A DNA stretch of 63,347 nt, filler included, from Octopus bimaculoides (Eukaryota): assembly GCF_001194135.2 (NCBI RefSeq). It is 6 parts of 5 records of this genome, joined end to end, with 100 filler letters (N's around TTAATTAATTAA, not from the genome) between each part and the next. Parts side by side here need not be neighbours in the genome. Positions count along the whole stretch, not along the records: positions 44,595 to 49,710 come from NC_068981.1; 5 more parts are not named here. One strand, written 5' to 3'. Below are positions 1-63,347 of this stretch, piece after piece (within the stretch, counting starts at the first letter, position 1; each line of letters opens with the position of its first letter). Under the pieces are notes generated by a model. The model saw only the letters and a list, made by a program, of their open reading frames with translations. It made no database searches and was not told the DNA's origin. A program made the position numbers and the translations under genes.

Positions 1-152
1 TATATATTTATATATATGATAACAATGATAATCCTTGGATGAAATTTATAAACATATAATGAATCGCTATGCGCGATGCATTATAAATTCCATCCAAGGA
101 TTATTGTTATTATTACTATACTAATCCTACAATTATATCTGTACAGCATGCC

Positions 153-362
153 GGCGAGCTGACAGAATCGTTAACACGCCGGGTGAAATGCTTAGCGGTA
201 TTTCGTCTGCCGTTACGTTCTGAGTTCAAATTCCGCCGAGGTCGACTTTGCCTTTCATCCTTTCAGGGTCGATAAATTACATACCAGTTGCGTACTGGGC
301 TTAATCTAATCGACTGGCCCCCTCACACCAAAAATTTCAGGCATTGTGCCTAGAGTAGAAAT
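153..362 (+). mobile_element. SINE family A (tRNA-type head, central GTCGACTTTGCCTTTCATCC domain)
   Basis: GGCGAGCTGACAGAATCGTTAACACGCC...GAGTTCAAATTCCGCCGAGGTCGACTTTGCCTTTCATCC...CTTGTGCCTAGAGTAGAA; near-identical copies recur about 10 times in the window. Confidence 0.85.
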
Positions 363-509
363 AATTATATCGGCACATCTCGATGCATCCTCACAAACTG
401 AAACTGATTCACCAGTTAGCGTCATTAGACTGCGTCCGGCCTAATGGAACAGGCACTTTATTTACATATTCGAAACGTTTCCCGTAAGCAAATTTAAAAG
501 ATATATATA

Positions 510-910
510 AGTGGTTGTGTGGTAAGAAGCTTGCTTACTAACCACATGGTTCCGGGTTCAGTCTCACTGCGTGGCACCTTGGGCAAGTGTCTTCTACTAT
601 AGCCTCTGGCCGACCAATGCCATATGAGTGGATCTGGTAGACGGAAACTGAAAGAAACCTGTAGTGTATATATATACATACATATATATATATATANNNN
701 NNNNNNNNNNNNNNNNNNNNNNNNNNNNNNNNNNNNNNNNNNNNNNNNNNNNNNNNNNNNNNNNNNNNNNNNNNNNNNNNNNNNNNNNNNNNNNNNNNNN
801 NNNNNNNNNNNNNNNNNNNNNNNNNNNNNNNNNNNNNNNNNNNNNNNNNNNNNNNNNNNNNNNNNNNNNNNNNNNNNNNNNNNNNNNNNNNNNNNNNNNN
901 NNNNNNNNNN

Positions 911-950
<40 letters not shown>

Positions 951-1165
951 CGCATTTATATGTCTTTGTTTGTTCCGCCAACATCGGTTGACAACCGATG
1001 CTGGTGTGTTTACGTCCCCTTAATTTAGTGGTCCGGCAAAAGAAACAAATAGAATAAGTACTTGACTTACAAAGAATAAGTCCTGGAGTCGATTTGCTCG
1101 AGTAAAGGCGGTGCTCCAGCATGGCTGCAGTCAAGTGACTGAAACAAGTAAACGAATAAAAAAGA
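510..1165 (+). mobile_element. SINE family B, full length, with central (TA)n/(TG)n tract and gap
   Basis: Head GTGGTTGTGTGGTAAGAAGCTTGC...GGTTCAGTCTCACTG (B-box-like); 3' half GTTTACGTCCCC...GGCGGTGCTCCAGCATGGCTGCAGTC...GAAACAAGTAAA; same bipartite layout as 5268-5664 and 36630-37106. Confidence 0.85.
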
Positions 1166-1946
1166 GAGTGTGTGTGTGCGTTTTTATGCATGTATTTATG
1201 TATAGATTTGCTGTATTTTGCGTAAAAAATGTCGTTTAATGTACAAATATGCATATTAGGAAATCTATTATATATATGTTATATACAACTATTTTATATA
1301 TAAATAATCTAATATTTTATGCTATAAATAACCGCGTACGAAAATTGAGTACGTCTCCTCTTAAAAACGGTCAGCAAATCGCAGAATGCTTTACCAGCAA
1401 TTTGCATAACATTTCCCATACATTTAAAATATAGAGATGATTTACATTCTCATAACTTCCTCACACAGCTAGGCTTCTAAAAGATCTGTTGTTCAATTAA
1501 TGACGTACTGTCAAAAGCCCAAATTTTCCTCTACTATATTAATATCTATAGAGTCGGTAGCTATTAACCTATCTATTATATTAATGTCTTAGTCTCGACT
1601 GATTTATATTGCACGTGATTATTTTCTGCTTTCGAGTGGAGAAGGAAATCGGGCACATATCCACTAAGTAACATTCAACACTTTGGTAGAAGTCCTTCAA
1701 TTTTTCCAACATATCGAAATCATAAAGATATGGTGTTCACGTTCTTAAAATTGTCTGGGAGAGCTAAGATTTCTAACAAATTTATTTCAACATTTTCTTA
1801 TCCTCACTGTGTTGTTCATAAAGTACGTATTGTTTTATTAACGACAAGTAGCCCAAACTACGAATACGTAAATGAAGGTAACCACTATGTTACTAGCTGA
1901 ATTGATGACTGGTATATATAATGGCTTAATATTTTATGTTATTAGG

Positions 1947-2247
1947 GAAGCGAGCTGGCAGAAACGTTAGCACGCCGAGCCAAATACTTAGCGGTATTTC
2001 GTGTGTCTTTACGTTCGGAGTTCAAATTCCGCCGAGGTCGACTTTGCCTTTCATCTTTTCGGGGTCGATAAATTAATTACCAGTTGCGTACTGGAGTCGA
2101 TCTAATCGACTGGCCCACTTCCCAAAAATGTCGGTCCTTGTGCCCTTCTGGATCGATAAAATAAATACCAGTTGTACACTAGGGTCGATGTAATCGACTT
2201 ACCACCGCCCCCGGAAATGCCAGCCTTGTGCCAACATTTGAAATCAA
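1947..2247 (+). mobile_element. SINE family A with duplicated 3' portion
   Basis: Matches 153-362; the TACCAGTTG...GGGTCGATGTAATCGAC...CTTGTGCC module occurs twice. Confidence 0.8.
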
Positions 2248-2574
2248 TATTTTATCCTGCTGAAATGGAGAAAGGAAGAATGTAATTTCATATATCACCT
2301 CTGATTTGAATAAACAAACTGTAAAAGAGGAGTCTTCCACACATGTCTCCTCATATCGAAAACATCGTACAAATGTTTACATTCTTATGTGTTTCTCATA
2401 TTTAAAATATTATCAGCCATTTTAGTTTGAGCTGTGTTGTGTATAATATATGTGTGTATGCATGCGTTTGTATGTTTCAAGCAGTGGTGGCTCTTTACAA
2501 GTCCTATACCAACCATGTAAGGCATTGTATATGTAATTACAAACCATTACACAAATCATGGCTTAATTTATTCT

Positions 2575-2688
2575 ACATATATATATAGATAGATAGACAG
2601 AGAGGAAAAGAAAAAGAGACAGACATATATTTATATATATATTTATAGATAGATGGATAGATAGATAGATAGAGAGAGAGAGAGTGAA

Positions 2689-2725
<37 letters not shown>

Positions 2726-2840
2726 GATACATACACACACACATATTTACATGTACAGATAAAAGGATAGATACATACATACATACATACATACATACAT
2801 AGACAGACAGATAGATTATAGAGAAACACCAGACAGACAG
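2575..2840. repeat. Compound microsatellite (TAGA/GA/GACA/TACA)n
   Basis: Directly visible tandem di- and tetranucleotide runs. Confidence 0.95.
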
Positions 2841-3159
2841 TCATATATTTGAGCGTGAGTGAATAGTTATAGTTCAAGAATCATATTTTCTTTATAAAAA
2901 TGTCTTCATAAATTTAAGTATTAGACTGACATTATTATAAAAATTTAGTACTGGATTTTTATTTTGCTTTGTTTTGTTTTGTTAGTTTTTCTTCAAGGTT
3001 GCAGATTATATATACAAAATAGGTTATATAAAATAGTTTCTTTTTATTACAGTTAGTGTGCACAAGGCAGTTAAATTCTTTTCTTTTTTATCCTTCTTTA
3101 TCAAAATTTACACTTGAACAGTTTTTAAAATTTACATTTGGGTTTTTAAAGACGACACT

Positions 3160-3164
3160 CACAC

Positions 3165-3210
<46 letters not shown>

Positions 3211-3527
3211 TAACATACACGCACACATGTGGGTGCGCACGCACGTAAGAAACTTTTAAACTTCGACTGATTTCTAAGCGTTTTTTTCATTTTATAAATG
3301 CCTACATACGTAGATACATGCATACACACATACATATATGTATGCATACGCACATACATATATGCATGCCTACATACATACATGCATACATAATACATAC
3401 ATACATACATACATGCATACATACATACATACACACATACACCACAGGCTCCACACACTCTCATAAGAGATACACACACACACACTTATATATACATACA
3501 TATCCACAAAAACGTACCCGTGTATAT

Positions 3528-3568
<41 letters not shown>
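3160..3568. repeat. Compound (CA)n/(TACA)n/(TG)n microsatellites
   Basis: Directly visible. Confidence 0.95.
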
Positions 3569-3569
<1 letters not shown>

Positions 3570-3894
3570 CAGATAATGTTAGAGTAGTAGGATAGCAGTT
3601 TAGGATCCTAAATAAATATTTAAAGGAGATTTTTATATCTATATTTGATTTAGGTGATTTGAAACAATTTCCTGAAGACAATTTCCTGAAATCTATTGAT
3701 TAATTTGAGCTTGAGTACTTACTTACTCCTTAATTATCCATGAATATTTGATGATTGAAAATAATCTTTTTGTGAAATCTTTATCTCCATGGTATCGAAA
3801 ATATTTTGTTGACTAGCTGTATAAATAGATTAAAGCTCGTATTTGGTAAAAGCAGTTGCAAAAAGAAAACCAACCTGCATTGATAAACACATAC

Positions 3895-3971
<77 letters not shown>

Positions 3972-4497
3972 AGGCATACAATATATTTACATTACATTAT
4001 CGTATATAAACTACTACGCTTTGTCCTTCTAATCTCGTTGTCACACCACCCTTTATATCCTCTTACTGACATTTGTTTTCTTTTATTCTTTATTTCTTTA
4101 TATATTATATATATTACGATTGACTCCGAATCCCGTCAACTATCGACATTAATAGCTGGAATTACTAGTGTTTCCTTACAATACCATCGTTACTGAATAC
4201 GTCATCATGAAATTGGTATGTATATTTTTTTTGTATTTGAGAGTCATGTTTACTTTTCTACCATGCTTTATTTTGATGTTGTTGCTTCGTTGTTCTTTTG
4301 TTGTTTTGTTGTTGTTTATAGAGAAGTTGAGTGGTTGGCCGGTGCTTAAAGAAATTGTTTTGACGTTGAGAATTTTGCTCATAAACATTTCCTAGCCTGG
4401 ACGATCTCTTGAAGTAAAAATCATGTATATTACATGCCTTTTTTTTTAGACGAGAAATCATTCAGGGTGATACGAGATGGGGATAAGTGAAGTTTGC

Positions 4498-4500
<3 letters not shown>

Positions 4501-4581
<81 letters not shown>

Positions 4582-4650
4582 AAGAGACAGAGACAGACAG
4601 ACAGATAGACAGAGTGAGAGGGGGAGAGCAAGAGTGAGACAGAAAGAGAG
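4501..4650. repeat. (GA)n/(GACA)n microsatellite
   Basis: Directly visible. Confidence 0.95.
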
Positions 4651-5267
4651 TCTGAGTGAAAATATTCGTCTAAATACGTCATGATTTCACATACTCGTGA
4701 TAGTTTATTTCGATATGTTCTTATTTACGGTTAAATCTGCGCAAAAGTCGGACAATATCTCTCAATAAATCTTTCTGTCAGTATTGCTTTTCCTTCGTGA
4801 AAATAACGAGATTACAGAATTATAACTGTTTAGATGAGTTTGTAACATACAAAGATAATCGGGGGATAAGCAATGGGAAAAATGGAAACACACTGTGGAT
4901 GGAAACATACTAAATTTGGATAATCACTCCTTTTCTGAAATCTCATAACGGCTAGGAAAATACTGACAACTATTTAGCACAAAATTCAGTATTAGTATAA
5001 AAGTTTTCAACTGTCGAAGAGTGCCATAAGAAATTATGGAATAACACTATTCGTTATAATACACACACACACACACTCACGCACACACGCACACACACAC
5101 TCACGCACACACGCACACACGCACACACGCACACACACACATACACACATTGTATACGCATGTATGTATATCAATTTTGTCATAAGGAATCTAAAGCAAG
5201 GCAGATGAAATGATAGATAATAAAAATAAATGAATTTATCGACGTATAGACATATGCATATACTCTT

Positions 5268-5664
5268 TTACTCTTTTACATATTTCAGTCATTTGACTGT
5301 AGCCATGCTGGAGTACCGCCTTTAGTCGAGGAAATCGACCCCAGGACTTATTCTTTGTCAGCCTAGTAGTTATTCTATCGGTCTGTTTTGCCGAACCGCT
5401 ACATTACGGGGACGTAAGCACACCACATCGATTGTCAAGCGATGTTGGTGGGAGACAAACACACACACACAGACACACACACATATATATATACATATAC
5501 ACGACGGGCTTTTTTCAGTTTCCGTCTACCAAATCCACTCACGAGGCCTTGGTCGGCCCAAGGCTATAGTAGAAGACACTTGCCCAAGATGCCATGTAGT
5601 GGGACTGAACCCGGAACCATGTAGTTGGTAAGCAAGCTACTTACCACACAGCCACTCCTGTGCC
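5268..5664 (-). mobile_element. SINE family B, complete ungapped copy
   Basis: Reverse complement of the 510-1165 head and tail, with a short (CA)/(TA) core at ~5460-5500. Confidence 0.9.
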
Positions 5665-5949
5665 TATGTCTATATGTAATTATATGTTTGTGTGTATGTG
5701 TGTGTATGCATATATATATATATGTGTGTGTTTTTACACGTACACATACACACATATGTAAAGAGAGAGAAGACAGAGACTGACAAATGCATATATGAGC
5801 ATTACGTATATGTATATAGATATATGTACGTATTTATATGCATATATATAGAAAAGTATATATATGTATGTGTATGTATACACATATATGTATGCATTCA
5901 TGTGTGTGTGTGTGTGTCTGTGTATGTGTGTGTGTATGTGTGTGTGTGC

Positions 5950-6001
<52 letters not shown>

Positions 6002-6085
6002 NNNNNNNNNNNNNNNNNNNNNNNNNNNNNNNNNNNNNNNNNNNNNNNNNNNNNNNNNNNNNNNNNNNNNNNNNNNNNNNNNNNN

Positions 6086-6119
<34 letters not shown>

Positions 6120-6125
<6 letters not shown>

Positions 6126-6780
6126 GTTTTCAGAATGATAAAAAAAAGTTTCCGAATGATTTCTGTAAAAGTTGTTTAATGTCAACTAAATTTTAGACGT
6201 TCCTTCCATATTTTTCATGTGCAGTTTATTTGTAATTCATGGTCTACTACCCGTGTAAGAGTATCGGCAACTGGCGAGTTCGTGCGTACAAATAATCACA
6301 GAGTTTGTTTTTAAATGTGTAGCGCAGGATCGTTTATATTTTTATACGAAAATTATACTTGTTTCTGGTTTTCATATAACTTCTCTTAATGCAGCTCTTA
6401 TATACACCCTCACACACAAGCAGATACATATTTATATATTTTTGTGTATATGTGTGTGTCTGTTTGTTTGTTTGTTTGTGTGTATGTCTACATATCCATA
6501 TATGTATACGGATATGTATATAAATACACAGACATACACGCATATATATCTATAACGAACACGACACAATGAAGTAGAGAAATTTGAAAAGACAACACGA
6601 AACCGGTTATTTCTCAAAATACAATGTTTATATACCAAAAAGATTTTATAACATTTTTCTAACATTTTTCTGACATAATTTAAATATATATTTTAACCAT
6701 GTAACACAAGCCTTCTGTAGTTTTTTCACTCTTATTATCTTTTATACATCCAACCACGTGCTTTCACATGCCAACTTTCT

Positions 6781-6823
<43 letters not shown>

Positions 6824-6845
6824 GTATCTATGTTGGTATGTATGC

Positions 6846-6878
<33 letters not shown>

Positions 6879-7240
6879 TGTATGTATATGCACATGTGCC
6901 GGTGCGTTTACGTCTCTGTAAGATAGTGATGCGAAAAAAAGATACAGACATAAGAGTACAAGACCAAGAAACTTAAGTACTATGGTCGACTCATTCAATT
7001 AAAAATTTTTCAAGGCGGCGCCCCAGCATGGGCGCAGTCTAATGACTGAAACAAGTGCATGGTAAAGGATGACAAATTTAAAACAGAATATATGATGTTT
7101 CAGCCCTATGTTTGTGGCCATCCTGGAGCACCACCAGTGAAAACAGTTGCCAGCAGGTGGCTACAGAGAATCGAAAACTGTACCTCTCAGAAACCGACAA
7201 AGCGATCTGTACCATTAAGCCAAGTTGCACTGCAAATAAG
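6120..7240 (+). pseudogene. Decayed TLR-like locus A2 (LRR-CT - TM - TIR remnant)
   Basis: QFICNSW (LRR-CT-like); SFIFLYEIILVSGFHITSLNAALIY (TM-like); CLY/QKDFI...SDII*IYILTM*HKPSVVFS (TIR-like); MFVAILEHHQ*KQLPAG (TIR C-terminal-like); frameshifts required. Confidence 0.4.
6972..7060 (+). mobile_element. SINE family B 3' fragment
   Basis: TTAAGTACTATGGTCGACTC...AAGGCGGCGCCCCAGCATGGGCGCAGTCTAATGACTGAAACAAGT. Confidence 0.7.
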
Positions 7241-7453
7241 TCTTTTACTTGATACATACATACATACATACAAACATACATACATACATACATGCATACA
7301 TACATACATGCATACATCCTACATGCCTACATAAATACATACATATATATATATAATATTTGTAAAGAAGCCTGCAGGCTTCGTAAATTACAGAGATAGA
7401 GCGACTATGGAAGTCTCTTAGTACAATAATATCTATATAATAATAATAATAAT

Positions 7454-7513
<60 letters not shown>

Positions 7514-7903
7514 ATACGTATACACGTATGCATATTCATATACATACAGCTATATGAGTATGAATGTAGGCATATATGTGTGTGTGTGTGTGTGTTCATA
7601 TGGACACCGAGGCAAACAGATATACTCATGCAAGATATGTATAACTATATGCATGACCTTAAGTGTTAACTAGTTATAATTACCGCTTGTGCATGTGTAT
7701 GTATGTGTGTGTGTGTTCACTTGAATGTCTATTTATACGTCGGTGTGTTTGCTTGGAAGTGTGAGTATGTGTGGGTGCGTTGCTGAGTTTGAGGAACGCC
7801 AAATGAACATATATATATGTATGTATTAAGTATGTATATGTGTGTGTACGTATGTATGTATCTTTGTATGTATCTATGTATATATGTATGTATGTATGTA
7901 TAC

Positions 7904-8110
7904 ACAAGGGGTGCTGAAAAGTGTCTGGCTTTGAGTAAAAGGAAATACAAGAGGAGCAGATGCTTATGATTTTATTCCCCTCTCAGATACACACAATCAT
8001 TGCAGTGGTCCTGCGGATTTTCTAAACCTGTAAAAGAATTTGGAACGTTGGGACTCCAAGCAGGCCTTCCGCGATACCCTTAAAGCCGGGAACTTTTCAG
8101 CAACCCTCGT
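7904..8110 (+). mobile_element. Non-autonomous Tc1/mariner-type MITE (~207 bp)
   Basis: TIRs ACAAGGGGTGCTGAAAAGTGTCTGGCTT / AAGCCGGGAACTTTTCAGCAACCCTCGT; other copies at 26104-26328 and 49498-49701. Confidence 0.8.
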
Positions 8111-8121
8111 CTAAAGACACA

Positions 8122-8490
8122 GCCATGGCTGTGTGGTAAGAAGTTTACTTCTCAACCACATGAACTCGTGTTCAGTCCCACTGCGTAGCATCTTGCGAAG
8201 ATGTCTTCTATTATAGCCTCGGGCTGACCAATGTCTGGCGAGTGGATTTGATGCACGGAAATTGAAAGAAGCCCGTCGTGTGCGAGTATGTGTGTGTGCG
8301 CATGTATGTGTGTGTGCGTGTGAATATGTTTGTGTGTGAATGACTGTGTGTGTGTATGTATATGTGTGAGTCTGTACGTGACTTTGTGTATATGTTTGGT
8401 CCACACTACACCGCTTAACAATCGGTTTGTTTACGCCCCCTTAGCGGTTCGGCAAACGAAGCGGGTAGCATAAGTACCAGGCTTAAAATA
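8122..8490 (+). mobile_element. SINE family B (3' end truncated)
   Basis: Head ATGGCTGTGTGGTAAGAAG..., (TG)n core, 3' half to TAAGTACCAGGCTTAAAA. Confidence 0.8.
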
Positions 8491-8494
8491 ATTG

Positions 8495-8582
8495 GTAGTG
8501 TACTTATTCTATCGGACACTAAGTTACAGGAACGTAAACAAACCAGCTCTGTTTGTCAAGTATAAGGGAGCCAAAGACACAG
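8495..8582 (-). mobile_element. SINE family B 3'-half fragment, inverted relative to 8122-8490
   Basis: TACTTATTCTATCGG...AAGTTACAGGAACGTAAACAAACC...GTCAAG matches the reverse complement of the 3' half. Confidence 0.7.
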
Positions 8583-8611
8583 ATACATACACACACGCAC
8601 ACACATGTGTG

Positions 8612-8647
<36 letters not shown>

Positions 8648-8783
8648 TCTGTGTGTGTTTGTGCGTGTGTGTTTATGTGTGTGTTTGTATATATATACCT
8701 TCTCTTTCTTCATCTCCTTATTCCTTTACTCCTGTCCTTGAGATGTTTGCTTCTTTGCCTTAACGTTTGTTGTCCTCTTTAAC

Positions 8784-8829
<46 letters not shown>

Positions 8830-9199
8830 GCATATATATGCACACGCACAAATACGCCTACACACACCTACACTCACACATCTTTCATTTTTCCTAGCTA
8901 ATAAGACCTGTGGTTTTTTTCTTTCTACTCTTTTCTCACTCATAATAAATCAATCGCATACTTATAAATCCTACTCGAGAACAGTCAATGTGACACCTGT
9001 CCTTAAGTAAATAGTAATTTGATAAAATACTAATGTTTGTTTATAAGAAGACGCGCTGATCTGTGCTGGATATAGAATCTTCTAGATTAGTTAAGGCGTG
9101 ACTATTAATAGTCTAGCATGATGAAAGTACGAAGTGTGCAAATACTGAATTTGAATGTACGTCGAATCCTTATATAATTAATTTCTTCTGCAATACATA

Positions 9200-10130
9200 C
9201 AGACAACAGTTTTACTGAGCCGATACGTTGTCAGTCATCCTGTCACTTTCAGTTTTCTTTCGTAAGTAAAGCATACATCCACAGACACAACATTTGTCCT
9301 TCGAAGTTACACTTCCTCTAATAATAAGTGACAATAGAAAAAAAAAGCTATCGAAGTCATCTTCCTTCCTTGCTCGACCAAGTGATATATATATAATTTT
9401 TTCCCTTTGGTAATAACAGCTTTTAACACTACTCTGATCATTCCTGAAAATGAAAACACTGGAAATAATCAAGACTAGAGTCGTATAACTTCCAAATAGG
9501 TATCTCTATGTGACTGTAATTAGCTCTGATGAATAATGCAGCTGAATCCTGTAATTAGACGACACAGTGAATAATTGAACCTTTTCTTCTGTTGCTTACA
9601 ACGACGAGTTAACATCTTAATATGTTTCTGGAAGATAACTAGTTCAGGGTTATGTTCCTTACCAAAACATCAGTGAAAGTGTCAAATCTAATTCGTTGTT
9701 AACTGACACCATTTGTGATACATCTCACTGCATTAAGCACCTTAATTTAAATGAAAAAACTTTCATTTGTTCACAATAGCCTGACAAAATACTGTTATAA
9801 CTATAGGAGGACAAAAGCATAGAGTGCGAGCAAGCCCTTAGTGATTTGCCTTATCAAAACTTGCACCCTGTTTCGTGTATTTAAATATGTATACCAAAGA
9901 AGAGAAGTGGAATTTGACGTTTCAAGGATTGTCCATTTGTGTAGGATGGAGCCTGTTCTCTTCTCTTACAGCCTCATCTCTTCATATTTCTCTCATACAT
10001 ACAACACACGAACATATCTAAACACATTATTTTAACTACAGCTTAGAAAGAAATGGTTTCAAGCAGTCTTACTTCACTTCAAAAATGACTTGAAGTCAAA
10101 GTCTTAAATGGCTTCTTTGCCATTTATATT
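9200..10130 (-). pseudogene. Decayed TLR-like locus B (TM-TIR remnant)
   Basis: One frame with stops reads LLWYTYL...LYAFVLL...LVRNITLN*LSSRNILRC*LVVVSN...HCVV*LQDSA...KLLLPKGKNYIYITW, loosely following the TIR consensus. Confidence 0.3.
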
Positions 10131-10149
10131 ATGAAAACTTACTCTGCAT

Positions 10150-10478
10150 GAAGGCACATGGCTCAGTGGTTAGAGCATCGGCTTCCCAATTATGAGGTAG
10201 TAAGTTCGATTCCCGGACTGGGCTGTGTGTTGTGTTCTTGAGCAAGAGAATTTCACGTTGCTCCAGTTCACTCAGCTGAAGAAATGGTGTCAAGATGTAT
10301 CGGTGTTTGCCTTTCCTTTAGATAACATCGGTGGCGTGGAGCGGAAAGACTGGTATGCACGGGTGCCTGCTAGTCTTCTATAAACAACCTTTCCTGGACT
10401 TGTACCTCGGAAGGGAACTTTCTAGGTGCAATCCCATGGTCATTCTTCACCAAAAGGGGTCTTTACCCCTTTTTTTTC
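10150..10478 (+). mobile_element. SINE family D (tRNA head GGCACATGGCTCAGTGGTTAGAGC...GTTCGATTCC)
   Basis: A-box and B-box; TTCTTGAGCAAG core; tail ending CTTTACCC; opposite-strand copy at 17020-17347. Confidence 0.85.
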
Positions 10479-10564
10479 ACTTTGCATAAGTGGTGAGGTA
10501 TGTCAGCATAAAATAGATATTTTATTACGATAAGTATTCTACACAACAGTTCATAGGTCTTTTA

Positions 10565-11155
10565 CGAGGTGTGATCAATAAGTATCCGCAGTGTTGCCAT
10601 AGTAACGAAGCTAAAGCACGCAGAGTGAAGCCATTGGTAACGATTGACCTTGAACTCTGCTGTGCATGCGCACTAAGTTTTAACATTCTAGCTCAACTCC
10701 GCTGTTTACAGCAGTGCTTGGAAGCAACGTGTGTATCGTGTGATCGTCGCATTAACCATGACAGAGAAGGTTGTCATGGTGATACCTACACAGAGGCCTA
10801 CGTAAAGTGGTTAAAAGTGTATGGAGTGGAGTGTATGAGCCGCACACAAATGTACGAGTGGTTGAGACGTTTCCAAGAAATTGGAAATGTCGATATTGAT
10901 GAAAGTTCTCATAGAGCCGCAACCAGCAGAATTGAGTAAAACATCACAGATGTGCGTGTAACTGTGAGGGGAAATCGTCGTATCACCACCCGTAAGTTAT
11001 TAGAGGATGTGCAGATTAGTTACGGTTCAAGTCAGTCCATTATCACTTAAGATTTAGGTACGAGACGCATGTCCGCCAAGTTTGTACCAAAACTGCTTTC
11101 AGCTGACCAAAAAGACACTCGGGTTTCAGTTACACAAATCACTTTGACTATGTCG
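10565..11155 (+). mobile_element. Mariner (Tc1/mariner) transposon relic: 5' TIR and N-terminal transposase
   Basis: TA followed by CGAGGTGTGATCAATAAGTATCCG; translation KVYGVECMSRTQMYEWLRRFQE...NRRITTRKLLEDVQISYGSSQSIIT*DLGTRRMSAKFVPKLLSADQK is the typical mariner HTH/WVPK region; contains stops. Confidence 0.85.
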
Positions 11156-11459
11156 AACGATCAAAGCTTTGCATAGGTCTCTGAGCAGATATAAAATTGT
11201 ATCAACAAGCTTCATTGTGACCTTTTGTCCAACTGATAGTTGCTACATAGTTCCAGGGTAACACTTAAGAGAACTACGTATAATCAAAATGTATTCAGTC
11301 TGAAATGATTGCATAAAGCCTCCTCTTCCTTTTTGTTGTTGTTCTTATTGCTTAGTTCCAGTTTAGCTTTGATTATGCAAAACTACCATCAAGTCTTTTT
11401 AGGTACAGTAGCTGCAATACTAAATATAGTTATTCCAGAAATGCGTATTTTACATTTTA

Positions 11460-11650
11460 TCTTTTACTTGTTTCACTCATTCGACTGCAGCCCTGTCGGG
11501 GCACCGCCTTGAAGGGTTTAGTCGAACAAAGCGAACCTAGTATTTACTTTCCTTCATAAGCCTAGTAGTATGTTTTTACCGAACTGCCAAGTTACGGGGA
11601 CGTAAACAAACCAACACTGATTGTCAAGCGATGGTGGAGGACACACACAC
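11460..11650 (-). mobile_element. SINE family B 3' half
   Basis: CTTTTACTTGTTTCACTCATTCGACTGCAGCC...GTTACGGGGACGTAAAC...GTCAAGCGATGG. Confidence 0.8.
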
Positions 11651-11654
11651 ATGC

Positions 11655-11686
<32 letters not shown>

Positions 11687-12265
11687 ATANNNNNNNNNNN
11701 NNNNNNNNNNNNNNNNNNNNNNNNNNNNNNNNNNNNNNNNNNNNNNNNNNNNNNNNNNNNNNNNNNNNNNNNNNNNNNNNNNNNNNNNNNNNNNNNNNNN
11801 NNNNNNNNNNNNNNNNNNNNNNNNNNNNNNNNNNNNNNNNNNNNNNNNNNNNNNNNNNNNNNNNNNNNNNNNNNNNNNNNNNNNNNNNNNNNNNNNNNNN
11901 NNNNNNNNNNNNNNNNNNNNNNNNNNNNNNNNNNNNNNNNNNNNNNNNNNNNNNNNNNNNNNNNNNNNNNNNTACTATCGGTATCAATTACCTGTGCTAT
12001 CCCTGGGCATGGGTATGCAGGCACACTCTGCTCATAGTGTACAGGTAACAACAAAATAAACAAAAGTTTATCAGAAACCAAATTTAAATAATCAGAAAAT
12101 GGAAAAAAACTTTTGATCAACAAATAAACAAATTGCACCACATCAGTAGATTATTTTTTAATACAAAACATGACATAACATTTCTTACGGCCGTTTCCGC
12201 TTCCAACGTTAGTCGGTGCTTACAAAAAAAAATTCCGAAAATAATATTCGTCATCTTCATAGCAC

Positions 12266-12461
12266 ATTCGATATAGTACATGGAGCTTCATCACAGTGAA
12301 TACAAATGCGTAAAATAAAATAAACGAAGGGAAGAGGAAGAGGAAAGGAGCCTTCTGGCTTCTTCTCGAGACCCTGTTCTTTCCTATTCCCTCTTCCCTT
12401 CGTTTATTTTATTTTACGCATTTGTATTCACTGTGATGAAGCTCCATGTACTAGATCGAAT
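12266..12461. repeat. Fold-back inverted repeat with ~72-bp arms
   Basis: ATTCGATATAGTACATGGAGC...GAAGGGAAGAGG (12266-12337) versus its reverse complement (12390-12461), one mismatch, ~52-bp spacer; no TSD seen. Confidence 0.95.
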
Positions 12462-12704
12462 ATACTAGTATATATATATATATATATCGGTTAGTCCATG
12501 CTCGTTGAAGGTGTATATTGGGTTAATTTGTAGTTGGTAAGACCTTGGAAAAATAGTAGTAAAACCCAATATTAACCCGAGCGTCACGCTTAGTAGCTTT
12601 AAGACTCATTTCGGTCACTGTTCTTATTTGTTGTGATATGTCAACATATTTTGATGTATACTTGTGACCCGATCTCATTTCACTTTCTCAATATACATAC
12701 ATTC

Positions 12705-12775
<71 letters not shown>

Positions 12776-13389
12776 CTCGTAATATTCTGTGATGTGAAGA
12801 AGATGATTTATAGTTTTCCCTGATAATTTGTGGCCTTTCATTTTCTTTTTGTAGTATGTGAAGTGCTTCATTTAAGTTTGGGTTTATTTATAATAGGATT
12901 GTTGCTAATGTTGTCGTTGCTGTCTTTTTAATCTTATATACATTCTTTTTCTTGTTTGAAAATATAATAGTGTCATAATTAGATGTTTACCAAGAGATAA
13001 ATAATATCTTGATAAGTTTAGTGGAGATACATGTTTTATACATATTAGTAAACTTCTTCAACGTATTACCTCGTTGACCTCATTATTTTGCTGTTCTCAC
13101 GACTTTCTAATCGACATTATCACTCAATGGTGTTCCTACCTTTATAATATTTCCTCCCACGCTTTCTAAGTTCCCCTCCAATTGAATGCATGATGCTTTC
13201 AGTAAAGTAGAACAATACCCATCACATACATTTTTTTTTTTTTGTTCTTTTACTAGCTTCAGTCATAGAATTTTGCTGGGTTATATAAATTTCACCTTCT
13301 CCCAAGATACGAAATGAATGCAAAGTGGACATCTGCGTAAGACGTTTTCATTCAGTCAAGTTGTAAAATCGAGATGATTTTAGAATCTA

Positions 13390-13429
<40 letters not shown>

Positions 13430-13458
13430 TTTATTTAAAAGCAGCAGAAATATAACAA

Positions 13459-13504
13459 AAAACTGTTATTCGGAGTTTCACGTTCCCGTTCATCGGACAG
13501 TTTT
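13459..13504 (-). ncRNA. Type-I hammerhead-ribozyme-like motif (variant core)
   Basis: Minus strand: AAAACTGT-CCGATGA-ACG[GGAA]CGT-GAAA-CTCCGAAT-A-ACAGTTTT; 8-bp stem I, 3-bp stem II, U4>C core variant, imperfect stem III. Confidence 0.55.
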
Positions 13505-13867
13505 GTTAGAAATGTCCGACGAACAAAACTGTTTCATATGATATATTGCTTCGTAAGAATGCCTATTGAAGACATCGATTTCACGCAGTGATTAATGCTT
13601 GAGTCAGTCTAAAGAAATTAGCCTGTTGACATCAAGAATTTGAAAATAAATGAAACACTTATCCATTATGTATTCCAACACCCCCACCCCTAACCCGATA
13701 CTTAAATTAGTGAGATGTACAGCCAGAGGTACCTTTTTCAGCTGAGAGAATTTGACAATTGTACACTTGTTTTGATCATGGATATAGTGCAGCTCCAACG
13801 GTGGACTATTAATTTTGTCTCTTTGGACTTGTTCGGCTGCATTCCACGCTCAATATTAGTTTTAATA

Positions 13868-14097
13868 GCGGTGATGGCTTGGCGAAATAGTTAAAACATC
13901 GGGAAATATAATTCACCGTTTTTCTTATAAATCTTTCGGTCCTGTATTCCTATTTCACCTAATTCAACGTTGTCTTTCACGCACACCAGGTCGATAAGTC
14001 AAAGTACTAGTAATGTTCCGTTTCAATATAATCGATTAAACTTCTCACCGAAATTTTAGGTGAATGATTTCGGAGTTTGGCTACAATGGAAATAAAT
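13868..14097 (+). mobile_element. Degenerate SINE family A
   Basis: Diverged match (TTCAACGTTGTCTTTCACGC...GGTCGATAAGTCAAAGTAC...) to 153-362. Confidence 0.55.
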
Positions 14098-16371
14098 TCT
14101 TTCTGTAAACATTTTTTTTTTGTTTCTGTTTTTCCTTTGAATTGTCAGTAAATCACAAAAGAACCTACAAGTGATAAAAATCTTAGTTATATTTTGTAAT
14201 CCTATATTTACTGATATTTATCCCATTCTATTTCTCTGCCAGTCAACTTCTACCCTCCTCGACCACCATCATTTTTTATTTAGTATGTCATCACCCCATG
14301 CTGAGATTGATAAATAAGCAGGATTAGATATCTCAGCGTTGGTAGTTCATTTCTCATAATAGCCTTGCGTTTCTCAATATAATGTAATAATATCTTTATT
14401 TTGAACCATGCCAAACAGTAAATTTCTTGGATGAGACCTATATCTTGAAAAAGATTCATTTTAGTAGGATCGTTAACAGAATTTGTAAACGTGGAATTCA
14501 ATTCAAAAATAACTATCTTATACTTATTTACATGTTCAAAGAGATCTAACATATTAAGTCTAGACAAAAAGTTTCAAGCTTTATTAGCTCTTCATCCGAG
14601 TTAACAGAGCCATTGATATCTCCTGGCTTATTGTTTTCTGTTAATCTGTAATGTTTCCATTTCTTAAATAGTCATTTTTTTCAAATATTATACCAATAAT
14701 AATTTAATTTTAGTATAACAGAATGCTTGTAATGCGTTTCATGTAAACAGTTCTCGCGATTGCGAGTTTTTATTATGGTAAAGATTAATTCCTTTTAGCA
14801 GAATAAATTAACTACAATTAGATTAACATATATAATACCTGTCAGACTGTTTTGACTGCTGTGTATGTGCTTTACGACGATCACTATAATATATAGACAC
14901 TTATCAGATAAGCTAGCAGCAGAGAGATGATTAAAATTCACACCAATGTTAATGAATATCAGGAGGGTTATTATTTCAAGTTGTTAACTGTTCATAGCTC
15001 AACGCTTTTCTTTTAGATGGATATCTAAAATAATAATGTAGTTTAATATTTACAGTCTGAAGTGTGATTTAAGCAAGTATTATCGATATAGATTAAAATT
15101 GTGAGATTGATGACATTGCTCAGATAGTATGTGTACAAAATTAGGCAGCTCTGTAAGCTGTTCTTCTGTAGATACAGCTGTACAATATCATTTTTCTAAC
15201 GACATCCGTGAATTTGTTCTAACCAAGATGAATTGTTAATGAAGAAGCATTTAGAAAATATATTAATTAAATAATATAGTTTTAGAAAATATATTAAGTA
15301 AATAATATAGTTTTTCCATCGAGTTCAAGTAAACTGTGAATCTAAAGAACTATACATTTTGATATAATGAAATATAATTTATTGCTTAATGGAATGCTAT
15401 GTTTTACTTATAATTAGGCGTGCAGCTATATGGCTCCGTGGATTAGATTTTCTTGTGCTCACGTATTTTCTGATGAAGAACAAGAAATTTTCTTCTCAGT
15501 AAAATACAAAACCGAAGCTCAGATTTCCTCTTCTGATAATGTACATCAGCACCTACCGGCTAAAAGTGTTTATTTTTACCACCAAATTGCTACACTCTAT
15601 CCGTAAAGTGATTAGTGAATATGCTTTACAAAGTATTTATTTAAATTTAGAACACATATTTTGAGTTGCTACGTTCTTGAAGATCTATTTCAGTGAAGTC
15701 AAAATAAAACAACAGTTCATGTTATTTACAAAAATTTATTTCGTTAAACGTATTTTAATAATTCAAACCACTTGGAGCAAATAATAGTTGATCTCAAAAT
15801 ATTCCAAAAGCAATAATTAATAAATTTGATTTTGCGATAACAACTTTCCGAAACTGAAATGTAATGTATCGAAGTTAAACGCAATTTCGAGAAGCATTGT
15901 CTTTCCCTTCTCTTGATAATACCCAGAAGCAAAAGACGTTAAGTTGCTGATTAAACACTCTCACGAAAACTATTGATACTTTTCATTAAATTGAACTTCC
16001 TTCATTGCGTTTTCTGACACTTTTCCTTCATAGCTATCGAACAGTAACAACATTTCTGTAAACCACATCGACTGTCGAATGTTGATTCACATTGTATGAA
16101 AAAGAACTTGTTTTACAAATTAAGGTCATATTCGACATAAAATGAATGCTGTTATTTTTTCTTTTGCTTCCGTGTAGTAATACTGTGGAGTGTAGTAATA
16201 CTGGGCCACACCTTAAATATCTTTAGTCGATAAAATAGAGTCAAATACAAATTTTAAATGTAGGAGTACTCTATTGTCTCTTTCTTTTTCAAGCTGTTAG
16301 TGTTACAGAGACATAAGCTAATGACAGATTGGCAAGCAATGAAAGACAACCACAATCACAAAGACGCATGC

Positions 16372-16437
<66 letters not shown>

Positions 16438-16537
16438 NNNNNNNNNNNNNNNNNNNNNNNNNNNNNNNNNNNNNNNNNNNNTTAATTAATTAANNNNNNN
16501 NNNNNNNNNNNNNNNNNNNNNNNNNNNNNNNNNNNNN
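16438..16537. other. Synthetic scaffold join (44 N + TTAATTAATTAA + 44 N)
   Basis: Identical 100-bp construct at 32421-32520, 44495-44594, 49711-49810 and 54162-54261; the 12-mer gives stops in all six frames. Confidence 0.95.
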
Positions 16538-16814
16538 ATGGTTAGTGATAGGACAGGGTCCTGGGGCGGCAGGGATTGTAGTGGTGGTGGTGGCAGTGTT
16601 TGAGGTGGTCTTGGTGGTGGGGAAGGGCGATGGTAGTAGTAATGATGGTGGCGGTGGTGGTGATGGTGGTCAGTGACTGGGCTTCATAGTGTAAACAAGG
16701 ACAAAGGTAATCAATGGAGAATGGGTGTGGTCACATGATGAGGGTAAGGGTTCAATATTTGAGATTAGCAAGCATCAACGGGAGGGGCCGGGGTGTGTGA
16801 CTAATTAACTGAAT

Positions 16815-16950
16815 TGTTAAAGTATTGGACAAACTGTTCCATTTCCAACAGCGTGTTGTGTCCTTGAGCAAGACACTCTATTTCACATTGCTCCAGTGAA
16901 TTCAACTGGCAAAAATGAGTCGTACCTGTAATTCAAAGGGGGCCAACTCT
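16815..16950 (+). mobile_element. SINE fragment (GTCCTTGAGCAAGACACT core; family C/E-like)
   Basis: GTGTTGTGTCCTTGAGCAAGACACTCTATTTCACATTGCTCCAG...CCTGTAATTCAAAGGG shares segments with 47029-47288 and 32521-32825. Confidence 0.65.
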
Positions 16951-17019
16951 ATCGCAAACACACAGTCATGCACACACATACACACACACATATATAGGGT
17001 GATAGGGATAACCCTCCCC

Positions 17020-17347
17020 ACCTCAGCCATGAATGACCATGTGATTGCACCGAGGAAGTTACCCTCTGAGGCACAAGTCTGGACAAGGTTGTTTTATGGA
17101 AGACCATCAATCTCCCATGCATACCAGCTTCCCCTCCTTTCCATGCCACTGTTATCCAAGAGAAAGGCAATGGGGCCGATAAGAGCTTGGCACCAGAGAC
17201 ATCGCAACTCATTTCTACAACTGAGTGAAGTGGAGCAACGTAGAATGAATTGCTGAAGAACACGACACACAGCCCAGTCCAGGAATCGAACTCACAATCT
17301 CACGATTGTAAGCTCGACACTCTAACCACTGAGTCATGTGCCTTCAC
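17020..17347 (-). mobile_element. SINE family D
   Basis: Reverse complement of 10150-10478; head ends ...CTAACCACTGAGTCATGTGCCTTC. Confidence 0.85.
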
Positions 17348-17774
17348 AATATATATATATATATATATATANNNNNNNNNNNNNNNNNNNNNNNNNNNNN
17401 NNNNNNNNNNNNNNNNNNNNNNNNNNNNNNNNNNNNNNNNNNNNNNNNNNNNNNNNNNNNNNNNNNNNNNNNNNNNNNNNNNNNNNNNNNNNNNNNNNNN
17501 NNNNNNNNNNNNNNNNNNNNNNNNNNNNNNNNNNNNNNNNNNNNNNNNNNNNNNNNNNNNNNNNNNNNNNNNNNNNNNNNNNNNNNNNNNNNNNNNNNNN
17601 NNNNNNNNNNNNNNNNNNNNNNNNNNNNNNNNNNNNNNNNNNNNNNNNNNNNNNNNNNNNNNNNNNNNNNNNNNNNNNNNNNNNNNNNNNNNNNNNNNNN
17701 NNNNNNNNNNNNNNNNNNNNNNNNNNNNNNNNNNNNNNNNNNNNNNNNNNNNNNNNNNNNNNNNNNNNNNNNNN

Positions 17775-17809
<35 letters not shown>

Positions 17810-18475
17810 GAGAGAGAGAGAGAGACAGACAGAGACAAACAAGTAGGAAGGGAGAGAAGGAGACTTAGAAAGAGAGGGAAGGCTAGATAGTTGGAGAGAG
17901 AGATGATGGGAGGGACAGAAAGAGTGTATGTGTGTGTGCGCACGCATGTATGTGTGTGTGTGTGCATGAAGGACAGCGAGAAAGCCAGAATGGTGAAGCC
18001 TTATCTGAGATCCAACAAATGCCAGTATTATTGCAAATAATCTGATTTGGGAGCCTTGCAAAAATTGCATCAACATCAAATGTCCCCCTGTTTACATAGA
18101 CATACGTACATACATACATATATATATGAGTATGTATATCAATATATGTGTGTGTGTGTGTATATATATAAATATATGTATATATGTGGCTCTGTATATA
18201 CGGACATGTAGATAAATGTGTGGCTGTGTGTGTGTGTGTGTGGAGGAATAGATGTGGCGTTTAGGGACACGGAGGATAAACTACTATTTAAAGACAGATT
18301 AACAAATAACTACAATTTGGAGACCGTTTCTCTCTCCACAACACCCACCCCACCCCACTGTGTATGGATATGCATATGCTGTTTACAGATACGCAAACAC
18401 GCTTATACACACACATATATACATATATATATACACACACACATATATAAACACACATACACATATGTTTATGAA

Positions 18476-18514
<39 letters not shown>

Positions 18515-19374
18515 GATATATTATGTCCATATATATATGTGCCTGTATAAATCTGTACGAGTACAAATTATCACACACACACACACACACACNNNNNNNN
18601 NNNNNNNNNNNNNNNNNNNNNNNNNNNNNNNNNNNNNNNNNNNNNNNNNNNNNNNNNNNNNNNNNNNNNNNNNNNNNNNNNNNNNNNNNNNNNNNNNNNN
18701 NNNNNNNNNNNNNNNNNNNNNNNNNNNNNNNNNNNNNNNNNNNNNNNNNNNNNNNNNNNNNNNNNNNNNNNNNNNNNNNNNNNNNNNNNNNNNNNNNNNN
18801 NNNNNNNNNNNNNNNNNNNNNNNNNNNNNNNNNNNNNNNNNNNNNNNNNNNNNNNNNNNNNNNNNNNNNNNNNNNNNNNNNNNNNNNNNNNNNNNNNNNN
18901 NNNNNNNNNNNNNNNNNNNNNNNNNNNNNNNNNNNNNNNNNNNNNNNNNNNNNNNNNNNNNNNNNNNNNNNNNNNNNNNNNNNNNNNNNNNNNNNNNNNN
19001 NNNNNNNNNNNNNNNNNNNNNNNNNNNNNNNNNNNNNNNNNNNNNNNNNNNNNNNNNNNNNNNNNNNNNNNNNNNNNNNNNNNNNNNNNNNNNNNNNNNN
19101 NNNNNNNNNNNNNNNNNNNNNNNNNNNNNNNNNNNNNNNNNNNNNNNNNNNNNNNNNATGGTGGTGGTGTTGGCAGTGGTGCAGTTGGTAGGGGAAGTAG
19201 TTAAGGTGTAGCACAGAGGTTGAAGGAACAAATAACTGTTATCAGGGATAATTCAACGGAAGAGCGAACCATTAAAGTTTGCGGATGTTGCTGTCGGTTT
19301 TTGATGATGAGTAAGCTGGCCGTTGTTGGATCTGTTCAACCACCTGCTCTTTGAATTGCAATATTCCACAAACA

Positions 19375-19475
19375 GGCATGGCTGCGTTGCTAAGAAGTGT
19401 GCTTCCCAACAACATGGCTCCGGGTTCAGTCCCACTGCATGGCACCTTGGGCAAGTGTCTTCTACTATAGCTTTC
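19375..19475 (+). mobile_element. SINE family B head fragment
   Basis: CAGGCATGGCTGCGTTGCTAAGAAG...GGGTTCAGTCCCACTG...CTTCTACTATAGC. Confidence 0.75.
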
Positions 19476-20014
19476 TATCTCAGACACACATGTACTCCCA
19501 CACAGACTCACACGCAGTTACACACACACACACACACAGGAAGTCACATACACAGTAATGTATGCACAAAGATGACCGCATACACATTCACACACGCACA
19601 CAGACATGCACACTGACACACACACATGCAGACACACACACTCACACAAACACACCCTCACACTGACATGTTCAGTCATTTTTGCCCTCACTACCCCAGA
19701 ACTATTAAATTCAAGTGAAACGCCATTTCTCCCCCCTCCCCCTCGACNNNNNNNNNNNNNNNNNNNNNNNNNNNNNNNNNNNNNNNNNNNNNNNNNNNNN
19801 NNNNNNNNNNNNNNNNNNNNNNNNNNNNNNNNNNNNNNNNNNNNCACATCTTGTATTAACTTTTTACAAATGTAATTAATTAAAAGATTAAATTATATTT
19901 CGTTTTAACAAGCAAATCTTCTCTGTTTTTTTGTTTCGGCTAATTATGACTGATGAAATTTAATCAAATCAACAGGTCTTCTGCTCCGATGCAATTAATA
20001 AACCAGGCAACCAA

Positions 20015-20260
20015 TAACAACAACAACAACAATGATAATGGTAATGATAATAATAATAATAATTTCTTTGTTGGCCACCAGGGCCGAACACAAAACATAG
20101 AGGATGATACACCGACGAATCCTAATCATAATAATAATGACAACAATGATGATGATGACGATGATGATGGTGGTGGTGGTGGTGGTGGTGGTGGTGGTGG
20201 TGATGGTAAAGATGACGATGATGATGATGATGATAGTAATAATAATAATAATCATAATCC
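20015..20260. repeat. Trinucleotide repeats (AAC/AAT/GAT/GGT)n
   Basis: Directly visible; source of the poly-N/D/G/H ORF artefacts. Confidence 0.9.
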
Positions 20261-20719
20261 TTGGCTCCCCCCTCATTATATTGATAACCTAACTCTCCCC
20301 TCCCCCCCCCCACCTCCGGCTGCTGGAACTATAATTCGGTGTAATTATTTATCTGAGAAGCCATCACTCTTTGTCGCAAATGTTGGCATTGCTCTTGGAT
20401 CTGGTTAATACTTTTAAAACACTTTCATTTGTTTATTTATTCAATTCTGTGTGTGTGTGGAGGGGGTGGAGTGCAGAGTTTAGATGCAACCTGTTGAGGA
20501 TTTTGAGGCAACAAGCCTGTATTTCATTGTTGTTGTTGTTGTGGTAGCCATGGTTTGCTGAGGCTATGGGTGACACAGTCTTTAGAGGTCAACCAGACAT
20601 ACTTGGTTTCATGGTTTCTAGATTTTAACTAAATAAACACATGTTGAAATACGTATGGCCTTCCATTGCATACTTCGTCAATCCAGGGCTTGATAATAGT
20701 TTCCAGTACCTCAATGTAT

Positions 20720-20932
20720 CCAGCAGCATTAATTCTAAGACCCTGCGGAAAAATGTAATTCTTATTTATTCACATTGTTTTCAATTAATCACGCATTATC
20801 TCTTAGCTTTGAGATTGTTATTTTTAGAATGACGTTGTAGGGTAGTGTGAGAGGTCAGACTTGGCCAGTTTGAACATAAAACAGGTGGAATGTTCGAGCC
20901 GGATGTGGCTGGTTTAAATGCTAAAGTGTTAA
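20720..20932. mobile_element. piggyBac-type MITE, degenerate
   Basis: Ends AATGCTAAAGTG+TTAA; interior is the reverse complement of 40078-40297. Confidence 0.65.
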
Positions 20933-21606
20933 AGTATATAGTTTGTAAATACTGTCTGGATGAAAAGAGTTTCTAAAGATCACACGTTACAGAGGTCAGA
21001 GGGTAGAGAAGTCATTTAAGCAGGCCACAGACTACAGACGTTTAAAAAGTTTCTCTTCTGACTATGAATCTTCTTCACTGCTTTCTGCATCAATTCATCT
21101 CTCAGATAAAACGAATTAAATCAGTCGATATCTTAATGTTCTACATTGTCACCAGAACCTCATAAGTTTAGTTTTAGAGAATATACCACCATAATCGAAT
21201 CATTCTTCTGTTCAGTTGCACTGCTGACATATTTATTCACATATTGTCTGTCTGTTTTTTCCTTCATTTATTTCTTCTCAACATATTCCGACATTACAAC
21301 TTATCACAGAAGTAGCAGGTGCTGCCATTAATTCTCCATGATCTTCTGTGACTGGGTCTTAATGTGACATTTCTACTGAATAGAAACAAACTTTGTCTTT
21401 CTCAAGGGCTGCACTTGATTAGCTACACTTCATTTGGCTTGTCTCTTAATTAGGGGTGGTCAGCTGAATGATTGGCCATCAAATCGTTTATAAATCTTAG
21501 TCACGTATAAACATAAGCGGTAGAAGAGTTTATTTTTCCAACCAAGTGGTTCTCAGTTCAGTTCTACCTTGAAGCGTTTTAGACAAGCATATTTATACAT
21601 GCACAC

Positions 21607-21691
<85 letters not shown>

Positions 21692-21743
21692 ACGGGCTTC
21701 TTTTCAGTTTCTGTCTACCAAATCCTCTGCTGTTTGTCAGGTC

Positions 21744-21965
21744 AAACGGCCAAAGTATCGGTCGCTCTCTGACAGATTTATCATTGAACCTGTGGCAGTG
21801 GAAACCTCTGGAATTCTTGGCCCCCAGACCACATCCCCGCTTACTGCCATCAGGGCAGAGATGGTTATCTGCAAGTATGAGCTCCATGAGTCCAAATGGC
21901 TGTTGCAAGGCATCTTCCTCACCATTCTTTGTGGCAACATCTTTTCCATTTTGTCCACTGGCGCC
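21744..21965 (+). mobile_element. CRE-like non-LTR retrotransposon C-terminal (restriction-like endonuclease) fragment
   Basis: KRPKYRSLSDRFIIEPVAVETSGILGPQT...ESKWLLQGIFLTILCGNIFSILST resembles the K..KY...F.P.A.ET.G..G...QR.S.A..RGN motif of RLE elements. Confidence 0.7.
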
Positions 21966-22450
21966 ACAAGGTGGACCGACAAGTCTTTTTACATATTTCT
22001 TTGCTATGAAGAAAAGAAAAGTTCCAATGATTTATTCCGTGGTTAGATTGTGATTTTTTTAGTTGCAGATTTGCATCTAATCACAATGAAACAGCAAAGT
22101 TAATTTTCTGAAACGACCGATATCAACGAATGTGATTTTCTGATTCTTCATTTTGAGTTTTCCTGTCTTTGTTGAATTGATTTTCAGCCAGATTATTCAG
22201 CCTTGATGCTATGAGGGACTGGCTTATCGATATTTTGAATTGCTGGCTAAATACTTCAGGAAATAGGCAAGATTATCATAGTCTGGACTCAATGACATTG
22301 TCTGTAATTAAGTTTTTAAGCAATATCTAGTTTCCTTCTTGAATAACTGAAAATCTCAGACCTCAAAGAACCGTATCTTTGTTATTAATGATATACAGAT
22401 TATAAAGAATAAATATATTATCATCATCATCATCATCATCATTATTATTA

Positions 22451-22690
22451 TTATTCATATACACTCAACAGATTAGACTGTTGGAAAAGAAAAATTCCTA
22501 ACATCAGGCTACAACAAGTAACCTTAATGCCAAGAACCCTCCCAAATATCCTTGCTGACCCTAATAACACTCTTTTCTGAAGCTGTACTAAACTGGGTTT
22601 TATGCCCCTTTCCTCTCTCCATCTGCTCAGATCTTTAGGGATAGTTCCCAATGCACCTATAACTACTGGGATACATTTTAACTGCATTAC
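22451..22690 (-). mobile_element. R4/Dong-like LINE 3' fragment within (TAA)n
   Basis: CIPVVIGALGTIPKDLSRW...GIKPSLVQLQKRVLLGSARIFGRVLGI is the typical R4/Dong/NeSL ORF C-terminus; flanked by TAT/TAA repeats on both sides. Confidence 0.8.
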
Positions 22691-22704
22691 TATTATTATT
22701 AAGA

Positions 22705-22865
22705 AGGCAATGGGCTAGCAGAATCGCTAGCACGCTGGACGAAATACCTGGTGGTAGTACTGGGCTTACAAAGAATTAGTCCCGGGGTCGATTTGTTCGA
22801 CTAAAAGGCAGTGCTCCAGCATGGCCACAGTCAAATGACTTAAACAAGTAAAAGAATAAAAGAAT
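22705..22865 (+). mobile_element. Chimeric SINE: family A head joined to family B 3' end
   Basis: GGGCTAGCAGAATCGCTAGCACGC (A head), then GGGCTTACAAAGAATTAGTCCCGGGGTCGATTTG...GAATAAAAG (B tail). Confidence 0.7.
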
Positions 22866-23279
22866 ATATATACATATATATATATTTATATTAGTTCCTA
22901 TCAGTTAAGGTGAGGGGTTCAAATTCCATCAGTACAATACCAACTTAATCATTCATTCCTCTGCTTTGTCAAAGAGAACACTCTTGCACCCCTTTCTGCC
23001 CCTCGTCCCTTGCATATTTCTGCATTTCTTGCTACGTAACCCCTTACCATCAGTTGCCAGCAAGCTGAACCCCCACAACCCCACCGCCCTGCTGGGGTTA
23101 CCCTCAATGAGATCCTTTGACATCCCACTTTTGTCATCATCCCCTTCACCTCCCTGACGCCCTGTCTCCTAGGAAACCACCCTCTCCCTCAAAAATATGT
23201 CAGTTATTCTAAAATAATCACATCTTGCTCATTGCTGTCTCATTATTTCTCTCAACTGACGTCGGGTCGGCTTCTAACG

Positions 23280-23730
23280 CAGCAATGGCAAAGGTGGTGG
23301 TTGTGGTAGTTGTAGTGGTGGGGGTGGTAGTATACGTGGAGGTAGTGGTTGTGATGGAAGTGGTGGTCGTGGTAGTAGTGCCTTTGTTGCATGTGTGGGT
23401 GTGGTGGTGGTGGTGGTGATGGTGGTGGTATTGGTTGTGTGTGGTGGTTGTGATGGCATAGTGGTTGTGTATGTGGTGGTCATGGTGGTAGTGCCTTTGT
23501 TTGGTGTTGGTAGTGGCGGTAGTATAAAGGTGGTTGCATAATATAAGGGTGTGGTGGTGGTGGCAGTAGGAGCAGTGGTACTAGAAGTGATATAGTGATG
23601 GTATTGCGTGTGATGGGGTAGGAGGTGGCGTTGGTTACGGTGTCGCTGGAGTTGGTAGCGGTGGAAGCGTGTGGTGGTGGTGGTAGTGGTGGTGGTAGTG
23701 GTGGTTGGTGGCGATGGTGGTGGCGATGGG
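23280..23730. repeat. Degenerate (GGT)n/(GTA)n low-complexity tract
   Basis: Directly visible. Confidence 0.9.
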
Positions 23731-24304
23731 TGGCTTTTAGGGTTATGTTATTAATGACAACAATAAAAAAAAAACAGCCCCGATGGAAGCAGCCTTCCTT
23801 AGCTGAGTACTCCCCCCTCTCTCTCTCTCTCTCTTCCCCCTTCCTTACAACCAGCCCCTCGTCCACCACCTCCCGTTCCACACCTTGATTCGTTTATTTA
23901 CCTGCACCATCCATGTTCACCTTCTCCCCCCCCCCATCATCGTGAGTCAGGGTGACAGGAAGAAGAGCACTTGTCGTCTGGGGTCTGGGATGTTTATTGT
24001 CAGCTTAACGACGACGACGACCTGGAAGCAGCCAAGCTCCCCACCACCACACACACTCTCTCTCTCTCTCTCTCTTTCTCTTTCTCCTTAATTCATAATT
24101 CTTTGTGCTCAACAAATGGTAAAAAGGCCTGCCACCGCCGCCGCTTCTACACGGGGAAACCGTAAGATCTGTAGAATGGAAATGGAGGGGTGGAAACGGC
24201 AAACGGTGAGACGACAGTTTATGACGAACGGTGCATTTGTTGAACGCTCTGCTAACAACTTCGCTTCTCCACTGCTTTTCTCTCTCTCTCTCCCTCTCTC
24301 TCCC

Positions 24305-24770
24305 TCTTACTTTCTATATATCGAAACAATGAACACATATCGTTCTGCCTTTCTCTAATGCTTCATACCTCTCTCTCTCTCTCTTATTTTCTATCCATCG
24401 AAACAGCCCTCACACATCTCTCTGCCTTTCTTCCCTTCACTGCTTCCCCATCTCTCTCTCTCTTACTTTTTATCTATCGAAACAACCGGCCCCCACATCT
24501 CTCTCTCTCTCTCTCGTACTTTTTGTCTATTGAAACAGCCCACACACACATCTCTTTCCCTTCCTCTCTCACTCTAATGCTTCCCCCACTTTCTCTTACT
24601 TTCTCTCTATCGAAACAACCCCCCACTCAAATATCTCTGCCTTTCATCTTCTCTCTAATACTGTTTTCTCTCTCTCTTACTTTCTATCTATCGAAACAAC
24701 TCCCCCCCACACACATCTCTCTGCCTTTCTCTCCCTCTCTAATGTTGTCTCCTCTTTCTCTCTCTCTCTG
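24305..24770. repeat. Minisatellite, six units of ~50-80 bp
   Basis: Conserved core CTTACTTTCTATCTATCGAAACAAC repeated six times with variable CT-rich spacers. Confidence 0.8.
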
Positions 24771-24779
24771 ACTAATTAA

Positions 24780-25200
24780 TTTTCTCTTCTACGGAACTTT
24801 CGATAACTTTTCTCCTTTCCAACCAACATACCTGACAGCAATTTATTTACTGTGTGAAACAGACAGGCCGGGACACTCACTTCGGCCGCTGTGCAATATA
24901 TTTATACCCCAAACACACACACACACACACAAATATATATATTTATTCAACATCGACCCGATAACGAAACTGAAAGCAAAACAACAGCCGTTAGACAGAG
25001 AACCATTTATATATTATTTTCTCAAGTGGACAGGTAAGGTACAGTAGACTTTCTACATCTCCATATTTCTCCATCATTATGCCATCTGTTGCCGATCGCT
25101 GTTTCTGGGACAATTCCTTTATTTAGGCGAATATATTCTAACAAGGCTTTTAAAATAGCCGTCCGACGAAGTCCCATACCTGACTGGAAAGCAAAACTGT
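24780..25200. promoter_or_regulatory. CpG-enriched segment with divergent splice donors (possible promoter or first exons)
   Basis: Minus-strand AA|GTGAGT (24880) and plus-strand CAG|GTAAGG (25034); minus-strand acceptors TTTTGCTTTCAG and TTTTGCTTTCCAG; CpG density above flanks by eye. Confidence 0.3.
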
Positions 25201-25273
25201 AGTTTTTTTCATTGTCTATTTTTAGTTTTCCCTTCTTTCTAGTATTTCTCTGTTTCATAGAACCAGAATTACG

Positions 25274-25304
<31 letters not shown>

Positions 25305-25572
25305 NNNNNNNNNNNNNNNNNNNNNNNNNNNNNNNNNNNNNNNNNNNNNNNNNNNNNCAAACATTTCCATTCTCTACCTCAGGCTTCAATTCAGAGCCCC
25401 TTTTTTTTTCTTTAAAGTGGGTTGTGGGACTTCGAAGGACCGCTGCCCCTAAACTTCACCTACATATTTTTTCTTTGTGTGTGCGTGTGTGCGCACGCGT
25501 GTGCACGTGCTTTTATCAAAGAATATATTTTAGTGGAAATATGTGTATCAACAGTCTCACGCGCTTTTTTCT

Positions 25573-25615
<43 letters not shown>

Positions 25616-26103
25616 TACACACATATAATATATATATTATAGCATGTGCATATGTATGGATGGTTTTTGTATATAAATATACACCTGCATACCTGTCTGT
25701 CTGTCTATTTAATCTATTTATCAATCTATTAACCTCTCTCTCTCTCTCTCTCTCTGTTAATCCCTCTCTCAATCTATCTATCTATCTATGTTATTCATTC
25801 ATTCATGTTTTTTCCCCTGCTAGCATGGGTTAGACAAATATTTTATTCAGGGTGCCCTGTTTCACAGGTGGATGCCCTTCCTGTTAACAAGGTGTCTCTT
25901 ATTCCCTGATCTTCCTTCAAAAGTGGGATCCAGTGAAGGCTTTCTTGACAGGGGAAATAACAAAACTGTCACATCTTGTAGCTCAGTGGTTTTCAGAGAA
26001 GATACATAGATAGATAGATATAGATATAAAGATGTGTATGTTTATAGATAGATTGATAGATAAACATAGACATAAATATAAAGATATAAATACATACATA
26101 CAC

Positions 26104-26328
26104 ACAAGGGGGTGCTGAAATGTTCCTGGCTTTAAGGCTATTGTGAAAGGCCTGGCTGGAGACTCAAACTTCGAAGTTCTTTTCCAGGGTTTAGAAGAAC
26201 TGAAGGACCCCTGCAATAAGTGTGTGAATCTGAGAGGAGGGGGATATGTTGAATAAAATAACAATTAACTGATCCTCATCCTGTATTTTCTTTTACCCAA
26301 AGCCTGGAACTTTTCAGCATCCCTTTGT
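26104..26328 (-). mobile_element. Tc1/mariner-type MITE (same family as 7904-8110)
   Basis: TIRs ACAAGGGGGTGCTGAAATGTTCCTGGCTT / AAGCCTGGAACTTTTCAGCATCCCTTTGT. Confidence 0.8.
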
Positions 26329-27053
26329 GTACATACATGCATACATACATAAATATCTGTCCATCCATCCATCCATCCATCCATCTATTTATCTATTTAT
26401 CTATCTATCTATTTATATAGCTAAATAGATAGATAGGTAGTTAGATAGATTGATAGACAGACAGACAGATACATACATACATATGTATGTATGTACGTAG
26501 ATATGTACGTACGTACATACATACATGCATGCATAATTCTATGTCACATCATTCTTGCATATTTCTCCTCCCTGTGTGTACCTGGAGATTATATTAGTGC
26601 TACATGTGTGTTGCTGAATATTGATCCAGTGTTGAAACAGGTTGATCCATTGACTGAACACCTGGAATTCCCATAATTGAAATTGATCCAAGATCTTTTA
26701 ATCCTTCCATTTTAAATCTGAAATATTTATTGGAAAGGTAAAGAAATTTTCTCCATGGATTATATATATTTTGGACCTTTGGAATTATTTTGAATCAAGC
26801 ATGGAATATACATCCATTTCCAATTTCACAGAGTGGTGGAACCTTTCCCGGGTAATGTTCCATAACAGCTTCTGAATTCCTCTCAAATATTCTTCACTTC
26901 TTTTAGCATTCAAAGCATCTTTATGTAAACTCTCTCTTTAAGGTAAGCCTTCCAAAGGAAAAAAAATTCAAAGCACTCACTATATATGATTGGGTTCGCT
27001 GGAACAAATAGAAGCAGAAATCCATACCCAAGTGTATATATATATATATGTAG

Positions 27054-27102
<49 letters not shown>

Positions 27103-27482
27103 CATACATACATACAAACATCATCCATAAATTTTTACAGTAAATACATCTACGCCGACAAGCAGAGTTAGCCGAGCATGTACCGTTCCAGCAGTCCTCA
27201 CTGACGATGCCTACAGAATAGGCAAACCTAGATGTCTAATCTAGGAATTTTCAGGTCGGCCATGGGGCAGCTACCTACCCTGTTGTGATGTGTGTATACA
27301 TTTTTGCTCTTCTAACAGCATTGAGAGTGTTTTAACTCTTATTTCTAGCAATATCGGTGCTTCAGCACCCTCAGGGACACTTAGTACTTTTGAATTTTTC
27401 ATTTATGTTATCACATTTATATTAATTTTATGTATATATANNNNNNNNNNATATATACGTATATATACGTATATATAAGGAT

Positions 27483-27645
27483 ACAGGTATGGCTTTGTGA
27501 TTAAGAAGCCTTGCTTCCCAACCATATAATCCTGAGTTCAGTCTCACTGTGTTGCGGCTTAAGCAAGGGTCTTCTTCAATAACCCCAGGCCGGCTAAACC
27601 CTTGAGAGTGGATTTGGAAGACAGAAACTGAAAGAAGCCTTTTGT
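27483..27645 (+). mobile_element. SINE family B 5' half
   Basis: CAGGTATGGCTTTGTGATTAAGAAG...GAGTGGATTTGGAAGACAGAAACTGAAAGAAGCC. Confidence 0.75.
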
Positions 27646-27810
27646 AAATATATATTATTTAATTAAAGGACCCAATACATGTAATTAAGTGCTAATAATG
27701 GTTTCATAGGTTGAGAAATATTCCAACATATTCTTCAGGTGCATGCCACATATAACGGATTATGTGATTTGCACCTGAAGAATATGCTTGAGGTATTCCA
27801 AAATTGCACA

Positions 27811-27844
<34 letters not shown>

Positions 27845-29672
27845 ACGTGTGTAAGTACTGCTATGGTACTGCCATTTCAAAGTCTTGCAACTTTTTTCAG
27901 AGATTCTTCAAGAACTATTCACAATAAAACCCTTCCACCATATTCTGTAATGTTTTCACTTCTGCCTTGTGTGATTGGTCTTTTTTGTTTCCTTCTTTTT
28001 CAGCCTTCAAATTAAAGCCATCTTTCATGTGGAACTGTGTGTCTGTATGTCTGGAGCGTGTGTCTGTGTATGTGTGTGTTATGGGTGTGTGTATGTGCGT
28101 GTGTATGTGTCTTGTGTGTGTCTGTGCATGTGCATGTTTCATGTGTGTATGTGTTTTGTATGTGTGTGTGTATGCATGTGTGCACATGTGTGTAGATTTT
28201 ATGTGTCTCTATGCATGTGTACATGTATGTGCATCTGTGTGTGTGTGAGCATGCAATCATGTGTGCATGTTTAGTAACCCTAAATGCAGGCTTATTAAAA
28301 ACAGAATTAGCAATAATGAGCAAACATATTCTCGACTCAATTAACAATTAGAATATAAAAAAAAGAAAATTGTAACATTCCTCCTTTTTTTGGAATCCCA
28401 GCATTGCCAGTTATAGAATCGGTTTAATAATAATATTATTAATAATAACCAGCATTATTAATCTACCCAATTTGGTCTCATTGATTTTCACCGTTCCATA
28501 ACTCTGCCTATTCTCAAGGCTTCAGCCATTGCCAACGCCACTGGTACCGTCATTGTCATCGTCACCACCACCACCACCAGTGGTGCTGATATTAATGGAA
28601 TTTCACATGGCAGCAAATCCCTTTGGCTTTCTTCTGACAATCCTTCTTGGAAGAAAACCAAAACAAAAGCCAGAAACATGTTGATTGATGTCCCCCTGGA
28701 TGTATACAAATTTATTAGAATTTTGTGAAGTTATTGGAAATTTATATTTCAGACAATTTTTATTGAAAAAAAAAAAGTGTTCCTCGTTTAAATATTTTTC
28801 ATGTTTTGGCAATGTATTTGCATGGCGTTTTGATCTGAGATTGTCTGCTGAAACTAAGGCGATTGCAGCATGGAAGACAGAATTTAGCCAGTCAGAAACA
28901 CATGGAGATTGTTAACTTTGTTTAAACATCTACAGTAATCCCTCACCATGTCGTGGTTCACCTATCCTGGTTTGTTATTTAAGCTTATATCGATTCCTCC
29001 ATGGTGTTGTTTTGCATTTATAATAAAAGTAAATATATACAAATTAGTAAAAATAATAAAAAAACATATACAGTACAGTACTGTTTCTACTTTGCAGATT
29101 TTCACCTACATGCATATACACACACACAGAAATATGTATACTGCATATGTGGGGTCATGAAGGGACCTCTTTTCTCAACAATGAATGAACATTCCTTTGT
29201 TTTTTCTTTTTGTTTGTTCTTGTGTCCACCCATGACCCTTCCTCATATTTCAAATTTATTTATATTCAACAAACATACACACAGAACAAACACATAATTG
29301 AACAACAATGGCATACCACAAAATCATAAATGGTAGACAAATGAAATAAACATTGTTGTTTTTTTCTCATCATGGGACATGCCATCTGTTTCATCCATTT
29401 AGTCACATGATGCAGGGTGTTGTCTGTTTAGAATTTTTATCTCTTGGTTGCAGCATCTGTCCTGTTTGCCTCTGGTTTTTTTTTTCTCTCAGTAGCAGCT
29501 CTGATATCTCTCTGATATCTCCTCAATATTTCTCCCCCTCCTTTTTTTTCTATTTCTCTCTCCATTGCATGTTTCTCTCTCTCTCTCTCTCACACCTTCC
29601 GGATTCCTTTTGCAGTTCCTCTTTCTCTTCTTTTTTCTACCACCCACCATTTTTTCCCTTCCTCCCAAACAC

Positions 29673-29718
<46 letters not shown>

Positions 29719-30101
29719 GTGCATATCTGATTTTAAACTCTATGATTGATAGGCCTGGAATAGGTTTCGCCTAGTTGCCATCCGGATTATCTCTTAAGAG
29801 CCCCATCTGGTTTAATGAGTATTAAAAATCTATTTCAACTTCGTTGCTCATTCATGTATAATGGAAAGGAATTAATCTGAGTGTGTGTGGGAGTGGGAGC
29901 AAGAGTGCCTTTTCAGGTATTTTTGGTAGGAATCTGGTGTTTTGAAGGTGTTGTGAGGTGTTTTATTCTATTTCTTTTGTGCCTTCATGTTTTGGAGGAA
30001 TGACGTTAAACAAATCAGGGTCTGTTGAAATGAAAACTTTGTTCGTTTCTGTTGTTATTTAGCTCCAGGACAACTGTTTTGACTCAGGTATGGTTAGGAA
30101 G

Positions 30102-30632
30102 AGGTGTGGCTAGGCACAGGTATGGCTTGGAACAGGTGTGGCCAGGCACAGGTATTCCTTGGAACAGGTGTGGCCATGCACAGGTATTGCTTGGAACAGG
30201 TGTGGCCAGGCACAGGTATGACCATGTGGTTAAGAAGCTTGCTTCCCAACCACATGGTTACAGGTTCAGTCCTATTGTGTGGCACCTTCAACAAGTGTCT
30301 TCTAGTATCGCATCAGGCTGACTAAAGGCTTGTGAGTGGATTTGACAGATGGAAACTGTGAGGAAGCCCATCATGGATATACACAATTGTTTGTGTGTGT
30401 GTGCAATTGTGTGTATGTCTACATGTCTATATATTTGTTTGTTTCGTATCGCTGCTTGACAACCGTAGTTGGTTTGTTTATATCCCCATGACATAGTGGT
30501 TTGACATAGAGGACAAATAAAATAAGTACCATACCTTAAAAAATAAGCACTGGGGTTGATTTGTTTGACTAAGGCACTTCAAAGAGGTGCCCCAGTATGG
30601 CCACAGACCAGTGATTGAAACAAGTAAAAAAC
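30102..30632 (+). mobile_element. SINE family B preceded by 32-bp tandem repeats of its 5' leader
   Basis: Unit AGGTGTGGCCAGGCACAGGTATTCCTTGGAAC about 3.7 times (30102-30219), then head, core and tail. Confidence 0.8.
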
Positions 30633-30704
30633 AAATGATTTAAATGTGCCACTTGTACTCAATTCTTTTTTTACTTATTTCAGCCATTTGTCATATATAT
30701 ATAT

Positions 30705-30939
30705 ATGACAGGTTTCTTTCAGTTTCCGTCTGCCAAATCCACTCAGAAGGGTTTAGTCAGCCTGAGGTTATAGTAGAAGACACTTGCCAAAGGTGCCATG
30801 CAGTAGGACTGAACTTGGAACCGTGTCTTTGGGAAGCAAGCTTCTTACCACACAGCCACGCCTGAGATGCCATGCAGTGGGACTGAACCCCAAACCACAT
30901 GGTTGAGAAGCAAACTTCTTAGTCACACAGCCATACCTG
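30705..30939 (-). mobile_element. SINE family B 5' half plus second head fragment
   Basis: Two consecutive reverse-complement heads ending CACACAGCCA(C/T)(G/A)CCTG. Confidence 0.8.
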
Positions 30940-31977
30940 ATGATGATGATGAGGAAGATAATGAATGTGTGAGAGCTAGCTACATAAAATGTATGAAATG
31001 TGTGAGAGCTATCTATATAAATTCATGAAATGTGTGTCAGCTAGCTATTGAAGGTGTGTGTGTATTATATTTTACACCTTGCATCTTACTACACCTTTCC
31101 TTTATATCAAGAGAGTGTTTGTGCTCTTTTTTTTATTCATTATTTATTAACACTTTTGCAGTCATATTTCTAATAAAATATACATGCTGCATGTGTTTTA
31201 ATTAATTTTGAAAACGAGCGAGTATTTTGAGAACTTTAGCTATAATAGCCAACATCTTTTCATTATAATTTATCAACTGCAGCCTGACGGACATGCTTCA
31301 ATCCACTCCAAGAGTCCACAGAATAAATTCCATGGATCATTGGATCAAAACTTGTCCATCAGGTGGTCCTCAATAAATTATACCTCTCGTCTATTTACTG
31401 GACATCTCTCTGACCAGCCCCTCAACAAATAACTCCCCATTCATTATGCTTTCATTCTAATAATCATCGTATTGGAAACATTAAGTGAAAAAAAAAGAAG
31501 CTCATGCATAAAATCACGATGGATGGTTTTAATTTAAATATGATTAATTCAAAATTGGACTCTTTGTACTGTAAAACCAGAGGCAGTTTCACATGGATTG
31601 GCATGGAAATGGTTAAGTCTGTTGTCTGCTTGTTCTTTATTATTAAGCTCTCCATTCTGTAGCAACTGAAGCTACTTTCTCACTAAACACTAGTTTACGA
31701 AGTAATGGTCGGGTGGCATGGTACTGTGACAGGCCTAATTATAGGGGAGTCGGACGACAGTAAGGTCTCTTTGCATGTTTTCAGCTGTTCAGTTGCGCTG
31801 TGTCCTTCATTCGGCTGAACTGTTTTTGGGGAGGGACAAACAAGTTGTTGGTAGAGAATTGATCAGCAGAGAGGTGGGGGAGGGGAGTGCGGAGTGGGAG
31901 GGGTGTGTGGGTGGGCAATGTTGAAAAGAGGAAATTATTATTGTGTTTAACAGTTTTCTTTCAGCCTTCTTTCAACT

Positions 31978-32335
31978 CCCACCACCACCACCACCACCAC
32001 CACCACCATCACCACAACCACCACTACCACTACAACCACCACAACCACTACCCCCATCATAGCCACCACTACTACTACCACCACCACCACCATCACAACC
32101 ACCATAAACATCACAACTACCATGAACATCACAACCACCACCACCAGTCACCAGCCCCCACCACAAACAATATAACCACCACCACTGCCATCATTAACAT
32201 TATATCACCCCCACCACCACCACTAACACTGCAACCATCACCACCATCACTACAACCACCACTACAATCACCAACACCCCCTGCTACTACCACCACCACA
32301 TCTACCACTACTGTCATCACCACCACTGTCTCATG
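31978..32335. repeat. Degenerate (CCA)n/(ACT)n tract
   Basis: Directly visible; gives poly-H/T/P ORF artefacts. Confidence 0.9.
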
Positions 32336-32382
32336 AAGATACGTGTTTATAAGTCTTCAGTTACATAAATCTAGGTGTGTAG

Positions 32383-32420
<38 letters not shown>

Positions 32421-32520
32421 NNNNNNNNNNNNNNNNNNNNNNNNNNNNNNNNNNNNNNNNNNNNTTAATTAATTAANNNNNNNNNNNNNNNNNNNNNNNN
32501 NNNNNNNNNNNNNNNNNNNN

Positions 32521-32825
32521 TTGTGTGTGTTTATTGAGCGAAAACACCTAAAGCTCCACGAGGCTCCGTCAGGGGATGGTGGCGAACCCTGCTGTACTCT
32601 TTCACCACAACCTTCTCTCACTCTTACTTCCTGTTTCTGTTGTGCCTGTAATTCAAAGGGTCAGCCTTGTCACACTGTGTCACGCTGAATATCCCCGAGA
32701 ACTACGTTAAGGGTACACGTGTCTGTGGAGTGCTCAGCCACTTGCACGTTGATTTCACAAGCAGGCTGTTCCGTTGATCGGATCAACTGGAACCCTTGAC
32801 GTCGTAAGCGACGGAGTGCCAACAC
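32521..32825 (+). mobile_element. SINE family E, 3' portion (head lost in gap)
   Basis: Matches the reverse complement of 37648-38038; ends GTCGTAAGCGACGGAGTGCCAAC(AC)n. Confidence 0.85.
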
Positions 32826-33131
32826 ACACACACACAGTTGGCAAGATATGTAAAACTACTCCTGTGGTAGTCCTCCTATATACATCTATCTATACACACA
32901 CACACACGTCAAACTTTTACAGAAGGGGTCTTTTAAGGTTCCAAGCATCCTTATGACTTGCCAAATATCTTCCCATACTTCCTTTCTCAGACTATTGAAA
33001 TCAATGACTTCAGAATATACTAAAAGCTTCCTTGTACTTTTACATAAAACAGAACGAAAGCGAAATCGTGATGGCACCACCTTTCGAGCATGATTGTTAC
33101 TAGCGTCGCCTTCTTGTAGAAACTCTGCCAA

Positions 33132-33222
33132 ATCAGATTGGAGCCTGGTGTAGCCATCTGGATCACCAGTCCTTAGTCAAATCGTCCAACCCATGCTAGC
33201 ATGGAAAGCAGACGTTAAACAA
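33132..33222 (+). mobile_element. RTE-type LINE/SINE 3' tail fragment
   Basis: CGTCCAACCCATGCTAGCATGGAAAGCAGACGTTAAAC, shared with the RTE fragments at 34604-34960 and 35575-36165. Confidence 0.65.
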
Positions 33223-33634
33223 TATTAAAATATTAAAATATTTATTACCTTGTACTTTTTTGATTTTAATTATAGGTCTTTTTTGTGTATTTACTTAATA
33301 AATTTTTCTCTATGTGATCGTGGATTTTCATGGATGAATTAAATAATTGTGGTTTGTTTTTTTCTCTAAATCATATATATATATATATATACATACATAC
33401 ACATACACACACATACATACACACACATACACACGCANNNNNNNNNNNNNNNNNNNNNNNNNNNNNNNNNNNNNNNNNNNNNNNNNNNNNNNNNNNNNNN
33501 NNNNNNNNNNNNNNNNNNNNNNNNNNNNNNNNNNNNNNNNNNNNNNNNNNNNNNNNNNNNNNNNNNNNNNNNNNNNNNNNNNNNNNNNNNNNNNNNNNNN
33601 NNNNNNNNNNNNNNNNNNNNGCACACACAAATAT

Positions 33635-33745
33635 ATGACAGACTTCTTTCAGTTTCCGTCTACCAAATCCACTCACAAGGCTTTGATTGGCCTGAGGCTA
33701 TAGCAGAAGACACTTTCCCAAGGTGCCACACAGAAGGACTGACTC
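33635..33745 (-). mobile_element. SINE family B 5'-half fragment
   Basis: CTTTCAGTTTCCGTCTACCAAATCCACTCACAAGGCTTTG...AAGGTGCCAC. Confidence 0.75.
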
Positions 33746-34603
33746 GCCATTGTCATTGAGAAGCATACTAGTAAAACAAAATTATCAACATTTCATAGTT
33801 GGAATAAATGTAATGAGTGCAAAGATAAATTAAATATTTATTCTCCCCAACTGTCTTCTAACTCAGCGTGAGCCCTGCAGCTAAAATTTGGTAACAGAAA
33901 AATGTATGGCAGTTCATTGCATATTTATGTTTACACATGTATATGCTTATCTATGAAGTGGGTGCTTCAACATGGCTGCAGTCTAAAGATTGGAATCAGT
34001 ATAAAAAGTACACATACACAAACTTTTATTCTTTTATTGGCTTCAGTTACTGGACTGCAGCCATCTCATACCACAGCACTGAACAGTTTTGTTGACCATA
34101 TTGACCTCAGTACTTATTTCATTGATTTCTATTTTGTTGATTTACTAAGTTACAATACATTACAAACCAGTTTTTAGATTGGTTTAAATACAGATACAAG
34201 CACATTTACCTACATACAACTTTCTGCACTCTTTCTACCTACCAAATCTTACATACAAGTAATTGATCAACCTAGGGCTATAATAAAAAAAATTTTAAGA
34301 AAAAAAAAACATTTGTACTGAACCAAGAACCACATGGTAGCAAAGTGAGTTACTTTAAGACGTCTTTAAATTCTACATCATTGCTTATGATAGTAAACCT
34401 AAATTGTCAAACTACCATCAGATAAGTAATAGAAATGTATATTTTGTTTATATTTTCAAGTAGCATTTGAGGTTAACATGAGAATGATCTGCTGTTCACT
34501 GATGTAGTTTAGTTTAAGGTCAAGCCTGAAATGGATTTATGATGAAAGATAGTCTAACCATAAAGATCCTGTCCTTTGTTTTTTTTATTTTTAGAGGACA
34601 TAT

Positions 34604-34927
34604 AGAAATGTTGATCACTTAAAGTAGATGGAATGAGTGGCAGAGGGAGACCTAGTAAGACATGGGATGAAGTATTGAAGGCTGATCTCAAGATACTGAA
34701 TCTTATGAAAGAGATGACTATGGACTGAGATATCTGGCACATTGCTGACACAGTAGAATTGATACTGGTGCCATATTAAAAGCATCCAGTTCACTCTGTA
34801 GAGTGGTTGGCATAAGGAAGGACATCTAGCCATAGAAACCATGACAGAACTGACAATGGAGCTTGGTGCAGCCCCTGGCTTTACAAGCTCCGGTCAAACC
34901 ATACAACTCATGGAGAATGGATGTTAA

Positions 34928-34960
<33 letters not shown>
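34604..34960 (+). mobile_element. RTE-clade LINE 3' fragment
   Basis: KVDGMSGRGRPSKTWDEVLKADLKILNLMKEMTMD*DIWH (GRGRP.KTW motif of the RTE ORF C-terminus), then 3' UTR and (GAT)n tail. Confidence 0.75.
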
Positions 34961-35574
34961 TAATTAGGTTTACTTTATTCAATATGTCCTTCCTTTTTGG
35001 TCATGATATTAAAGTTGGTCAGAGGGAGTTTTGGCTGGTTTCTCTATCAGATCAAGGGATCATGTAGTCTTCCTTGCTGACTTGATCTGATGCTTGTAGT
35101 GCCTGTTGTTGAATCAAGAGTTAGTATAGGAGGGAAAATGGGTTTGTTATAGTGTTGTATGTTCAACTGAGCAGCAACAAAATCAATAGAGTGCTCTGGT
35201 TTTGAGTCACTTAAAGTTAGGTTATGAACTCCATGATATTCCACTGAGATTAACTGTTTAATTACAATACATATTAATTTAGAGAAAAAAAAAAAGAAAA
35301 AAAAACACACATTTTCCACTTTTGCTCAGCTCCTAAAGATAGAAGTAAACTGTTTAAGATAATTATTTTAGGCTGTGAACAGTTATATAGAAATTTCAAA
35401 GAGATATATAAAAATATAGGCTCTGGGAAAAATAATAATGATGTGCATGATAAAAAAAAACAAAAAAACTAAAAGTAAAAAAATCAACAAATAATAACTA
35501 ATAAATTCCATAGAATTGAACAAGTTCATGGGCCATACGCTAAGATAAATTTTCCTGTTTTAGGTAGGGTCATT

Positions 35575-36165
35575 CATCATCATCCTCATCGTTTAACGTC
35601 TGTTTTCCATGTGGGCATGGGTTGGATGGTTTAACAGGAGCTGGCTAGCTGAAGAGCTACCTGGGTTCCACATCTGTTTCGGCATGGTTTCTATAGCTGG
35701 ATGACCTTCCTAAAGCCAAACACTATATAGAATGTTCAGGGTGCTATTACGTAGCACCAGCATGGGTGCTTTTATGTAGCACCAACATGGGTGCTTTTTA
35801 CATGGCACCAGCACCCACAAGCCCAGAAGATTAGGATCACTTGGCTCAAGAGGGATGCAGGGACAACCACAGTCTTACTTAGCTTGACATCTCTTCTCAA
35901 GTAGAGCAATCTGCCAGAAGACTTGGTCCCTTGTCATCTCCTCTGTGAGGCCAAACGTCTGAAGACCCTTTCTCACCACTATGTCCTACATCTTCCTTAG
36001 TTTACCCCCTCTACACATTCCCTCCACAATAAGAGATCGGCACCTCTTGATACAGCTCTCTTCATTCAAACACATTGCATGACCATACCAGTGCAGTTTT
36101 CTCCCTTGCACACTATGTCTGATGCCTTAAATACCCAGTTTTTCTCTGAAATGACTGACACACCA
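35575..36165 (-). mobile_element. RTE-clade LINE 3' fragment
   Basis: LGI*GIRHSVQGRKLHWYGHAMCLNEESCIKRCRSLIVEG...EEMTRDQVFW; 3' UTR with ~25-bp tandem GCACCA(G/A)CATGGGTGCTTTT repeats; (GAT)n tail. Confidence 0.8.
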
Positions 36166-36629
36166 TGGTAGGTGGTTGTTAAACAAATAACTAATGGCGT
36201 GGGAGTTTTAAAAATATAGTAGGCAGAATAAGAATAGGTTGGAAAATGTTCAGGAAACTATTACTTCTACTGGCAACAAATTGTGAAGGCTAGATTATAT
36301 GACTCTTAAGTGCAAAGTGTAATGTTGCTTGGTAGTGAGGCATGGGTATTGAAGGTAGAGGATTTGCAAAAACAAAAATAAATAAAATGAGTATGCTCCA
36401 CTAATTGTGTAATATTAATGAGCATGAATAATGAATTACAAATGAAATGAGAGAGAAACCAAACGTAAAGGGCAACAGATGTAGTGTACAAGAGAAGGCT
36501 ATGCTTGCATGGGCACATGCTGCATATAGGTGACAGCTGTATAAAGTGTGCCATATACTCAAAGTGAATGGGACCTGTGAGAAAGAGAAACTGAGAAAGA
36601 TGTGAGTTTCTGTTGATTTGTACTTAATT

Positions 36630-37106
36630 AGGTGTAGGAGTGGCTGTGTGGTAAGTGGCTTGCTTACCAACCACATGGTTCCGGGTTCAGTCCCACTGCG
36701 TGGCACCTTGGGCAAGTGTCTTCTACTATAGCCTCGGGCTGACCAAAGCCTTGTGAGTGGATTTGGTAGATGGAAACTGAAAGAAGCCCATCGTATATAT
36801 GTATATATATATATGTGTGTGTGTGTTTGTGTGTCCGTGTTTGTCCCCCCCCCCCCNNNNNNNNNNNNNNNNNNNNNNNNNNNNNNNNNNNNNNNNNNNN
36901 NNNNNNNNNNNNNNNNNNNNNNNNNNNNNNNNNNNNNNNNNNNNNNNNNNNNNNGTGTGTTTACGTCCCCGTAACTTAGCGGTTCGGCAAAAGAGACCGA
37001 TAGAATAAGTACTAGGCTTCCAAAGAATAAGTGCTGGGGTCGATTTGCTCGACTAAAGGCAGTGCTCCAGCATGGCCAGTCAAAACACTGAAACAAGTAA
37101 AAGAGT
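36630..37106 (+). mobile_element. SINE family B, near-consensus full copy with gap
   Basis: GGAGTGGCTGTGTGGTAAGTGGCTTGC...GAAACAAGTAAAAGAG. Confidence 0.9.
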
Positions 37107-37299
37107 AATTACAGGCAGAAGTAAGATGACCAATACTCAGGTGAAACTGCAAATTTTATGAAGTGTATTCCAGAAGTTTTGAGCCTTTTTGTTTAGGAGA
37201 GTTAGTTGACTGTCCTAGATTATTATCATTACTATACATCTAATAAGCTGACATACTGACCGACTTTGTTTTATTCTACATTAAACACAGTCTAGTAAA

Positions 37300-38130
37300 C
37301 ATTGCTTGTCATAGCCGACTTGTTTGCAGAATATACTAAACTGGACAAAAATGCTACAGAAACTTATGAAATGTTCCAGATTGTTCATGGATTAATTTGT
37401 ATAGGCTGAGCATCTGTTTTGCACTGGCATAAGAGGTTTAAAGACAGTAAACAGGAGGTGAGAGAGTGACAGAATATCAGAGCTGGTTGAGAAAATTCAA
37501 AATTTTCTGGATGAAGACCATCATGTGTCTAGAAAGACAATAAGCATACAATCTGGAGTTGGTATGACAACTGTACACAGCATTATTCATGAAGATCTGA
37601 ATGTATGCAAAATCTACGCAAAGTTTGTTCCCAGGGTGCTCAATGATGTTGTTGTTGTTGGCACTCCGTCGCTTACGACGATGAGGGTTCCAGTTGATTC
37701 AATCAACGGAACAGCCTGTTCGTGAAATTAATGTGCAAGTGGCTGAGCACTCCACAGACACGTGTACCCTTAACGTAGTTCTCGGGGATATTCAGCGTGA
37801 CACAGTGTGACAAGGCTGACCCTTTGAATTACAGGCACAACAGAAACAGGAAGTAAGAGTGAGAGAAAGTTGTGGTGAAAGAGTACAGCAGGGTTCGCCA
37901 CCATCCCCTGCTGGAACCTCGTGGAGCTTTTAGGTGTTTTTGCTCAATAAACACTCACAACGCCCGGTCTGGGAATCGAAATCGCGATCCTATGACCGAG
38001 AGTCCACTGCCCTAACCACTGGGCCATTGCACCTCCACGCTCAATGATAAACAGAAGGGAAGATGCATTGGTGATAGCAGGGCAATGGTTGAGTTCATTA
38101 CCTTCAGTCCAAGAGCGTTTGAGTCTGGTG
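37300..38130 (+). mobile_element. Mariner transposase relic interrupted by a SINE
   Basis: KLDKNATETYEMFQIVHG...WHKRFKD...LVEKIQNFLDEDHHVSRKTIS...TVHSIIHEDLNVCKIYAKFVPRVLND, then after the SINE KQKGRCIGDSRAMVEFI. Confidence 0.85.
37648..38038 (-). mobile_element. SINE family E, full length, 10-bp TSD
   Basis: Head GGAGGTGCAATGGCCCAGTGGTTAGGG...TTCGATTCCCAG; tail GGAGTGCC(AAC)n; TSD GCTCAATGAT at 37638-37647 and 38039-38048. Confidence 0.9.
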
Positions 38131-38366
38131 AAGAAAGTCTTATGGTGATGGAAGAGTGAGAATGTGTGCAAACCTAACCAGTTGAAAGCTACAACTTTTG
38201 GCTGTCACCTATGCTCCAAACCATGTAAATCTGCAGCAATACTAAATAGTCATTAGTCATCTGAGAGGTCATAGGTGGAAAGCCAGAAATACCAATGACA
38301 AGGAAACATAAAAAGATGGTAATCATCTATGAAGATGGAGCAATCACTATGTGTTTGTGTGTGTGT

Positions 38367-38407
<41 letters not shown>

Positions 38408-38874
38408 GCACATTTGGTAAGACCAAAACATGAGTATATATACTGTTTTAATTTTAATCAGCAGACATTAGAAAATGAGTCATTGGCCAAAATTTGTTAA
38501 GTGCCAAGCACGAAACTCTAAACTCTTAAGTCTAGAGCTGTTGAGGTCATGACAACACCTCTAATGTTGGTACCAAAATAAACTGCATCCAGTACACACT
38601 GTAAAGAAGTTGGTTACAGAAAGAGCTTCTAGTCATAGAAATTAAGCCAAAATGAAACTCAATCAATCTGTCTATCTGTATGCACAGAGAGAGAAATGTG
38701 TGAGAATGTTGTTGTTTCTAATCTAATCCAACAGTTTTGAGGAGGTGGGGATAGATGATGACATCAATCCTAATCTTAGGCTGTCATGTTAGTTTATTGA
38801 GCCCAGAGGTAAGACAAGTAAAGAGGACTTTGGCAGGATCTGAACTATTATTGAAAAGAATTGGAACAAGTAGC

Positions 38875-39050
38875 TTAACCCTTTTGTTACCATATTTTTT
38901 TTTGAGATACTGTGTTTCTTTCAATTAATTTTAAATATAACGAAGAATTTAGTAAAATAACTTAGTTATCATTAGGCTAGTGTTAGGAACATAAATTGTG
39001 ATTAAGGTTTGATGGAAGATTTGAATTCAAAACTTATGAAAACAAGATAT
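38875..39050 (+). mobile_element. piggyBac-type MITE, truncated (second family)
   Basis: Starts TTAA+CCCTTTTGTTACC; right TIR not found. Confidence 0.4.
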
Positions 39051-39380
39051 TGATGGGAGAAGACCTATCTACCTGTTCAGGTATGGTGAAATGGATGTTC
39101 TCTATCACTCCTATCATTTTCTCTTCTATCACACATTCATCTTTTCATTTACCTATCTTCAAACCCAACAAGCATTACATCTTTAGCACTCTAGCCTTTG
39201 TAATTCATGCTTCTAGTGCTCATCTCGAAATCACACTGCTTTTCTCACTCTCATTGTAATATGTAGCCAGTGACACTCAGGATAGCAGAATGTATGTGCT
39301 TGAGATTAAGGATGATAGGGTGTAAGTGTGCAAACATGAACATATAAATGTTGTGAACATCATTATTTTAAACTTTGCAG

Positions 39381-39575
39381 TTCAAATGCAAAAACTGCTT
39401 CAACTTCCGCCTGATATGCTTCGTCAGAAATCAACAAATGTTTTGTTTGCTGATTCCTATATACAGACAGAAGTTTTCAGCTCACACCAGTTGACTGATG
39501 AGTTGTTTGCCACTGAGGAAACAAATAAAATTGAAACATTAGTATCTGAAAGTCTGTTGGCATTATTTGAAACAG
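39381..39575 (+). CDS. Possible isolated coding exon, product unknown
   Basis: Acceptor TTTTAAACTTTGCAG; open frame QMQKLLQLPPDMLRQKSTNVLFADSYIQTEVFSSHQLTDELFATEETNKIETLVSESLLALFET; weak donor ACAG|GTGGTT; no family recognised. Confidence 0.2.
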
Positions 39576-39699
39576 GTGGTTTTAATGCAAAATCTTGAAG
39601 AAGTTCCCCAAGGCTAAATCCCATAATGAATGTTGTTCCACGTTTGTATGTACATAAATGTATTATAAATTATGTACACATTGTTGTTTTGATCTGCTG

Positions 39700-39860
39700 T
39701 TTGAAGTGTAATTTCCATGTTGGCATGGGTTAGATGGGCTATTTTTGACCCCTATATGGTTCAAAGAACTCTAGAGTGCAAGTTTAATTTCTGGCTTGGT
39801 TTCTATCATGGAATTCTTTTCCTAATGCCAACCACTTCACAGAGTGTATTGCACCAGCAA
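39700..39860 (-). mobile_element. RTE-type 3' tail fragment
   Basis: TTTCCATGTTGGCATGGGTTAGATGG...GGTTTCTA...TTCCTAATGCCAACCAC. Confidence 0.55.
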
Positions 39861-40077
39861 TAGCAAGACTATTGTCTTTGATAAATTAAAATGTATTCTC
39901 AGCAGAGCTAACTGTGAGCATTTTATTGTAGTACCAGCACTTGAAATGGATAGGGGTGAGTGACATATAGCAAGAAGATATATGCTGAGAGTGTATGGTG
40001 AATGGTGAAACCAAATAGCCAGTGGGGGGCACAGGTAGAGGGACTGACATATATGAAGGTCTGATGAGGTCCTTTAA

Positions 40078-40297
40078 CCTTTTAGCATTTAAACAGGCCA
40101 TAACCAGCCAAAATATTCTACCTGCTTCATGTTCAAACAGGCCAAATCTCATCTCTCACATTTACCCTACAATATTATTCCAAAATTAAACAACCACATC
40201 ATTGAAATCTCAAAGCTACAAGGTAATGCATAGCTAATTTTTATCACTGTGAACAAATAAGCATTAGATTTGATAGAGAAATCTGAATGCTAAAGGG
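40078..40297. mobile_element. piggyBac-type MITE
   Basis: TTAA|CCTTTTAGCATT ... AATGCTAAAGGG|TCAA: short TIRs and TTAA-type target. Confidence 0.75.
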
Positions 40298-41276
40298 TCA
40301 AGTATTTCAACCGAAGAAGGCAAGAAAGCTAGGGTGATAAAGATAAGAGAAGAAAGAGTGAGATGGCACAGTGGCATACCTGGTTATACTGGAAGCAATG
40401 TATGATAAGCCAGAGGTTTAGTGCTGCCCTTTGTCACATCCGTAACAGTGAAGTGAGAGTGAGAAAAAGTGATTTAGACATAAACAATGGGGACACAAGT
40501 GCTAGAGGGATCAGTGATAAAGACAGGTGAGCGATAAGAGAGAAGTGTGATAAGAAAGGCGATAGATAGATGTGTTAGAAGGATAAGAGGCTATCCACAT
40601 GCAAATGTTCATACATACACACGTATATATATGTATGTATGTATACCTAAGGATATAGAATCATCTATCTGTCTACACACACACAGAAACGCATATATTT
40701 ACACATATTTTAACATCTGTTTTCACCATACTTCAACAAGCAAAGAAATGTTCTGCACAGGAGACTGAAGTGAAGAGAAAGTGTATGGTTCGATCAGTAC
40801 AACCGGTGGTGGTGGTGGGGATGAGAGATAGAGGACAGTGAATGATGATATGATTATGCATAGGGGAGCGGAAACAATAGGTAGATGTGAGGAGGGGTGA
40901 GGCTACGAGGTGAGGGGGCAGCGAAGGTAAGTTTAGCAGGGTACAAAAATAAATATCACAGCTTTTAAGTACTACCCTTGTATCGAGGTACGTTTTGTCA
41001 TGGGTAGACGGGTCGCTTGTAGCAATACATATTATTAATCAGTAGACTTTTGTCATCACTCACTCTTTCTCTCACACACAAACACACGCATATATATATG
41101 ACAATCTTTCGGTAATATAAGACAACGTTATTCATCCACGCAACGTTTCCTCATGAAAGATAAAAGAAGCTAGACTGATAAAGAGGGGGAATGACGTCAT
41201 CTACTAATACCGAAAGACCGCGTGTAGTGTGCGTGTGTATGTATATATATATATATATATGAGAGAGAGATTCTCG

Positions 41277-41473
41277 GGTACTACTAAAGCAGCGCGTCCG
41301 CGCTAGCTAGTCGTGAGTGGTCGATTCTAACCCTAACCCTAACCCTGTCCCTAACCCGCGTGTGCAAATGAATACGTGTTTAGGGTTAGGGTTAGGGTTA
41401 GGATCGACCACTCACGACTAGCTAGCGTGGACGCGCGACAGCGCGTTCGGGACCGTGCTGCTTTAGTAGTACC
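41277..41473. mobile_element. Fold-back MITE with inverted telomere-type repeats and 8-bp TSD (Merlin-like)
   Basis: TIR GGTACTACTAAAGCAGC / GCTGCTTTAGTAGTACC; TSD GATTCTCG at 41269-41276 and 41474-41481; inner 55-bp arms with two mismatches carry (CCCTAA)3 and (TTAGGG)3. Confidence 0.85.
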
Positions 41474-42659
41474 GATTCTCGTGTATATATGATTTAAAGG
41501 AAAAGTATCTAATTAACAAAAGCAAACAATATGAAAATAGAAGGAAAAAACAAAACAAAAAGGAAACGTATATAAACAATGAAAGTAGAGGAATGTACAA
41601 TCAATCAATCAATCAATCTACCTATCGGTACGCATGAAGTGAGAAATTTTTTTGAGTGTAATTATCTCCAATCTAATCCAAGTTTTGAGGGGAGGGGATA
41701 TACGATGACAAGACCCAAATCTTTGATTGTTACGTTAGTTTACTGGCATTCCCGAACATGTGCTTCCCCACCATCCGACTTTGCAACCTCATAACTTCCA
41801 GAGAAATGGATGTAGATAATTTTTAATGAAATTTTCAACAAATACGCTTCTGGTGGAGTACATTCCTATTACATCGGAATTTGTTGTGAGAAACTTTTTT
41901 CTGTGGGCGGGAAAGGGGAGCTTTGGAAAATTCACACGAATCAGCTTTGTTTCCTCATAACTATCAGAAAAATGGGTGTTTTGATGAATTTTTTTGACAA
42001 ATACTATCAAAGTGTGTAAATTATATCGGAATATGATGTGAAAAGAAAAATAGTGAGACACACACATCACAATATTTTTCGAAATTTCAAGTTTCAATTT
42101 GTAGATATATGTACTGTGTATTAGTATATTTGTATACGAGCCCACCAGTTTATTTTTCATCTCCGTATTTCTCTACATATTTCACTAAAAAAATTCTGAA
42201 AAAAGTGAAAATTGAAGAATTTGGGGTGGGGTGGGGTTAAATAAAAAAATAAAAAAATTTTTTTTTTTTTTTCCAGAATCAGGTTCTCCGTACTCGAAAA
42301 TGGGGGTTTCTGTAATAAAAACAAAAAAACAAAGAGGGTGCGATCCATTCTTTTACGTCTGTCAAATGCTAGTTTTACTGAGCCCGCTTGTAAGACAAAT
42401 ACAGAGAACTAGGAATGAAAAGAACATGTAACTCAGGGTTTTTTCTTTTTTCCTTTCTTTTTCGACATTTTAACGATTCTCCCAGTTCAAAAATTGTCAC
42501 CCAGAAAATACACACCCTCCGAAAAGATAAGTACTCTTATCATTAGATTAAAGGGAAAAAAATCTTTTGTTTTGTTTTAATCGGACGAACACACACACAC
42601 ACACACAATATCGATACATTTTTTTTTCTTTTGTAAATCAATTAATTACAGATAAAGAT

Positions 42660-42888
42660 CATTAATCACCGGAGTGTTTACAATATCAGAGGAACACGAT
42701 TATCAACAATACAATATATATACGAATGAATTCATGTGTAAATAATAACGACTTGCCTCTCCGAAATGGAAAGCTGATATGATGATTAAGACGAAGCCGA
42801 AGAAGAACAACGTTGTACCATATTTATAAGAGAGGATCGTGTAGGCTTGTCGCTGGATGAACTTGCAGAAAGTTCTCATTTTTGTCAA
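42660..42888 (+). other. Possible first exon in a CpG-enriched region, with a BTB-like peptide lacking an in-frame start
   Basis: Strong donor CAA|GTAAGC at 42889; 42790-42888 reads DEAEEEQRCTIFIREDRVGLSLDELAESSHFCQ; upstream in-frame TGA and TAA. Confidence 0.25.
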
Positions 42889-43559
42889 GTAAGCGTTGTA
42901 GTTTTTCTCAAGAAACATGAAACAAGTTGTGCGAGAACACCCCTCCAGGTACTTCTAAATCCATAATTGTCTTCAAAACGTGGCGCTGTTTTCCGAGATA
43001 TGGATTGTTTGAGTCACATGATAAGAATTTAACTTCCGTCGTGTGCAAAACCGGACTTAAAACGGTGATCAATTAAAAAGCTTACTGCTTTAAATTATTA
43101 CCATCCAATAAACGTGAGCATGTAAAGGTGTGTTTCTTTTGGTATGTAGGCGTGTCTAGAAGGATTTACGTGTTTAACTAAGTGTGTGTATATATGTCTA
43201 TGCGCACGCGCGCATGTGTATAGATAAAGGTATGTGCAAAATTATAGCCTTTCTGCTTTTTACTAGCCTATATGTGTGTGTGTGTGGGGGGGGGGGGGGG
43301 TACGTGTATGGCTGCGTATTATGTATGTATGTATATCCCTATTTATTTACCTTCCTCTCTCTCTCTCTCTCACACACATATATATATATATATACAGAGA
43401 GAGAGAGAGATATCCATCCACCCAGATAGATAGATAGATAGATCCATCCATTCATACATATCAGTATTGCCAACTTAAAATCAAAATTTTATGCTAAATT
43501 TTAGTAGAAAAAATACCCCCCCCCAAAAAAAAAATGTGAATGTAATTTATGTATGTTAA

Positions 43560-44008
43560 CAAATTAGCACGGATATCACTCCAAAAGCACAGCCATGGTC
43601 ACAACCATGGCTGTGCTTTTGTGAACTTATTTTTCCCGAGACACCCCCGGATAGTGGTAAAAATAGCTTTTCAACCATAACTTTTACATCAGTGAAATCC
43701 ATAAGTTCCTAACATGAGTTAAGTCCTCTGTCTTATAGATTAATTCACCTTACTACAATGCCTCCGAAAAAATTAGATTTGCACTACCTAAGCAATCTCG
43801 GCGTAGGAAAAGAAAAAGAGCTGAAGAGACTGACTATGAGCAGACTCATTAGTAAAATATAACTTTTGGGGCCGAAATATGGCTATAAAAGCTTGCGGAT
43901 ATGCCGCTAGAAAACATTTAATAATATCAAAGCAGTAACTTTCATAAATCAGGGTATAATTTTTGAAGACTTATTCTGAACCCAGTCAACGACGGGTATT
44001 TCTGCTAG
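43560..44008 (+). mobile_element. Non-autonomous Helitron-type element (candidate)
   Basis: 3' end ACCCAGTCAACGACGGGT hairpin followed by TTTCTGCTAG (CTAG terminus); perfect 17-bp hairpin at 43583-43620 near the presumed 5' end. Confidence 0.5.
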
Positions 44009-44232
44009 CCACAACTACAACCGCTAGTGGCACACCTATTTGAGCACTCAGAACATATATCTATTAATGTGATTCATCCTGACCTAAACTGAATTCTTCA
44101 TATCTTCTGTATAAATATATATATAAATTCTGTATATACACACATATATATATATATCTAAATATTCTTAGAGGAAAGTGGGTTATACATCTTTAGATTG
44201 TATACCTGACTTCCTACTATAAACTTAAAGAA

Positions 44233-44494
44233 TATAACGGAACGCTGAACTCCAGACTAAACAACTTAAACAACATTTATTCAGGTGGTAAACATATAAA
44301 CACATCTTTAGTTCTTGTTGTTACAGCTACTGTGTGTATGAGCATAGTTGTTGGGACGTTGTTCTGTAGTTGTGAGCGAGCTGTCGAGTGTAAGTCCGAA
44401 AGATGTAGAGAGACAGCTTAAACACACGTCCATGCTCAATCGCTGGCCAGCGAGAAAGAGAATGAATTGAGCGGGAAAGTTTGGTTGTTTTATT
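44233..44494 (-). mobile_element. LTR fragment (candidate), truncated by join
   Basis: Minus strand ends AATAAATGTTGTTT...GGAGTTCAGCGTTCCGTTATA (polyA signal plus a near TAACA-type terminus); second terminus not visible. Confidence 0.35.
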
Positions 44495-44603
44495 NNNNNN
44501 NNNNNNNNNNNNNNNNNNNNNNNNNNNNNNNNNNNNNNTTAATTAATTAANNNNNNNNNNNNNNNNNNNNNNNNNNNNNNNNNNNNNNNNNNNNATATAT
44601 ATA

Positions 44604-44772
44604 TACGACGGGCTTCTTTCAGTTTCCGTCTACCAAATCCACTCACAAGGCTTTGGTCGGCACGAGGCTATAGTAGAAGACAACTTGCCCAAGGTGCCAC
44701 GCAGTGGGACTGAACCCGGAACCATGTGGTTGGTAAGCAAGCTACTTACCACACAGCCACTCCTGCGCCTAC
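44604..44772 (-). mobile_element. SINE family B 5' half
   Basis: Near-consensus reverse-complement head. Confidence 0.9.
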
Positions 44773-45356
44773 ATGTATATGTATGTATGTCTATATGGAT
44801 TGATCGATAGATCGATGGATTGATGGATCTGATTTCATTCCATTGCTCTTCACCGTTTCTTTTTAGCTGCGATACTTCAGGCTGCAAAATGATCACATTA
44901 CTTTCCGTTTGAATGATCACTAAAGAGCGAAAAACTCTGATCAGTGACACAGTTAATCATCCGATTGGAATGCACAAATACAGGCTTTTTCGTGTATAAA
45001 CTATTCTTTCTATCGTTTGCACATCAAAAATTTTTAAAAAATAAAGGTATAGAGATAATATTATTACTTTATGATCCCGTCAATGTCATTTTTTATCTAT
45101 AATTTCATTTTCTAGTTTCTGTTTTTCCATTTTTATTCTTTATATCTTATTGTATTCTTTTGATAGAGGATAGGATATTTTTGCGTGATGCAATTTTGAG
45201 GTATAATGCTTCAAACACTGTATGTAAACTTAGAAAGAAAAACACTTTTTTTATAGCTAGAAAACTCTCAACGTTGACCTATAAATCAACTAAATACGCT
45301 TTCATATAAGTAACGATTAGATTTTTAATTACATATCTACTAATACATCTTGATTG

Positions 45357-45393
<37 letters not shown>

Positions 45394-45655
45394 TTTTACA
45401 CTTCTCTCGTCGCACATTTAAACAGTAATTCATATTCGCCATTGATACTTCGAACTGAAGGTAATCTATATTATACACTCTTACTGCATTATTTTCGACT
45501 TTTTTATATCACGTTATAACGATTTCCTTTTCGTTTTCGTATTTGGTTCGCAAGATTATTTGTGTGAATTCGTGTGTTGAAACAAATTTTGTAGTGTCTA
45601 GGGATAGTCATTATGCAAATATCAATAACACACGCACTGGTCATTTCCTGTCTCA

Positions 45656-45725
<70 letters not shown>

Positions 45726-46440
45726 NNNNNNNNNNNNNNNNNNNNNNNNNNNNNNNNNNNNNNNNNNNNNNNNNNNNNNNNNNNNNNNNNNNNNNNNNNN
45801 NNNNNNNNNNNNNNNNNNNNNNNNNNNNNNNNNNNNNNNNNNNNNNNNNNNNNNNNNNNNNNNNNNNNNNNNNNNNNNNNNNNNNNNNNNNNNNNNNNNN
45901 NNNNNNNNNNNNNNNNNNNNNNNNNNNNNNNNNNNNNNNNNNNNNNNNNNNNNNNNNNNNNNNNNNNNNNNNNNNNNNNNNNNNNNNNNNNNNNNNNNNN
46001 NNNNNNNNNNNNNNNNNNNNNNNNNNNNNNNNNNNNNNNNNNNNNNNNNNNNNNNNNNNNNNNNATATATATAATACAAATAATAAATGAGTATATGCAT
46101 ATATACGTACATGTATGTGCATACCTACATCTACCTGTATATATAGATGCATATCTGGGTACAGGATGTTGCAAACAAAACGTAGACAAAAAAAATAATA
46201 ACCAGAGTACAGAAAACACACAGGCCACATAGAGAACATTTCCTTCATCAGCTGCCACCATTCTAACACTGGCGTTTCGAGGAGTTATATATATATATAT
46301 ATATAAGAAGTTGACCAGTGCGTGTGTTATTGATATTGGTGTAATGACTCTCCTAGACACAATTAGGCTTTCTTTTTCTGAGTTCTATTTTTGATTTTAT
46401 ACTTTACAGAATTATTATGGCGTATTATATCTTGTATCTA

Positions 46441-46790
46441 TCTTTTATCTTTTACTTGTTTTCGTCATTAGACTGCGGCCACGCTGGGGCACCGTGTTGA
46501 GTAATTTTAGTCGAATGAATCGACCCTAGTACTTATTCTTTTTCAAAATCTGGTACTTATTCTATCGCTTTTGCCGAATCGTTATGTTACGGGGACGTAA
46601 ACACACCAACACCGGTTGTCAAGCGGTGGTAGAGGACTTTTTACGTCCGCGTAACTTAGCACTTCGGCAGAAGAGACCGATAGAATAAGGGCCAGACTCT
46701 TAAAAAAAAAAGTAAGTACTGATTCGATTGGTTCCATTAAAAGCCTGTCAAGGCAATGCTCCAGCATAGCCGCAATCTATTGACTGATAA
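46441..46790. mobile_element. Two SINE family B 3' halves, head-to-head inverted
   Basis: 46441-46632 is a minus-strand 3' half; 46633-46790 is a plus-strand 3' half. Confidence 0.8.
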
Positions 46791-46872
46791 TTATTAAAAT
46801 TTTGAAATTATCTTAGGAGTTTGAATCCTAGGTTTATCTTTTCACCATGTTTGCCCTTTTTTTTTCCTGCAG

Positions 46873-46927
46873 GTGATCCACATCAAGGTTTTGTATGAAG
46901 GGGATTGATGCATGCACAGATTCCAAG
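46873..46927 (+). other. Candidate 55-nt spliced exon, stops in all three frames (non-coding or pseudo-exon)
   Basis: Acceptor TTTTTTTTTCCTGCAG, donor AAG|GTAGGT; frame 0 reads VIHIKVLYEGD*. Confidence 0.3.
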
Positions 46928-47028
46928 GTAGGTGTTTCGAATTTCATAGATAACATATATAGAATTCTATTGTATCTGTTGAGACCATCAGGGTTGACTG
47001 CTATTTCCATGTAACCTATACGGACGTT

Positions 47029-47288
47029 GGAGGCGCGTGGTTTAGTGGTTAGGGTACTGGACTCATGATCGTAAGAGTGTGGTTTCAATTCCTGGACCAG
47101 GCAATGCGTTGTGCTCTTGAACAAAACACTTCATTTCACGTTACTCCAGTCCACTCAGCTGGTAAAAATGAATAATCCTGTGACGGGCCGGCGTCCGGTC
47201 CAGGCGGGGTATTTATACGCCATGGAAACTGGGAAACCGACCCTTATGAGTCAGCATGAACTCGAGAAGGTAACTTTACCTACCTACT
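47029..47288 (+). mobile_element. SINE family C (tRNA head, V-SINE-like central segment)
   Basis: GGAGGCGCGTGGTTTAGTGGTTAGGG...GGTTTCAATTCC; CCTGTGACGGGCCGGCGTCCGGTCCAGG; tail AACTTTACCTACC. Confidence 0.8.
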
Positions 47289-48573
47289 TCACTATACAGA
47301 CGTGGTAAATATAGCAGTCAACTCTCCCTCAAATCTTCAAAATGAAAAACAAACGAAAAGAAAAAAAAGAAGAGCTATATATACACACATACATATACAT
47401 ATACATATATATATGTATATATATATATGTGTGTATATATATGTATATTTATATATATATATATNNNNNNNNNNNNNNNNNNNNNNNNNNNNNNNNNNNN
47501 NNNNNNNNNNNNNNNNNNNNNNNNNNNNNNNNNNNNNNNNNNNNNNNNNNNNNNNNNNNNNNNNNNNNNNNNNNNNNNNNNNNNNNNNNNNNNNNNNNNN
47601 NNNNNNNNNNNNNNNNNNNNNNNNNNNNNNNNNNNNNNNNNNNNNNNNNNNNNNNNNNNNNNNNNNNNNNNNNNNNNNNNNNNNNNNNNNNNNNNNNNNN
47701 NNNNNNNNNNNNNNNNNNNNNNNNNNNNNNNNNNNNNNNNNNNNNNNNNNNNNNNNNNNNNNNNNNNNNNNNNNNNNNNNNNNNNNNNNNNNNNNNNNNN
47801 NNNNNNNNNNNNNNNNNNNNNNNNNNNNNNNNNNNNNNNNGTGTGCGTGTGTGTGTTTGTGTGTGTGTGTGTGTGGTCTTTTTCTTGATTGCATGTTAAT
47901 TCCAGAAAACCGTTGATTCCTTGAGATCATCTTTTCACATTGAGAATCGGTAACAATTGTTACCACGCATTTGTTTAACTTCTCTCAAAGTGAAAATACT
48001 TTCGGTAAATCGAGCACTTAACGTGGATGGTATTTGATAAACGTTTCTATGCTTTTATTGTCTAAATGTATATCATTCGTCACGCGATATTATTTTCTTT
48101 CATACTATTTATCCAAATTACCCGAGGCCATATATATTTCCTACTCCATACTTCTTTTCCATAAGTATGGCCAAGCCTTCGAAACTATGTTCATTGAGAT
48201 AGAAACATGTGTTCACAAGTGGCGTATTTGTTTTTCGTTTCTCCTGTCAAAAAAAAAAAACAGAAAAAAAAACAATTCTCTTTTGCTTAATGTTGTGTCA
48301 GTTCCGTAAAATACTTCATTACCTCTTGTATTTTTATTTGTAGCCCACATTTATTCGTAGTCACTGGCCACTCTGAGTTTTTACTCTCTACTCATTTACA
48401 TCCCCGCCTTCTTTTCACACACATGCATATATGGAAAAGTCGAAATTGTGATGATTTCTGGTCGATAGTAGTTGAGAAACGGAGTGTGTCCACGTCTATT
48501 GTGTGTCTTTTTCCTGTTTACTATACGTTCCTTTGTCGTCCCTCTATGCTACATTTCTTCATATATTGTATAT

Positions 48574-48605
<32 letters not shown>

Positions 48606-48635
48606 NNNNNNNNNNNNNNNNNNNNNNNNNNNNNN

Positions 48636-48892
48636 AAGTTTGTGAGGGAGAGACAGACCTCTCTATCCAGCTGGCAAGCTACTTCAGGCTGATGACGAGC
48701 AAAGACTCAGAAACATGTCCCTGAATGCTGGCTAGGCTGGGTGGGGGAGCTTGTCTCCCCTTCACAAACTTAAGGACACAGTAATTGTGTCAAGGCCGAC
48801 AGGAAGCGGTCCAGCTTCCTAGGGCTAAACAGCAGTAGTGTATTCCCTTATTGGGATTGTCACATTAAGTTGACAATATACTACAACTTTAT
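48636..48892 (+). ncRNA. Structured element with a type-I hammerhead ribozyme at the tip of a long hairpin
   Basis: TTCAGG-CTGATGA-C-GAG[CAAAGA]CTC-A-GAAA-CATG-TC-CCTGAA (48683-48725); stem I extends imperfectly to AAGTTTGTGA(48636)/TCACAAACTT(48771); three further hairpins downstream. Confidence 0.75.
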
Positions 48893-49055
48893 ATATATAT
48901 AATTTTTTTTATTCTTTTACTTGTTTCAGTCATTTGACTGCGGCTATATATATATATATATATATGGGAGAATATACAAAAAATAACAACAGACGAGGAC
49001 AGGTGGTGTAAATAACAAAAGTATATATTAGTATGACGCTCGGGAATACGGAAAG

Positions 49056-49092
49056 TCTTTGACGTTTCGAGCTACGCTCTTCAACAGAAAGA
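49056..49092 (-). ncRNA. Minimal hammerhead-like motif in a Penelope-type repeat
   Basis: Minus strand: TCTTT-CTGTTGA-A-GAGC[GTA]GCTC-GAAA-CG-TC-AAAGA; A6>U core change; palindromic ACGT stem III. Confidence 0.5.
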
Positions 49093-49497
49093 ATACGGAG
49101 ACAAGGAGAAAAACACGGAGAAAAAAAATTGAATAGTGTTCAGTCAACGGTCAATCATAATACGTTTGTGTGTGTGAGAGAGAGAGAGTACGTACATACA
49201 TGTATACACACATACGTACATACATGCATACATGCACGCACGCGCACATACACACACACACACACACACAACCACGACGTTTCGATTCCATTGATTTACA
49301 ATCACCGTCAGGAAGGTGTCGTAAGAGTACAATATGCCAGTGGAAAGCAAAGATTCTCATACATTAATACAAGGAAGAGATAAGCCAGCTGATCGAGCAA
49401 GTGGAATATTTACGTTTTACATGTACTCAAATATGTCATAAGTAAATAGACACCACCAGCTTTTTTTTTTTTTTTTTTTCAATTATACAAATATAAA

Positions 49498-49701
49498 CTG
49501 AAATGTTCTTGACTTTAAGGGTATCGCGAAAGGCCTGGTTGGAGGCCAAACCTTACGAGTTCTTTTACAGGGCTTAGAAAAACTGAAAGGATGCTGTAAG
49601 TGTGTGAATCTGAGAAGGGAATATGTTGGATAAAATTATAATTAACTGAGACACCTGTATTTTCTTTTACCCAAAGCAAGGAGCGTTTCACCACTCCTCG
49701 T
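49498..49701 (-). mobile_element. Tc1/mariner-type MITE (family of 7904-8110), left TIR eroded
   Basis: Interior matches 26104-26328; ends CCACTCCTCGT. Confidence 0.75.
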
Positions 49702-49810
49702 GTGTGTGTANNNNNNNNNNNNNNNNNNNNNNNNNNNNNNNNNNNNNNNNNNNNTTAATTAATTAANNNNNNNNNNNNNNNNNNNNNNNNNNNNNNNNNN
49801 NNNNNNNNNN

Positions 49811-49847
<37 letters not shown>

Positions 49848-50157
49848 CACAATCCATCCTTTGTAGATCTTTTGGTGTCCGTACTTCTAAAACAACAGTC
49901 TTAACGAAAAACGGAACAGCGTTGGCGACTGGAAAATATTGGCTGCCATTGCTAATGCTACACATACAGTGCAACCCCGCGAGCGAGATTACTATCATTT
50001 TGTCGTCACAGACGCGTGTTATACTTTGGTCGTCGGACTGACAAAGATAACCAAACTGATTTAAAGTTCATGGTTCCATTGCAGAAAAAGATATCATTGG
50101 AACGAAGGTTGTGTTAGAAGTAAGCATTTTCTAATCTCTCTATTTGTATTGCAAAGA

Positions 50158-50365
50158 AGGCGACGAGCTAGTGGGATCATTAACGTATCGTACAAAATGC
50201 TAAGCGGCATTTCGTCCAGCCTTTTACATTATGACTTCAAATGCCGCCTTAGTCGACTTCAACTTTCATCCTTTCGCAGCCGATGATGTATCATGTAAAA
50301 CACCGGTGTCGATATGATTGAACCTTCTACTATCAAAATTGCTGGTCTTGCGCCGAAATTAGAAA
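50158..50365 (+). mobile_element. Degenerate SINE family A
   Basis: AAGGCGACGAGCTAG...GTCGACTTCAACTTTCATCCTTTCG...CTTGCGCCGAAATTAGAAA. Confidence 0.7.
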
Positions 50366-50757
50366 AGGGTTATGTGTAATGTAAAGGAGATGCGCTAAGT
50401 GGAAATGGTGACAGAAGACATTGCTGCTGTATCACAGCCGTAGAAGTCTCCATGACAACCAGACCTTTGGAAACATCCATGTAGATGACAGCTAAAGCTT
50501 ATATTTTTCTAAAGATGTAACTCCGTAACGTGGTCTTCTTGGCCTCAGTCACAAGGAAGCAGAGCAGTGCAGACAGGTTTTATCTACCACAGCAAAGGTA
50601 TCATATTTATACCTCTTTTAGACAGATGTTCTGACAAAACCATGGCTTTATCATTCCCAGCCTTCGTTTACCACCGCCGGCATTTCTATCTTCCCGTGAA
50701 CCATTGCTATGTAGCAATTAAAGTTGAGCTGTTATTTAAACAATTCTTATGTTGTAT

Positions 50758-50972
50758 AAGGCAGCGAGCTGGCAGAAACGTTAGAACGCCGGGCGAAATA
50801 CTTAACGGCGTTTCATCTGTCTTTACGTTCTCAGTTCAAATTCCGTCCAGGTCGACTTTGCCTTTCATCCTTTCGGGGTCGATTAAATAAGTACCAGTTG
50901 CATACTGGGGTAAGTGTATAATCGATGCGTCCCCTCCCCCAAAATTTCTGGCCTTGTGCCAAGAGTAGAAAG
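50758..50972 (+). mobile_element. SINE family A
   Basis: Near-consensus match to 153-362. Confidence 0.9.
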
Positions 50973-51306
50973 GAATTCTTATGCTTCTTCTGGTCGGCTT
51001 CTGCACAAATTTCTTAGTTCCCAGCCTAGTCTTTTGAGGTTGCTGGCCTCATCTGTAACGACTGACACGACTGTGTAACAGGTAGCGCTGAAGGCGACGT
51101 GCCAGAAATAATCACACACACGCAGACGAACATAAATGAACGTTATACAAAGATCTGTCACTTGTGTTTGAAATCCAGTCAGGCAGCAGCTGGTCTTAAA
51201 CGTTATCGGTGCGTTTATCAACAGAGGAATTGTACAATATGATTGGGTGTGGTATGTGTGCTGATGGGATGGCTATCATCTGTCCATATGAACTAATTAT
51301 CATATA

Positions 51307-51344
<38 letters not shown>

Positions 51345-51418
51345 TGTGTGCGTATGTGAATACATCTCCCTCTCTCACTTTTTCTCTATATATATATGTA
51401 TGTATAGTCTGTCATACC

Positions 51419-51458
51419 GGCCATGACGAAGGGAAATAGCCCTGAAACTCGAGTCGCC
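51419..51458 (+). ncRNA. Type-I hammerhead-like motif (one inserted A in core)
   Basis: GGC-C(A)TGACGA-AGGG[AAATAG]CCCT-GAAA-CTCGAG-TC-GCC; palindromic ACTCGAGT stem III, GUC cleavage triplet. Confidence 0.55.
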
Positions 51459-52562
51459 CTTATATATTTATATTTATATATTTATATATTTGATCCTTTA
51501 TATTGAACACTCAATATTTCATCTACATTCAATACTTTCTTTCATGGTGCCATCCATTTTTATTTTATTTTATTTTATATTGTATATTGTATATTATATT
51601 ATATATTGTATATTCCATATTCTATACCCCACATTGGTTCTGCAGGAATATAAATAAAACATAAAAAACAGACAGTGTTGGAACTCTTTTAAACAAANNN
51701 NNNNNNNNNNNNNNNNNNNNNNNNNNNNNNNNNNNNNNNNNNNNNNNNNNNNNNNNNNNNNNNNNNNNNNNNNNNNNNNNNNNNNNNNNNNNNNNNNNNN
51801 NNNNNNNNNNNNNNNNNNNNNNNNNNNNNNNNNNNNNNNNNNNNNNNNNNNNNNNNNNNNNNNNNNNNNNNNNNNNNNNNNNNNNNNNNNNNNNNNNNNN
51901 NNNNNNNNNNNNNNNNNNNNNNNNNNNNNNNNNNNNNNNNNNNNNNNNNNNNNNNNNNNNNNNNNNNNNNNNNNNNNNNNNNNNNNNNNNNNNNNNNNNN
52001 NNNNNNNNNNNNNNNNNNNNNNNNNNNNNNNNNNNNNNNNNNNNNNNNNNNNNNNNNNNNNNNNNNNNNNNNNNNNNNNNNNNNNNNNNNNNNNNNNNNN
52101 NNNNNNNNNNNNNNNNNNNNNNNNNNNNNNNNNNNNNNNNNNNNNNNNNNNNNNNNNNNNNNNNNNNNNNNNNNNNNNNNNNNNNNNNNNNNNNNNNNNN
52201 NNNNNNNNNNNNNNNNNNNNNNNNNNNNNNNNNNNNNNNNNNNNNNNNNNNNNNNNNNNNNNNNNNNNNNNNNNNNNNNNNNNNNNNNNNNNNNNNNNNN
52301 NNNNNNNNNNNNNNNNNNNNNNNNNNNNNNNNNNNNNNNNNNNNNNNNNNNNNNNNNNNNNNNNNNNNNNNNNNNNNNNNNNNNNNNNNNNNNNNNATAT
52401 TGCCACTTAAGTGTGACTGACCCCTAGGAAGTGGCAATATACTACACTTTATCGTGCAGTTACTGTTAATACTTCATTTAGAGAATTAACATTGCTTATA
52501 TATATATATATATATATGTATAAATGTATGTATATATGTATGTATATATGTATGTATGTATG

Positions 52563-52613
<51 letters not shown>

Positions 52614-53503
52614 ATATATATATATATTTATCAAGTTGTTTTATCACTCAGTGGATTATACAGCACATGCATTTGCTCAATTGCAATTTCAGCCATAGTC
52701 TAGGTTACAGAAATCCTGGTAATTCAACTGTACTTCAGTTTTCAGATGTTTTGAGAAAAAAGGTAAAGATATTGCTACATTTCGGGGCGGTCATATTGTC
52801 AATAGACGCACATGCACTGGTTATATTTTACTCCACTTCTATTACCACTCAACTGAATAATTAGCTGCTTAATCGATTAACCTGTCAAAGATCTGTTCTG
52901 ACAGTCTAAGGGAGTGTTTCTCACGATGGATTAGCTATTCATCCAAGATACAAAAAAAGATCTGAAGGAAAATACCAATTTAATTGAAGTTTAACTTCTC
53001 TCAGTTAAATAATTGTTTACGCAGATGTAGAGGTATTTAAGACACTTCAAACAGAGCGGCGTTCTTATAGATACATTCAGAGATAGTTTTAGACACAAAC
53101 ACATACCATGCAGATAAGACTGGTGGAGACATACACATATAATTGTTGATACGATGACAAATAAGAGTACATGCGCCTAAGCAAAACCCACACGCAAGCA
53201 AACACGCACATATAGACATAGACTTTCTACACGCACGCACGCATACACGCTCGCTGAGGCACGTGTACACACAGGCAGACATTCAAACAACACTCGAAGG
53301 CAGATTGCAATCGTTTGAGCAAAGAACAGACTTGTCTTGAAGCACAGCAAAACAAAGCGATGAAACGGAACTGGGTCAATCGTTCACCTGGCCTAAGAAG
53401 GTAATGCTGGTGGTGATACTACTCCTCCTCCTCCTCCTACTCTTCCCCCTCCTCCTCCTCCTCCTCCTCCTACTACTACTATAATAATGATGATGATAAT
53501 AAT

Positions 53504-53716
53504 CCTTTCTATTATAAGCACAAGGCCGGAAATTTTGGGGGAGGGGGCCCAGTCGATTAGATCGACCTCAGCACTCAACTGGTACTTAACTTATCGACCC
53601 CGAAAGGATGAAAGGCAAAGTCGACCCCGGCGGAATTTGAATTCAGAACGTAACGACTGGCGAAATATCGTTAAGCATTTCGCCCGGTGTGCTAACGATT
53701 CTGCCAGCTCGCCGCC

Positions 53717-53717
<1 letters not shown>
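53504..53717 (-). mobile_element. SINE family A with (ATT)n tail
   Basis: Near-consensus reverse complement, flanked by (TAA)n. Confidence 0.9.
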
Positions 53718-53719
<2 letters not shown>

Positions 53720-53790
<71 letters not shown>

Positions 53791-53997
53791 CCTTTTTATC
53801 ATAAGCACAAGACCTGAAATTTGCGGGGAAGGGTAAGTCGATTACATCGACCCCAGTGCATAACTGGTACTTATTTAATCGCCCTCGAAAGGATGAAAAG
53901 CAAAGTCGACCTCAGTAGAATTCAAAATAAATATTTTGTCAGTTGTACTAACGAGTCTGCCAATGTCCCGCTTTAATAATACTTAATAATAATAATG

Positions 53998-54053
<56 letters not shown>
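53720..54053. repeat. (TAA)n arrays enclosing a second, internally deleted minus-strand SINE A (53791-53972)
   Basis: Directly visible repeats; CCTTTTTATCATAAGCACAAGACC...GTCGACCTC...CTGCCAATGTCCCGC. Confidence 0.85.
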
Positions 54054-54057
<4 letters not shown>

Positions 54058-54578
54058 TGTATAAAATAGCTCCTACTCTGCGAAACTTTTTATCCGTAAG
54101 TATGAGATCATGGAGAACCACACTGATGTTGAACAATGACAATGAATCTCTAAATGCTGGANNNNNNNNNNNNNNNNNNNNNNNNNNNNNNNNNNNNNNN
54201 NNNNNTTAATTAATTAANNNNNNNNNNNNNNNNNNNNNNNNNNNNNNNNNNNNNNNNNNNNAAACGCATTCTGAACATATAGTAACAAATATATCTTTTT
54301 AAACAATGATGTACTGCATATTTCACCATAGCAATTCCAAACTTCACCATCTATACATAGAGACGCATTCTAACTTAGTAAGCTACACGAATGCTTGTTA
54401 GATGAAAGATATATACTTTCATGTAAATGTCCCTGAGGTTACAGAATAGTTAAAGGCAGAATGAGTTATTGATGCTTACATAGTGCGTACAACTTTAGTG
54501 TTGTGTAACATAACACCATTTACATAATATATATTTCATCATTCAGATTTTAAAGATATAATACGAATATTTATCTTT

Positions 54579-54579
<1 letters not shown>

Positions 54580-54620
<41 letters not shown>

Positions 54621-54633
54621 TTTTTTTTTTTTT
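54580..54633. repeat. Poly(T) tract (~54 nt)
   Basis: Directly visible, one G interruption. Confidence 0.95.
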
Positions 54634-56012
54634 GTATAATCCAAAATACTATTTTACATTCAGTATGTCATGATGAAGATAATTCCAGGAATGTTAACGT
54701 TTACTGTATGTACATGTTCTTGAATCACGCAACAATTCCATAGAGAACAGACTCTGCTAGTTATTAATCCCCGTGAGTGTTTGAGAAAATGGAAAACAAA
54801 ACCCTGAAAAATTCACATATACTTGTCCAATTTTAATTCCATCATAATTACATATTTGCTCTGAGCTTTGAGATTAAGAAAATATTTTAAAATCTTAAAA
54901 CAACACAAATGTCATGGCATTGAAGCAGTCACTTTATAACTGTAAACAAAGCATCATCTACAAAGGTGATTAATAGAGTTGTATGAGCATTTGCAATAAT
55001 TTCCAAAATAATATTCTAATTAAACTACATCTATCAATATTAGAACATGTAATGAACTGAATACTGGGATTCATAACAGCTCTTATACTGACTCGATAAT
55101 TATTTAAATAAAAAATACGTTCGCCTGTATCAATGACTTTCATATTACTTCAGTGGTAGATTATAAAGATACTTATTTGGAAAAATAATTTTTAGTTTGA
55201 ATAGAATTAGTGTAAGTGCTAGAAACGAACATTTTTCTCTCCCCTCCTGAAACGAGTATGCCAAAATTAAATTTGTTAACATTTAAGAAGAAAGTGACAG
55301 AAAAACGAATACAAAGTAAAAGGTTTGACAGAAATGTATACAGGAAATGGATCCACTAATTTTGCATTATATATAATCATCTAGATTAAGCATATGTCCA
55401 ATATTTACGATAAACGCAACCAGATATATCAATAGTAGGTAGAAAATATTGAACAGTAATATATTGTAACGAAGGAATTTTTAAAACACGTGAGACAGTG
55501 TAGCGTAAAAGTCATTGCTACTGCAAAGGCGACATCAATATATAAGTAACAGAAACTAAGTAAAATGACATCATCAGCTTGTAAGAGAAAACATTTATAA
55601 CAAGTTTGTAAATATTTAATGCAGCAGAAGGTTTAGTTAAATGTATTCTTGACATTACTGCCAAAGGTAACTGTATGAGAAAAATCATGTGAAGTGGAAA
55701 AAAATTTACTAAAACCGAAACAAGACACGTTGATGAAATGTTTTCAGTCCATATATGTTATGCTTACGTTTGAAGAACTGTACTCAGTACAGTATATTTT
55801 ATATCGTCGAAAGGTTTCTGTATATATGCTTAGCGATATAAAAGTGCAGATTATTAAGTGGAAACGGCAGTCGTACACATTTACTTTCTCTTATTCAAAT
55901 TTGACATTATGTAACATTGCATATGACCTCGGTTGTCTTCCATACACAAAATAATCCGACCAGGTAATAATTTACATTACACAAACCTACCTTTTCTTTA
56001 TATCTCACACTA

Positions 56013-56199
56013 AGGCTGCAAGCTGGCAGAATCGTTAGCACGCCGGACAATATTCATCATTTCATTCATCCTTACGCTCTGAGTTTGCCTTTCGCTCTTT
56101 CGCGGTCGATAAAATCACTACCAGTCAAGTATTGGGGGTACGACGATATAGTCGAGAGTGCACCACCCCGAATTTCAGGACTTGTGCCTATAGCAGAAA
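56013..56199 (+). mobile_element. SINE family A, internally deleted
   Basis: AAGCTGGCAGAATCGTTAGCACGCCGG...TTTGCCTTTCG...CTTGTGCCTATAGCAGAAA. Confidence 0.8.
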
Positions 56200-56993
56200 C
56201 GGCATATATCTTACACTGTGCTGCATTTGATTTTCAGTTGGTTTGATTATCTGTTAGTTCCGAAAGTTTGCATATTTAACACTTGATAAAACATTCCTGT
56301 CAACATCTCTTTCTCTTTCCAGTCAGTCTTACAGGCTATAATAATGCCAACTGATTTACCATAAAAAATTACTGTTATTTTTTTTTTGTTTTGTTTTTTT
56401 TTTACTTAGAAGCATTTAAACTACTCTACGTAAGATGTGTACAGTGTCCAACAGTATAATTTCCCATATACTGTAAAATTATTCTTACCTTCTGTTGTCT
56501 TTGTTTTCTATTTTGACGCATGTCATTAGCTATACCTAAACAATGCGTATAATATAGTTAGAATTTCAGTATTGTCTTAGTTCATAACCCCATATTCATG
56601 TAATTTTTATTTCCAGATCCGCGTAAGTCGATAGATTTTCCATTTCAATGAATGATACGGTGCATTTTCAGTCTTTGCGATTGATATTTTTATTAGAGAT
56701 GATGTTTTCTTGGAGGTCCTAGACGACTATATTTATTTGGTTAAATTTACTTTTATGCTTTTGAACATGCCTGCGTATAATTACTCTGTCCTATTCTGCG
56801 GTTTTCTGTATTATGGCAGTAACATCTTTTCTGTTGACATTCCATAAAACTGTCGCAACTTCACATATAAATCCAAACTTTGTAAATTACCTGCATCCTT
56901 TCTTACTGTGCCAAGACCTTGGAACCAGAGAGTATATTATTTATCTCTGCTCAGTCTCCATATAATGTGTCATTACCTATTGCATTGTGCTTC

Positions 56994-57112
<119 letters not shown>

Positions 57113-57158
57113 TATCTGATAGTTTCCGGTGAAAAAGTTTTGTTGTTTGTGAAGCTTT

Positions 57159-57360
57159 AAGGCAACGAGCAGTCACAAATCTTAGCAAGCCAGACGAAAT
57201 GCTTTGCTACATCTCAAGCATCTTTACATTCTGAGTTCAAATTCCGCGGAGGTCGGTTTTTTGATTCGTCCATTTGGGGTGGATGAAATACCAGTGCAGT
57301 ACTTTGCTCGATGGAATCGTGTAAGCCACAAAATTCCACATTTTGTGTCTGTAGCAGAAA
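57159..57360 (+). mobile_element. Degenerate SINE family A
   Basis: GAGTTCAAATTCCGCGGAGGTCGG...GGGGTGGATGAAATACCAG...TGTAGCAGAAA. Confidence 0.75.
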
Positions 57361-58599
57361 GTATAATATATCGCTTTTAAGCACCTTAGAATCTTTGTTA
57401 TGAGCCTCGCGTTTCTCAGTTCGTGTTGGATTCTCTTTGTCTAAATACATTGATTATCTTACGCCTGTATTTACCTCGTGGAGGCTTTTCTTGCATTCGT
57501 TTCTTAATGCCATTCATTTCTTCCAAATTTAACTCAGATGTTAGCTGATATAATGTTTATACTGTTTCATCTTTCTTTTACGTAGCTGTCGGTTCTTATG
57601 GCAGTTGCTTTGCATTTTTTTGATTTCCCTGATGAGAGAAATCAGTTTCAAGTCCTGTTCATGTTTTGTAGCATTTTATGTTCGATTCTCTTAATCCTGA
57701 ATTAGATATCATTGTAGTCCTATTGTGAATGTTTTATAGCAGTTTTCTATTTGCAAACTCAGAAAGAAAGAATTTTACAATGCTGTAGAAAACTACGTAT
57801 AACAGCATCTATGCGAGTGGAAGCCTGGTTAACTATGCAAATAGAAAATAAAGAGACAAGAATTAAAGTTTATATTACTGTTGTCGTTGCTCTGCTTGTT
57901 ATGATTGATATTGCAAATTTGCTGCTAACGGTACTGTTGCTGCTTGTGTTGATGATTTTGGCACACACTTCTTCTTATAGAAGCAGTCTAGGAACATATT
58001 GTTTGAAAACGAAAAGAAGTGAAATATAATGACCTCTAATAAAGTTAGTCGAGGTATGGGTCATTGACTCTATTATCCTCTTGATTAATCCGGACATATT
58101 TCCTCATAGGTAATTCTTTACTGAAACCCGTAAATTCTTTTATATCTTTATAATACAAAACTTCTGTTGAAACCAATTCTAACCCTCACTCTATTACAAC
58201 TCATTTACTCTCAGCGTATATGTATTTATGTTTCTAGCTACGTTTACGTTAACAAAGAATACCTTTTAATTCTTGCTTAATATTTATGCTATTTTAATCC
58301 TTCTATCGCGAATACACTCGCATTCCATTTATATTAAATATTCATTCTTATACCCATCTTTAAGTCAAAACATGTTTGCATTCTAATACTTGTTCTGAAT
58401 TTCTTCACTTAGTCTTCGTTGTCCTCTCATTTTCGATTATCATTACCTTTTTCTTATAGTGTACTGCATATATGCTCTGCACTTACCACAGGGTTTTTAG
58501 ATTAAGTACCTTATCACACACATCCTTTAAAATTCCTTTCAATTATTAACCTTTACAAATCAATTTTATTCTGTTTTCCTCTTTAATTTAACACTATTA

Positions 58600-60041
58600 A
58601 TTCATTTGTAATTTTCATCTTCTTCTTTTATCTTAAAATAAAAATAAATGAAACGTACAAAAGAGAAAAATATAGATTTTAGATATTGCTATTCATTGTT
58701 TCGCGCTGTATACAATTATCTTAATTGAAATATATTCATCCTATTTTTTATATTCACTAGTATGTATCGTATGTTTTATTTTTTTATAAATTTACATTGT
58801 TATAACTATTAGCAAACTAAAGTTTTATACGCAAAAGTATTGTTGTATATCTTTAATAATTTGCTTTCATTCTTATACGCCATGCCATTAGAATGATATA
58901 AGTTATATATTAATGTCATAACTTCCTTTAGCAATTTTCTCTGTTAATTATAAATATTATCTGCAGTGCTAGAAATTATTTAAAATATTGTTAACAGCAT
59001 TTCCATTACACGGTTCTTCCATCTTTTACATAATTCAACATGAAATTTGTACAAAAAGAGACAAGGACATATTTTTCACATTTGTCTGCATCAATGAGAG
59101 GCAAAATTGAAGTCTGCTCTTATTTCCTCATTGAGTTCTGTCTCAGTGTGGTAATGACTTGATCAGGAGAGATCATTTGTTCTCATCTCTATCCCTCTCT
59201 TTATCGTTCTTTTTCTCGATTTCATTCTCTATTTACTCAACCTTAAGTCTAGACAATATCCGTATACACTTTCAATATTCATACTCTCTTTCACACACAT
59301 ATATGCACACTCACACATACACACACAGCTGTATATGTATGAATATATATATATATATATATATATANNNNNNNNNNNNNNNNNNNNNNNNNNNNNNNNN
59401 NNNNNNNNNNNNNNNNNNNNNNNNNNNNNNNNNNNNNNNNNNNNNNNNNNNNNNNNNNNNNNNNNNNNNNNNNNNNNNNNNNNNNNNNNNNNNNNNNNNN
59501 NNNNNNNNNNNNNNNNNNNNNNNNNNNNNNNNNNNNNNNNNNNNNNNNNNNNNNNNNNNNNNNNNNNNNNNNNNNNNNNNNNNNNNNNNNNNNNNNNNNN
59601 NNNNNNNNNNNNNNNNNNNNNNNNNNNNNNNNNNNNNNNNNNNNNNNNNNNNNNNNNNNNNNNNNNNNNNNNNNNNNNNNNNNNNNNNNNNNNNNNNNNN
59701 NNNNNNNNNNNNNNNNNNNNNNNNNNNNNNNNNNNNNNNNNNNNNNNNNNNNNNNNNNNNNNNNNNNNNNNNNNNNNNNNNNNNNNNNNNNNNNNNNNNN
59801 NNNNNNNNNNNNNNNNNNNNNNNNNNNNNNNNNNNNNNNNNNNNNNNNNNNNNNNNNNNNNNNNNNNNNNNNNNNNNNNNNNNNNNNNNNNNNNNNNNNN
59901 NNNNNNNNNNNNNNNNNNNNNNNNNNNNNNNNNNNNNNNNNNNNNNNNNNNNNNNNNNNNNNNNNNNNNNNNNNNNNNNNNNNNNNNNNNNNNNNNNNNN
60001 NNNNNNNNNNNNNNNNNNNNNNNNNNNNNNNNNNNNNNNNN

Positions 60042-60083
<42 letters not shown>

Positions 60084-60560
60084 TAGATAGATAGATATGC
60101 ATATAGATATAGAGATATAGATATAGATATATATATATGTACATATATGTTCATACGACTACACACGTATATACATATACAACATACATATGTGGAAAAT
60201 ACATGGCGCGCATATAAAAGTTGTGTATATAAATATCATACATTTGGGTATCTGATTTCTCTTCTGCGAGTTTGATTGTATGCATAAACTTGCTTCTGTG
60301 GTTTTCTATGTCTACTTCTGCGTGCGCACCTATTGCTGCGTCTGTAAATATATTCGCATTTCCAAACCTATCAATATGTTCACAAATATTCTCATAGAGC
60401 TAGATTTAGTAATGAATTCAACAGTCAATTCTACTTCAAATACTTTCGCATATGTAAATATGGAATTGTTCTCTATGATGTATGTATATATTATGCAGAT
60501 TGTGTTTGTAGGAAATCAGAGTGTATTCATAAACCGAAAAAGATATTACTAAAGTATGTC
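58600..60560 (+). pseudogene. Further LRR/TM-like degenerate sequence (locus H), split by a large gap
   Basis: FVLISIPLFIVLFLDFILYLLNLK (TM-like, ~59.18-59.25 kb); MFTNILIELDLVMNSTVNSTSNTFAYV (LRR-like, ~60.37-60.46 kb). Confidence 0.3.
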
Positions 60561-60779
60561 CCTTAATATGTCTCTAGAAACTGAGTGCAAAGAAGCAAAG
60601 AAATAGGTACACGTATATATANNNNNNNNNNNNNNNNNNNNNNNNNNNNNNNNNNNNNNNNNNNNNNNNNNNNNNNNNNNNNNNNNNNNNNNNNNNNNNN
60701 NNNNNNNNNNNNNNNNNNNNNNNNNNNNNNNNNNNNNNNNNNNNNGATACGTAGATAAGTGTGTGTTTCTGTGTGCGTA

Positions 60780-62928
60780 TGTGTGCGCGCGTGTGTGAAT
60801 AAATAAAAAAAGAAAGACAGATAAAAAATATGGCGAAGTGAAACTGAATATGTATACGATGTGAGAAAATTAATCGGAAAGTGGAAATCAGATAATGAAG
60901 CAGTATCAAAATAGTTATGAAAAACCTACAAAATAATAAAAGAAAAAACTAAAAATACAAATATATAAAATAAAAGAATAACACTCGGGGAAAATGTATG
61001 AATGATTTAAGCCGAACCGAATAAAGAAAAATATTTCTCTATTTGAAAGAAATATGCGCTTTACATTATTTTGGAATTATTCCAAACTCCATCGCTGTAT
61101 GTCTTCGCTGTGTTATATAGAATGTAGTGAAATGAAACAGTAAAAAGAATTTGATGTTTAATGTTTAATTTTTTTTTTTTGGCATAAAACCCAGGAAAAG
61201 TAAAGTAGGCTCTAAATATTTTCATTGTCGAATAAAATACCAATTTAGTTTGTTTTAATGAAGCAAAAAATCTAGCAGGTTTAGTAATATTTCTGAGTTG
61301 TTCTGCTATATAATATTTGTATAATTCTGATATTAATTCATGCAAACATATATATGTTGTATTTAACAATGTTACGCGAGACAATAGTTTATACAGTAAT
61401 TATCTGGCGTTATATTCTCTTTAGATCTCAGGAACTGGAGATGTGCTCTAAAAGATGCTATGCTCTCCAGCCATTTAAAAAATGTGATTAATTTATGTGA
61501 GTGAGCACGAGCATCCATCCTGTATAACACTGTCCTGCATTCGAAGGTGGTCTGAATGCCGATACTAATTGCTCCATTGATACTGAAAATTCACGTCGTA
61601 CTTTTTAACATATTTACAGTATATCACACCTGAAATGTTGTCTGATAATGTTCCGTTATATGAGGGCGTTTATACATTGTTTTGCGTAATTGGTCTGCAA
61701 ATAAATGCGACAAAATCAAAACCAGGGTAACTGCAATCACATGCAAACATACACAAACACGTATGCAGGCACTAATGAACAAAATAAAGTGAAGCACTTG
61801 TCAGAATCATGTTGGAAACATGTTATGTGTATATATATATATATAAACGTAGGACTTACATATATGGAGACTAATGAGATGTACTTGCATAGCTAGGATT
61901 TTGATCTAAGATTCTGTTCTGAAACCGAAGTACCTACAGCATAGAAGACAAAAGTTAACCATTCTTAAACACAAATATTCACCGCTCGATACTGGGACCT
62001 GTTCATTGACAAAATGTGCTGCATCTCAATTTTTATCAGTCAACAGGCCGTTATTTCAAGAGACCAAAATTATAACTCCATATTTGTAATAAGTGAAGTT
62101 AATGGTTTTCGTATGTTTTCAATTGCTAAACTGTACGTTCTACGCTGCAATATATACATGCATTTTATTGTCATACACTAGTATCTTGTATGTGTGATTC
62201 TGTATGCGGGCGCGCGTGCGTGTATATGTGTTTATATTCCCAAACATAGCTAATGTGTGAAAATAAATTTCTACTGTTGTAGGATTTTTAAAAATGCTAA
62301 AATGTATAGGTTATTTACTTCTAGATATAAAGCCATTTTCATCTGAAAATAGCAAACATATTCACACTGAATTTCTAAGATGAAATCTTTTAATATTTAT
62401 TAATTGTGTATATGTACCATGGGCTTTGGAATCAAGTTGTGATTAAAATTTTATGGAATATTCCCATAACAACTATAAATAATAATTATAAATATATATT
62501 TTTAAAAAATATAGCCATGAGCTCCGTTTTCCGATAGACAGTGTGTTGTCTTCGTTTGACATATTTGACCCGATCAAAGAAATAGTTGAATGATAGAGTG
62601 AACGGTGAGTAATAAGATATTCATAGCTCAAAGCGGCATCTTTTCATAATGTTGCTAGCTTATTCAATATATTTCTCATTCTGTCATCTATTGAATCTTC
62701 TTCTACGTACTGTTCTAATTGTGCGTAGGAATTCAATTGATAGCCAAAGTTTATTTTACATTTGATAATAAAAGAGGAAGATTTTAATAACCTTTGGAGT
62801 TTGTTATGAGATATTTCAATATGGTGTCTACAAATTGGCGATTTTATGAATATGTACAAACATAATGTTCACACGCACACATGCAGAGACACATATATAT
62901 GTATGTATACTACTTAAAGAAAAATGCA

Positions 62929-62988
<60 letters not shown>

Positions 62989-63280
62989 TATATGCGTGTG
63001 ATTATACCTGTGAGGAAATTCTGTATAGCGGTCGGTGTAGACGCCGATGTTCGCAAGCATGATGTCCTACGTTCGATTTATTGAACCACAATTACGAACA
63101 TCACCCTCGTGTGTGAATTCGATTTTAGTGATATGTCTTCAAATCGCGGAAGGTGACCTGTATAAATAATTCAACTTGAACTACTTATCAACCGATCTTT
63201 CGTGCAGCTTCTGTCACACGTAGTCAAGAAGTTCACTTGGCCACCAAGCATCTCAGAAAGTAGCAAATATTCATCATCAA
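60780..63280 (-). pseudogene. Decayed TLR-like locus E (LRRs - LRR-CT - TM)
   Basis: HHIEISHNKLQRL; YTQLINIKRFHLRN; YKILVYDNK; TFEC.../CSCS/KLITFFKWLES (LRR-CT-like, ~61.5 kb); SVILLFYIFVFLVFSFIIL (TM-like, ~60.95 kb). Confidence 0.45.
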
Positions 63281-63302
63281 ACCCGACATATTGACTTATT
63301 AA

Positions 63303-63304
<2 letters not shown>

Positions 63305-63347
<43 letters not shown>
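63305..63347. repeat. (CA)n microsatellite
   Basis: Directly visible. Confidence 0.95.

What the first reader, a model, noticed from the sequence alone, without database searches (positions are those of the whole stretch)
48636..48892. Hammerhead ribozyme capping a long G:U-rich hairpin in a compact, highly structured element
Seen: canonical CUGAUGA and GAAA core, GUC cleavage triplet and palindromic ACAUGU stem III. Stem I continues for roughly 45-50 bp, and many arm differences are G:U-compatible (CTCTCTATCCAGC with GCTGGGTGGGGG), a pattern expected from RNA-level rather than DNA-level pairing. Downstream are GACAC/GTGTC, AGGAAGC/GCTTCCT and ATTGTCA/TGACAAT hairpins. The first stem II pair is C-A in this copy. 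Known: minimal type-I hammerheads with palindromic stem III occur in Penelope-like elements and retrozymes and can cleave as dimers; retrozymes make circular RNAs. Inference: a non-coding, self-cleaving retrozyme-like mobile RNA. The 5' end is lost in a gap. This is my best candidate for an undescribed system here.
Basis: partly seen in the sequence, partly recalled or inferred. Interest (0 to 1): 0.85.

Follow-up and report, generated by a model that had tools for sequence, protein, structure and literature searches.

The report
Solo hammerhead-ribozyme retrozyme-like repeat copy
This is a roughly 254-base non-coding mobile-element copy carrying a genuine animal-type hammerhead self-cleaving ribozyme at the tip of a long RNA hairpin; it fits an already described class (animal non-LTR retrozymes, the small repeats that depend on Penelope-like elements), so it is a new member of a known kind and not a new system.

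Summary
A complete type I hammerhead lies at 48683-48725 (+), with cleavage predicted after C48719. Helix I continues as a hairpin of 46 pairs (48636-48771). A well-folded 3' domain follows (48773-48889).

A covariance model built only from four experimentally characterised retrozyme hammerheads plus one metagenomic hammerhead finds the site full-length. It scores 32.4 bits (E about 5e-9); the next best hit in the piece scores 10 bits. Rfam's own hammerhead models do not hit it.

The ribozyme is not "minimal". It has the canonical metazoan architecture:
- a 6-bp helix I
- a UAC/U internal loop
- a 4-position helix II with loop CAAAGA
- a 1-bp helix III with a palindromic CAUG loop

This matches axolotl HHR_Amex1, which cleaves well only as a dimer. 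The one defect is a C.A mismatch at positions 10.1/11.1.

The G:U argument is weak: 7 G:U against 3 A.C. No RT/EN remnant, no second copy and no pol III B box were found in the piece. (TA)n abuts both ends. No other copies could be reached, so copy number, tandem arrangement and within-family covariation remain untested.

Verdict: a solo, possibly dead, monomer of a retrozyme-class element. It is a new member of a known kind and of modest interest.

The parts
48636..48679 (+). Distal 5' arm of the extended helix I. It begins at the first base after the assembly gap, so the true 5' end is unknown.
   Evidence: Pairs with 48727-48771 in the MFE fold. Inverted repeat I1.
48680..48682 (+). Loop 1: the 5' side (UAC) of the asymmetric internal loop, opposite U48726. 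This is the position of the loop 1 / loop 2 tertiary contact in canonical type I hammerheads.
   Evidence: Same geometry as Ax330 (UGC/U) and N79/Sm1 (GUAC). The contact itself was not tested.
48683..48688 (+). Proximal helix I, 5' strand (UUCAGG), 6 bp with 48720-48725.
48689..48695 (+). Catalytic core C3-A9 (CUGAUGA).
48696..48709 (+). Helix II with loop 2: C10.1.A11.1 mismatch (48696/48709), GAG/CUC 3 bp, loop CAAAGA (48700-48705).
   Evidence: marks 10.1/11.1 as the only non-standard pair..
48710..48719 (+). Core G12 A13 A14 (48710-48712); helix III A15.1-CAUG-U16.1 (48713-48718, palindromic ACAUGU); C17 (48719). Predicted cleavage is 3' of 48719.
48720..48771 (+). 3' strand of helix I: proximal CCUGAA (48720-48725), then the distal arm with 7 G:U pairs in total.
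48773..48889 (+). 3' structured domain: hairpins 48775-48791 and 48801-48820 (within 48794-48826), and a Y-shaped stem 48835-48884.
   Evidence: MFE -42.4 kcal/mol, z -4.97, 0 of 200 shuffles as stable.
48583..48605 (.). (TA)n tract upstream, followed by the 30-N gap (48606-48635).
48890..48901 (.). (TA)n tract that abuts the 3' end of the element.

Best explanation
Positions 48636-48889 (+) are one genomic copy, a monomer, of a non-autonomous retroelement of the retrozyme class that carries a hammerhead. It is non-coding, at least 254 nt long, and was probably mobilised by a Penelope-like element (PLE).

Shown here: the sequence encodes a complete canonical metazoan type I hammerhead.
- Helix I is extended into a clamp of 46 pairs.
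- Helix III is only 1 bp plus a self-complementary CAUG loop.
- A separately folded 3' domain follows.

Inferred mechanism, from published retrozymes:
1. Read-through transcripts of tandem copies fold co-transcriptionally.
2. Two neighbouring hammerheads pair through ACAUGU/ACAUGU to make a 6-bp intermolecular helix III.
3. Each cleaves 3' of C17. [quoted passage not shown]
4. The long helix I holds the two ends together, and a host RtcB-type ligase closes the circle.
5. The circle is copied by a PLE reverse transcriptase and inserted by its endonuclease, which favours (TA)n.

This particular locus shows a single copy with a C.A mismatch at the base of helix II. It is therefore most likely an immobile, weakly active or inactive descendant.
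For: Hammerhead identity:
- Model R1 was built without this sequence, from four experimentally characterised retrozyme hammerheads plus L155. It matches 48678-48730 full-length at 32.4 bits, E about 5e-9. The next hit in the piece scores 10 bits.
- 97 metagenome loci chosen for holding the same core pattern reach at most 25.9 bits, apart from the training locus.
- In a joint alignment 97.2% of helix cells pair (0 of 500 shuffles reach this). The window sequence contributes compensatory pairs in all six helix I positions.

Architecture:
- It equals Ax330/HHR_Amex1: 6-bp helix I, URC/U loop 1, 14-nt helix II with CAAARA loop, ACAUGU helix III.
- That ribozyme cleaves poorly as a monomer (6% per hour) and well as a dimer (PMC7229834).
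- A monomeric helix III costs +4.7 kcal/mol here. The ACAUGU duplex gives -4.6 to -6.0 kcal/mol.
- Validated retrozymes also extend helix I, with 20-32 flank pairs.

Element properties:
- At least 254 nt, 48% GC, no ORF. These fit the published 170-400 nt, under 50% GC and non-coding.
- No RT/EN remnant lies within about 0.8 kb on either side.
- (TA)n abuts both ends, while TA tracts make up only 3.6% of the resolved bases. PLE endonucleases favour (TA)n (PMC8557442).
- Monomer copies of retrozyme families are common and dispersed (bioRxiv 10.64898/2026.07.22.740005).
Against: - Only one copy is visible. The defining tandem arrangement is not seen in resolved sequence, and the 5' side is lost in a gap.
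- No other family member could be found. Repetitiveness, within-family covariation and a partner PLE are therefore all untested.
- Rfam's hammerhead models give no hit even at E up to 10.
- The conserved G10.1-C11.1 pair is replaced by C.A, which may impair catalysis.
- The source organism is unknown.
- There is no expression or cleavage data.
Confidence: 0.62

Rival explanations
1. It is a fragment of an autonomous Penelope-like element: a solo or truncated pseudo-LTR. Its hammerhead would normally process PLE transcripts.
For: - PLE pLTRs always carry type I hammerheads with a short palindromic helix III (PMC4209133; PMC6765202).
- Retrozyme families are sister to pLTRs.
- (TA)n flanks fit PLE target bias.
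- PLE insertions often break short-read assemblies, and a gap abuts the element.
Against: - Metazoan PLE hammerheads are min-HHRs: helix I 4-5 bp, helix II 6-8 bp, an extra nucleotide after A9, and no loop-loop nucleotides. Examples seen here are L150, L127 and L108.
- This one has the canonical 6/4 architecture, which the literature assigns to retrozymes and not to PLEs or Terminons (legend of Supplementary Fig. S1).
- No RT or GIY-YIG remnant appears in any frame within about 0.8 kb on either side or in any ORF of the piece.
Confidence: 0.17
2. It is a SINE-like retroposon of the Sm-alpha/Sj-alpha kind. It would be dispersed, transcribed from its own pol III promoter, and its hammerhead would trim the transcript.
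For: - The hammerhead resembles the S. mansoni Sm1-derived N79: UAC bulge 6 bp from the core, loop 2 CAAAGA against CAAAUA.
- A single dispersed copy is seen.
- Non-LTR retrozymes have themselves been called a kind of SINE (PMC7761336).
Against: - No B box is present, and there is only one A-box-like site with 2 mismatches.
- ARAGORN finds nothing tRNA-like.
- The 5' end, where a promoter would lie, is missing in the gap.
Confidence: 0.1
3. It is a domesticated host hammerhead, like the conserved intronic or 3'-UTR hammerheads of amniotes, acting in processing of a host transcript.
For: It is an isolated motif, as for the human and rodent examples.
Against: - No gene or exon is detectable in the piece.
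- It lies in microsatellite- and repeat-rich DNA between transposon fragments.
- The C.A defect and the dimer-only helix III argue against a selected single-copy ribozyme.
Confidence: 0.04
4. It is a DNA-level palindrome (foldback or MITE) whose hammerhead-like core arose by chance.
For: - The arms are an inverted repeat that also folds significantly on the - strand (z -4.1).
- The G:U excess is not significant.
Against: - No pattern match occurs in 100 shuffles.
- The CM E-value is about 5e-9, and about 20 bits come from helices and loops not specified by the pattern.
- Features not searched for all match known hammerheads: the 6-bp helix I, the UAC loop, the CAAAGA loop and the palindromic loop 3.
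Confidence: 0.02

Closest known systems
Axolotl non-LTR retrozyme Rtz_331 with hammerhead HHR_Amex1 (Cervera & de la Pena 2020, PMC7229834)
   Same: - Type I hammerhead with a 6-bp helix I and a 3-nt/1-nt internal loop (URC/U).
- 4-position helix II with a 6-nt CAAARA loop.
- Identical GAAACAUGUC, meaning a 1-bp helix III plus a palindromic CAUG loop.
- Helix I is extended by distal pairing.
- Non-coding unit of a few hundred nt.
- 33 of 53 hammerhead positions are identical.
   Different: - C.A instead of G-C at 10.1/11.1, and U7 instead of G7.
- The helix I extension is much longer and more regular: 46 against 32 flank pairs.
- A single copy is seen here instead of tandem arrays.
- No similarity outside the ribozyme.
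- The host appears to be an invertebrate. The literature says invertebrate retrozyme hammerheads usually have a more stable helix III and cleave as monomers.
Schistosoma mansoni Sm-alpha SINE-like element hammerhead (Sm1; engineered form N79)
   Same: UAC bulge 6 bp from the core, loop 2 CAAAUA against CAAAGA, 4-bp helix II, and a dispersed SINE-like non-coding carrier.
   Different: - Sm-alpha has pol III promoter boxes. None were found here.
- The comparison sequence N79 has an engineered long helix III.
Minimal hammerheads (min-HHR) in pseudo-LTRs of Penelope-like elements (Cervera & de la Pena 2014, PMC4209133; Lunse et al. 2017, not held in the library)
   Same: - Type I topology.
- Palindromic 15.2-16.2 / loop 3, which implies dimer action.
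- A nucleotide (C48696) directly after A9 that can be read as the typical unpaired base.
- (TA)n target context.
   Different: - Here helix I is 6 bp (min-HHR: 4-5 bp).
- Here helix II is 3-4 bp (min-HHR: 6-8 bp).
- Loop-loop nucleotides are present.
- There is an extra A before G12.
- No adjacent RT-EN ORF.

Membership tests
Hammerhead ribozyme, type I | Conserved core C3 U4 G5 A6 N7 G8 A9 / G12 A13 A14 / A15.1-U16.1 / H17 | tested here: met
   CUGAUGA 48689-48695, GAA 48710-48712, A48713-U48718, C48719.
Hammerhead ribozyme, type I | Three helices around the core, with helix I open and helices II and III closed | tested here: met
   A full-length match to structure model R1, which was built without this sequence (32.4 bits). 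All helix I pairs and 3 of 4 helix II pairs form.
Hammerhead ribozyme, type I | Conserved G10.1-C11.1 pair | tested here: not met
   C48696.A48709. The experimentally active Ax353/HHR_Amex2 also has a mismatch (U.U) here, so this is not disqualifying.
Hammerhead ribozyme, type I | Match to the curated Rfam hammerhead covariance models | tested here: not met
   No hammerhead family is reported at E up to 1 on the piece or at E up to 10 on 264 nt. The likely causes are the 1-bp helix III and the C.A mismatch.
Hammerhead ribozyme, type I | Self-cleavage 3' of position 17 | not testable with these tools
   Needs in vitro transcription of monomer and dimer constructs.
Canonical metazoan type I hammerhead (retrozyme type) | Helix I 6 bp, helix II 4 bp, helix III 1-2 bp capped by a small palindromic loop (PMC4209133) | tested here: met
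   6 bp; 4 positions (one of them C.A); 1 bp plus CAUG.
Canonical metazoan type I hammerhead (retrozyme type) | Loop 1 / loop 2 tertiary contact nucleotides | tested here: inconclusive
   Loop 1 UAC/U and loop 2 CAAAGA sit at the same positions as UGC/U and CAAAAA in HHR_Amex1 and as GUAC and CAAAUA in N79. The contact itself cannot be tested.
Metazoan non-LTR retrozyme | Tandem repeats (dimer to multimer) of a 150-450 bp unit, each with a type I hammerhead | tested here: inconclusive
   No second copy exists in the resolved piece. The 5' neighbour is a gap. Monomer copies of retrozyme families are known.
Metazoan non-LTR retrozyme | Non-coding, no LTR/PBS/PPT, GC below 50%, highly self-paired RNA | tested here: met
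   No ORF over 28 aa within the element. GC 48%. Fold z -7.0.
Metazoan non-LTR retrozyme | Multi-copy family in the genome, expressed as linear and circular RNA | not testable with these tools
   No eukaryotic genome or transcriptome collection was available. Indirect searches found nothing.
PLE pseudo-LTR min-HHR | Helix I 4-5 bp, helix II 6-8 bp, no loop-loop nucleotides | tested here: not met
   6 bp and 4 positions, with a canonical loop 2. Contrast L150, L127 and L108.
PLE pseudo-LTR min-HHR | Adjacent RT plus GIY-YIG ORF | tested here: not met
   No Pfam RT/EN hit in ORFs or in six-frame translations of the flanks. Stop density is random. The test is limited by gaps at 47465-47840 and 48606-48635.
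Sm-alpha-like SINE | Internal pol III A and B boxes | tested here: not met
   No B box at up to 2 mismatches, and one weak A-box-like site. The 5' end is missing.

The most novel reading that the evidence does not exclude
The family may be an invertebrate retrozyme lineage that uses the amphibian-style, dimer-only hammerhead together with an unusually long (about 46 bp) near-perfect helix I.

The run of four U.G pairs is 48660/62/64/66 opposite G48747/45/43/41. It amounts to four A-to-G changes clustered within 7 nt of one arm. These could be inherited footprints of A-to-I editing of the double-stranded RNA transposition intermediate. If so, they would be direct genomic evidence of an RNA-duplex stage in retrozyme spread.
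Probability: 0.06. Interest if true: 0.5.

Novelty: new member of a known kind. Interest (0 to 1): 0.25.

Why it matters
It adds one more lineage to the known animal hammerhead-bearing retroelements. The host is apparently an invertebrate whose retrozymes are not described in the literature I could search. It pairs a dimer-dependent, amphibian-like ribozyme with an exceptionally long helix I clamp.

If the family proves abundant and expressed, it would give a compact natural scaffold for circular-RNA biogenesis. It would also give another test case for the dependence of retrozymes on PLEs. It does not open a new class of system.

Tried and rejected
- Rfam scans of the piece and of the element alone: no hammerhead hit, only microsatellite-driven miRNA-like noise.
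- Search for other copies. Every route below failed, so no within-family covariation analysis was possible:
  - Concatenated six-frame peptides of the element against 5.8 billion proteins: nothing.
  - A family-specific DNA pattern in metagenome, viral and prokaryotic genome collections: 0 hits.
  - Look-ups of flanking ORFs in public assemblies: nothing.
  - A SINE-derived peptide, to identify the host: nothing.
  - Repeat k-mers in the literature: nothing.
- Generic core pattern. The 61 viral-contig loci were not examined, since a 17-base pattern with a variable gap is expected to match by chance there. Of the 97 metagenome loci, only L155 passed a strict stem filter; about five more (L150, L127, L108, L112, L130) show hammerhead-like helices, four of them typical PLE min-HHRs.
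- A 12-nt identity and a long collinear alignment at 44851-45043 looked like a decayed second copy. It is not significant: nhmmer finds nothing, and the score is the top of about 70 windows.
- G:U excess as evidence of RNA-level selection: 7 against 3, not significant.
- An ADAR origin for the U.G cluster: 3 of the 4 sites have a 5' G, which ADAR disfavours (from memory). This cannot be tested with one copy.
- MAFFT with N79 included misaligned the 3' half, so N79 was left out of the model.
I re-ran them with stops replaced by X.
- My first helix III energy used coordinates off by one. This is corrected.

Full report
**Context.** The piece (44595-49710) is AT-rich at 36% GC. It is full of (TA)n and (CA)n microsatellites, assembly gaps and transposon fragments.
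- It holds no convincing gene. All ORFs of 60 aa or more are microsatellite or random frames with no Pfam domain.
- The stop density is random in all six frames.
- It looks like metazoan intergenic or intronic DNA. From memory, some repeats resemble cephalopod repeats, but I could not test the host.

**Observation.**
- The pattern CTGATGA-N(6-30)-GAAACATGTC occurs once, at 48689-48719 on the + strand, and in none of 100 dinucleotide shuffles.
- In standard numbering: C3-A9 is 48689-48695, helix II with loop 2 is 48696-48709, G12-A14 is 48710-48712, A15.1 is 48713, the CAUG loop is 48714-48717, U16.1 is 48718 and C17 is 48719. Cleavage is predicted between 48719 and 48720.
- Helix I runs for 46 pairs (48636-48688 with 48720-48771), 7 of them G:U.
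- The 256-nt + strand folds at -108.9 kcal/mol (z -7.0). The - strand folds at -93.0 (z -5.25).
- For the hairpin alone the values are -68.0 against -56.0 kcal/mol.

**Is it a real hammerhead?** Rfam says nothing. No hammerhead family is reported at E up to 1 on the piece, or at E up to 10 on the 264-nt element. I therefore made an independent test.
- The supplement of Cervera & de la Pena 2020 (PMC7229834) prints four retrozyme constructs whose hammerheads were assayed: coral Amil224, mussel Mg353, and axolotl Ax353 and Ax330.
- I aligned their hammerhead domains with one hammerhead recovered from a metagenome contig (L155).
- I annotated helices I-III and built covariance model R1, leaving the window sequence out.
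- With filters off, R1 finds 48678-48730 (+) full-length at 32.4 bits (rough E 5.5e-9). The next hit in the piece scores 10 bits.
- As background I used 97 metagenome loci that all contain the exact string GCTGATGA-N(8-20)-GAAACATGTCC. Apart from the training locus they reach at most 25.9 bits, and most score 10-17 bits. About 20 bits here therefore come from helices and loops and not from the core string.
- In a six-sequence alignment, 97.2% of helix cells are standard pairs. The figure is 20-46% when partners are slid, and 0 of 500 shuffles reach the observed value. The only unpaired cells are position 10.1/11.1 in the window copy (C.A) and in Ax353 (U.U).
- This is covariation between families. 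It shows the sequence fits the fold. It is not within-family covariation.

**What kind of hammerhead?** It is not the "minimal" PLE type.
- Metazoan PLE min-HHRs have a 4-5 bp helix I, a 6-8 bp helix II, an unpaired nucleotide after A9, G10.1-C11.1, and no loop-loop nucleotides (PMC4209133).
- I saw exactly such motifs in contigs L150, L127 and L108, for example CUCC-CUGAUGA-U-GAUCU-GACA-AGAUC-GAAACAUGUC-GGAG.
- The window copy has the canonical metazoan layout. Helix I is exactly 6 bp, followed by a 3-nt/1-nt internal loop (UAC/U). Helix II has 4 positions with a 6-nt loop CAAAGA. Helix III is 1 bp with a palindromic tetraloop.
- Position by position it parallels axolotl HHR_Amex1 (GCUGC ACCUCA CUGAGGA GGUC CAAAAA GGCC GAA ACAUGU C UGGGGU UGCUU), with 33 of 53 positions identical.
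- It also shares the UAC bulge and the CAAAUA-like loop 2 with the S. mansoni-derived N79.
- The literature assigns canonical type I hammerheads to retrozymes, and min-HHRs to PLEs and Terminons.

**Consequences for activity.**
[quoted passage not shown] It cleaves 6% per hour as a monomer but efficiently as a dimer.
- In the window copy, forming the monomeric helix III costs +4.7 kcal/mol: -65.2 goes to -60.5 (which corrects).
- The ACAUGU self-duplex gives -4.6 to -6.0 kcal/mol. Dimer-dependent cleavage is therefore expected.
- The C.A mismatch at 10.1/11.1 departs from the highly conserved G-C pair. However, Ax353/HHR_Amex2 carries a U.U mismatch there and still cleaves.
- The sequence CUCA-GAAA could derive from CUCG-GAAA by CpG decay. 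That is inference and cannot be checked without a consensus.

**The long hairpin.**
- Validated retrozymes also continue helix I beyond loop 1, with 20-32 pairs between 60-nt flanks. This copy has 46 pairs from 53 nt. The design is the same, only longer and more regular.
- Mechanistically (inference), the unit-length RNA released by two cleavages has the 3' arm of helix I at its 5' end, and the 5' arm plus the ribozyme at its 3' end. A long helix I therefore clamps the 5'-OH and the 2',3'-cyclic phosphate together for ligation. RtcB circularised up to 80% of axolotl monomers, against about 3% self-ligation.

**G:U argument.**
- Transition-type differences between the arms give 7 G:U pairs on the + strand.
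- There are 3 A.C/C.A mismatches (48649/48758, 48657/48750, 48659/48748), which would be G:U on the - strand.
- The one-sided p is about 0.17. The strand is fixed by the ribozyme, not by the G:U count.
- The four alternating U.G pairs at 48660-48666 are a striking cluster, but they cannot be interpreted from one copy.

**Element type.**
- There is no second copy or fragment in the piece (nhmmer; R1) and no tandem repeat of the unit.
- No RT/EN remnant lies within about 0.8 kb on either side.
- There is no pol III B box.
- The element abuts (TA)n on both sides (48583-48605 plus the gap, and 48890-48901). TA tracts are 3.6% of the resolved bases. PLE endonucleases show (TA)n bias. This is mild support for PLE-mediated insertion.
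- Size (at least 254 nt), GC (48%) and lack of coding capacity fit non-LTR retrozymes.
- Monomer copies of retrozyme families are frequent and dispersed, and are thought to be immobile offspring.
- I therefore read this locus as a solo monomer of a retrozyme-class family (confidence about 0.6).
- The main rivals are a truncated PLE pLTR (about 0.17) and an Sm-alpha-like SINE (about 0.1). These three are close relatives, and a genome-wide BLAST would separate them.

**Limits.**
- No tool reached eukaryotic genomes, and all attempts to find other copies failed.
- Copy number, tandem arrangement, within-family covariation, the 5' end, the partner PLE, expression, cleavage and circles all remain untested.

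**Novelty.** This is a new member of a known kind. The searched literature has no paper on hammerheads or retrozymes in cephalopods. However, type I hammerhead repeats are described as widespread across metazoan phyla. Interest is modest.

Noticed in passing
L155 (Ga0308181_1012963), reverse strand 84-114 and 1201-1231: Two identical hammerheads (CUGAUGA GGCC CAACGA GGCC GAAACAUGUC, 6-bp helix I) lie 1117 nt apart in a tandem unit. The unit also carries CCCTAA-type telomere-like repeats about 200 nt downstream, plus two short internal tandem arrays. It resembles the 3' region of endonuclease-less, telomere-associated PLEs, or else a large retrozyme.
   Followed up: partly
L150 648-699, 805-859, 973-1029; L127 964-1115, 1308-1363, 1939-1994; L108 6426-6478, 6778-6829, 7054-7106: Several textbook PLE-type min-HHRs occur per contig: helix I 4-5 bp, an unpaired U after A9, a 5-6 bp helix II, and GAAACAUGU. 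Some are on opposite strands. This is probably host (eukaryotic) DNA within metagenomes.
   Followed up: partly
L112 322-373 (-): A hammerhead-like motif, CUGAUGA GUGC AACUAA GCAC A GAAAC, has an extra A between C11.1 and G12. This is the same oddity as A48709 in the window copy.
   Followed up: no
window 46436-46795: A foldback/MITE-like element with nested inverted repeats, for example 46565-46601 with 46640-46676 (81% complementary). Its two ends are also inverted copies of each other (...CAGTCATTAGACTGCGGC...).
   Followed up: partly
window 48900-48946: A 45-nt fragment matches the left end of the 46436 foldback element. It sits between two (TA)n tracts, immediately 3' of the hammerhead element. 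The same microsatellite seems to have taken more than one insertion.
   Followed up: partly
window 44605-44770 (-) and 47030-47250 (+): These stretches look like tRNA-derived SINEs, with B-box-like GGTTCCGGGTTCAGTCC and GGTTTCAATTCC. ARAGORN calls no tRNA. A peptide from one of them found no protein homologue.
   Followed up: partly
window 48636-48889: The element is strongly CpG-depleted: 3 observed against 14.6 expected (o/e 0.21). This is the lowest of all 254-nt windows in the piece (median 0.95). GpC is normal (14). The G:U pairs are not in CpG-decay contexts, so the cause is unexplained.
   Followed up: partly
window 44873-44884: There is a 12-nt identity (TACTTCAGGCTG) with loop 1 / helix I / the start of the core, inside a loosely collinear alignment at 44851-45043. 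It is not significant by nhmmer and is probably chance.
   Followed up: yes
window 49197-49265, 47371-47467, 46073-46156: Sub-threshold Rfam 'miRNA' hits (mir-297, mir-3149, mir-466 and others) all fall on (CA)n / (TA)n / TACA microsatellites. They are low-complexity artefacts.
   Followed up: yes
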